Below are positions 1 through 64,000 of a stretch of 64,000 nucleotides of DNA, piece after piece. The position numbers were made by a program, and so were the translations under genes. This DNA comes from Lama guanicoe. Lineage: Eukaryota. The stretch lies in NCBI GenBank assembly GCA_013239625.1, contig MU053304.1, positions 1,860,001 to 1,924,000 on the forward strand, read 5' to 3'. The notes beneath the pieces are model-generated. The model did no database searches. It was not told the origin of the DNA and saw only the letters and a program-made list of their open reading frames with translations. Position 1 is the stretch's first letter. The number at the start of each line of letters is the position of its first letter.

Positions 1-180
1 TAGAGCGCATGCTTGCAGCATTCACGAGGTCCCGGGTTCAATCTCCAGTACCTCCTCTAAGGATAAATAAACCTAATTACCTCCCTACCCCAACCCTCGC
101 CAAAGTAAAATAATTAAATAATACAATAATAAATATTTAAAAATTAAAAAAGAATAGTTAAAAAATTAAAAAAAAAAAGA
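1..180 (+). mobile_element. tRNA-Ala-derived SINE (Vic-1-like), cut by window edge
   Basis: tagagcgcatgctt...gggttcaatctccagtacctcc (B box), then aaataaacctaattacctccc and an A-rich tail. Confidence 0.85.
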
Positions 181-1449
181 ACTGAAGATGAAGCTGAGCA
201 ATTGACCTTGGCAAGAAGGGAGCCAGGGTGGGCAGGGAAGCAGGAACCACTCTTAGGACGACTCAGCCTCTGTCCTCCAGTCACTTGACTCATGACTGGA
301 ATTAGAGACAGGCTGAATGGGCTGGCCAGGTCGTGGGGCGACCTTCGGGCCAGACTGACAGTCCACTGAGCTTCCCCAAGGGAAGTCTTCTTCGTGCTCA
401 CTCCAGATGAAGGGCAAATGGAGGAGAGGCAAGCAAAACCAATGTATGCCCCCTACATTCTGTGCTTCTCCCAGGCTGCAGAGATGCTACAGAAAGCATT
501 GCACAGTTGTCCATGGTGATGGGCCCCAGGGCCCTTCAGAACCAGCAGGAAAGTGAGGAAGGGACTCAGACCAGACACTGTCAGGTGAGGCAAGCGGCAG
601 CTTGGAAGTAACAGTGGACAGTGACTGGGTAACGCTGGGCAGGCAGGCAGAGGGCATTCTGGCGGGAGAGTGGTATCAGGTAATGCAAATACCACAGAAA
701 GAAGTGTGCAAGCAGGCGTGTGTAGGGGCCGGTGGAAAGCAGGGGATTCACGTAGGGTTGGTAGCAGGGGTGAAGAGCTGGGATTTGGCATCAAGATGCT
801 CCTCATTTCAGGAGAGAGGATCTGGCATTGCAATCCTGGTCTCCCCAGGAAGCTCTATTCTGATGGAGTCTGTGGGGGAAGGCTGCTTGTCAGGACTAGC
901 CCCAAGCAAGACTGTCAAACAGGGAAATGCATTTTCATTTGGAAAATCCTTCCCTTCGCTTGGTGATGATTGTCTCCATTACAGCGTAGAGCAGACAGTA
1001 CTCTTTTTGTTTTGTCTCTTCTAAGCTGCCTTCAAAAGCTGGGTCAGATACTTCATTCACACTACGGTGTGAGTAAATGAGACTAGCTTAGTGGGGATAT
1101 TTGCATTTTTCACCAGGAGTGGGGAAACCCAAGAGCTGAATCTCTAGGCAATGGGATCTCTAGTTGGCGCGTGTGGGAGAGTAGTAACAGATGAATTTGT
1201 GTTGCGGGGTGTTGGGTTCACCTGGAAGTTAAGCTATTGATTTTGATGCTCTTAAGAGAAGCTGTGAGAAGGAAGAGCAGAATGGGAAGAGTTAAGGACA
1301 GTTGTCCTTAATTCTTTGTCAAGTGTAATGACCCCCAGGTGTTAGATCTTCTGTGCCATCACATTGTCGGCTATAAATATAACCCTCCTTTTGATGATCT
1401 CAGTTGCCGTCCTCCTGGTACAATTCCGCGATGCTCTTAGCTGAAATCA

Positions 1450-1646
1450 ATTGTGTGTCGGAGCTGGCTCCTGCTAGCTTGCAAGGGTGACACTGTGCAT
1501 CTCCTTCTGATCTGGAGTTCAGGGACACACTGGTAGCTGAAAATTAGGCATGGTGGGAGCATTTACACCATGGAAATTGGAATTGCTTTAAGGCAGACTT
1601 TTTTTTCAGAGAGTTGGCTGATAAACATTTATCTGCATATAACTGG
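1450..1646. mobile_element. hAT DNA transposon relic (MER63-like)
   Basis: ggtagctgaaaattaggcatggtgggagcatttacaccatggaaattgg resembles MER63; related in reverse orientation to 7530-8120. Confidence 0.55.
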
Positions 1647-2924
1647 ATAGAATTCATTCTGAAGCATTGCTTTTACATACCTAATGCTCTCTCTCCTGCA
1701 GAGGAGAACATTTTAATACGTGATACTGATAAGCGTATACAATGTGTAGTTAAACTTTTCAAAGCACCTTTCTATTTACCCTTTGCTATTAGCTTTTTTC
1801 ATCTTAAAAAAAATGCTGTTTTCTGATTGCAGTAGAAATGCATCCTGAAAGGACTGGGGATTAGAAGAGTGGAGAGTGTCAGCCAAGACCCTTTTAACCT
1901 GCTGTTGTTGTCTGGCGTTTTCTCACGTCCTCCTCTCTCCTGGTCTGTGTTCCTGGAAAGAATGACAAGTGTCAGCCACCTGTTCCGTCTAATGAGTTCA
2001 GGACAGCATATGCTTCGTTCATGGATTTTGGCCTCCTGACACGGGTTAACGGAGACACATTCTCCGGGTGGGAGAAAGCCTACTGTAATTGCAAGAGCAT
2101 TTTCAACAGAGGAAGGTTTTACACATTAAAAAAAAAAAGTGTTTGAAACAGTGAATATATAGGAGATGAGTTATTCTGGGGCGAAGCGCACTCTTCAAAG
2201 AAAGGTCTGTTAGCTTTTGTATTTAAATCAGAAAAAATAATTGCGGCACATATATAGAGATGTTTACCATTTAGTAGCTGTTATAACTTGCTTTTATGAT
2301 CATAATGATTGTTACGCATATGCTTAGAATTCCTAATGCAAGACTGAAAGAAGAGAATTCTTTAGAAAACGAGATATTCTAAAACATCTAAGTCATTTGA
2401 TATCTCTGAGGGTGAAGAATGGAAAATGATTTGGAGAAATGGGATAACTCTGGTGCCTTTGGACAGGTTCAATGCAGAATTTACAAGTAACACAAAAAAG
2501 CTTAGTTATTTCAAGCACTTACAGGCTTTGCAAAGAGACAACCCTAAATACTGAATCTGATGCAAAACAACTGAAGTGTTATTCTAAGAATAGCCTATGC
2601 TTTCACTTAAATACAAAACAGTGCTCTCCATTTAGACAGTGGATAAAAAACTCTAAATAGTAGGATTCATTACCTTGAACTTGTAACTCTACATTATTCA
2701 GTTGGCATTTACTGAGCACTTACTATGTACCACACAAGGTGCTAGGCCCTTAGGACACACGATTATGATGGGAAAGCAGCCCCGCCAGTAAATGGGAGAG
2801 AAAAATCCAAACCTAGGAATGAGGGTGAAGAACTCAGCGCTTCCCCACTCCACTAAAATTCTACCTTAAGTTTTCCCGAGGACATAATACATTTCTGACT
2901 GCAGTTTCTTCCTTAAAAATTCTT

Positions 2925-3043
2925 TTTCCTTTATTTTATTTTTTATTGTAGTATAATCAGTTTTCATGATTTGTCAGTTTCTGATGTACAGCATCATGTC
3001 TCTACCGTACATACACATGCATATATTTGTTTTCATATACTTT
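2925..3043 (-). mobile_element. L1 3' end fragment
   Basis: T-rich tail then ttgtcagtttctgatgtacagcat...catatac, shared with other L1 3' ends in the window. Confidence 0.75.
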
Positions 3044-4904
3044 CAGTCCCCTCCTTTTTTTATATAAAAAGGCAAATGATATAAAAGTGTATACTTTTAT
3101 TTCTTTACTTTTTCCTTATAAATGTAAATCATGCTGTTTGTGGAATAGTAAGAACTTTCAGTGGAGTCTAAAGAAAGTAAGTCACTCATAACCTCCCAAG
3201 TCAGAGACAATCAATCACCTTTTAGACATTTCCCCCAGAATATTGTTTATATGTATGTGTAAATGTATCATAGATTTCAAGTTGGAATCATTTATAGACA
3301 CAATTTTATATTCTGCCTTCTCCCTTAAAAGTATCATAGGCATTTCTGCACGTTGTTAAATTTTTGTACCAAAACCTGCTGTTTAATTATTGGCTATTTC
3401 ATCACACAGGTGCTGTAACTCACTGAGCACTTCTTCTGTTGTTAGACCTTGAGGTCGTTTCCAACATTTTGCTACTGTAAGTTACAGCTATCTTTGATGT
3501 AGCTATCCATAGGTAACTCTGGTAGAAAAATCTTTGTGCACGTTTCTGAATGCGTTCATCCCGTATCTCCTTAGGAATAGAATTACGAAATTGAACAATT
3601 AGGGTAATTCTAATAGCTTTTGATCCATATTTCCAGACTGCATTCGCAGAGCGTTTCCTACTTTATTTTTTCATCTGCAATGATGTGAATATTCTCAAAA
3701 TGTCCATTTTAATATTAATGTCATGGGTACAAGTGGAGAAGTTGGGTTCTAAAAAAATATTTTGTGGTGATTAGTTTTCACAGAGGTAAGATAGATACCA
3801 TTCTTGCTGCTCCCACTGCCTGACTTCTCTCCCCCCAGGTCACTGGGTTACATTCAGCTCTCTTTACACATCAACCCCTAGGAGAGACCATTCTGGAACC
3901 CTCTGACCACTTCTCGCCCCCTTTCATTTTTCTCTTACTGGCGTCAGTTGGTATTAAATATTTCCTTCTTTCTTATCTGTTGTCTCTGGGCTACCGCACA
4001 TAAACTCCATGAGGGCAGGGAGCTTGCCTGGTTCCACAGTACAGCGTGTGGTCAGTTGGCAAGATGTTGAGTGGATGCACTAAAATAATACTTAATTTGA
4101 TTGCTTTTATGTTGTTGAATTTTTTATTCCTTCAGCAAGCCCGAGTGTAATGTTACATAACCAGCAACTGTCAGCTGTTTAGTCCACCCTGTTAGTAACT
4201 CAAAGACAGCTGCTGGCTCAAGCCTTTTCCCCATCCATGATGTCAGCTACACAATTGCAGACAGAGGCCTGATGCCCTTGCTTGGCATCAGCAAAATGCA
4301 GATACCAATTCGTGGTGATTGGACTTCCCAGTTTTGATATTTGGGATTCTGAATTAAACCAGGATAGCATTATTTATTTTACGCCGTGAGCCGTCTGTGT
4401 TTACCGCGCTTTTCCAAATCAGATTTTTTTTTGCTCTATTTTATTACTTATTACAGACTTTTCTCGGCAATCCAAGCCGTGGACTAGTCTGCACCTGCTG
4501 AGGCTTGCTTAGTCACCACGACTCCTTGTCATAATGTCTTAAAATTAGCGGGTGAAAAGAATCCATGCTCAGGGTGGGATTTTTGGGCATATAACCAACC
4601 CCTGGTTGTTATTCAGTCATTGCAGCTTTTGCAGAAGGCATGGCAAGGAAAGTGGGGAGCAGCCTAGCTGTAGATTCAAGTGGCAATGGGAAAAGGGTTA
4701 AGGTCCGCGTGGCCAAAGGTTTGGTTCGCCCCATGGTCGCCTGTCCAGTGATGAAAAGGCTAGATTTCCTCGAGATAATTTGTTTCTGGTTGATTACTTA
4801 GGGGAGGACAAGCCCTCTTTCCCCAGGCTTCTCCTTGGGGCTGGGGTCTGTGCGGTTTGTCCCGGCTCACACTACACTCGGTGCCTGTGTCATGGATGCT
4901 AAGA

Positions 4905-5145
4905 GGTGCTTTTAATTTGCATTTCTCTGATAATTTGCGATGTCGTGCAGTTTTTCATGTGCCTATTGGCCATTCGTATGTCTTCACTGGAGAATTGCTT
5001 GTTTAGGTCTGTGCATTTTTGGATTGGGTTGTTTCTTTTTTCCTTAAGTTGAATGAGCGCTCATTGTAGTTTTGATTTGCGTTTCTCTAATTGTTAGTGA
5101 TATTGAGCATTTTCTCATGTGCCAGTTGGCCATTTGACATTTTTC
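4905..5145 (-). mobile_element. L1 ORF2-end fragments (same segment twice)
   Basis: ttttaatttgcatttctctgataat...ttcatgtgcctattggccatt, and again ttttgatttgcgtttctctaatt...ctcatgtgccagttggccatt. Confidence 0.75.
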
Positions 5146-6779
5146 TTGATTCCAGAAGTCATCCTGGTGTTTGTAATTGCCTTGAACATTCCAGCTCGTG
5201 TTTCTACTGAAGGCTTTTTCTTTGCGGGACGGGCTGAGCTACTTTCTCTTCATGTATCAGCTGATGATAATGTTTTGCTCACTGTTCACATATCTTAAAA
5301 TAATTTGGCACAATTCTATATTAATCCTTTCAACAGAGCTATGATTTTGTGAGTGGGAAGTATCGCATCGTAAAGTAGTCTTGAAACATGCAAATCAGAA
5401 CTTGGAGCCCCAGAGGCAAAGACCTGCCACAGTAGAATCAAAGTGGATCTTACTTTGTGAAAGCACACCTGGGCTGATATTAGCCTTGTAGTTGTTTTTG
5501 GTCTTGTAACCTTTTAAAATAGCCTCTGCGCGGTGTGCCCGGTGCTGAAGTTGAAGAGGCGCGCTGGTAGAGGGCCCAGGGAAGCGGTGAAAAGACACTG
5601 GCGCTGGCGCCGGGGGAGCAGGGCTTCTGCTGGTGTTTCCTTCCTCAATGTAATTTTTCTTCAAGGCTTTTTTCATAAATATATGTTGGTAATTAAGATC
5701 CAAGTTCAAAGGGAGGGTTCCTTGGGAGGAGGAAGCCTGAGCTTGAGGTCTCCGTTACTTAATTGGTGAAAACATGGCAGTTCTGTGAACTCCTGAGTCC
5801 AACTTGGGGCTACATCAGACGGCCTGCTCCTGAGTCCTGGGAGGTTCAAGCCCCCGTCTTCACATCCTGGCTCCATCCTTTGGTGGCCAGCTGCTCGGGT
5901 TTTGTGTGTGTTGAGCCTGAAGTCCCGGCCTCCTTAGAACTCTGCTCTTTGTCACTTTCCAGGTGTAAATATAGAGCATCCAAAGCTTATTTTTAGTTTT
6001 ATGATGTATTTAGAAGTTACCTTCAGTGTTCTTATTCTCTAAGTCTTCAAAGAGGACATCAAACTGTAAAAGACTATCAGAGGGAAAGCAGCCTAGGATC
6101 ATTTGTATTAGATTAATAAACACTGTTTTCTCATTTGTGAAAGCTGCTTTCCCGTGGCTTTGTCTCGTTGCTATGTGCTTTCCTTGGAGCCCACATGGTT
6201 TAGGTATAGAGGTCCCTAAATTCTGTGTGTATTAGTACAACCCAAGAGCATGGGACAGGGCCCAGGTACCCAGGTGGCTCTGCTGCAGGTGGATCAGGCG
6301 GTCCAGACACTGAGAAACTCACTGGAATCAGCCCTGGGGCAGAAGCCTGGACACCTGGCCCTGAGGCTTTAGGTTCTTTAGGTTAGTGACTTAATTGCTT
6401 TGGAATTTGTTTTCTTAATCTGTGAAGTGGGTTGAATTAGATTATTTCACTAATATCATTTTGTAGATAATCTCTGATAATTTATTCCAAAGAAGTGATT
6501 GAATGATTTAGTAGTGAAAGGTTACAATTCTTATTAGTGCTTTTGTTTTATTTTGGACTCTTGGCCACAGGTTTAGCAGGTCCAGGTAAATAAATAAGTC
6601 CTGCATTTGATCAATGCATTTAAATAATTAGAAAATATCTCTGCATGTTTTGATTGAAATTAAGTTCATACTGCATGAAGATACACATTTTAAAGCCTCT
6701 CTTTGTGCCCTTCCGAGACTCATGCAGGGTGCATATCACAGTGTGCAGACTGAAAAAGAGAGCTGAATGCTCAGGAAAT

Positions 6780-7170
6780 GTTTTCCATGTGGATATCCAA
6801 TTGTCCTGCTCCGTTTGTTGAAAAGAGTGTTCTTTGCACATTAAATTACCTTGATGCCTTTGCCAAAGATCGGTTGACTGTTTATGTCTGTTTCTGGACT
6901 CTATTTGCTTGATCTGTTTGTCTGTCTTTAGGCCAACACTACACTGCCTTGCTTGCTGTAGGTAATCTGTACTGTAGTGTAGTTTTGAGATCAGTTAGTG
7001 TAAATCCTCTAACTTCATTTTTTTTCAAAATCAGTTGGTTCTTTTCATCCTTTATATATTTTCAGATAAATTTTAGAATCAATTTTTTTTCAATAGCTGT
7101 AGAAATCCTGCTAGGTTTGTAACGAGGACTTCTTAGAATCTATAGATCAATTGAAAAGAATTGAAATATA
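6780..7170 (-). mobile_element. Old L1M fragment
   Basis: ggatatccaattgtcctg...tttgttgaaaaga...ttttagaatca...gaatctatagatcaattg, typical antisense L1 ORF2. Confidence 0.75.
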
Positions 7171-7529
7171 AACCACTGCAGTTTTTTCCCCCATCATGTT
7201 AGCTTTTGGTTTTAAGGGATTGCTCATAATTTAAGGAAGAGAAATTCTGATTAGCAAATGTGTACTCTGAATAGAAAATAGATAATGAGTTCAAATTTTT
7301 GTTAAGAGGCTTCATGTGGCTTCTATCCTAATTATTATCGTGGTAATAAGGATGTTAAATAATTTTCTTAAAGCAACTAAGTATAATTTTTGACAGAAAC
7401 TAAATGAAGTAATATGTACAAATTAAAAATCATGATATTTTCATGCTAACCAAAAGGCCAAATGCCTCCACATCCACTTAAAATAATTATTAGGATGGTG
7501 TTTAAACGTGCTTTTTCCTCTTAAAAGCA

Positions 7530-8120
7530 ATGGCAAATATTAACAACTGACTCTCCAGGGAAAAAAAAAAGCCCTCATTTGTAGCATTTGCCAATTTCTG
7601 CAGTATAAATATTTCTCCTAGAGCTAATTTCAAGGTACCAAGGTGATTTCTCTCAACACAGAGGTACATGCTAGCATACCATGGTGTAGAATTTCCACCC
7701 TACAGACCCCATAGATGTAACCTCAAGAACATAGATGATAATAAAGTATAGGAAAATAATTAGGAAGAGATGGGATTTGAATATTTATTGCCTTTGCTTT
7801 TAATATATTGAATTGTAAGTCTGTTTAATGTATCTGTTTTATTACTGTTTAAAAAAAGCATTTATTTATTTATTTTCTTAAGCTTCTTTTGGGGGTGGGG
7901 AGGTAATTAGGTTTATTATTTATTTAGTTAGTTATTTTAATGGAGGTACTGGGGATTGAACCCAGGACCTTGTGCATGCTATGTGTGCACGGTACCACTG
8001 AGCTATACCCTCCTCCCCCAAGTCTGTTTAATTTAATCTTTAGTAATGGCTGTATTTAACAACTGGCTCACAAAGTTTCTGAAAATTTCACAATCAGCAA
8101 GTTGATATAAGCCACTATAG
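7530..8120. mobile_element. MER63-like hAT element interrupted by a SINE
   Basis: ttaacaactgactctcc...gccctcatttgtagcatttgccaatttc; resumes after the SINE with tttaacaactggctcac. Confidence 0.55.
7830..8019 (-). mobile_element. Vic-1-like SINE
   Basis: tRNA-like head; 13-bp TSD aagtctgtttaat (7817-7829 and 8020-8032). Confidence 0.9.
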
Positions 8121-8306
8121 GCCAAGACTGAATAGTTATGCATTTTTCCTATCAAACTGAACTAATGGTTAATGAGTTGTCAAATAAAACAAAATAAAAG
8201 GAGGCTTGTTACGTTTTGTAACTTTAAATCCTTGATTCAACAATTCTAAACTGATGGAGTTGAGAAGTCATTATCATTTTATAAATGAAGTCGTTGGTGC
8301 AACTAC

Positions 8307-8309
<3 letters not shown>

Positions 8310-8339
<30 letters not shown>
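8310..8339. repeat. (TG)n microsatellite
   Basis: Perfect TG run. Confidence 0.9.
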
Positions 8340-8340
<1 letters not shown>

Positions 8341-8399
8341 ATGCACGTGTGCGTTTTGAGGGGTAGGAGTGGGTCAGGGAAGGTCAGCTGGAATTTTTG

Positions 8400-8822
8400 C
8401 TTAATTAGGCTGAGATGGGTGAGGTAACAAATTGACCCAAACAGGTAATGGCTCCTCACGGGAGCTTCTTTCTCACTCATACAGTAATGACAGTCCTGGC
8501 CAGTTCCAGGTGACGGTTGATTCTACTCCACTGAGTCATTCAGGGACCAGGTTAAAGACAGCTCTGCAGCTTTATCCAAGGTCACACAGAGGTTTCATTC
8601 TGGTCATCAGAAGGAGACTGAGCCTGGAGGAGCAGTAGGTGGGGGTGGTTTGTATGGCCAGGCCTGGGAGCTGTTCCAGCTCCTTGCTCCTTGCAGCCAT
8701 TGGCTGCATCATTGTCATGTGACCACACTCAGGTGCAAGGGAGGCTGGGAAGTGTAGTCCAGTGGCGTACTGCAGAGAGGAGCAAAGCAGGTTTGGAGGA
8801 ACAGTTAGTAGTTCCTGTCACT
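8400..8822. mobile_element. MaLR LTR (old MLT1-type)
   Basis: ccattggc...gtcatgtgaccacac...tgcaagggaggctgggaagtgtagtc is characteristic of old MLT1 LTRs. Confidence 0.65.
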
Positions 8823-9379
8823 TCATTGCTTCATACATTTTTTTAGCTGTCCTGATGCAGCATGATTTGGGGAGTGTTGGCCTCGGGGCCAGGAGACTTG
8901 AATTTAAACAAGTTTTATCAGTAACTGTGGTTGAGCAAGCCCAGTACTCTCTCTGAGCCTCAGTTTCCTTCTCTGTAAAAATCAGGACTTGAACTAGGTC
9001 CTTCCTAGTCCTGGGACTCTGCTGATGCACCCCATTTTCCCTACTCAGCGTTCCTGATGTTTTCCTTTCTGATCACCTGGGAGTGGCTTTTATTCATCCG
9101 TTGGTCCTGATGCGAACTCCTTTCTGCCAGTGGAAACTGGTCTTCCCTATGACTTGGTAGCTCTGTCCACCTGCCTGGTTGGGGCCAGGGCTGCGGAGCC
9201 CAGGGTGCTCTGACTCAGAGGTTCTGAGGGACGGAGCACAGCTGTCCTGTCTTTGGGGGGACAACTGTGCCTGGCGCAGGTCAGAGGCTGTCAGGTAGCC
9301 ATTCTTAGTTTGGAAAATGTTCAACATGCAGGTGCAAACATTTTCTCCAGCAAGCAGTAGCTTGGAGGAATTACCGTGT

Positions 9380-9670
9380 GCCATGGAGGAATGCAGCGTC
9401 TGGAGTCAGATTGCCTGGGTTCAAATCCCTGCTCTGCCTTTCTGAGTTGTGTAACCAAATTACTTAACCGTTCTGCACCTCAGTTTCCTTCTTGGTAAAT
9501 GTTGTTTAAAATAAAATAACAAGATAAATATGTAATTAAAATATTTTTATATAAAATAAATTTCAGAGTGCTTTTTGTGGGATGTCAGTTAATATGTGTA
9601 AAATTCAGAGAATAGTGCCCATTGTGTGGTAAATGTTATAGAAATTATTGTCTTTGGTGGTGGTATTATT
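9380..9670. mobile_element. MIR SINE
   Basis: tctggagtcagattgcctgggttcaaatccctgctctgcc...cctcagtttcct core. Similar MIR relics near 8.9, 15.3, 17.1, 28.3, 29.8, 30.2 and 42.5 kb. Confidence 0.75.
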
Positions 9671-9671
9671 A

Positions 9672-10380
9672 TGTTTTATTATTTTATTTTATTTTTTATT
9701 GAAGGATAGTCCGTTTACAATGCTGTGTTAATTCCTGATGTACAGCATAATGATTCGGTTATACCTACATATACTCCTTTTCATGTTCTTTTTCATTATA
9801 GGCTTTTACAAGATATTAAATATAGTTCCCTGTACTATACATTGGGACCTTGTTGTTTATCTATTTTATATACAGTAGTCAGTGTCTGCAAATCCCAAAT
9901 TCCCAATGCATCCCTCCACCTCCCTTTCCCACTGGTAACCAGAAGTTTGTTTTCTGTGTCTTTGAGTCTGTTTCTGCTTTGTAAGTAAGTTCATTTGTCT
10001 CGTTTTTTAAAAATTCCAGATGTAAGTGATATCCTGTAGTATTTGTCTTTGTCTGACTTACTTCACTTACTATGATAATCTCTAGGTCCATCCATGTTGC
10101 TGCAAATGACATTATTTCATTCTTTTTTTATGGCTAAGTAATATTCCACCCCCCATCCTCTTTATCCAGTCATCCATCAGTGGACGTGTAGGTTGCTTCC
10201 ATGTGGGGCTATTGTAAATAGTGCTGCTATGAGCATTGGGGTGCACGTATCTTTTTGAATTAGAGTTCCCTCTGGATATATGCCCAGGAGTGGGATTGCT
10301 GGATCATATGGTAATTCTGTTTTTAGTTTTTTAAGGAATCTCCATACTGTTTTTCATAATGGCTACACCAAACTACATTC
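9672..10380 (-). mobile_element. 5'-truncated L1 (about 0.7 kb)
   Basis: L1 3'UTR and ORF2 C-terminus (ORF 9879-10112 MSFAATWMDLEIIIVSEVSQ); flanked by near-identical tggtggt..attatta TSD. Confidence 0.92.
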
Positions 10381-10480
10381 TGGTGGTGTTATTATTAATG
10401 TAATTATTATTGCACAGAATATTTGAGGAAGTGGTGTTCTTATGGGCATTGTGAATAGGAAATAAAAAGGGTCAAGACCT

Positions 10481-10961
10481 TTTTATTTTTATGTTATTTT
10501 ACTTTATTTATTTTTTAATTGAAGTACAGTCAGTTACAATGTGTCAATTTTTGGTGTACAGCACAATGTCCCAGTCATGCATATATATACATATATTCAT
10601 TTTCATATTCTTTTTCATTAAAGGTTATTACAAGATATTGGACATAGTTCCCTATGCTATACAGAAGAAACTTTAAAAAAATGTATTTTTATATAACATT
10701 TATTAGCCACTATATATATATATATATATATATATGTGAAACATTTGTTAGCCACTAACTAACCCCCAAATTTATCCCTCTCCATGCCATTTCTCCAGTA
10801 ACCATAAAGTTATTTACTATGCCTGCGAGTCTATCTCTGTTTTGTAGATGAGTTCATCTTTTTAAATTTTTTTTTCGATTTCACATATGAGTGATATCAT
10901 ATGGTATTTTTCTTTCTCTTTCTGGCTTACTTCGCTTAGAATGATGATCTCTAGGTCCATC
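10481..10961 (-). mobile_element. 5'-truncated L1 with internal (TA)n
   Basis: WMDLEIIILSEVSQKEKEKYHMISL motif; TSD caagacct (10473-10480 and 10962-10969). Confidence 0.92.
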
Positions 10962-12512
10962 CAAGACCTGGTTATTTTTAAAATTGGCAGTCGTTTCACT
11001 AGGTTGTGCAGTGCAGCCTGTTCACCAAAAACACAAAGCTGTCCCAATTACACAGTGGGCAGTCTTCCCTTTCTCTTTCTTACCACCTTTACTGTCTTCC
11101 TCTCTCCCTCCTTCAGTCCGTTTTCCACTACGAGAAGTAAAGATGATAGGACTTAGGATGGTACTAAAGTGTCAAACTGAGTGCTGCAGACATTTAAATC
11201 AGATCAGCATCTTTCAGCATGTCTACCGCTCTTCCTCATTCTGTCCTTTTGGCAGACATTGCTAATCAATGTGGGAGCTTTTTCTTGCTGACCGTCAGTG
11301 CCTCCAGAGGAAGAGGTTACAGTCAAAACACTTAATGTCTGGTATTGTTTGACCAATCCGAGCCAGCCTTAGCCAGAGGACTGGAGGTCTCCGGCTGCAC
11401 CAGGCATTGACCCCTTAGTTGCTAGGTTAATCGGGGGATCAAGGGGTTTGCAGGGAACAAAGTAGGGCATCCAGAGCAGTGGGGGCTGGGGAGCGGGGAA
11501 GCCGTGGGGGTGCTCAGGGCAGCGTGGAAGAGCAGAATATTTCACTATGTTAATCATTGGTATAGTTGTCCTTGTACAGAATACTAACCTTCCCAGAGTC
11601 ATTTTCAACACCTCCACTGCCATGGGCCACACTGGAGCTTGACACTCAACTGACAATCAAGCATTATAAGATGTGGTTCAATGAAGAGGGTCGCTGCTGT
11701 TCTCAAAAGTTATGGAGAAGACCGTGAAGAAGACGGATTTGGGCTGAGTTCTGATGGGTTTCCATTGGCAGAAGGGAGAAGGACATTTCAGGTGAGGGAA
11801 GAGGATGAACAGACAGGCCAGTGTGGCCTGATGAGGGAGGCAGGCCCCTTCTCCCAGCCTCCTGGAGGATGCTGTGCCAGGTCGCCATGGTGACGACAGA
11901 CTCTTTTGGGCCGGCAGCCTTGTGAAGCCACCAGAGCAGAAAAGATGGGCAATTCCCCAGTTCCCATTTCTGTCCAGACTGTGAAATGGCAGTAAGTGCC
12001 AATGTATTTTCTTCCAGAAAAAGTGATTTCCCTTTGAGTCTTACATCATAAATTCCAAAGAGAAAATAATTCACCAAAAACAAATGTAAATATATCATTG
12101 TAAATTTTACTGTTTTTCTATTTTTTCTCTTTGGGTAGATGTTTCTAGTATTCACAGGTGAAATCATAGTACTTTCCAAATTAGCCTAAATACAACTTAA
12201 CTACTTGAGAAAAGTAATTTCTCCAAGTTTATTTGGTAAGAAATACTGCAGAGGTGTAGTGAGAGCAGAATGAAGTTTATACTGAGAATGAAAACTTGAG
12301 TGCTGTTCTTGGTTCTGCCTCCTTCTAATGTATAACTTGGGAGATTTTACCGTCTGCCAATTGATTTCCTCCTTGCAAAGTCAGTTAGCATCATCATTTC
12401 AGAGAAAGTTTGGCCAAAGAAAGAAAGAAATAACAATAATTCATAACTCAAACAAAGCTATTATACTGTTTTGCTTATTCTCTTTGTATTTCTTCAAAAA
12501 TTTTAAACAAAA

Positions 12513-12672
12513 TTTTTTTTTTTAGTTTTTACTGATTTTTTAATTTTATTTTGGGGGAGGTCATTAGGTCTATTTATTTATTATTAGTTTTTAAAATGGA
12601 GGTACTGGGGATTGAACCCAGGACCGCATGCATGCTAAGTATGCGCTTTAACACTTGGGCTATACCCTCCCC
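12513..12672 (-). mobile_element. Vic-1-like SINE
   Basis: ggaggtactggggattgaacccaggac...gctataccctcccc. Confidence 0.9.
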
Positions 12673-13764
12673 GCTGAACAAAGTTGTAATCATAGTCCAC
12701 ATTTAATTTTATATTCTGTCTTTTTATTTAACCTACTGTTGTTTACATTTTTCCTAGGCTGTAGATGTGTGGCATTGTCTCCTGGTTGAGGGCAAAGTCA
12801 CAGTGTGCTTAGAATCGGAATTTAGAATTTACTCCTTAAACTCAGTCTTCATAGAATTTTTCACTTGGATAGATATTCTGGTGTCTTGTGTTTTTTCTGG
12901 CAATTGCTAATGCCCTTGGCTTCAAGCCCTCTTTGCTTTCAGGCTCTCTGCTTGGTGCATGAATGAGATATTGTCCTTGGCTTCCTTTGACCTGAATTAA
13001 ATTCCCCGTTTGAGTAGGAGTCCAGGGGGAGGACTAGCTTTGCCCAGAGAGGGCGCTGTGTTCATGGATGGAGCACACCTCCCTTGGACGTGGGTTCTTT
13101 GACCCAGCGAGGCCAGAAACTAAGGTGGCTTGGGCACTGCTGTCTGCTCTGCCCTGCCTCTGAGGGTATAGCCATTGGATGGGGGGCTCCCAGACAAGCA
13201 TGCTTCCCAGGCTTGGAAGCTGTTTCTGCACCAGCTGCACAACTTTAGATTTCACATGTGTTTTCCTTTCACCTTTAATATTTGGGGTTTATTTTTAACG
13301 TCCTAAAATTTAAAACCAGTCTTTTTATTATTTCAGGTTCATTTTAGTTTTTCTAAAGAAGTTTTATTCTTTTGTATGGTCCCTAAAAAGCCTTTTATTC
13401 TTGCATTTTGAAAGTGGGACAATATCATAACAAGAAGTTTAGCAAAAAAGAAAAATACCCATAACCTAAACACAATTTGTAATTTTTGTTTATTCCCTGT
13501 TAACATTCAACATACTTAACAAAGCCATAAACAAGATATGTGAGTAATTTTATATTCTGCTTCTTCACTTAACTTGCCATTGTTCATAGTTTTCCATGTT
13601 GTTTCAGAGAGTTTATGACTTTTAACGGGTGCAATATTTTTTGTGGTGATTGTGCTGTAATTGGCCTAACCATTTTCCTTAAATGTCACACATTGTTTTC
13701 TCCAATTTTGCTATTAAAACACTTTTTTGATTTATAACATTGAACTTACAGCTTTTCTCATATT

Positions 13765-13868
13765 GGGGGGAAGGTATAGCTTGGTGGTAGAGCACATGCT
13801 TAGCATGCATGAGGTTCAGGGTTCAATCCCCAGCACTCCTATTAAAAAAAAAACAACTAATAATAAAC
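13765..13868 (+). mobile_element. Vic-1-like SINE (short form)
   Basis: A and B boxes, poly(A), TSD ttctcatatt (13755-13764 and 13869-13878). Confidence 0.9.
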
Positions 13869-14214
13869 TTCTCATATTAAGTTAAAGCTATTTTATGCCA
13901 GTTGGTTACTTACTGCCTGATAGCTTTCCCCTCAAAATTTTACTCGCTGATAATGGCGTAGACAATGTTGAGAACAGCCATTTCATTGAACACTTACTGA
14001 CATTTGATATAATAATAATAATAATAATAATAATAAATTTATTTACTTTTGTTAATTAAGTAGAGAAAGATAATATCTTGTTTTAATTTGAATTTTTAAT
14101 TACTGGTGGGCTTGAACTTTTCCTCATAATTGTTAATTTTTTAGAACTTTTATTTTGTGAATTATCTTTTTAGATCCTTTGAATATTTGGGACTAGTGTT
14201 TTTCTTATTGTTTT

Positions 14215-14376
14215 TTAAAAAATTATTTAAATTAAATTATTTTTAAAAAATTATTTATTTTTTGGGGGGGCGGAATTAGGTGTACTTACTTATTTACAGA
14301 GGAGGTGCTGGGTATTGAACCTAGGACCTCGTGCATGCTAAGCATGTGCTCTGCCACTTGACCTATACCTCCCCCC
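14215..14376 (-). mobile_element. Vic-1-like SINE
   Basis: tRNA-like head; approximate TSD ttctt(a/c)ttgtttt. Confidence 0.88.
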
Positions 14377-17300
14377 TTCTTCTTGTTTTAGATAAGAAAA
14401 ATGTTAGCACTTTGCTGCAAATACTGGCTTGTTTTTATTTAGCATCCTTTCTGGACTGGTATGTCTGTTTCAATGATCTAGACTTCCTGCATTAATATCA
14501 CAATTTAAATGATGCTGCTTTATAATTCTTTCAAAACTTTCCTCATATTTTTGCCCTCTCCACTTTTTATATGAAAATTGTAATTGTTCAGTGAGCTGTC
14601 CCTGCCCCACTTCGCCAAAAATCCTGCTTGAGTTTTGATTGTACATGAGTGAAATCTGCATATAAATTTTGGAAGACCAGACATCAATTAGTCCTTTATG
14701 AGGGAGACAAGTCTTACTTAGTATGTATTTGTGGAACTGAGCTCTTCAGATGCTTTGCTCATTCAGTCTCGATTCCAGATTTGCTTTGTGAGCTGCTAGA
14801 TGTTTAGCATGCAAGCGCTGTCTTATAGTTAGTGTTTATTTAGTTCTAGAATGCACGTGTCAGAATCTCCTACTCAGGGTTTTGTAAAATGTTGCTAGAA
14901 AACATGAGTAACTTAGAATTTGCACAGCTGTCTGTAGGAGCACTCTGTCCAGAACCCCTTGGAGGCTGGGAATACTTTCTTTACTACTACGTCGATATTG
15001 AAGTGATACAGTGTTTGACTTTTCATCCTTTTCAGCTAAAATCACTATCTTGTGCTCAATAACGTTGCCTTTGGTGCTAATATTTTAATCAAAGTGATAT
15101 ACTCAATCATAGCTACATATTTTTGACAGAATAATTTACATTAGCTCAAAATGTTCAACAGTGGTTATTTTAGTAGGGTTGGGGTAAATACTGGCAGAAA
15201 TACTGTATTGATTGATACAGAATCAATAACAACAATAAGAAAAATAAGCCCAGCTGACATTGGCTGTCTTACAGTTGCCAGTTTTTTTTTCTTAGCTAAT
15301 TTAATTCTTAAAATATCCCTATGAGGTAGATACTGTTTTTATTCCCATTTTTACAGATGAGAGAACTGAGACACTGAGAGATTAAGCAACTCACTTCTGT
15401 TTTTCTCCTTTGCCCTTTCACAAAGATGTGGAAATGACAGTGCTGGTAAGTAGCTGTGTGAGAAGCATTTTTGATGCCACGGGGTTTTAGAACTGGAAGC
15501 AATGTCTTCACATCATTTAGTTGCGGTCTGCTCTTGTCACCATTCAGGTTAGTTCTGAAAACTATGATGTTCAATATGCAGAAATACACAAAGTAAGAAT
15601 TCCCCCATTTTCTTTTCTTCTTATCTATTTTACTCACCAAGAAAGTTCCACTAGCAGTTTGAAATGTCTTCTCCCGGACATTCTTTTTCTGTATTTTAAT
15701 AGCATTTCCAAATTTCAGAGCGAGTTGTGGGGCACACGCTGGAGTAGAAGGCAGCTCTTATGACTCGAGGGAAGTGTTCCTGAAGGTGCCATGGTGGCTC
15801 CTGCCCCAGGGAAGCCCTAGGGGGTCAAGGAGATGGTTGGGATGCTTCTGTGGCCACCTGTCTGGGGGTAAGCCCTGGTCATAAATTAGCTGGTCTTTTC
15901 CAGGCAAGCCAACAAATTTAAATAAATTTTCCCTGCAGGTATGAAAAGAAGGTGCTATCAGTAGAAAGTGCTTGTCCACTGACATATTAGCTTGTCATCT
16001 GTGCGCCACAAGGAAATGAGATTGTTCTAAGCATCTGGTTAGAGGACTTTACTTTCTGTGAGTCTGTAAGACTTCTAACGTCCCCTGGTATAGTTGGTGT
16101 TGACTGAATGAATAGATTCTGTTGAAGTTCAGTGTGCTTGAAGTTCGGGTGACAAGTGGTCACCTGGTAAAATAGAAGATGAACAGACTTTGCCTAAATA
16201 AACACTGGAGAATGATTAGGGACACTAGATTGTGCCCACAAATGTGATTGCTGAAAAAGCACATATTCTGTGCTCTCTGAACTTGAGACATATTTTCTAC
16301 AGCTCTCATAACCTTATAATGTCACCTTTGATACTTTTTGGTCACTCTTTCTACAAATGCCCAAGTCCATCCAGAAGCAACAACCATCTACTTGCTTTAA
16401 AGGTGGACGTTTCAGAGATCAGGGCACCCACAGGCATGGTCATAGAGAGCCATTCAAGGGCCATTTCGCTGCATTTCTGGGTGCTGTCTCAGAGTGTCCA
16501 ACCCACAATGTTCAGACATGAACTTCTTTTTCTCAGCTTTGCTGTGATCCAGGGAAAATCAATCAACACGGTGTCATTCCAGACATTTTGCTTTGTTTCC
16601 CATTTTCCAGGTCTTATTGAGGAAGATTTCAGCTTGGGAGGGTAAGAAGCCCACGGCTCTCTGTCTCTCTGATGCACTAGACTCCATGTATTGCTTGAGG
16701 GTCCTTTAAGGGCTGACTTATTCTCACCTCTGTCTTGGAGTTGCTGACTTGACCCCAACGCGGGCAACGATTCCCAAAGCTCTCCCTAACATTTCCATCC
16801 AGCGAGGACTCAGTATGGTGACTCAGGTGTTGTTGAGTTGCCTTAGTAAGTCCACCATAGTAAAGCGCGAAGAGTCTTTATAAGGCTAATAGTAATGTAT
16901 AAACAGTCCTGTACTTTAAATGAACTTAAGCATAATTATCTATAGCACATCTGAGGCATTATCTACAAAGTCCTCCTTACTAGACTATGGGACAGCTGTG
17001 AGCTTTAGTTAGGATCATAACCGAACCCTGACGATCACGTATTTTTCATTTAATTATTGCACCAATTCTATGAGCGAAGTTCTATTATTATCACATGCAT
17101 TTTACAGCTTAGAAAATGGAGGCACTGGCCCAGCATGTGATTGGCAAAGTTAGGACAGAGATCTAGAGAGTTTGGATTCAGCGTCCAGTCACCCAACCAG
17201 CATCCAGAACCGTGCACAACAAATTTTCCATTTCTTTTTCTTCCTTCCCTTCCTGGGAACAAAAAAGAGCAGTGGGGAGGAAGAGGAAAGGGAAAGAGCA

Positions 17301-17809
17301 GGGTGAGCGGTTGCTGGTATTTTTTTAATGATCCTTTAAGATGATGTGAAAATAGGTTGCAGGAAGCATGCAAAATGGGACCCGGGAGAGTCGGTGATCA
17401 GACCCTGAGACAGGAGAAACAGCTCATCCAAGGGCAGTGTGTTTTTTATGTCCTGGGTTCTAACTCCTACCTACTCCAGCTGTAGAGGCCAAGATTAAGA
17501 GGTTTCCACCTGCATCTGGGTGCTGCCTTGGCAAGCTGTCACGGTCAGAGCTGCTTGGGTGGGTGCGGTGGGTCCTCTCTGTGGAGCTGACATGTTCAGA
17601 ACTAGTTAGGATCTAGGATTATGCTGAATCACAGTGCAGAGTTCCTGGGGCTCCTGCTACCCTGTCCCTCTAAATCAGAACGCCTCTGGTTTTGTTTTCT
17701 GTTTCATATTTTTGGGTTCCGAATAAGATATCTTTCGGGCAAAAGATCCAGCAGTTCAAAATCTGTCAAAAATTGCTTCTCTGTGAGACTTAACTTGTTC
17801 CTATGATGC

Positions 17810-18345
17810 TGTCAGTGTTTTGGGTATCTATTTCTGTGTAGCAAATTTCTCCCAAATTTATTTGCTTAAAACTGCTATTTTATTTTGATCGGGATTTTGT
17901 GAGTTGGGAATTTGGGAAGGGCTCTGCTGAGGAATTTGTCACTGATCCTTGAAGTGTCATCCAGATCTGGTGCCTGGTGCCGAGAATCCACTCCTAAGCC
18001 TGGTGCCTTGGTGCTCTCAGCTTCTTTCTTCTTCCCCCTCAGTCTCCAACCTTAAGGTTTCATGCTTCACAGAATCTCCACGGGGTGTCGGCTTCTCATA
18101 GTATGGTGGTTATAGAGGCAGGAAGCAGTAGCTACCTGGCCAGGCAAAAGCCTTCCCAGAACTGGTGTGATATTACTTCCATTTTGCTCTATTGGTCAAA
18201 GCAGCCATGAGCTTGCCCACATTCAAGAATGTAGGGAAAAGACTCCATCTCCTGGTGAAAAAGAGGAGAGATCACATTGCAGAAGAGGATGCTGGATGGG
18301 AACCTTTGTCGCGCCATCTTGAAAAATGCAACCTGTTGTGTCTCA
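17810..18345. mobile_element. MaLR LTR (MLT1G/H-like)
   Basis: tatctatttctgtgtagcaaat...ctattggtcaaagcagc...gccatcttgaaaaatgcaacc. Confidence 0.65.
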
Positions 18346-21300
18346 CCACCACCATGGTGCAGCTTCAGCGTCTAGCTCCTCCCCGAAGCTGGTGTTACAC
18401 CCTGCCACCTGCTTCTCTCCATTTCCCCTGGTCCTTCTCTCATTTCCTTTTCTGGGAGACTCCCCCTCTTTCCCTCATCAGCCTGCCCGTAGCTTGCTGC
18501 TCACGTTAGCACAGTAATGGCTTCTGGAGTGGCCCTCCTTCTCTTCTCCTTTTCACTTTCTGTTTTTCCTCTGTTTACAGCTTGTTCGCCCATGTCTTAA
18601 CTTCCCATTAAATAAGCACCATTTATAAAGCAATACCTATTCTTCCACAGGGCATTCTAATCAGTCATGGTTTTATTCGTGCAGTCTCTGTGTCTGTACT
18701 TCCTTCTGTGCTGTTGTTCATTATTAATAGGTCGTAAGTACCTGTTTATTTGCTTTAAATATTTAAGAACTGTTTTCCTCTGAAAATAAGTGGGTTGTAA
18801 CAGAAGGCTAGAAGTTTGGCTACCAAATAGTCAAGCTTTTCTTAACTTTAGGAGAAGGCTTCATTAACCAAAACCTGTTATCTCTAAAGTTGTGAAATAA
18901 ATGGTTCCCATGTTGAGGCGATCTGCTGTGAGACCTTCACCTCTGTTTGTATTTCCATCAGCACTCGCTAGGCACTTGTGCGGACAAGGATGGAAAGGGT
19001 AGAGGTATTCATGTGGGCACATCACCAGTTCCCTGTCTGAGCTTGTGACCAGGCATTGTTTCTGGGGGCTCATTTGAGGAGGAACTGAAGTCCAAGTTGA
19101 GATACCTGAAAGGTTTACTGCAAGACAGTGTGGTAAACTCACTGGGATGGTGTGCTTAGTGAAAAGGAAAAACGCATTGCTCGCTCTGGGATTTGGGGTG
19201 AGTTATTTAAACCCTCCTGACCTGTTTTTTAACCTGATTGATAACGGGGTCATTTCAGTAATGTCTGCAGTTCCCATCAGTTCTAAATCCTCTCATATTT
19301 TTATTTTTTATTTATTTAAAAATTAAAATTTTTTTTCTCATATTTTGAGGAGGTGACTTCGGTAGGCTTTCTCTTATCCTGCAGGGGACATTTCCACATG
19401 ATCCCTTCTTTATTAATGTGGAGGAAATGTATGTACTATATTCAAAGACATTTTCAATACTAGAATTCCTCAATATTTACTTGGAGTGAGAAGATAGCTT
19501 GGAGCAAGCCCAGACTTTATGATGAATCAATTAAAATGTCTCATAACAACAAGTGGCTTTTTGTTGAATGTACGGAGTTATTGATTTGCTTTCGTACATG
19601 GAAAGCTGGTGTTATTTCCCAAACAGGCCAAGTGAGGGGAAGGAAAATGCTGTCTCTATTACGGGTTCAGTACTATCCTTCCCCACCATTAGGCTTTTAC
19701 AATAAAAGTGACATTGATTCTCTGTAATTGCCTGATTCCCAGTAACTGCTTTTGGTAATGGGTTTGAATTTTTTAAAAGGTCTAAAGAAAAGGCCTTAAA
19801 TAATGGCTGTACAAGCAAATAGGAGAAACTATTAAAACTGGGCTTTGTCTAGCTCGCCTGTCCAGAGAATTTAAAAAACCAGTCTATGCATATTTTGCTT
19901 AGCTCGCAAAAGATATATTAGCTTCTGATCAATTTTATGGAGTTGAATGTAATGGTTTAAATAGCTGATGTGTTTTTCTGTCGCTCAGTCGTTCCCTTTC
20001 AGCCCTTGGACTAAACAGAAACTTCTGGGCCGACCGTTGTCATCAGAGTTCCTTAGTGGACGGCTCTTCCAGCCTCCCCATCCAGCGACGTTTCACCTCT
20101 CTCATTCCAGTCTCACCCCGCTGGAGTTCTTCTTCTGGTCTTCAGTGCTACTTTGTGCATTCCTGCTTGCAAACCTTACTTAACTTGTTTTACATGCTGG
20201 GGACAGTGTTCCTGGCATATCCCATAAGCTCTCCTCTTGATTCAAACTCAGATTCATTTCTTCAATAATTTGTGTTTCCTACGAACAATGTACTTGACCG
20301 ACAATCTGGAAGCTTTTTGAGAAGAGGCTCCATGTTGGTTCTAGAGTTTAAATCCTACTACAAAGAAAGTAGACTTTACCTCTGGCTCTTGGACCCTTCC
20401 TCCTCCTCCATCGCCTTTGTCTTCCAGCCTTTGACCATGACTGTGGTCTTCGTACTCCCTTCTGGCTCTTGACAGTTCTGTTTTATCTGAGCTGTGGAGG
20501 AGGCTGGTGGGAAAGGTGAGATGTCAGTGAGGGTGGAGGAAGGTGGTGGTGAGAGAAGAAACGGGATTTAATGAGAAAGTGTGGGATTAGATGGAGGAAG
20601 GAAAGACCCGTGCGGGGAATACGCACTGATCCCAGCCTGAGTTCATTTATTCATCTTGTCTTGTCTCGCTGCTGCCACTCCCTCCCAGCCCTCGCTGACT
20701 TTCCATGGAAGTAAAATAAAAGAAGAGAGAAGCAAGTTTTCCTGAATTCGCTTTATGTGCTTTTCTTTGGTTTGGTTACAGTTTCTATTTAGCCTTGGGC
20801 TCAGGGGTCTATTTTAAAGAAATAACCTCATCCTAGAAAATTCTCATAAAGGCTTGTTTATCCTCAATATAATAAAATGAAATATAGTGGATTTCTTATC
20901 CTCAAGTAGAAAGACTTTGGGAAATTTGCTTACATATAGGAAACCGACTGAAAAAGAGGTAATAGAAATTGGAGTCCCTGAGTACGTTGAGCTAACCTCA
21001 GCAGGATTAAAATTAAGGGGCATGATTTGAAATGATAATTTTGCACAGCCTCCAGAAATGTACACAAATACAGAAGTGTGATGTAATTCAACTCTGGCTC
21101 TGTCAAGACCGCCTGGGAGTGAGGGGTAAATGTCACAGCCTAAAAAATGCAGAGAGAAAAAAACGATTCTGGTTTATTTTAGTGCTGGTGGAAACTGCTG
21201 ATCACATACAGCAAACATACCTGATCTTGTTGAAATCAGGACACGCTGCTATATTTAAGACAGGGGTTATTTTATACTCTGTTAATTTGCTAGGGGTATG

Positions 21301-22329
21301 AGAAGGTTTTATATTTTTGGTTATGGAGAAAAATTTGGAAGTCTCTTAACGCCATTACTTAACTTAAAATAAAAAGTTTATTATATTGTTCCAGAAACTC
21401 TTGTCTTTTTGTTTTTTTAGTGCAAAGAGAGAAAATTGGAAGATGTTGTTGAAGAGAGAAATGACTTTTGGATTCCTGTAATATTTTTCTAGAGAAGGAC
21501 GTCCCAGACAAGAAATTCTCTTGTTACAGACTTTTTTATTTTTCATCAATGAAAGATCAGAGCTGCCACCATAGGGAATTTTAAGGTCTCATGGTTTACT
21601 CTATTTTTCTGCTTTTTTTCTCTTCCTTAACTTCACTTCTAACGTATGCTTGTGTTTTCCTTTTTGTTATATTTTTACCTTCATTCTTTGCTACTTCATT
21701 TTTCTGACTCATCCCTTTAGCAGGTGCTCAGGAAGACGGACTCGGAGAGGTCCAGCCTTCTGCAACAAACTCTTTCAGTCCCTCTAGAGACTTTTGAAAC
21801 ACTGTCTGAAGAATGTTTGCGAAGCAGCTGGGATGGCTGGGAAGTTGGAGTTTAAAGACCTTTAAATTCCATTCTAACCTGGAAGCTCTGTGATTCTGTG
21901 GAGCCCTGTCTTAGCTGTTAGTTATTCATGTGAAATCTGATTGCCCAGGTTAGTGGATATAACACCCAATACTGGACAATATTGAACATTGAGGATTTTC
22001 CTTTTAGCACTGGAACATCTGATTCCTAGAGATGAGTCTGGGCACTGGGTGAGGAGCAGGGGTGAGAATGAAGCCCACGGCTTTCCTGTCTTCCCTTCGG
22101 CCCATCGAGGTCCATTTTCAAGGCTCTGTCTTATCTCCATTGGCAGTGATGAGACTGATGGGGGAGAAAACAATCTTTTTGACAGTAAATTAAACACAAA
22201 TTCTATCTTCAAAAAAGAGATTGGAACAAGGCTAGAGAAGGTGAAGGTATATTCACGGCAAATCCTGCCAACAGTGCATTATCCAGGTAAACAGGATGGT
22301 CTTAAAAGCTAAGAACTAAGGGGCCCAGA

Positions 22330-22705
22330 ACCGCATCTCTGGGACAACGGGAGCTCCGGTGCTGGCATGGGGCAGGGGAGGGGACGGTGGGGACTTGCTA
22401 AAGTGCACCACGCTTAGAGGTAGTGACTTAGTCGGCTGAAGTGGGATTGAGGAACCTGCATTTTACATACACACTCCAGCTGAGTTTGTTTCAGGTGACC
22501 TTCCATACCAGGCTTTGACAAACCCTGAGTTACGATGTGTCTCTAGGTCAGCATTCTTGTCCTTGGCTGTAATCACTTGGGGTGCTCTAAAAATTCTGGG
22601 TCTGGCCCCACCCCAGAGATTCTGGTGTGCTGGGCCCAGGGTGGGACCTGTGTCTGCTCCGGGGGGGACCTGATGTCCCAGGAGGCTGAGAAGCACTGCT
22701 CGTTG
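22330..22705. mobile_element. Two adjacent MER5-type hAT relics
   Basis: gaacctgcatttt, ggccccaccccagagattctg and gctgagaagcactgct motifs. Confidence 0.55.
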
Positions 22706-23486
22706 GAGTGGAACTACAGACAAATGGACGCCAATATGGTGAACTTGGACTTTGTTACAGCGATCCAAAGACAGATGGAGTTGAAGTTTATATTTGTATA
22801 GTTTATGAGAAAATGGTGTGCTAAAATTCACAGCATTTCCAATGTTGCAAGGGGATTATACAGGCCACTTACAAAAATAAATTCAAGCATTCTCGAGAGA
22901 CCTTGGCATTTACATGCAATGCATGTAAATATAACTGGTTCTAGCCTTGTCCTTATTCCGGGGCTTTTTAATTTATTGAAGAATGTCAGGATTTCTGTGT
23001 GCTCTCACGTTTGCTGTTTATTTATGTGATTGTTATATAATCGAAAATTAAGAAAACGGTCTTTCTCAAGCACTCCGAAATCAATACTGTCCCCGGTGTT
23101 TAGAGGAGTTTACGGCTGGTCCTTTATGACAGGGTTTCCACGTTGTGAGGCTGTGTGGTGCTGCTGGGAAGGATCTGAATCTGGATTTGTTGCTGTTAAG
23201 CTACCAGGGAGAGAGCCTGGGCTCCTTTTATTAAATAATTTTTTCTTAATTAATTTTAAATGTGAAATATTTACAAATCTCAAAAGACTGAGTGACCAGT
23301 ATGACACATACCTCTGCAGCCCCAACTTTTATGTTTTTCCCCAATTATTTTTTATTATCGATAGAAGCAACTGAATCATCAGATACTAGTAATATTAAAG
23401 CTATTAGCTGTATACTAGTTCCGCTTGGTCTCTGTTTCTTAAGTGGACACGAAATTGCAAGTGTGCGTTTAAGAATAGAGTTTACA

Positions 23487-23893
23487 GCCACCCCCCAGTG
23501 AAGACAAGCCCGCAGCCCGGTCTCTGCAGCCACTCACAATGGTGCACCCTGAGGGGACTCGGAATAAGAAAGAAAAGGTTACTGGCTCTAAATAGCTAGG
23601 TGCTTGTCAAAGGAATGAATTCAATGAGCCCAAATATTTGCTTCCTCCCATACATAGAAAAGCACTAAATCCTTTAACTTGAGATGCCTAGTTTTCTTTA
23701 GCTAACACGTAATCTTTTATTGTTCCAACTACCTGGTCTTGTTGTAAAGCTCCCATACATCCTAGCTCCTCCCCTACCTCTTCAGAGCAGTCCCTCAGAG
23801 CCATCCGAGAGGCTGTCATCCCAGCTGGAGCCCTCCCGCCAAATAAAACATAACTCTCAAAAAAAAAAAAAAAAAGAAAGAAAGAAAGAAAGA
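23487..23893 (+). mobile_element. Polyadenylated ERV LTR (U3-R) retrocopy
   Basis: Homologous to the LTR at 36631-37134 but ends AATAAA-acataactctc-A17-(GAAA)n; 16-bp TSD aagaatag(a/g)gtttaca. Confidence 0.85.
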
Positions 23894-24481
23894 AAGAATA
23901 GGGTTTACAAACCCCCCAAAAGAACAAGGTTTACAAACCCCGCTGGGCTCCCCTGTGCAGAGGCATCCCGGGCTCTGTGGAGTTTCGCACTACTGCACGA
24001 GTGACCTTGCTATATGCTGAGACTGGGCTGGTGAGATTAGGTGGGTGGACAGCAGGGTTTGACTTGATCTCTCTGGATAATGAAACATTGCGATAATTGA
24101 AATGCACTTAGGATGGTATTGTTTTCCCACTATTCAGGTTAAGCTATTCGCAGAAAATAGGGAGATGAATTTCCATAGGGTGAGTGTACCAGAAGTCAAG
24201 GCAGATGGAGAGGGGGTTTGGGAGGGTTGCACTGCTGGGCTGGTGTGTGTGTGTGCACGTGTGTTCACGTGTGTGTGTCGAATTTCATGCTGGTTTCCTA
24301 CAGGCCTGCCTTGTCCAGGCGTCACCTTTCCTTCTCATGCCTCTGCCACCCACCTGCGTTGTCAAGGTTTCTCCTTCCATTTGTGGGACCGAGGGTGGGT
24401 GCTATGAAGGCTCTGGTTCACTCAAAGGGGGTTGACTTCATGGGGCCAGTAAGATGGGGACTGTGTACAGCCTTCGTCATT

Positions 24482-24632
24482 AAAAAAAAAGTTTATTTGT
24501 GTGTGTGTGTGTGTGTGTGTGTGTAATTAGGTTTCTTTATTTATTACTTTATTTTAATCGAGGTACTGGGGATTGAACCCAGGACTTCGTGCATGCTAAG
24601 GATGTACTCTACCACTGAGCTATGCCCTCCCC
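24482..24632 (-). mobile_element. Vic-1-like SINE with internal (TG)n
   Basis: tRNA-like head; approximate TSD ctt(c/g)gtcatt. Confidence 0.88.
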
Positions 24633-25248
24633 AACTTGGTCATTTCTGTTGAATGGATCAGCTGGCTGCTGCCCATGGGGTGTCCTCGGCTTGGGGGGGG
24701 TGAACTTTGCTAAGGCCTCGCTCCCTGTAATGGGGCTGGGGGTCCCCAGGTCCTGGCTCCACCTCTGACACTGGTGACCCTCTGTCCTCACTCAGGTGGA
24801 AGCAGCTCTGCACACGTCCCCCTGCCCTGGCCCATGGAGTCTCTCCCTAATCTGTAGGAGAGAGTGATGGAGACCTGCCCAGCGGTTTCTGCCTTCTTCC
24901 TTACTGTGGCTTTTGAAACTCGCATGCCACGACTCCGCGCCTCCTCTCTCTGGCTGCAGTAGTGGCCCTCCTCTCAGGGTGGATGGCTCCGGCCTGGGCT
25001 GGGGGCAGAGACCCTGGAATACAAGGAGGTTTGGGGGTGGAGAACCCATTGGTTAATACTTGAACATTATTCCTCCAGCAGAGTCAGACTTGGAGAGGCC
25101 CCTTTCTGTGGGTGAGAGAGGAGGCCGACCAGGATGTGTGGGGAAGTGCCTTGCAGGATGGCTGGCGCTCCGGCGAGTTGCAAGGGGGGAGGATGGAGAT
25201 TCGCCCACAAGGAGTGCTGGTTCTTAACCACTGAAGGACCATGGAGCT

Positions 25249-26311
25249 TGTCAGGTGAAAAACAAACCTGAGCTTAGGTCAGGAGGGACTTTACCGAAAG
25301 GGCTATTGCACCAGGGAAGGGGAGCTATTGCCGTAAGAGGAGGGGCCTCTTGCATTAGGAAGAATGTGCCAACTGTAAGCTCTGCCAGCAGTCACAGGGC
25401 AGGCGGAAAGGAATGTTGTCGGGAGGAGTACATGGGCTAGAAAGACTGTGTGTGTCGTGGGGGGTTTAGGATCTGACAGTTGAGCAGCTCTTTTTTTTTT
25501 TTTTGCTGTGTTAATTTGCTGGGGCTGCTGTAACGAGGTGCCATAAATTGGATGCTTTAAAACAGTAGAAATTTATTCTCTCACAATTCAGGAGGCTAGA
25601 AGTACAAAATCAAGGCACTGGCAGCGTTAGTGTCTCCCAGAGGCTCTGAGAGAGACTCTGTTCCCTGCCTCTCACCTAGCTTTCGGGGATGGTCGGCCAT
25701 CCTTGGCAAGTTCTTTGGCTGGTAGCTGCATGCCTCCAGTCTCTGCCTCTGTCTTCACATGGTGTTCTGTGTGTCTGTGTGTCTCCTCTTCCTGTAAGTT
25801 TGCTGGCTGTTGGATCAGGGCCCACACTAATTAGTGTGACCTCATTTTATCTAATTACATCCACAAAGACCCTATTTCCCAGTAAGATCACATGTTGAGG
25901 CCCTAGGGATTTGGACTTCAACAGATAGGAGAACAGAGTTCAGCCTATAACCTTGCAGTCAGGGGCCCTGGCAGAGGTTGTTCTGTGTTCTGATACTGGC
26001 TCAGGCTGAGGATGGGTCAAAGCTCAAAGGTCTGCAGGAGAGAAAGCCTGACTAGAGTTTGGTCAAGTCAAATTAGCCACCTTTGTCCAGATGGTCAGTG
26101 GGAACAACTCAGCTCATCATTTATGAGACAAAGAATGGGAATTTGGAGGATCTGCGTCTGGCCTCATCATTGGCGAGTGTTAGATTTAAGTCCTGTGTGG
26201 AAGGTGGTTCTTTGCAGCAAGTGGTTTCCTGAAACGACCCCACCAAAGGTTGGAGTTTCACACCCATCGCTGTTTTCCAGGATCATAGGGCTCAGGTAAA
26301 AAAATTTGTCA
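25249..26311. mobile_element. ERV1-type solo LTR (MER67/MER31-like) split by MLT1
   Basis: TG...CA termini with 4-bp TSD agct; ccatcgctgttttccaggatcatagggctcaggtaaa near one end. Confidence 0.7.
25507..25951. mobile_element. MaLR LTR (MLT1C-like)
   Basis: gggctgctgtaac...agaaatttattctctcaca...caaagaccctatttccc...ttcagcctataac. Confidence 0.8.
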
Positions 26312-26916
26312 AGCTCTTTGAAAATCTGATGAGAATAATGAGTGCTTTTTCTGGAAAAAGATGCTCATATGTAGAGATAAATGAATATTTGCATACAATT
26401 TTGGTGGAGTCTTTGACCCTTTGGATGCCTTCTGAGCTCTAGAGGGCCACGGATTCCAGGTTAAGAAAAAGGTAAAGAAAGGTAAGGAGAAAGGGGGAGT
26501 CCAGGGTGTCCAGGTGGCAGCAGGCCTGCTGGAGGGTGTGGTTCGTGTAGGGAGGGCTATTGCAGGCATGGCTGCAGAGGTGACATTGGGGTTAGAATCT
26601 CCAGGGCCTCACGTGGAAGTTTCATTTGGTTGACAACGAGAAGCCCATGGAAGTTTCTGAGCAGAAATTTTTAAGGCTGTACTTTGAGAAGATGTTATTT
26701 TGGCAGTGGTATACTGAAATGGGGAAAAGATGGACTGTGAGGAGATACATTAGAAAGTTATTGCAGTAAATTCTCATGCCACATGCATTCATATAAGTAT
26801 TTATCATTTTTGTTTTAATATCTGTCATACTAAGACACTTGGTAAAATCACTTAGTCTTGTGGTCCTTAAGGAGTTTGCTTATGATCAGAAACTACAGAA
26901 ACTCATAGAACCTTCT

Positions 26917-27309
26917 TGTGTTAGTCTGCGAGGGCTGCCATGACAAAGTGCCCCAGCCGGGATAGCGTACATATTAGACATTTGTTTCTTCCAGTTCTGG
27001 AGGCTGGAAGTCCAAGAGAAAGGTGTTGGCACATTTGGTTTCTGCTGAGACCTCTCTTCTTGGCTCACAGAAGGCCCCCTTCTGGCTGTGTCCTTGGTGG
27101 TGTTTCCTCTGGGCACACACGTCCTGGTGTCTCTTCATTTTCTTACAGGGACACCAGTCCTTCTGGATTAGGGCCCCACTCTAACAATCTCATTTTTAAC
27201 TTCATCACTTCTTTGAAGACCTTGTCTCTAAATGCAGTTACATTCCGAGGAGCTGGGGATTGGGACTTCAGCGTATGAATTTGAGGGGAACACAATTCAG
27301 CCTGTAACA
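26917..27309. mobile_element. MaLR solo LTR (MLT1A/B-like)
   Basis: TG...CA termini, 5-bp TSD cttct, ccagttctggaggctggaagtccaag motif. Confidence 0.85.
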
Positions 27310-29538
27310 CTTCTCAAGGGACCATGTCCCGTTGTCGTTCAAGGCTGGTGTTTCTCCCAAGATTATGCAGGGATCTTTGCTGGGGAAGCTAAAGGGAACA
27401 GTATGTGTCTACAGAAGACACCAAGCACCCAGCTCCGTACGGAGATGTTTCTGCCTCGATTCTGTGCCTCATTTCATCACACACAGTGAGGTGATAGACA
27501 TAAGCCCCTTTTGAAAGGGATGCTGATGGCTGAAACTCAACGGATGATGTTTAATTGCTTGGGTTAAGGAGACTCAATGGTGAGGCCAATGTGTGGACTG
27601 TAGTGTTATCCATAGTTATAATTCCGATGTGAAAACTTGAGCCAAAAAGATACATGAAAAATATTAAATGTAATGGTAATATCTGGTTTTGCTCAACCCT
27701 TCCTGTTGACAGTTCCTTAATTGCTTTTATATTTATTCCTTTTCTATTATTTCCTATTCGTGTGCATCTCTTGGGATCAGTGCCCTTCTCATGCCCCCGT
27801 CCAGGCCCAGGAGGGGTTGGTGAGCCTGTTTTTCAGCAACAACCACAGCAGAATGTGTGCCTGTCCAAGTCACGTTAGTTCAGAATGAAGTTCCAGCGAG
27901 TTCCGTATTAGCTCCATTAATCTGCTTTCTTACTTGTGAAGAGACCTCACCCTGGTGATTTTTCTCTTCCTCTCAGCTTCCAAATAATAAATATACCCTT
28001 AGAGACTTGATCTCCCAAGGTTTTTCCTTTGTTCAGAAACAATGGTAAAGATGGAATAGCAGTGTGGGCGGAGAATGACCCACGGGAGGAGAGGCTAGAA
28101 AAGAAAGTTAATTCACTTATCCATCAACTCATTGCCGTGGAATCACGCGTTCTTAGAACTCAGAATAATGTTGACGTTGGCCGACATATTTAAGTGTTTA
28201 CTCAGTACCTAGAGCTCTGCTAAATGCCTCTTAGGCATTCTCTTACACAATCCCAATCAACCTTATGAGTTAAGTCCTGGGATTAGCTACATTTAAAGGC
28301 TTTAGAGACGTAGGAAACTTGCCTTGCTTTATACAGCTGGAAAGGAACAGGGGCAGGACTTGAGCCCAAAACAGACAGATTTCAAAACCTGAGCCACTTT
28401 TCTTGGTTCAAACCTGGCTCTACTGTTTCAGACCAGATTAACCTGTCAAATGCAGAACAGGCAAACATCCAGCAGTACTGCTGTCATTGCTGAGAAACCT
28501 GCATGACAGGCCCCCTAGTGATTAGACTGCTGGGAAGGAACTTTGTTAATTGCTAGTAACCAGTGTAAAATTATTATCAATAATTCCCATTCCTACTTTC
28601 ATATTACATTTTCTTCAAAGATGCTGAAGGAGAAGGTAGGTTTTACAGTGTCCCATGTTTGAAATCATCCACAGGTCGTGTCCCCATTCATTCATCTTTC
28701 TGTTCATTCAGTGAAATATGTGCAGATGCTCTGTGAACAGTCTACCCCTGTTTCAGTCGTCCCTCTTAGCAGACTGTCCACGTCCACACGTCCACCAGCT
28801 GTGACCTCCAGGCCTTCAAAGACCTGGGGCGGTTTTCTTCCACTGGGCACCCTTGAGGCTTTGATGGTGTCCTGGTGGTCTGCCCTTTGAGTGAGCACGA
28901 ATTAGGCTTGTCCGTTGTGAGTGACTTCACGCTGAAAACCAAGTCGTTGAAATCATGGGACCCTCCAAATGCTGTGTGGACAGATCCAGAAATGATCAAA
29001 TTGCTCAATTCTGAGTAATGTTATTGCAAGACAGGGTATAGGAAGTTCATCTTTTTTTTTTAACTTATTTTAGCTAATCTCAAAGTCATTCTGATATTTA
29101 TTTTGATTAAAACTTGTGGGAAAAAGATTTACATATATTTATATGTATATGAAATACTGATTAGGTAGAAATTCTCTAAATTTGATATCAGCCTGTTGTG
29201 ACTAAGGATGCTGTTGTCGCCACTAGTAGTGTCTTAATTATGAAAACTCACAGTTGTGTGGTTCATTACAGAGCCAATCAGAGGTGCACCTTTTCCCCTC
29301 ATTATAATTAATCTTATGTCATGCCAATCAACTTCAGGGGTCAGAGACCTTTCTTAAATGGTTAATGGACATTTAAACCTTCTTTCCTTTTTTCCCAAGG
29401 TATTTTTAAAAAGCTCTGATTTTATTTGCTTTTCTTAAAAAGTATGTTTTGAGTCTTCAAGATGAGAACATTTGGGATTTTCAGAACAGTAGGAAAAAAG
29501 GAGTTTGGGACTCGAACTGTGACCTAACAATGTTGAGA

Positions 29539-29616
29539 AGTATTTCTACAAAAGTGAAATTTCCAGATAAATGTAGTGAGTATTTCTACAAAGTTGAAAT
29601 TTCCAGATAAATGAAG
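29539..29616. repeat. 40-bp tandem duplication
   Basis: agtatttctacaaa(ag/gt)tgaaatttccagataaatg twice with period 40. Confidence 0.9.
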
Positions 29617-32600
29617 CTCCTTCATAGGCAAAGCTCTCTTTGTTAGTACCCATTTCTAAATTGTGTCCCACACTTTCTAGCCATTGTGTAAATAGTGGAT
29701 AATGTGAGGAAAATGTCAGTGTTGTGAAGGTAAAATCTCAGGCTCTGGAGCAAGACCTGAGTTCAGATTTTGCTTTACCATCTTTGGTGGTGTTCCTCAG
29801 CACGTTGTCAAAACACGGACCTCAGTCAGTAAAATGAGGAGAATGTTAGTGTCTCTCTTGTAGGTACCCTTGAGGATGAAGTGAATTAATCGATGTCAAG
29901 AGCCTGGTACACACTAAGCACACAGTAAATGTTAGCTGTTCACTGTGTAAGTTATGTTTGGTTTCTATTGTGAACGTAAGTCAGGTACTGTGCTCTGCTC
30001 TGATGCTCTGATGCAGTAGGACTCTCTTTGATGCTCACAAGACACCCAGCTTTTCCTTCATTCTCCTGATTGCTTTGGATGCTTTTCTCCCCTGCCTGTC
30101 AGCTGTGTTTGTTACCCCTTCGGTCATTGATTCGTTCCATGGTGGTTAAGAGGGTGCATTTTGAGAATGAGAGACCTGGCTTCTACTTCTGGCTTTATCA
30201 CTCCCCAACTCGGAGACCTTGGGCAAGTTATTTCACTTCTCTGGGTCTCAGTGCTGTTTGCTGTGAATTGGGCTAATTGTGACATTCTTGGAGGAAAACT
30301 ATGTGAGATTCTTGACATGGTGTTTGGCATGAAATAATGAGAGCGTTATTACTCAATTATTATTTATGCATAGTTGCCTTGGAAAGATCCTGAATGTAGT
30401 ATCTTGCGCTTTTAATGCAGAATAAAGTTTGTAAATATAGTTTTATATATATATATATATATATTTTTTTTCCTTTACCTCTTCTGGTTCTAAGCTGATG
30501 CAACCAGATATTTTACTTACATGTGAAGAGGCTATTAGCATGCATTCATGCATTTCTGGTATTCTATGAAATAGTATAATGAAATAATACATGTAAAAAT
30601 AATCAGGCTGGAAATAACTGAGGTAATTTTATATCCCCTATTATTTAATTATTTTAAAATACAGAACGAGCCATTTACCATGGGCTGTGGTACTTTAAAT
30701 AAGAGTTCCCGATACCTGAACGTGACTCTCTGAATTCTGCTGTTTTCCTTTGCAGTCATTTGTAAGGACTGGTTCTCCCAGTGCACCATGTGTGTTGGAA
30801 GAACATACGGAACATAGTTTAGCCTTTTTGTTGACTCAAGGGTGTTATTTTGAGCACTGATTGTGGATCGTTCAGTAACTACAACCATCTCCAAGTGATC
30901 AGAAGGCGTGGGAGGTTGCCAGTCCACCCAGTGGCCTCTGACGGTCAACGTGTTGATTCTGTGTCTCTCTGTTTTATATAGTTTCCTGCTGTTTCTCACC
31001 CTCGGGGTCACTCCATGCTTATGTCAGTGACCCAGCATATAGTTGCAACTTCTCTTTGTAATTTACTTTGTGTTATATAACTAGATAACAATTTTTGGTA
31101 GGTTTGTCTTCAAAATGTGAATAAAACATTCTAATCAAAAGCTTTGTGAAAGTAATGTATGGTTGTTCAGTAAGTTTAAAATTTGTTAGGATTTTCAGTT
31201 ATGCTTAATGGTGTATATTGGGAAGGTGAATTAATATACAAAAATTTGATTGGACTGTGAGGCTAAATTGAGGTGTTAAAAGAACAACACAAAGGAATTT
31301 AAAAGGGGAATATCATTTCACGTGGGTGGTGTGACGGTTCCTGAATTGGCATACCTACAGATTACTAAATTAACCAAATTTACTAAATTTGTTAACTGTA
31401 GTCTACAAATAGAATATGAAATATTCAACGTAAGGATTTGAAAAGCCACTGGAGCTTGATGCTGGGTTGAAGAACTCAGCCTTGTGCAGTCAGAATTCCA
31501 GGAGGTCGACACGTGTCCCGTTTTGGTCACTCAGGCACCAGCTTAGTGATGCTAATACTTGAGTTACACTTTCACACTATGTGCGGGTCCTTGGAAATGG
31601 GTCTTTATGAAGACAACAGAGGTTGAGTTGAGACTTACTGAGCTGCTGACATTCTGGAATCACATATAAAAACCCACATTAAAAAATATTTGGCGTAGCT
31701 CCCTTTCTTATTACTGTATTTTTCACAGGGAGGAATTGGTGAGAACTGTTGCTAAAGTGAATTGTTTTGGCTTCATGTTGTCTTCTTTCTAGACAGAAAA
31801 CAGTTTCTTCTTTGGGGCTTTCACACCATGTAGCTTGTTGCATAACACCACTAAATATTTCCACCCACCTCCAGAAAGTCTGGAACTTTGGATCCACTCT
31901 TCCTGGCCAGTAGAATATGTGATTAAAAAACTAGAGTTGTCATGATTTTCGCCTGTATTTTTATCCCTAGTCGAATGCAGGGTTGGTGGGCTCTGACGGT
32001 CATCGGGCGCAGCCCTGCCTTCATGCAGGAAAAGCGGGGTTATCTTCATCGGACAGACACAGAAACCAAAGCTGGGGAGTCAGGTGACTCGTCCAAGACC
32101 AGACGACTGGGGACTGGCTTTCTGATTGAGGACCTTTTTTTATCTTAACAACACATTCTTTTTCTCTGGCTTCTTCGTGAAGTACAGAAATAAATTACTT
32201 AAAATATTAGAAAAACAAATTCAAACTGTTTTTGGTAAAAAATTAGAATATGAAGGGCTGCAGCTATTGTGTGTGGTGGGTCTGTCTTTAGCCTCCCTTT
32301 TCAGACGGCTGGGAGTTGCTGAGAACAGTTGTATCGAAGCAAAACTAATTTTAAAAATAATTAATTTTTCATTATCTAAATTATGAGAACTTATTTGGCG
32401 TAACAGTCACAGGTGACAACGTTTTAATTCAAATGAGAAGCAAATCAGTATTTTAAATCATTCTATATAATGAGCTTGCAATTATTTGAATAAATTGGAT
32501 CTAAATCCTGGAAACGATAACTGTGTCATAATCTCTATTCTAGAATGCAAATTTATTGTCATAGAATCCAGAGACGGAGCTCTTTCTTTTTTTTCTTTTT

Positions 32601-34808
32601 AAATGTCACCATTCTCTGTACCCTGATTTTTGTCATAAAGCTACTGTTGAGCTTCAGTAATTAAGATCAAGTGGGATAAAGGATGTCCTATTTACTGCAT
32701 TTGATTTGTGTCTTTTGAAATTAGTATGAGGTTGAAACACCTGCTTTTCGTTTTTTTAGTATCTCTGTGGTGGATGTGCTCTGGTGTCGGCAAACACCAG
32801 GCGTATTTGGGGCCTTTCCACGGCAGGTTGTCACGCTGGGGCTAGAGCCACCTGCAGCAGACGCTCCCACCTACAGAGCCCCACCGGAGTCCTCCGCCCA
32901 GGGAGCAGGCTGAGCCGCGTGTCCAGGCGAGCGTGATGACTTAAGGTGCATCGGCAATGCTCGCTTGGTTCTGGCATCACCCCAGGACATGAGAGATTAA
33001 TAGCGTTGTAGATGGCAGACCTTCCAAGGGCTTCGACTTTGTCTAGAGTCTAGACGCCCAGAGAGGGGGATGGCTCCGTAAGTGGATGGAGCCTGCCAGA
33101 ATCTATTCTTCCTTGTACAGTAGCGTTTCTGGGCACAGACAAGGGAGAGAGGGACACACCCTCTCCATGAGTGTGTTTTCGGGGAGGTCTGTGAGTTGGC
33201 GGACATGATAGGTAATGTGTGCTCTCATTTTGATACCAGCACCCTGGATCGCAGATGCCCACTTTATAATTGAGCATCACTGCAAGAATCAGGGCTTGGC
33301 AATGAGACAAAGAAAGCAGTAATAAATAAATGATGCATTTGTTTCAAATAAGGGTCAAAAGTTACCATGGCATCACATGACAAAGGTTTTAAGGAATGAG
33401 GAAAGGATACAGGAGGATTTAGCACCACATGGCCCTCCTGGCCCCAGTAAGTAGCCCGTGGTGGCCCATGGAAGTAGCACAGGCGGGCAAGTTCAAGAGA
33501 ACCTTCATGGGGCATGGTCACCTCATGAAGAGCAAAACAATATTCTCTGCTACATTAGATTAATTTACATTTGACTAGTTTTGTCATTTTTGATAAAGTG
33601 TTGTATTTTCATTGTGTATTTTTTGTATCATTTTGAGCAACAATTTCAATTTCAGTTTCAACTTAGATCAACTGAGTGTCTGTGCTCCTTGTTCGCCAGT
33701 AACGGGGGCCCTTTATTTTTCAAGTTTCATACAATTCTCTGCTCCGGGCAGGGCCGGACTCTCAGAAACCCGGACTCTTTGCTGGATCTCACTTACCCCT
33801 CTTCCTGTGGATGCATTGCAGTGACTTGAGAGAGGCGTTCCTTTTCGGCCACCAGGATCCTAGAGAAGGGATGCTCACTGAAAAAACCCTGTGTTTTGTC
33901 CTCTAGAGAACAATTCTGAACCCTCACGTTGGACCGCTTGGGAAACACACCTCAGAGTGGGGAAATGTCGCCCAAAGTCCTGCTTTATTGAAGATTAGGG
34001 ATGTCAGCCCCCTGCTCTCCTTTCCTGCTTGTTTGAAACCCTTTCCCAGGTTCAGAACTGAGTGACAGATGAGGTGATGTTGCAGGCTGGGGACGAGGAG
34101 CCGATGGCGGAACATGACCGAGTAAAGAAGCCATCTTGGCCTCCAGCTTCACCTACTGTGGCTTCGCAAACCAGCCTCCAAGGGCCCGTTAAAAAAGTAC
34201 CATCCTCAGAACAGGCTGCCATTTTCTGGGAATGTTTCTGAGGCGTCCATCCTGCTGTAAAAAGCATCAGCTCTGCTGATGTTCATGAGAAATTTAAAAA
34301 TCAAGACAGTTTGCAGAAAGGGGAGCATAAGGTTGTGAGAGGGGTTAGAAGACAGAATTTGAAATCTGGGTCCAAGGAATGACCAACACGTGGTGCCTCT
34401 CCAGACTGTTTCAGACGAAGTTGGGAGATTCCTATATGTCGATCCAAGGATAGGACTTTGGGGTCAGCGTGACTCTGGTCCTGATTATACAGAATGTTGG
34501 ACTTCAGGTGACTGTATCTTGGGTCATGTGCGGTAAATACAACTTCATAATAAAGTCATACTACACTGTACATTTGATTTCCCCGATGAGCCAGGAGGAG
34601 AGTGGGGATTGTTCCCTTGATTTTCTGTATGAGGGAACTGCAGTTCAGAACTTATGTTCAGTCAGGAGGGGTGGTGGGGCTGGTACCCGGGCCCAAGAGT
34701 CCAGGTTCTTAGTTCTGTTCTTTGCCTGGTCCTTTAGCTTAGAGATAACCCTGGGCTAGCCCCAGAAAAACTACAAGGAAGTCTTTTGGGTCCACAGACC
34801 TACCTCTT

Positions 34809-35093
34809 TTTAAAAATTTTTTTAAATCATTTTTTTATTGAAGTATAGTTAGTTTCCAATGTGTCAGTTTCTGGTGTACAGCATAATGTTTCATTCATAC
34901 ATATACATAGATTCATTTTCATATTCTTTTTCATTATAGGTTACAACAAGATATTGAATATAGTTCCCTGTGCTATACAGAAGAAACGTGTTATCTATTT
35001 TATATATAGTAGTTAACATTTGCAAATCTTGAGCTCCCAATTTATCCCTTCCCACCCCTTTTCCCCCTGGTAACCATAAATTTGTTTACTATG
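34809..35093 (-). mobile_element. L1 3' end
   Basis: Perfect 16-bp TSD cacagacctacctctt (34793-34808 and 35094-35109). Confidence 0.92.
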
Positions 35094-35561
35094 CACAGAC
35101 CTACCTCTTGCCCCAAGAAATTGTGACTCTGCTAGTGAAATGTCCTGCAGGAGGGTCTCGAAGGTGGTTAGGAAAGAGGGCAGAGATAGGGCTGGTGTAG
35201 CCTGACTGTCGATCTGGCCTCACTGGCTCCCAGGGGACTCAGGAGAAGCTGGATAGGTTGAGGAAAACTTGAACATTCCATCTAGTTGTGTTTCATTTTT
35301 TTTTTCTGCTGTATCCCCAGTTCCCAGATACTCATCTTCAAGTGTAAATCTCAAGCTCCTTTTAGTGCTAGATGTAAAATTATTTTTGCTTTCCTCCTGG
35401 CTGGCTTTGTCTAGGCCATTAAGTCCTCCATTAGTGTGTATGATTAGGAACTGAAGGGTCAGCAGTTGTGAAGAGTGGCTGAAACGAAGATTGATGATCT
35501 TTGGACTTAATAGTAGACGTAGTCATTTGTTTCTTTTGTGGGTTGGAAGGTGGGATTTAGA

Positions 35562-35659
35562 TTTCTTTCTTTCTTTTTTTTTAATGGAGGTACTGGGGAT
35601 TGAACCCAGGACCTTGTGCATGCTAGGCACACACACTACCACTGAGCTCTACCCTCCCC
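35562..35659 (-). mobile_element. Vic-1-like SINE (short form)
   Basis: tRNA-like head adjoining a poly(T) tail. Confidence 0.88.
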
Positions 35660-36630
35660 TTGGCCATTTGTTTCTGAACATGTGCTTGGATTCACCTGGC
35701 TCAAACTGTCCTTCCCGAAAGGTGAATGATTAAAGGGGAAAAAAAATCCAGAAAACTTAGTAGCATTTAATTTTTTTCAGGAAGGCAAAAATATAGTAAA
35801 AACAACCTGGGTTTGATTTGTCACTGTGTCATATGTTATGTTTGTGGTGTGTGTTCATGGCTCTTGAGTCTTAAGATTTCTTGCCTACAAACTGGCGTTG
35901 ATAACACTTGCCTAACAGGATCACTTTGAGGTTTAGAAATGGTGTTCGTAACGGATTAGAACGCTGCTACAGAATGCTCGCTCAGCGTATGAGAACTTTT
36001 ATCATCAGCTTTATTTTCTATGCAATATACTGAATGTGCACGTCTCCTAAATTGAGGGTGATGTGACTATAATTTAGGAGAACTGCCTCTTTGGCAGTCA
36101 TATATTTGCATGCTTGATTTTGCTTTTTACAATAGTACGCACTGATTGCCAAACTACTAAAAATGCAACTGTAGTCATTGCTAATGCTGTTTGGATTTTA
36201 TTTCTTCTCTTTACCAACAAAACTTCTGTTTTTGGAAGCAACATTTATAGAACAAACTGGCTATTAATCTATATTATAGTCAGCAAAATTAGATTTTTTA
36301 ATGGCTTTGTACGCCAAAAATCCTCCCTGCTGAGCTGGAGACAATAAAGATACTGGTAACCGGACCTCACATCAGACATTTTGTGATGCAAACGTAATGA
36401 GGACACAGATGTGACTGAATTTTAAATAGAGCTGAGTCATTGTTTTATTGTATAGCAGGTTACTTGCACTTTGTCTAAAATATGCAAATATGTACTTGGA
36501 TCAAAATAATTTTGTATATTGGACTAGGTTCTTGTGTTATAACACATAGTAATATAGCTGGGGCTGCCATTTTAAGATTTCATATTAATTCACCCAGTTC
36601 TCCTTTGTGAATGAAAAGTATTGCCAGTCA

Positions 36631-37134
36631 TATCAGTAAACAAAGGATGCTGTGGCCATCAAGTCATCGGCTACTACCATACCACCTCCCCGACCCCTGC
36701 ATCCCCAACAGTGAGCAGAGGGAACTCATGATGTTGACAAGCAGGCAGCCTGGCTTCTGCAGCCACCCCCAGTGGTGCCCCCTGAGGGGACTCAGGATAT
36801 GGAAGAGGAGGATCCTGGCCCTAGATGGCCAGGTGCATATCAAAGGAATGATTTCAGTGAGCCTAGATCTTTGCACCTTCCTGTACTTAGAAAAGCGCTA
36901 AAGTCCTTAACCTGAGATAGCTGGTTTTCTTTAATTAACAGTAATATTTGGATGTTCTGACCATCTGGTCTTTTGTTGCAAACACTCCTATATATCCTGG
37001 CTTCTACCTTGCCACTTCGGAAGAGTCTCTTAGAGCCATCTGAGAGGCTGTCACCCAGGCTTGAGTCCTCAGGGAATCTGCCAAATAAAACATAACTCTC
37101 CACTTTCAGGTTGTGCATTGTATTTCAGTCGACA
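36631..37134 (+). mobile_element. ERV solo LTR retaining U5
   Basis: ccctgaggggactc, TATA-like ctatatat, AATAAA at 37084, then U5 ending tttcagtcgaca. 5' boundary approximate; no TSD recognised. Confidence 0.75.
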
Positions 37135-37568
37135 CCTTCCATATACGTATAGATGTGATAAAATAGTTCACAGAGTTATTCACAGGATCTGGAGGTTTGC
37201 ACAAAGGATCAAACATAACTGGTTTGGAAGTTGTCGTTCCTGATTTTGGTCAAAATGGAAGCTGAGCTGAGCACGTTGGTGCTGGCCACCCCCATCCCCA
37301 GGCCATTCCCTGCACAGTGCAAAGGAGAGTGAGCCCAGAAGGTTTCAGGCAGTGCTGGGCCCACAGCTGGGTTGCTGGGACTGCAGCTGTCTCAGTGGAC
37401 ACCCCTCATGGACAGCCAGCTCATCCCCAGTCTAATCTGCTGACGCTTTGCACCCAGAGCCCTCTTCTCCCTGACCTGAGGTGCCCTCGCTGGCAGTAGC
37501 TGGCCCTATCACATACCTCTTCCTTTAGAGTGCATTGCTCTCTGGGACATTGGAAAAAATTGATTTAT

Positions 37569-37953
37569 CCAGAAAGAGAAAGAAAAATATCACACAACAG
37601 CACTTAAGCACTTATATGTGGAATCTAAAAAAATGGGACAAATGAACTTATTTACGAAATAGAAATAGGCTCACGGACATAGAAAACAAACTTGTGGTTA
37701 CCAGGGGAAAAGGGGGTGGGGAAGGATAAATTGCGAGTTTGGGATTTCCAGATACTAACTACTATATATAAAATAGATAAACAGCAAGGTCCTACTGTAT
37801 AGCACAGGGGACTGTATTTCAATACCTTGTAATAGCCTATAATGAAAAAGAATATGAAAAGGAATATATATATATATAAAACTGAATCATTATGCTGTAT
37901 GCCAGAAATTAACACAACATTGTAAATCGATACTTCAATAAAAAATTAAAAAA
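37569..37953 (+). mobile_element. L1 3' end (sense)
   Basis: cttatatgtggaatctaaaaa...gtatagcacaggg...tacttcaataaaaa. Confidence 0.9.
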
Positions 37954-38448
37954 TTATTTTTTTATTGAGGTATAATTGACATATAACATTACATTAGTTT
38001 AAAGTATACAACATAATTTGACTGTTGTATACTCTGTGAGATGATCACCACAAAAAGTCTAGTTTACATCCATCACCATAATTAGCTACAAAAATGCTTT
38101 TTTTCCTTATGAGAAGAACTTTTAAGATTTACTCTCTTAGCAACTTTCAAATATGAAATACAGCCTTATTAACCACAGTTCCCGTCCCCAGGTCTTAGTT
38201 CCTTTGTAACTGGAAATTTGTACCTTTTGACTCTCTTCATTCATTTCGTCCACCCCTCCCCTTTGACAGCCACCAATCTGTTCTCTCTACCTATGAGCTT
38301 GTTTTTTTTTTTAAGATTCCACATAGAATTGAGAACATATATTTGTCTTTCTCTGTCTTATTTCACTTAGCATAATGCTCTCGAGGTCCATCCATATTGT
38401 TTCAAATGACAAGGGTTCATTCTTTTTTATGGCTGAATAGTATTCCAC
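37954..38448 (-). mobile_element. L1 3' end (antisense, different subfamily)
   Basis: ttattgaggtataattgac...gattccacat...ttcattcttttttatggctgaatagtattcca. Confidence 0.88.
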
Positions 38449-38963
38449 CATGCTCTGTCACTTAGGGACCCTGTGAACTCATGTGACCTCATAGGACCTT
38501 GGTTTGTTTCTCCCTAGAGTGAGGATGAAGCCTTGTTGTTTGCCTGCCTCTCGGGCTGGCTGAGGGATCTCTCAGAGCTGTGTCAATTGCATGCATTGTC
38601 AACCCGCTGATTTCAGTTGTTGACCAGTAAGCTTGTTCTCTCTGTGGTCTCCATCCTGTTCTGCTGAAATTTCAGCTATTTGGCTTTCTTAGGAGATGAA
38701 GACGAGTAGACAGTGGAGCATCCAGATTGTGGAGCTTCCTACAATTTTAAGTGGCAGAACTTTGAAAATTTACTTTTTATGAAAGTCATTTATAAAGTGA
38801 CACATGTGATGAGGAATTTTGATGTATTAGCTCACAGCAACGTTCTGATATAAACCAGAGGTTCCCAAATTTTCTTGGGTCATGGTGGTTTTAGCATCAC
38901 AGTAAATTTTTTTACATTGCCTTAGGCCAAAAGAAATAGCTAATGTTTTTGTTTATGAAATAA

Positions 38964-39307
38964 TGGTAAAGAAAAACCAGAGCTGGACAGTAGGGAAAGT
39001 GGTAAGAACAGATTTTCTTCAGGACGGTTGCAATAGGGGGAAAGAGACTTCAGCATAGAACCAGGCTCAGTGGTCAATACAGCGCAGGCAAGTGGGAATT
39101 TTTAGCAGAGAACAGAATGGGGGTCAGTGGGTAGCACATTACTAAGAAGAAGTGTCAAGAGTGAGGGAAGATTCTGGCTAAACTGACTAATAGGATTCTT
39201 GCTAAAATTGGTCAAAGAAGAAACAAACATGGAAGATCAAAAGTCAAGACCTAGTTGAAAAACTGAAGGAAGCTTAACAAGGTTTGGTCAAAGAGAGAAG
39301 TCTGCAT
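38964..39307. mobile_element. ERV1 LTR (MER93-like)
   Basis: aaagaaaaaccagagctggacagtag...ttgcaatagggggaaagagacttcagcatagaac...ggattcttgctaaaa. Confidence 0.65.
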
Positions 39308-39405
39308 TGGTAGCTAGGTCCCAAACTTCATCCTAACAACTTTGTAGCTGTTTGAAAAAATAACGCACATAGATTGAAAGAAAAATAATAACTTTTATCT
39401 CATTC

Positions 39406-39492
39406 TTTTTTTTTTTAAATGGAGGTGCTGGGGATTGAGCCCACGGCCTTGTGCATGCCAAGCACCCAGTCTACCACTGAGCTATACCCTCC
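39406..39492 (-). mobile_element. Vic-1-like SINE (short form)
   Basis: tRNA-like head; approximate TSD tctcat(t)ctt. Confidence 0.88.
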
Positions 39493-40923
39493 TCTCATCT
39501 TAGTCTTAAATACCCACAGCTACATACTCCTGGGGACATGTGCCTGTGGGTACTACACAGCTTCTCAGGCTGATCACAGCCACCCTCATTTCCGGTTCAT
39601 GTCGACTTTCCTAGAGTATTTGCTTTTTATCACAGCAATTTCTGAAACCCCAGCTTTGGCAAGATAGGACATCATCAAAAGACATGTAGTGGGATCTAAC
39701 ACTGGAACTATGCACCACCTCTAGCTGGTAATTCTTGATGTCTGGCAGATGTTGTGTATGCTGTGTTTCCCTTGGAAATTAAAAAAAAGAAATCTGTACA
39801 ATCCTTGGTGCCTTCACTGTAGTGCTCCACAATGCTTTGGCACCCGGTTTGGGAACTGTGGATGTAAGCAGCATATGCATTGCTCTTGCCATTAGACAGG
39901 TGTGGAAGCATCTCAGGGTTGCCCAAGGTGCACGAGTGTCATGAAAGTTCCCCAGCCTGGGACCCAGTCCTGGTGAGTGGTCTTCCAGCACGCTGTGGGC
40001 GGTCATGGAAATGATGCCCTGTGCTTGGCCATGTGGAGCTGTGGGAATCCCTTTATGGTGTTCTCCAGGACCCTGGGCCACCCTCAGGAGCATCAGCTAC
40101 AGATCCCCTCCTGGATGGTGTGGAAGATGGGACTGTCCTCAGTGTAGATCTCCATCATGCAGGGAGAACAGATGTCTTTCTGAATAATATTCTTCTAAGT
40201 GAATTTACTGCTTTTCAGGAAACCACTCTCTTTTCAGGGTTCACTGACTTTGAGGCTATTTCGAGTGTTTCTTATCAAATTCTGCAACATGACACAGCGG
40301 ACCACAAATACTGCCTTTTCCGTACAATTCACACTCTTCACGATAAAGGGCACAAGTCCTTCTTTTGTTGATTTTCGGACCTGCCCTTGGGTGTCCTGAG
40401 TGTGGCTCATTCCAAAGTCTGAGGACTTTTCATCATCAAAGCAAATGGCATCAGGTTAGTTTTAATATTTTCACTCTGAACAGAACCGGAGACACAAAGT
40501 TAGAAGAATCATCTCTACGATTATGCAGTTACTGTAATTCCTACTATGGTTTTTCACAAGATGGATTGATTTTTCTCATGAGATTTCTGATGTGATAAAA
40601 TTTCATGTTCAGAATATTTCTAGTTGTTGTTGAATCGGTGGTATAATTCTAGGGAAGAAGATAGTAAAAATATTTCCAGACATGACTTCTGTCATGTTGA
40701 GGAAGCTCTACAATCATTTAGCTTTTCTTTTTTTTTTAAATTAAAGCTATAAAAAGTGGATTGTATAATCCATACAAGAAAATTGTCTTTGTCTTTTCTT
40801 GCATTCGGTAACACATAGAAGCAGTGACGTGTGACAGTGTTGGTGCTTCGGTAGTGTTTATCATCTGTGTCCCTCTGCCAGCACTGCGGGAGCGGAGGCT
40901 CTGCATGTTCCCAGGGTCCAGTG

Positions 40924-41240
40924 CAGGGATCAGCAGACTTTTTCTGCAGAGGGCCACAGGGTAGATATTTCTGGCTTTGTGAACCACGTGGGCTTAATGG
41001 CAGCCACTCAACTCTGCTGATGCAAGGTGAAAATGGACAAGAATACGTTTTGTGTTCTGATAAAACTTTGTTGATGGACACTGACATTTGAATCTGATAC
41101 AATTTCCACATGATAGAAATATTCACTATCTTTGGATTTTTTCAACCTTTTTAAAAATGTGAAAATCATTCTTACTTCACAGGCTGAACAGACACAGTTG
41201 GCGGGCTGGATCTGGCCTGTGGACATAGTGCTCTGAGATT
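40924..41240. mobile_element. MER58-type hAT relic
   Basis: cagggatcagcagactttttctg...ggctggatctggcctgtgg. Confidence 0.65.
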
Positions 41241-41797
41241 TGGGCTAGGGCAGTGCCTGGCATACAGCAGGTGCTCAGTGAGTATTTGTTAATGAGAGGA
41301 TCATGGATTAAATTTAAGTTTTATTATGAAATATTCACATAGGAAAGCACAGAGAATAATATAATTACCATCTATCACTGAGATTCATCAAGCATCATTC
41401 TGTCATATTTGCTTGTTTTTTTTTTTTTACAAAATAGCCGGATGCAGTCAAATCTCATCTCTCCCATCCCCACTGCCCTACTCCTCCGCAACTCCCTTTC
41501 TTTCTCTATCCAGAAACAATTGTTATTCTCAGCTGACACATAACCTTTCTGTCTGTGTTTTTGTATTTTTACAACATAGCTATAAGGTGTCCATAGAGGA
41601 GTCATACTGTGCCTATCTTTCTGCAACTTAATTTTTTTTTTCACTCATCACTATTTTTTCTGTGGTTGTCAGATATAACTCTAGTTCATTCATTTAACTT
41701 TTCATGCCGTTTAATATTTTCATCTTTCATAAGTCTGACTGGAGATTGCTTCCAACTTTGATACCGTAAATCTAGTCTCCTATATTTTCGTCCAGAG

Positions 41798-42010
41798 CAG
41801 GAATCAGCAAACTTTTTCTGCAGAGAACCAGAGAGTAAATATTTTAGGCTTTGCTGGCTACATCTTCCCTAATGCAACTACTCCACTCTGTGAAATCAGC
41901 CACAGGCAATATGCAAACGAATGGGTGTGACTGTGTCCCAATAAAACTTTATTTACAAAATCAAGTGATGGGCCAGATTTGGTCTGTGGGCTGTAGTTTA
42001 CAGACCCCTG
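41798..42010. mobile_element. MER58A-like element
   Basis: caggaatcagcaaactttttct...ccaataaaactttatttacaaaa...gacccctg. Confidence 0.8.
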
Positions 42011-44421
42011 ATATGAAAGTTTTAAGGTTATATTTTTAACATTTTAATACAAAATCCATCTGGAATTCATTTTTGTATGAGTGTGTATGGCATATTTATT
42101 TTAATTACAGGGATCAGCAATTTTTCAAGTACCACTTACTAAATACTTTATTGTTTCTGCACTAACTTTTAATGCCTTTTCTGTTACAGAACATGCTCCT
42201 TTATATGGGAAATCTCTTCTCTCTTTTCTGATACTTGTTTAATTTGTCTATTGTTATATCAGTATTACACTGTTACAATGATTACAGTGTTCTAATAAAT
42301 TTTTATATCTGGTAGGGAAAATATCTCCTTATTTTTCTTCAAATTATTTTGGAACTACTTGGTCCTTTCATCTCCCATTTTAAGTTTTCAGATCAGCCCG
42401 ACAAATTAGGAGAAAAAAAGAACACGGGATTTTGGTTGGAATTGTATCTTTCTGTCTGGATTAGTATTCATAGTATACTAGCTGCTGACCATGGACAGTT
42501 ATTCTAATTCTCTGAGCCTCAGAGATATATGCAGATAATACTGCATAGGGTTATAGAGAAAATGAAATCAGGGAAAACACTGAGAACTGTGCCATGCATA
42601 ATGTAAATCCTCAGAAATCCTAGCTATTATTAGCTATTAGTATTCTCTGGTAGAAGCCTTCTTATTAAAAATACCAGGCCAGTTAATCAGGCCAGTTAAT
42701 CAAGAAAGTTAAGTGGGGAATCATAAAAATGTTTCAGATACACTGTAAGCATCTTGTTTTATCTTAAGTTCATAAATGTATATTCATGCATTGGGGGGAA
42801 GGTTTTAACTCTACCTGCAGTTCTGCACACTGATGGTGGTTTGTTTTCTTGTGCAGTTTGTAATTTTTTTACTGTGAGTTCATTATGGGAAGTGGCTGTA
42901 CACATGCATGTGTGTGTCTCATGTGCTCTTGTGAAAGTGTCACTCCATCACTGCTGGGTCTGGACAAATTTTTTTTTTTTAATGTTCATTTCTTGGCTTA
43001 GGATTTCCATGTCAAGGGGATATTAATTGCATGGGATATTTACGTGGAAGGTTTTGGCTATGCATGGGCAACTCTTTTTGCATTTAAAGACCTTGGAGCC
43101 GTGCTGGTTTTCCAGCTGTTTCTCCAGGCCTACTGGTAGATTTATCTCCAGGCCCCTGGCCTTTTTTTTTTTTAAATAGCTAGGGTAACTCTAAGAGGAT
43201 TTATGTATGGACTCAGGTATAGCTCCCACTTCTGGATTCAAAGCCACATTTCCCATCCCTGTGTGATTTCTAGAATTTAAACCCCCAGCTCCTAGGTCTT
43301 ATTTCCAAGCCCATAACCCCTGTGGTCAGTGCAGAGCTAACGACTCTGGTTGTGAGTCCTTTTCTCTTAGCATTTCTGAAACTTGAGGATTCTCCTTCTC
43401 CCTCACCCCCTTGAATTAAAACATTTTCTGCGTTGTCATCTAATATTGTTAAATGGTTTTAGCTGGAGAAAGCCATGACCATCCGTTCCATCTGTTACAA
43501 TAAAAGTCCTGAATAATACAATTTTCCATCAACAAAGCTCTTATTTTCTGTGTGTCTACAGTATTTACACATGCAGGAAAAGTCGTGGTGTCTATAATCT
43601 TTATGCAGTAACTTAATTCACATAGTCCAAGGTGGCAAGCATTATTAAATGCGATTGGTTACATCAACATCCTGAGACAGTTCAGAGGATGCTCTCTGCT
43701 CAAAAACCAGTTTGTTTAAAAACCCGTAATTCTACACGGTTATGCTTTACCGACAGTTTTTTTCCAGTGGGGTTGTCTACCCTTCTAATTTCATGCCTTA
43801 ATTGGAAATGCTAAATATTTGTTTCTAAAGAGATCATTTGTACGATCAATAGAGTGCCTTCAGAGCTCCAGCACGCCAGCACCGCTTCTGTAGACATCAC
43901 TATACAGGCACCAGCTCTCCTCTGATTTACGGTTTAGCTTGTCACAGGGGAGGCAACTGCTCCATGCCTTAGAGACGATGCACTGAAGTGCATTTCGAAT
44001 ATTCTCTGTTCTGCTTCCTGGTAAAGCTGTCCTGTGTCCGCAGGGCTGCTCAGTTAAGGTGATGGTGCTTTTCTATTCCTTGTGCCTCCCCTCCCTGCCC
44101 TTACTCCCTGCAGACACGCCGGTCTGTTCATGACTCTCCTCTGTGCTCCACACTCCGCAACCCACGGCCGTTTCTAGTTGGCAGGGCTTTCCTGGATGAG
44201 CTCTTCCACCCTCAGCTTTGTTCTACTCCTTTATTAGTTTTTCTTTGGTTTCTGTAGTCTTTTATGACTTGAAAGGTCCTCTCAGCTTCTTCATGGAAAA
44301 ACACCTGGCCATTTAATCAATCAGAGCGCTTCTTTCCAACCATGCCGGAGACGACCAATCTGAGCGCGCGTGCTCTTTGGGGGTTTTTGGCTTTCGTGGA
44401 TTTAAAAACAATTGTTAGTGG

Positions 44422-44977
44422 TTGTGGTATATTTATACAGTGGAATACTACTCAGCCATAAAAAGAACAAAACAATGCCATTTGCAGCAACATGGATGGG
44501 CCTGGAGATTGTCATTGTAAGTGAAGTAAGCCAGAAAGAGAAAGAAAAATACCATGTGGTATCACTTATATGTGGAATCTAAAAAAAAGACAAACAAACT
44601 TATTTAGAAAACAGAAACAGACTCTCAGACATAGAGAACAAACCTGTGGTTATGAGGGGTGGTAGGGGTGGAGGGGATAGTGGTGGGAGTGGAGGGAATA
44701 GTGGTAGGGTTGTGGGAGGGGATAAATTAGAGTTAGAGATTTGCAGGTACTGATACATTTAGAATAGATAAACATGTTCATATGCATAGCACAGGGAACT
44801 ATATTCAATATCTTGTAGTAACTTATGATGAAAAAGAATATGAAAACGAGTATGTGTATGTATATATATGACTGAAGCATTATGCTGTACACCAGAAACT
44901 GATACAGCATGGTAAACTGACTAGACTTCAATAAAAATACATACATACAAACATTTCCAAAAAACCAAAAAACCCCC
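44422..44977 (+). mobile_element. 5'-truncated L1 (sense)
   Basis: ggaatactactcagccataaaaaag...; TSD aaacaattg(t/c)t(a/g)gtgg. Confidence 0.92.
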
Positions 44978-46012
44978 AAACAATTGCTGGTGGAAATTCA
45001 GGGCCTGCTTTTTTAGTGGCTTGAGCTGTTTTGTTTTCTTTCCCCTTTCTAGCTTAGTGAAGATCCCTGGATGAGGCCTGCTGGTTCTGGAAGGCTTATC
45101 TCCAGGTAAACGATGAGGCTGGATAACAGGGAGACCAGATTTATCTGCAGGGCCGCTGATTCTTGTCCTCATCTCCGGAGCAGATGGGTATTAAAATTAG
45201 AGCAGCTCTTTCCATTTACATTTAGAAAAGCTGAAAACAGAGCAGAGGGAGTTCTTGCGCCTGCAGAGAGAAGAGCACACGTCGCAGTGGCCAGGAGGCC
45301 AGGCAGGCACACAAGCCTGCGGAACACTTCACAGCCTAAAGCAAAAGCCTTTCCCAAATAAGGTGGCCCGGGTGTCACGGGCATCCGCAGAGTTCTCTCC
45401 CAGCTTTTCTTAAGGCTCCCAGGCCATCAAGCTTAGCAGGTGAGGAACACCCCCCTGAGTGGGAAGGGCTCTGAGTGAAGAGTGGTCTAAAAGAAAGCAG
45501 CGTCCCCTCTGTTTCAGAACATAAATATTTGCCGAGTGCCTGCTACGTGCCTGCTACGCGACAGAGGCGTCATTTGTCACTTACACCGATTTTAGGTAAT
45601 AAAGAAATCGACACATTTTAATATTTGGAGATGACTCTGGGGCCCCCAGCAAGACTGAAAGGCTCTTCTGAAAGTGGGAGACTGACTCGAGTCCCCAGTC
45701 TGGTATAACATGTTTCATTGGCTGGCCAAAGCGTCTAGAATGGTGGCCAAACCCACTAGAATAACCCAGAGGCCGTTGTATTTGCCTCCTGCCGACTTGC
45801 CATGGCTCCCAGGGCCTGGCATGGCCGCTGTGCTGTGAGGGTCCCCACGGAATCCTCGTGCTTCTTCCCGTCTGGGAGGAAAGTCAGGAAGGAATCTTGA
45901 GGTTACTTCCGGGCAAAGGCAAGCTAGTGTCATCATCTTTGCCAGCAGCTTCAGAGATCTTTCGGCAAGCGGAACGCGGGGGGTTGAAAACTCTCAAAAT
46001 AGGGGTGCAGTT

Positions 46013-46071
46013 CCTGAAAATAATACTGTAAATCAACTAACTTCAATAAAAAGGATGGAAAAGGCAAAAAA
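46013..46071 (+). mobile_element. Ultra-short L1 3' tip
   Basis: actgtaaatcaactaacttcaataaaaa with 17-bp TSD aaaataggggtg(c/t)agtt. Confidence 0.8.
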
Positions 46072-48131
46072 AAAATAGGGGTGTAGTTGACACTGCTTTT
46101 GATGAGATGATCTTTACCAGGGCCTCCTGCTGAGGGCAGTTAACTGTCCATCTCAGGCTGTGACACTGGTTACAGAGCTGGCAGATGGCAAAGACATTTC
46201 CTAGAGGAAAAAAATAAAGACATAATCAAAATACGCTTTTCAGCACTTCACAAAAGGCTGATGTGCTGAAGGGTTTTTTTTTTGTAGATACTCATTCTCA
46301 GAATAAAGTAGTTCTCTTCCTAGTTTTCTAAAAGTCTTCACTCTGAATGGATGTTGAATTTAATAAAATGCTTTTCCTGCGTCAGTTGAGATGATCATAT
46401 GATCTTCATAAGAAGATAATTCCCACTTTTCTGCAGGCATCTTTTCCTGTATTCGTGACACGGTTGTTTTATAAAAAGCATTCGCTAGGGTGTATGAGTG
46501 TCTCTGATGAGAAGTGAAGCAAGAATGTGTGCACTGGGATTGTTCTGTAAGTTTCTGACTCGAGAAACTGATCTTTGAACAATTAAAAGAAAAAAAAAGG
46601 CATTCCATTTGAGGCTGGTTGCCTATTTCGTAAATGCAATTGAGTGTTATCCTTTAGAATTTCGTTGAATCTGGAAGCCAAGAGACAGAGGGCTTGCCAG
46701 GTTTTTGAAGAATTATTATTTAATTTTTGACGCATCTGCAACTGAGCAGGACTTAAAGATCCATCAGTGTGACCATTGACTGTGTGTCAGCCAAACTATA
46801 GTAAAAGGAGTGCGATTTCAAGATAATTTCCAAATACAGCAGGTTTTAAGGAGATACCATGGAAGTCAGAAAACAATTAGACAAGTAGTGGTTTATTTTG
46901 AATGGAGTCATTTCATGTCAGAAGTTTGAATTCTGTTTGTAATTTCCTCGTAGCCTACTTACAGGTGTGACTTAACCCACACGCACAAACCAGGACAGGC
47001 TGATTTCAAGAAAGTGACTCAGAATTGAGGGGAAAGATGGACCACCCAGATTAGTTTTGGAATAATTTTCCAAGTAGATTTAGAGTCCCTGAAGAAATGT
47101 CAAAACTTGGGAATTCAGTTTATTTCATGTATTTCACTAAGCTATATAGTTCTTGATTCAGTAAAGTGAATGAGCATTTTTATTATTTGGATTTGGGGAA
47201 AAAAAAATTCATTGGATATATTTCTTGGCCGAGACTACTACTGGCATAAGCACCCTAGTGATTTTTTTTTTCTCACACTTTTACTCCTAGTGGATATGCA
47301 GTTGGTATTGGAACACAGTTCAGAGCTTTACTGAAGAAAAGGGAAAAATTCCTTTTGAAGACAAAAATACTATGACAGTGGGACCCCAACAATGTTCATT
47401 TGTCTTTCAGCATGAAGATGACATTTCTAGCTGGTGCAATTTCTATTTTGGGCAGAGAAACATGGTATTAAGAAGGGAAGGGACATTAGAGCTCTCTGGT
47501 TCCACTCTTCCCTTTTACAGTTGAGGAGACTGAGTTTCAGGAAACTTCCTTGTCTTGTCCAAGACCCCCCACAAATGGGAGTAGAACCCCAGGCTTTCTC
47601 TGCTGTATTCACATGCTTCATGAGCAATTGCTGATCATTTTTCCAGAAGCCCCAGACTCCAAATTCTGGAGTCCTCTTTCTCCTGGTCCCTCCCCTAGCT
47701 GGCAGCCATAGACGCTCTCCTGCTACTTCAGGGCCCCTTGGGCTAGGTGACTCCTCCCGCTACCCCCAGGGTTCCACTTATTTGTGTGTTTAGCCTCTGG
47801 GGTGGGCTGTCCATCATTCATCCCCATTTAGTTCAGTTGATGGGTGGGATGGTCAGGGGAGAATTTCCATGTTTCTTCCTGTGAAGGAGAAGTGGGGATA
47901 TGACCCTTCATTGTGGTCTTTCTTCACTGTGGATTATGCAGACAAGTTCTTCCTTAGTGCCAAGACTTATACTGCTGCCCACCATGAGGATTAAAAGAAC
48001 GTCTGGTTCCTTCTCTGCGTTAAATTGTATTGTGAAAGGTCTTTCTGTTATTTAATCACTAGGTGCATGCCAGCCCAGTAAGGGAGTTGGGTGGAGAGAA
48101 AAAAAAATCTATGTAATTGCTATTGACTTTT

Positions 48132-48262
48132 CTTTTTTAAATTTTTTTTGGTGGGGGACGTAATTAGGTTTATTTATTTATTTAGAGGAGAGGCTGGGGA
48201 TTGAACCCAGGACCTCATGCATACTAAGCACACGTTCTACCACTTGAGCTATACCCTTCCCC
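48132..48262 (-). mobile_element. Vic-1-like SINE
   Basis: TSD tgctattgactttt. Confidence 0.9.
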
Positions 48263-48379
48263 TGCTATTGACTTTTTCATGGCCCCATTCAAGCTTGTCT
48301 TCTTCTTTGAGATCTTCCCAGATGAGCCCACCTACCAGTTTTCTTCCTTTTGTGCATCCTCAAATTCATATTTTCTGGG

Positions 48380-48770
48380 TCAGGGATTCGCAAACTAAAG
48401 GACCAGATAATAAACATTGTATAGCCCTGGTGGGCCTGTTACTCTGTAGCAATTTTTCAACTGCTGACAGTGGCAGAAGCAGTGGCACAAGCAGATGGCT
48501 GGGGCTGTATTCCAATAAAACTTTATTTACAGAAACAGACTGGATTTAGCCTGTGGTGGTTGTTTGCCAACCCCTGGTTTAAACCGACACGTTCTGAATT
48601 TTGGGTTTTGGACCAGGTGCTTCAGAATCATCTGGGGGATGCTCAAAGATGCAGGTTTCCAGACTTCACCCTCAGAGTTTTTGATTAGCAGCTTGGGGCT
48701 GGGGAATCTGTACTTTAAAACGTTGCTTAATTGATTCTGCTGCTCAGACAAATTAGGAAAACAATGGTCC
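48380..48770. mobile_element. MER58A-like element followed by MER5A-like element
   Basis: ccaataaaactttatttacagaaacag...tttgccaacccctg, then cagaatcatctgggg...gggaatctgtacttt. Confidence 0.7.
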
Positions 48771-49088
48771 ATTCTATTTTTAAAAAATTTGTATTTGTAT
48801 TTTTACACATACAAATACATAACATTGTGTTTTGTGCTTATAAATAATAAAAAGTGGCATGATTCTGCACAAATCATTCTGCATATGGCTTATTTTTTGT
48901 TCTTTTTATTGAGGTGTTTCTCTTTTATCGGTATCTAGGAATCTACATGATAAAGGACTTGGTCCTTTGTAATAGGTGGTACATATTTCCCTCCACCATG
49001 TTGTTGCCTTTTCACTCTATTTATGGAGTCTTACGGATTTTCAAGAACATTGTGATGGATTAAAATGCTTCAATCTGTTCCTCTAAGG

Positions 49089-49312
49089 CAGTAGTTCTCA
49101 ACTGGGGGTGGCTTTTCCCCAGGGGACACTGGCAATGTCTGGAGACATTTGTGGTCGTCACAGCTGTCATTGTTGGTGGGTGGGTTCTATTGGCATCTAG
49201 CAAGTAGAGATGAGGGAGGCTGTTTACACATCCTACAATGTACAGGGCAGCCCCCACAACAAAGAATTACTCAGCCCAAAGAGGCACTAGTGTGCAAGTT
49301 AAAAAATCTTGC
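49089..49312. mobile_element. MER20 hAT element
   Basis: cagtagttctcaactgggg...ggcaatgtctggagacatt...cccccacaacaaagaatta. Confidence 0.85.
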
Positions 49313-50921
49313 GTTGAGGCTTTTGTTCTTCTTCCTTACTTAATAAGGTGCCTCTTCTTTCTATAATAGTAGTATCTGTGTCAAATCTGTATTGAAAGTT
49401 CCTTAACTGATTCTGCTGCTCAAATTACTAAAAATCTGGTGCATTCTACCTATCCCTTAATATCACACACAAATTCCCACTTGGTTATTTCTCTCTGTAC
49501 CTACACTCCTCTCTAGGTGCTAGGAGGCCACCATGTCCCCTTGGTGACCTGCGTGGTCTGGGCGACGTGGTGTGTTCCTTCAGTGTTTGTAGGTTCTCTT
49601 CCTGGGCTTCCTTGGTTTCCTCAAACACCCCTCCCATTGCCTGGATGACTCTGCTCACTGAGCATGGGTATAAATGAGGGAGAGAGGTGACCTAGGGTGT
49701 GCACTGTGCTCCTCTGGACCCTCTGTCATGTCAATGCAAGCTGAGTAGCCATCAGTAGGATCCTGAATCACAGAGCTGGAGGCGGCCTTGAGATGTTTCA
49801 CCCCAGCCCCTTGATGCACAAGGTATGTGTATCAAGAGCAGGCATGCGACTTGCCCACGCCGCTCAGCCAGCTGCACACCAGGGCTGATGCCAGGACTCT
49901 GGTTGCTCCCCTGGCTCCATTTCCAACTAGTAAATTCCTTTCCGCTGCTTCTTTTGTGAGAGCGGCCACAGCCATCCAAGAGACTGGCTCTGCGACCTGC
50001 TTGTAAGCTGCTCATTTCATATCTGCAATGATCAAGCCCCTTCTCTCTTTCAGTATTAGGAACTTTAAGTCAGTCAGACAGTCAAAATGGTTGACACACA
50101 CATGCAGGGTTTTAATTGACAATTAGACTGCTCTGGGAATGTCCAAGTTCTTGCAGCTGACCCTTGTGTTGGACTGAGAGCCCTCTGAGGGCCAGGACTG
50201 GGCTTTCTTCATCCTCCTGACCTGTCTTCTGGGCACCCGACCTGGCACATCATGCTCGATAAATGTCACTTGAATTGCTGAGCAGCCCTATTGAGTTTTC
50301 TGTAAAAGTACAGGAGAAGTAGGAATGAAGCCCACTGAGTGACTAATCTAGCAAGGAAGGCTCACCAGAAGGTAGTTGTGTGTCTCCCCAGGTCCCCCGT
50401 CACCAGGTAATGCAGATGTAGGTGTTCACGTGAGGTATTTCGCAGCAGCCCTGGTAGCTTTGACATCCTTTATCTAATGACCCTGCAAATGGGCCTCTTT
50501 TATCTCTGTTTTAAGTTTGACGTTTCATCCTTCTCTTTGCATGCAGAGGGCACTGAAATTGCCAAAAACATGGGCAGCAGATAGTTTAAGGAAGGAAAAC
50601 AGGTCATGGCTAAAGTATCACCTGAGACTGCTTTCCAGTCACGAGTCCTGGCGCTGGCAGGCACCTGTGCTCTGGCCTTGCCTGCCATCCCACCCTGTGT
50701 TCACCCCCCAAAATGCTCTTGATTGTGTATATTTAACATAAGTGAAAAGTTGAAAATAAAATGTGGAAAGAATGATTTTGGGCTAGCTCTATGATGTGAA
50801 AAAATTTGGCTTAAATAGATGGATTAATCGATGCAATAAACCAACAGCATTTTAATAAATGAGCTTGTCAGTTACTACAGACAGAAACCACTAACCCATG
50901 GGCTTTCTCTTTACTCTTTCT

Positions 50922-51048
50922 TTTTGGGGGGGAGTAATTGGGTTTATTTATTGATTGATTTTTTTTAATGGAGATACCGGGGATTGAACCCAGGACCTTG
51001 TGCATGCTAAGCATGCACTCTACTACTGAACTATACCCTCCCCACCCC
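50922..51048 (-). mobile_element. Vic-1-like SINE
   Basis: TSD tctttactctttct. Confidence 0.9.
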
Positions 51049-52424
51049 TTCTTTACTCTTTCTTAAAGCTGATACTACAAAGTCTTTATCCTCCCCACCA
51101 TCATTAAAAGCTAGAAATTATAGCCGAGAAGATATTGCCTGTTAAATTTTGAGTGTCCCCAAAGTCAGGTCTATTAATTATGATATTTTGCCTTATTATG
51201 CATTTTGGCAGTTTGGTTATTTTCTGTTTATAGGTCAATGTAATGGAATTCAAGGGCAGCAGTGACCTCTGCAACAGAACTTTTTCCCTGTGAGATAAAA
51301 TACACATACAAACTTAAAAAAAAATTCAATAAGCTGTGTGCAGAGAAACAGGACTTACAATAAATATTTATGATGCCAAGATTCTGCTTAAAGGTTAATG
51401 ATTGCATTTTATCTTGTATTTGCTGTTATGCAATTGAAAAGATTGATTAAAAAAAAAAATGAAACTAGCCTGAAGTTAGGTGGTTGTCATTGTTAGTGAA
51501 GCAACTAGCAGAAAACCCAAGGGAGTAGATGGCTAGGAAGCGACTATTTTAAAGAAGGGATCAATGACCTCATAGTGCATTTAACGCTCGCTTTGTATTC
51601 ACTGCGTGTGGGTACGTGTGGGCACGTGTGTGTGTGTGTGTGTGCGTGCGTCTGTGCAAGTCATCCCATCACTCACTGCTTTGAATCCCTTTAGAAATCT
51701 ATACAACTGATAGTTTAATTTTTAGCTTTTATCTCCTTTTTTTCTTTACCAAGAGCGTTCCTGGCCGTCTACGTTAGTCATTGCTTCTTTAATTGCACGT
51801 GACATTCCTGCCTTTCTCTGTCAAGCCGGGACAGCAGCACTTAAACCCTATCCCTTATCCTCAGCGTATTTTCTTTCCCTCTTTATTCCCTCACCCGGTG
51901 GAACTGACTCCTGGGCTGGTGAACTGGGCGTGGCCGTGGGGCCTGCCCCGCCCACCCAGCCCTCTGCGCCTGCGCCCCGCCGCTGCCAGTAAGGGACGGG
52001 CTTCAGGCAGTGCCTCACCTGGAGGGTCGCCAGGGACCAGAGCACGATGGCTTGTGCACTGGTGCGGAGAGCCGCCTGTGATCCCCAGTAAGCCCAGACT
52101 CCTCCTGCGCTCGTCAAGGCCAAGGCTGCAGGTCAACAGAGACTCCTCCCACTTTTAAAAGCTGATTTAAAGTAGTCTAGTCGCTGTAAAAACACCACAG
52201 TGGGGATGAGTGAGACGCTTCTTGACTTAAATTCTCGAGACCTGGGGGTGGGCCTTGGGGAATCCTAATTTTACCCAACAATACACCTCGCAGGTCCGGC
52301 AACCCCTTGTACGTGTATAGCATCATTCATTCACTCACTCATTCAGTGTGTACTCAGCAGCTGCAGGGTGCAGGGCGCTGTTCAAGAGTTGGGGCCACAC
52401 AGGTAAGCGAAACAGAAAAAATAA

Positions 52425-52545
52425 ATCTGTAACCTATAGTGGAAAGGAATCTGAAAAACAAATACATATGTATGTATGCTGTACACCTGAAACCAACACC
52501 GTGAATTGACTACACTTCAATAAAAAAAAGAATTATTTAAAAAAA
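52425..52545 (+). mobile_element. Short L1 3' end inserted in an L2 relic
   Basis: tatgctgtacacctgaaaccaacac...ctacacttcaataaaaaaa. The surrounding 52320-53035 is L2-like (cattcattcactcac; cagtgcaaaggccctgagg). Confidence 0.75.
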
Positions 52546-54319
52546 ACAGAGAGTAAAAAGAAACCTGACTGCACAGGGTTTGCATTCTGGGGTGGGGGGA
52601 AGATAAAAAATAAGTATAATAAATAAATAACTTTCCCCCTAACTTTTTCCTAACATAACAATGTTAGAAGGTGATAGAAGGTTAGATGTTTGGGGGAAAA
52701 ATAAAGTGGGGAAAGAGGAATCAACAGTGCTGGGGTGGGGAGACTTCACCCTGTTAAATCACGTGCTCAGAGAAGTCCTGACAATTGAGCAAAGACTTGG
52801 AGGAAGCTTGGGAGCAGCCATGAGAAGTGGGAGCATCTCAGATGTCAGGGACAGCCAGTGCAAAGGCCCTGAGGCTGGAAAGGTCCTGGAGGGTTGGAGG
52901 AACAGTGAGGTCAGTGTGTCTGGAGCCAAGTGAGGGAGGGTAAGAAGAGGAGAAGCTGTCAAAGAGCCTGGGGGAGGAGGGGTCACCTAGAGCCTAGTAA
53001 GACTTTGTGAAGACTCTGCCTTTCATTCTGAGTAAAAGTCGATCACTTGCCTACTGTAGTGTAATGAACATAGGAACCTCCGAGGACTGCTGTAAGGAGG
53101 AACCAAAGTAGGAGAGGGGAGCTGCTAAATGCCGTGGCAGGTGCGTGGGGGGGACTCAGCGCGTGGCAGGTAGTACTAGCTTGGCTGCTGCTGTTCTTAG
53201 TGCTCATACGAGGTTGCTGGACGGAAACTCTGTAGAGCCAGGCACTGCATCTGGTTTGTTTGTTTGTTTGTTTTTTACATGCCTTTTAGCATTTATTCCC
53301 AGGCCCAGTTCATTTCGTATAGTAAGGCCTCAATCAGTATTCACTGAGGATTATTGTTCTTGTACTTTGGTTCTACAAAAGCATTTTAGGTGGTTTTAAC
53401 TGGCCTACATTTAATCCTAACTTGTTTTCTGCTGTTTGCAGAAATATAACCCTTGTCTTTTGCCTTCTCCATAGGGGTGTGTGTGTGTGTGTGTGAGACA
53501 ATAATCTGATATCAAAGTGCAGTGCCGTGTTATGGAAGGAAGTCTTGGCTGGAGGTCAGAAGATGTGCTTGGTTCTGGCTTTCTTCTGCAGTGGCTGTGA
53601 TGGTCACTCAATTCCTCTGCCCTTCTGTTCCCCACCAGTGATGAGGGTTCAGAAAAATCCTACTCTGTTTCGGGGTTGCTGTGAGCACAAATGAAATACT
53701 ATATGGCAGTGCTCTTGGAAAACTCTCAATGGCCCCCTTCGAGGAGCAATAGTTATCACTCCTGTAGCCTTTGCTGTGTGAGGGTGGACACCTGTGCTTT
53801 GAATGCTTCCTCTGGAGCAGGTGTTGATTTATGCTGCACCTTGGCACCCTCTCTGAGGACTAGCTGTCCCCAGCAATGGGCTGTGACCATGGAATGAAGC
53901 CCTGGGACCTCTCTGGCCATCAAATGGCTGCTGGTCTTTGCCTTAGTAATGTCATTCTCTAAGCTGCACAATGAAGGTTTGCATTTCCAGAATTGACTTT
54001 TATCATGAGCTCCTCAGTGTATGTAACTGATTGGAATGGATTTCTGTGTTTTTAGGTGTGTGTTAAAAGTCTTAATTTGTGACTGGGTCACCTCAGATGT
54101 TGTTTTAAAAGTTGATGTCAGAAACATGGTTTACATGTCTCCTTTATCCTAATTAAATTTTTCTCTCTTTCTTGAGCTTATACCCATTACATGAAGCCTT
54201 CCAAAAATTAAATCAGAAGTGAGGGAACATCAGGACTAAAGGAGCAATTCAATCTGTCCCTTATCACACATTACTTTTAAGATATCAATTGATCGATGTC
54301 TTTATTTTTTCAATGCTTT

Positions 54320-54720
54320 TTTAAAAGAAGCCCCACCATGTTGCTGGGTTCCTCAACATGCTGGAAATAGAGCAGTGAACACAGCAGATAAGTCCATGCC
54401 CTGATGGAGCTCACGTATTTGAAAAAAGGAAAAAAGGGATTGTTTTAGATTTCATAGTGCAGGAAGGCTTCTCTGAGGAGGTGACATTTGAGTAGAGAAC
54501 TTTGCGAAATGAGGTAGAGAGCTGTGGAAAGTATGAGAGAAAAACATTCCAGGCAGAGGAGCCAGCAGTTGCAAAGGTCCTGAGGTAGGAATGACCTTGG
54601 CATAGTCCAGGGACAGAGAGAAAGCGAGGAGGGGTGAGTAGCATGTGTGGGAAGGGGCCAGATCAGGGAGGGCTTTGTCTGCTATCAAAGGACTTTGGGT
54701 TTTCCCTTGAGTTGGTAAAG
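54320..54720. mobile_element. L2 LINE fragment
   Basis: ggaaggcttctctgaggaggtgacatttgag...cattccaggcagaggagccagcagttgcaaaggtcctgagg. Similar L2 relics near 26.5 and 60.2 kb. Confidence 0.75.
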
Positions 54721-56013
54721 ATTGTAAATATTTAAAATTATTTACACTTTAAATATTTTCTTCAGACACCGACCCATCTACTTTTATCTGCCATTCTGTG
54801 AAGGATTTGCCAAGTGATAGCATAGAATGAACAATGTGGTATTTTTGGAGCTTCATTTTATTCTATCCCAAATCCCTTAATCCTCCTAAAGGAGTTTGCT
54901 GGAAATTATTTGACAAGGATAATTAGCAGAACGAGTAGCTGTTTTTCCATGCAGAATTCTATCTGCGTGTGTGTTTAAGAATGAACTCATTTCAACAAGA
55001 GAAATTGAGGGTCCCGTTTCTCTGTAGTCTATTCTCCACTCAATTCTGTTTTATTACCAGCCCTGAGAAGCCAGGGCAGATCAGATAGAGGTCTAATTTT
55101 CTGTTATCACAGAGGCAAGTGATAATTGAATAAGCTCTGTGAACACTCCTGAACGCTTGGGCTGTCTGGGGAGAAGCATTGTTACATTGTTTCATTTTAC
55201 ATTGTTTTTGTATCATCTCCGAGTAATAACAAAGGACTAGTCAGAGGTCAGCAAAGGACTCAGAGATAAGCACCTTCCTTAGAACATGAACAGAATTTAA
55301 AGATATGCAACTGAATTTTTATCTCCCATATCCAGCAGGGTCTCATTTCTCTGTAATCACCCTCCAAAATAATGAGGTAGAAACCATCATGAAACTCTGC
55401 TTCACGTAAGTCATCATCATGATGCCTTCTAGCTTGCTGTTGTCATGCAAGCTGATCATTTTGGAGCCTTTAATTAAAAAACATCACCTTAAATAGAATG
55501 GTTCATCAGGTAGGAAACTGGAAGTTATAGGTAAGTGCATCTGTAAGGGAGATGAACTGGACAGTCATTTTTCATGAGGAAATCCTTCAATGGTCCAGGA
55601 TGTGGAAAAGGAGATTTCAATTTAGATTCTTAGTATTGTTTGTCATGACCCGCAGCTAAAAATATCAGAGTTGGTGTATTCCTAATGAGCCTTGATTTTT
55701 AACTATTTTTGCCTTAGAAAATTCCTCTAAACACGCGTTCCTGAAATCCACATTATTTAGGGCCTTGGGTTGGGGGAGGCTTTTCTCCATGAACTTCATA
55801 CTTCTTTGCTGGACGCCTGTTATCTGCAGAAGGGTTAAATGTTAGGACGACCTTGGGGAGCGCCCCCCAACAGCACAAGTAGTTAAAAATGCATATTCCA
55901 CAGGAGCAGCGTTTCTGTTAGAGCAGCAGCTCTGAGCCACGGAGCTCATTTCCCAGCGACCGCAACACTTTTCTTATGAGAGAATAATTGACCCATTTAC
56001 GGTCTTGTTTCAG

Positions 56014-56319
56014 CTTGTTGCAGATCCTTGCGCCAGCAACCCGTGTCACCATGGCAACTGCAGCAGCAGCAGCAGCCGCAGCGATGGCTACCTCTGCATT
56101 TGCAACGAAGGCTATGAAGGTCCAAACTGTGAACAGACACCTGCCAGTGTCCCAGCCTCTGGCTGGACAGAGTCCATGGCACCCAGACAGCTTCAGCCTG
56201 TCCCGGCTACCCAGGAACCTGACATAATTCTGCCCAGCTCTCAGGCAACTGTCACTCTGCCCACGTGGCAGCCGAAAACAGGGCAGAAAGTTGTCGAAAT
56301 GAAATGGGATCAAGTGGAG
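56014..56319 (+). CDS. DNER: DNER coding exon 2 (EGF-like repeat plus Ser/Thr/Pro-rich linker)
   Basis: Translation LVADPCASNPCHHGNCSSSSSRSDGYLCICNEGYEGPNCEQ...WQPKTGQKVVEMKWDQVE matches DNER as I recall it. Acceptor ttgtttcag ends at 56013; donor GAG|gtgaga at 56320; 306 nt, phase 0/0. Confidence 0.97.
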
Positions 56320-57713
56320 GTGAGAAAATTTTAGTGAATATGTTTTTATATAAGGAACCAGTACAGTTAAAATAGCTTCAGTGGTTCTAATATCAGCAGT
56401 AAAAATGGAATAACTTCCACATTGAACAAAATGATATGCCTGACTTCTTTCCTGTCTGCATTTGTGTACAGGAACTCTGTCTCATTTATGCAAATGAGAC
56501 TTTTCAGTTATGATTGTTTTGCACCATGAAAAGAGTAAACAAGAAAAGAAAATGAATGAAATTATTTTCTGGAATGATATCCACATACATTTCTGTGAGA
56601 TAATCTTAGACTCGGGGGCAGGTAGCTCAATGAAGAGTCATAGAAACAAGCGTATCACAGACCCTCCATTATTGACTAATCTTACTTCATGGACTTTTAT
56701 GCTCCATTTTTTGTTTGTTTGTTACTGTTTAGGTTTTATATTTTGTAACTTGTAGCCCTTTAATGGGAATTGGGGGGGGGAAGCCATCATTGATTTTAAA
56801 AATCCTTTTGGCAATGCATTTGAGAATGATATTTCCAAATTTTATTCATTTTGGCAGCAGCAAATTCTGTTTATTGAATCTTGTCCAGTCTGGGTTGAGT
56901 TTACTGTATTTTCAAACTCATCAAAAGTCTCACTTTGAGGGTTTTCCAGCAGACCTTTAAAAGTTGACATAAAATATAAATATTAGGAGAACTGAAGAAC
57001 AATTGAAGTCATGAATTTGAGGTGACATGGGCAGAGGGTAATTCCATTCCGTATCTTATCCTTTATAAGACCCCCCCATAGACCTGTGGTTGTAGATTAT
57101 TACAGGTTTTGTAGCTTAAGTGAAAATAAAAACAAAACAAAACCCATATAGGTCTTTGTGTAGCATTTTTAGAGTCTAAGAATATGTCTAGAAACTTTGC
57201 TTCTTGTTATCAAAGAGGTAAGGCAGCATTTCTTGTTTTATTTTCTTGGGTAATTCTAACCAGTTGACCCGCTTTTTTTTTTTTCATTGCCACATGATTT
57301 GTGAAGACCCCATTCAGCCTGCAGGGCAGTTCTTATTCTACCTGTTCTAATTTGAGACTTGAAATAGGGGTTTTGAAGTTATGATTTTAATACCTCTTTG
57401 CTGAAGGACTCACTTCTTGAATGTGAACTAGATTTGGTTCCACGTTTACAAGGAGGTATCCTTTAAAGAAAATTTCCCCCAACCTGCCATTTCAATCTAT
57501 TTCTGTAAAGACATGCTATCCTACAGTCCATAAACGTAAAAAAGAAACGACTCATCTTCTTGTCACTCTGTTATTTGTTCGCCTGTTTAAAAAGCAGGTT
57601 AAAAGTGTCGGAGGGAGCCGTGAATATATTTCTGGACAAATAAGTTCTACGCAGTGGGAGTGGAGTGTAAGTGCTGAGAATTTCTGTGTTGTTCTCAGTG
57701 ATGATGGATACTT

Positions 57714-57849
57714 AAAAATTTCTTTTTCTTTTTTCTTTGGTAGGGAAATAATTAGGTTTATTTATTTATTTTAATGGAGGTGCTGGGGATTGAACCCAGG
57801 ACCTCATGCATGCTAAGCACAGACTCTACCCCGGAGCTATACCCTCCCC
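57714..57849 (-). mobile_element. Vic-1-like SINE in DNER intron 2
   Basis: taattaggtttatttattt...ggggattgaacccaggacc...gctataccctcccc. Confidence 0.9.
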
Positions 57850-58617
57850 TAAGACGGCTACTTTTAATATCCTTTTATTTTTGACTCTCAGGGGTGTGCG
57901 CAGGGATGGCATGAGGAATGAATGAATAAATGAGTCAGAAGCACCTCATGGACAGAGCTCAGGTGTCAGCAGTATGCTACCTGATCAGCACAATTTCCCA
58001 CCTTGAGCTCCGTTTTTGGTACCCATCAGTATAATACTTTCCGGAACATGTTAGTTAAGAATGAAAGTGTGGTCCACAGGGGAAGAAAGGGCAGCTCCCA
58101 GCTACCTGGCCTTAGCGTGTGCTCCTGAGCCCACCTCCGCACAGAACAGGGCCATCCAGACCAGACACATCCTGCCTGTTGCTCGCCGGAAGGCTCACTC
58201 TCCTCGTCATTCACTTTTCTGCCTGCTGCCTGGAAACCAGTCCTTAAAGGCCACCTCCTTGTCCTCTAAGTGCTCAGTCCCTGTTACCCTCAGACTGAGC
58301 AGAGAGCAGAGCAGCCTGCCGGGTGGGGAAGCGCATCTTCCCCTGTCCCTGCACCATCCTGTCGGCAGTTTTAGTCACTGCAGTAATTCCTCGACTGATC
58401 TCAGCAGAGCTTTCACATTTCCGAAGCTCAAATGGCCAAGTTTTCATTTTCTTTTGTTTGTAAGTTTTCACTTCTCCGCTCAGGGTGCTGTCCCCAGTGT
58501 CATCCAAAGGAATGGAGTGGCTGCAGCTCGTGGAGTTTTGCTTTCTAATACTATCCTGTACTCTGATTAACCCTCATAACTTGTCTTTTCGTCATTGTTG
58601 CTCTTTTTCTTCCCCAG

Positions 58618-58712
58618 GTGACTCCAGATATCGCCTGTGGTAATGCCAGTTCTAACAGCTCTGCAGGTGGCCGTCTGGTGACCTTTGAAGTGCCGCAGAA
58701 CACCTCAGTCAA
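58618..58712 (+). CDS. DNER: DNER coding exon 3
   Basis: Polypyrimidine tract and ccccag acceptor; encodes VTPDIACGNASSNSSAGGRLVTFEVPQNTSV(K); donor AA|gtaagg; 95 nt, phase 0/2; continues the exon 2 frame. Confidence 0.96.
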
Positions 58713-59701
58713 GTAAGGAAACTCTCAGTTAAACGTTGTCATGATTGATACTGTGACTAGATGCCCGGTGGTGTCTAATCACGCAGCTGGGCTGTAACTG
58801 TCAGTCCAGTGAGAATCCTGAACAGATAGATGTGGCCTATGTCACTCAAACACTAGAGGGAGCTGTCTCAAAGGAGCTGATTCCGGTGAGGCTGGAGACG
58901 TGTTAGTGGATAGGAAGAAAAGAAATCCAGGTGCCTTAGGTAAGATCTGCAGCCAGACCCTTCACTTCCCCACGTGACCTTTGCTTCCAAAATTCTTTGG
59001 CTTCTTAAGATTTCAGTGGACCGTTGGTTAAATTGGTATGCATAACTTACCCCAAATTGAAAATCTGAACATTGCAATTTTCTCTTTAAAAACAAACAGG
59101 TGAGAAGAGAGTGTTTTGTTTTGTTTTAAATGTAAGCTCCTTCAAATTACATAATTGCCCGCTGTCACTGGTGGGGATTGGGGGATGCAAAGGGAAGCAG
59201 TGCTGACTGGGCACCTGCGGGGCACCAGGTGCTGTGAGTCGGTGAGTTGCTGGGGAGTGGGGGTGGAGGCAGCACCCCAGACACAGCGGCTCCCACTATT
59301 GACCCTCCTCTGTTGCTATTAACTACCACTCCCCACCCAACCCCTCATGCAACCAAATAGGCGTTTGCTGTCTGGTCCTCAGGCACTTTGGAAGACTGGG
59401 GGACAGGTGACCCTGGCCTGGTTAACCAGTGCTGCATCCGCGCCATGTTCAGAGGGCGGTGGGCACTGGAGACCCACTCTTCACTGACACAGGATCATTT
59501 TTGCCCATCTTGCCTTCTAAACAGTGGAGCCAGCCCCTGACAATATTTGGAAGAGGGGATTTGTTCATTACCCCTGCATCCCCTGCCCCCTCCCTTGAAC
59601 TCATGTGGAGGGAAGGGCCAGGATGGGCAGTGAGCTCTGGACACCGGGAGGAAGTCCCCACCCTGGGAGAGACGTGGCATCCCAGGCAGCTTTGAGTTCT
59701 A

Positions 59702-59715
59702 CCAGCAGGGGGAGC
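59702..59715 (+). promoter_or_regulatory. Candidate CTCF core motif
   Basis: CCAGCAGGGGGAGC closely fits the CTCF core; motif match only. Confidence 0.4.
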
Positions 59716-60895
59716 CCTGTCCTAAGCGTTTTGTTGCTCGCACTACAGACGAAACCCCACCATCCAGAGCTGATTTCAGAGAAATAAGGATCATTTATGT
59801 TTATGAAACCATCTGCCAGTTTTTTCCTGTCTAGGTCATATTGTTTTACTTTACTAAGTCTTTCTGAATAATTCTGATCTTTCCTTTTAAATGCCTTATT
59901 TTTTCCCCCTTTCAACAAACTTGAAATTCCTCAAGACTTTTTTAAGGCTGCAGAGCTGGACAGAAATAGCAGATTGTGACCCAGGCTGAGTAAGATGGGA
60001 GTGCTTAATGATCTCTGGGTGCTGCATTCACTTGGGAGGTCTCCTAGCCCCTTCATTTTCCTTATTCGTGAGTTTGATCATTTATCAGCCCTTTATCGAG
60101 CCCCCTGCTGCAAGCCAGGAGCTCTGTGCTGCGCTCAGCTCTGAGCACTGACACGCATTTCCCCAGCGGCACAGAGGATGGGCGGACAGCTGCCGGATGC
60201 TGGGAAGATGCTCAGGGGAGATCTCAGAGGAAAGGTGATAGTGGGTTAAGCCTTGGAAAATGACGCATCTCCCTGGTGGAGGAGGAGGCAAAGGCTGAGA
60301 GTCAGGACAGCGCCTGGGCAGCGACAGTAGCTCTTTGTTGCAGGGGCACCGGGTAGCAAGGATGGAGCTGCGAGGTTTGAGGCTGAGAGGGAGGTGAGGC
60401 CGAGGTGGACGAGTCTTCTGTGGCATCTCATTCTTTGAATTTTATCCGGAGAACAAGAAAAAAACAGGGGGAAGCCTGAAGCATGGGAGGAGACACACTT
60501 TGACTCATTTTAGCAGCACAACTCAGTGGTTTTGGGATGTACACACATTTATAATAAATTCAAACAGGACTCTTTATATGTATAAACATGGAAGGAGTCG
60601 TCTCTAAACTCAATATACCCTTTTATTATTGATTAACATGGTTGCACACAGATGAGTTATCTGTTAGTGATTTTGTGGTGTATTTTTGATCAAGTGGGGA
60701 GAGAGGCATTTCCAACAAGTTGGGGGAATGCCCGCTCTGAGCAGGCACCTGTTTGGAAGATCATTTCATCCATTTCTCATTACCTTTGCGGATGTACGTG
60801 TTGTCTGTATTTCTGTGTTTCATTTGATGGCCTGATTCATCCTAAGATGATTTTTTTTGTAAGAGGCTTTCTGTTTACTTTATCCCTGTTTTCAG

Positions 60896-61062
60896 AATTC
60901 GGCAAGACGCCGCAGCCTCGCTGATTTTGCTGTGGAAGGTCACGACCACGGGGTTTCAGCAGTGCTCCCTCATTGATGGCCGCAGCGTGACCCTCCTCCA
61001 GGCCCCCGGGGGCCTCGTTCTCTTGGAGGAGATGCTCGCCTTGGGGCACAATCACTTCATCG
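60896..61062 (+). CDS. DNER: DNER coding exon 4
   Basis: Acceptor gttttcag; (K)IRQDAAASLILLWKVTTTGFQQCSLIDGRSVTLLQAPGGLVLLEEMLALGHNHFI(G); donor G|gtgagt; 167 nt, phase 2/1. Confidence 0.96.
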
Positions 61063-63184
61063 GTGAGTTATGCAGATCCTGTATCCAAAACTGCATCTGA
61101 TTCAACCCCACCTGGGCTTGGTGTTTAGAGAGTATAGAAGGAATTTTGCCCAGATAATCTGAATTCTAGCCATCAACTGAATTCCCTCCATTTTAGGCGA
61201 GATTTGGCTTATAATCAAAATTGCCTTCTAAGATAGTATTTCCAGTGTGGCTCAAAATGGAAAAAGTGTGGGCTCTGGAACCTGGAAGCTGTACCCCAGC
61301 CCTGGCCAGAGCGACATCGGTGTCTGATCTTTGGCATTTCACGCTCTGAACCTTGGCTTCATTTTTGCCTCTTCAGTCCTTTTTCTCCAGGAGTTGTGGG
61401 CGACTCGAGGCATGGAATGCTGGTGTCTAAGAAGAGCCTCGGTTTCTGCTTGATCTTGGCCTGACCCAGGGTCCTGGACTCAGTACCTTAGCAAGCAATT
61501 TACCACTTCTGAGCCTGTGACTCAGAATAAACTTGCAGGGAAGGGGCTCATAATGCACTTTGAAGTCTCTCTTCCCCACACCCACCGCCCCTCCTCCACA
61601 GGTCACTTCTGAGTTTTCACTTTTTCGAAACATGGTTAAGTCTCTAATTTAAGTCTCTAATTTAACCTTCTCTCAACTACCGTGTGTCCAATGAGCTGTT
61701 TTCAGATTTCTCTGCCCTGGAGGAGAAATAACCTTTAGAAAAGTGTGCTTCCCTGCCCCCTCCTGCCCCCTCCATCTCCTGCTCCCCTCAAGGGCTCACT
61801 TGCGCAGTTTCCAGAGGACGTTCTCCTGGTTTAGTATTCAGACTGTGCCCTGACATTTGTCTTCATCCCCCACCCCGTGTCGAGTGCCTTTGGGACTGGG
61901 ACTCGTAACTCTGGCCCCTTAGCAGGTTGATATCATCACCTTCTTTATTCCACCTTGCTTCCATCATGCAGCCTCAACTCGAAGACACAAGCTCAAGTCT
62001 AGACTGTGCCCATCCCAATCCAATGCACCCAAGTGGCCCACTGCATCCTGCTGTGAATACCTTCTTCTGCCAATCACATATCCCATCAGTCCGCACCTGG
62101 AGGACAGGGGGTGGGTTATGGGGTAGGGGCAGCCTCTGTCTCTCAGGGATGTTGGAAGGATTTAACGAAAGTGGATGTGAAAGAATAAATTACACATGTT
62201 AGGGATGATTTTGGTTACTGTCACTATTTTTTTCTGTGGTCCACTAAATATTTTGCTAAATTTAATGGAAACATTAAGACATTCTCCAAGATTTGTGTTT
62301 GATGCAAGTATCATAATGAAGATAAACTGGTAAAATGAAATGCCTACTTCTGTGTAATTTATATTGTGTTTTATATTTGGTCCTTCTCTGATGATAATGT
62401 CATGTCCCAATCTTTGGAAATCCAACTGGGGGAGGCAGGGGTTTTATTGGTCGGAGAGATGAGGCAAAATCAGCTTGGGAAATGGACATGCTGGGAAAAG
62501 GGGGGACAGTATACAACTTTGGACCAGTTTTTCACTATTAATATGGATACTAGACTATTAGTTAGAAATTGTGTGACAAAGTATTGTCAACAGTTAAATC
62601 TAAATTTTATTGCCCAATACATTACAAGTTACTATTATTTGCTTCCACATCTGTCACTACTGTCACTACTCTTTAAAATGTCATTAATGTTACCAGAAGA
62701 TATACATTTGAAATGTTATCTTACCTTTTGTACTACTTTTGGTTGTAACATAGCTGTGACTTTAGACTAATATTGGGAGTAGGGATGAAGATTAATAGAG
62801 AAAGATTTTTCCAGCAGTAATGTTAATTTATTCTTCTGAGATACAAGAAATTTTATGAACTCCAGCAGAATTTGTGTTCATTTTGCTAACAAAAAATTTC
62901 ATGGAAAAACATGTCTCTTTGATTGGAATATATTGTTCCTTAGAGGAATAATTTCCAAAAAGTTAATTTGATATATTCATAACTAAATGAAGGAATTCTT
63001 TCTCAGAAATTATACTTTAGGTTATAATGAGGAAACAAGGATTTTGATCCTTTATTTCTGAAAACCACTATTTTCCATTTTGAAAATCTGTGATCTGATG
63101 ATCTCTTTTAAAATTTCCTAACTAGAGCTTTCTGTTTCATGTGGCTTTGGGACAGGCTCACCATCTTTTAATGTTACTCTTTTT

Positions 63185-63290
63185 CCTGTGCTGAGAACTT
63201 TTTCTCTTTTAAATGGAGGTAGTGGGGATGGAACCCAGGACAGTGTGCGTGCGAAGCATGTGCCCTACCACCGAGCTGTGCCCTGCCCCG
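63185..63290 (-). mobile_element. Vic-1-like SINE (GC-shifted copy)
   Basis: TSD tgttactcttttt. Confidence 0.85.
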
Positions 63291-63415
63291 TGTTACTCTT
63301 TTTAAAGATAGCCGTCTTGTTTCACAAGCTCCTTCTGAGGGACAGTGTCTGGCTTCCTCGTGATGATAAATTGGTGACACTTACACACTGCCAGCTCCTT
63401 TTACAAAATCTTTTT

Positions 63416-63816
63416 TTTTTACATTTTTTTATTGATTCATAATCATTTTACAGTGTTGTGTCAAATTCCAGTGTTCAGCATGTTCAGCACAATTTTTCAG
63501 TCATTCATGGACATATACACACTCATTGTCACATTTTTTTCTCTGTGATTTATCATAACATTTTGTGTATATTTCCCTGTGCTATATAGTGTAATCTTGT
63601 TTATCTATTCTACAATTTTGAAATCCCAGTCTATCCCTTCCCACCCTCTACCCCCCCCGTAACCACAAGTCTGTATTCTCTGTCCATGAGTCTATTTCTG
63701 TCCTGTATTTATGCTTTGTTTTTGTTTGTTTTTGTTTTTTAGATTCCACATATGAGCGATCTCATATGGTATTTTTCTTTCTCTTTCTGGCTTATGTCAT
63801 TCTAAGTGAAGTAAGC
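63416..63816 (-). mobile_element. L1 3' end with 5' inversion
   Basis: TSD tacaaaatcttttt (63402-63415 and 63817-63830); last 22 nt in the opposite orientation. Confidence 0.9.
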
Positions 63817-63852
63817 TACAAAATCTTTTTATCTAAAAGAAACAAGATTTCT

Positions 63853-63990
63853 GGGGGGAACATATAGCTTAGTGGTAGAGAACATGCTTCGCATGCCTGA
63901 GGTCCTGGGCTCAGTTCCTAGCACCTCCATTAGAAAGACAAACAAACAAACCAACCGAATTACCTCCTTCCCCACCCTGGGGGTAAAAAA
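63853..63990 (+). mobile_element. Vic-1-like SINE
   Basis: tagcttagtggtagag...ggtcctgggctcagttcc...aattacctcc; aaaagaaacaag on both flanks. Confidence 0.85.
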
Positions 63991-64000
63991 GAAACAAGGC

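Follow-up and report, generated by a model that had tools for sequence, protein, structure and literature searches.

A polyadenylated, 5'-truncated copy of a retroviral LTR in the guanaco genome, very probably inserted by L1

We describe here a copy of an endogenous retrovirus (ERV) LTR in the guanaco genome that stops shortly after its own polyadenylation signal, runs into a poly(A) tail and is flanked by a long target-site duplication (TSD). This tailed structure, at 23471-23909 of the window (the whole stretch of 64 kb that was analysed, to which all positions refer), is real and, whatever RNA served as template, was very probably made by L1-type target-primed reverse transcription. The poly(A), the 16-bp duplication, the TCTT/AA nick, the 5' truncation, the lack of U5 and the internal controls, namely SINEs and a solo LTR of the same window, support the L1 mechanism well, and with it the view of the earlier note that L1 rather than an integrase was responsible. 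L1 retroposition of an LTR-terminated RNA is a known process, of which the tailed copy is a real example.

All parts of the insertion are described on the + strand. The left copy of the TSD (16 bp, 23471-23486) is directly preceded by TTT, which places the bottom-strand nick at TCTT/AA, and is followed by a 372-bp LTR piece (23487-23858) that probably comprises U3 and R. The polyadenylation signal of the LTR, AATAAA, is found at 23842-23847, and the LTR-derived part stops at 23858, 11 nt past it. The tail (23859-23893) consists of 17 A (23859-23875) followed by (GAAA)4 and GA, and the right copy of the TSD (23894-23909) matches the left one at 15 of 16 positions, with one mismatch. The polyadenylated U3-R copy with a 16-bp TSD, a ttt/aaga site and an A17 plus (GAAA)n tail, as first read in the earlier note, is thus confirmed in the sequence. 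The right TSD copy and its flank (23894-23941) are repeated again 26 bp further on, the weaker third copy of the target sequence (23920-23941), in a local repeat of 26-bp period, being 13/16 identical to the left copy; this repeat may predate the insertion or be a by-product of it. The C-rich flank that comes after the right TSD copy is also similar to the bases with which the element begins.

The window holds a second member of the family, an integrase-type solo LTR of 529 bp (36606-37134, + strand), which starts with TG, ends with CA and lies between the copies of a perfect 4-bp duplication (36602-36605 and 37135-37138). Its start had been placed at 36631, which is 25 bp short of the real start at 36606 as defined by the TG and the duplication. 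TG..CA ends together with a duplication of 4-6 bp are found at this LTR and are absent from 23487-23858; one of the two family copies in the window is tailed. BLAST and local alignment match 23503-23858 to 36736-37100 (76.8% identity over 366 columns, E 2e-74), so that the alignment claimed before for 23487-23858 holds for this part, whereas 23487-23502 has no alignment to the 36.6-kb copy and is recognized as family sequence by sequencing contigs only. The solo LTR runs on for 34 nt beyond the end of the tailed copy (23858 corresponds to 37100) as far as its CA, as had been proposed in saying that it continues into U5, and within these 34 nt there is a stretch rich in G and T, of the kind that is expected to follow a cleavage site. 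Seven bp of the solo LTR just before AATAAA are missing from the tailed copy. The 4-bp duplication fits ERV1 elements, and the U5 end seems to resemble MER34/MER39-type LTRs.

The solo LTR also has a TATATA motif at 36989, 95 nt before its AATAAA, with a counterpart near 23754 in the tailed copy. By motif and position, this counterpart (23752-23760), which is the homologue of the solo LTR's TATATA box but has decayed, is a putative U3 core promoter. If the motif is indeed the promoter, the tailed copy is mostly U3 with a short R. The stretch of the copy that precedes the TATA-like position measures about 270 nt (~267 nt). The point at which the copy ends provides an approximate natural map of the cleavage site of the LTR family. 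The R/U5 boundary that it was said to map is placed by it approximately rather than exactly, to within 1-2 nt, as one or two A at the start of the tail may have come from the template.

The solo LTR at 36606-37134 was considered as the direct source of the tailed copy and is ruled out by the 77% identity and by the different 5' part. In its 5' third there is a segment that is seemingly absent from the closer relatives of the tailed copy. Searching the 64-kb window by nhmmer with each copy as a single query gave no third clear family member; the best other hit (15767-16040, E 0.024, to the solo LTR) is perhaps an older related LTR, or is due to chance.

A quite different origin would be that of an ordinary solo LTR, made by integrase, which lost both ends or gained an unrelated poly(A), the two 16-mers being a pre-existing local repeat. 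The site is in fact locally repetitive, with its third similar 16-mer (13/16) at 23920, and both this repeat and the mismatch in the TSD count against the L1 reading. The left 16-mer, nevertheless, has no other match of at least 14/16 on either strand of the whole 64-kb window, the next best being the 13/16 one at 23920. Pairs of 16-mers matching at 15/16 with a spacing of 300-520 bp are found in the whole window as 8 overlapping pairs, which make only 4 loci. The TSD of the tailed copy is one of the four; among the rest are 8957/9477 and two pairs that enclose A/T-tailed fragments, which we take to be L1 3' ends. Decay of a solo LTR would moreover have to combine, all by chance, a pair of deletions with endpoints exactly at the 16-mers, a tail beginning 11 nt past AATAAA and, at the left border, a nick of the L1 type. 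On the other side, none of the 15 joints listed (of 38) in the contig alignments described below skips the element, and the right flank has no depth in any of the 4 runs, the zero depth at 23880-24220 reflecting a record filter and being no finding. Taken together, we consider such a decayed solo LTR very unlikely. Two A/T-tailed minus-strand fragments, at 34791-35108 and 63402-63830, which we likewise take to be L1 3' ends, have duplications of about 16 and 12-14 bp.

The window offers its own controls for the type of insertion. A TCTT/AA nick like that of the tailed copy is seen at a tRNA-like SINE at 50925-51044 (50908-51064 with its flanks), whose 15-bp duplication is perfect, and a second SINE shows a 13-bp duplication at TTTT/AA. 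Nine copies of this tRNA-like SINE, presumably Vic-1, were examined in the window; about half have convincing duplications, the others being shorter, mismatched or of low complexity. The contrasting control is the integrase-made solo LTR, with a duplication of only 4 bp. The usual duplication of L1 and Alu insertions is about 15 bp (PMC2912911), and in mammals L1 is able to mobilise polyadenylated RNA of any kind, that of ERVs included (PMC7245038).

In the sequence of events that we propose, a Pol II transcript would have read through the U3 of an LTR from a high-copy ERV family, and the AATAAA of this LTR would have directed its cleavage and polyadenylation. The ORF2p of L1 would then have nicked the bottom strand at TCTT/AA and, with the poly(A) tail as the priming site, begun reverse transcription; the synthesis would have halted after about 370 nt, and a second nick 16 nt away would have led to the duplication. 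The GAAA microsatellite probably grew on the tail later. Both the enzyme and the order of these steps are deduced from the anatomy of the insertion.

Sequencing runs provided evidence on the insertion and on its family. A search for runs gave 24, which fall under five organism codes, and in 14 of these 72-77% of the words sampled are present; contigs from 4 of the 24 (three DNA runs and the RNA run X16) were aligned to the locus at 80% likeness. In all three DNA runs, from organisms A, E and D and from two studies, one long contig bridges the 5' junction, with 0 other letters and with 63, 31 and 31 letters inside the element, the last two just meeting the bridging rule. The insertion is thus no assembly artefact and is common to these organisms, being present in individuals other than the one assembled. 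The contigs aligned per DNA run number 3,461, 4,631 and 3,584, almost all of them on the element and most of them 80-95% alike, which indicates a large LTR family with many possible source loci. The summed depth on the element, about 3,000-19,000 times that of the flank, is no copy number and serves only as a sign of a large family. To judge by these contigs, the family includes relatives much closer to the tailed copy than the 36.6-kb LTR. In the RNA run X16 there are 832 family contigs, a number that does not show transcription.

The same alignments define the 5' edge of the copy. Family depth rises abruptly at 23484-23519, from which it follows that 23487-23502 is family sequence, and 14 contigs of run X1 extend 5' of 23487, including a 12-nt motif that is also present in the solo LTR at 36657. 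The tailed copy is therefore 5'-truncated, and would lack about 70 nt of the LTR start provided that the source subfamily and the solo LTR share a colinear 5' end. Towards the other edge, the family alignments clip near 23821, at the 7-bp gap of the tailed copy, and the tail is skipped as a repeat; the loose ends listed there are 24 of 903 rows. Depth is highest in the bin 23772-23807, near the expected start of R. A class of copies made of R only was considered and is unsupported, as this top bin is only 1.0-1.3 times the next highest and loose ends before 23778 are few, with only 2 contigs per run (X1 and X9).

Regarding age, at least 11 positions of the tailed copy differ from at least 98% of the family depth in run X1 (40 of 103 rows), that is, at least 3% of its length, a figure that includes changes of the donor before copying. 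Only 133 of the 3,461 contigs of this run are 99% alike or better to the tailed copy. The rare letters and the TSD mismatch point to an age of millions of years, the substitution rate behind this estimate being good to an order of magnitude only. The tailed copy is an old insertion and a dead one; nothing about it points to a function, given that the downstream U5 element was lost and the TATA-like box is decayed.

The RNA that was copied can be discussed in terms of three sources, namely a proviral transcript, an orphan L1 3' transduction and a host transcript. For this reason, the earlier proposal that an ERV transcript was mobilised in trans holds as regards mobilisation by L1, the ERV transcript being only one of the three. 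The single most likely template, to which we give about an even chance, is a proviral ERV transcript, possibly a non-autonomous one, whose 3' end was copied as in the processed pseudogenes of HERV-W. The roughly 267 nt found upstream of the TATA-like box suggest that the RNA began upstream of the promoter of this LTR, as would be the case for a proviral 3' end. In alpaca, ERV1 elements that are short and probably non-autonomous have been described in large clusters (PMC8605555), and such elements would be plausible donors.

HERV-W (LTR17) processed pseudogenes share with the tailed copy a U3-R end without U5, a poly(A), a TT/AAAA-type site and a long duplication (PMC5016936, PMC5537654), and all the 3' hallmarks given in PMC5016936 are present in the guanaco copy. 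There are also differences: the host lineage and the LTR family are others, and the tailed copy has no 5' R-U5 and no internal genes. HERV-W duplications measure 5-15 bp (PMC5016936), the 16 bp found here being 1 bp above that range, and processed pseudogenes make up 135 of 213 HERV-W elements, whereas one tailed copy is known here. The HERV-W processed pseudogene is thus the closest kind for the tailed copy, whose membership of the proviral class is putative. The prior for that class is lowered by the fact that HERV-W is described in reviews as the sole human ERV group so mobilised on a large scale (PMC5537654).

The tailed copy contains no internal viral sequence or 5' R-U5 and is truncated inside U3; a copy cut at this level would be the same product whether it came from a proviral transcript, from an orphan L1 3' transduction or from a host transcript. 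In the second case an L1 would have been read past its weak poly(A) signal into an adjoining solo LTR, and truncation would have removed all L1 sequence; in the third, a solo LTR would have formed the end of a host mRNA or lncRNA, which was retrocopied and truncated. These two make together a substantial possibility, to which we nonetheless assign less than an even chance. The ERV would then merely donate a poly(A) signal, and there would be no family of retroposed copies. Orphan transductions, whose mechanism is treated in PMC9311842, are, as in the present case, short, 5'-truncated, tailed and duplication-flanked, with no L1 sequence (PMC4859970, where they are tabulated, and PMC6425141), although the donor must then lie downstream of a source L1. 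In the human germline, 3' transductions are found with about 20% of new L1 insertions (PMC6425141), and a large LTR family implies many solo LTRs able to end transcripts, with an identical product. Nothing direct speaks against such an origin; proviral transcripts, however, end at the LTR signal by design and would be the more natural donors.

A further source would be a composite, SVA-like, non-autonomous retroposon with an LTR U3-R tail, truncated to its 3' end. SVA does contain a part derived from the LTR of an ERV, the HERV-K10-derived SINE-R that forms its 3' portion, and it is moved by L1 (PMC5753468), while the tailed copy has no VNTR, Alu-like or other composite part. A joint from 23814 to 23489, found in one contig of each of the 3 DNA runs, hints at rearranged family copies and indicates a tandem or nested LTR pair somewhere in the genome. 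The at least 11 rare positions and the 133 contigs at 99% or better described above argue against any large, young group of siblings, and no such camelid element was found among the papers listed in the literature searches. We therefore regard a composite donor as highly improbable.

In the case of the tarsier, TINE1, TINE2 and TINE3 are also derived from an LTR, use the LTR's own poly(A) signal and were mobilised by L1 (PMC5059674), reaching about 30,000 copies. TINEs, however, begin at the TATA box of the LTR (PMC5059674), while the tailed copy includes some 270 nt upstream of its TATA-like box, assigned by motif, and is for this reason not TINE-like. With HERV-W processed pseudogenes and tarsier TINEs as precedents, LTR-derived retroposons are no unrecognised class in mammals.

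Whether the guanaco LTR family was retroposed by L1 repeatedly, so that tailed U3-R copies flanked by long duplications would number from tens to hundreds, is a separate question, and we think it rather doubtful that it was. No report of tailed LTR copies in camelids was found, including in two camel repeat papers, in a search to which subscription papers, Repbase and Dfam were largely closed. Were the family to exist, repeat libraries would be counting its tailed U3-R copies as ordinary solo LTRs and, if these are common, the counts and the dating of solo LTRs would be biased. It would also represent a non-primate counterpart of the HERV-W processed pseudogenes, and so would allow one to examine which properties of an ERV RNA suit it as a substrate for L1. 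HERV-W is the only human ERV group described as spread mainly by L1, through determinants that are unknown (PMC5537654), and a second family of this kind outside primates would make the question comparable across lineages. A single insertion, in turn, is a tidy but ordinary product of the loose choice of polyadenylated RNA by L1. The tailed copy is also a possible presence/absence marker.

Some further observations concern the family and the locus. The 20-nt end motif of the copy had 0 matches in viral contigs, and its 5 matches in metagenome contigs were rejected as chance, with no homology beyond the motif. In run X9, a contig of 453 nt, with a depth of about 8 times that of single-copy sequence, corresponds to 23661-23820 and then continues for about 300 more letters; it may represent an LTR with the proviral leader, common to several loci. 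Regarding the host gene, an exon encoding an EGF domain, with plausible splice sites, is found on the + strand at 55936-56334 (coding near 56014-56319). A protein atlas describes its product only as 'EGF-like'; the peptide may be from DNER. If the tailed element lies in an upstream intron of this gene, both LTR pieces are in the sense orientation with respect to it.
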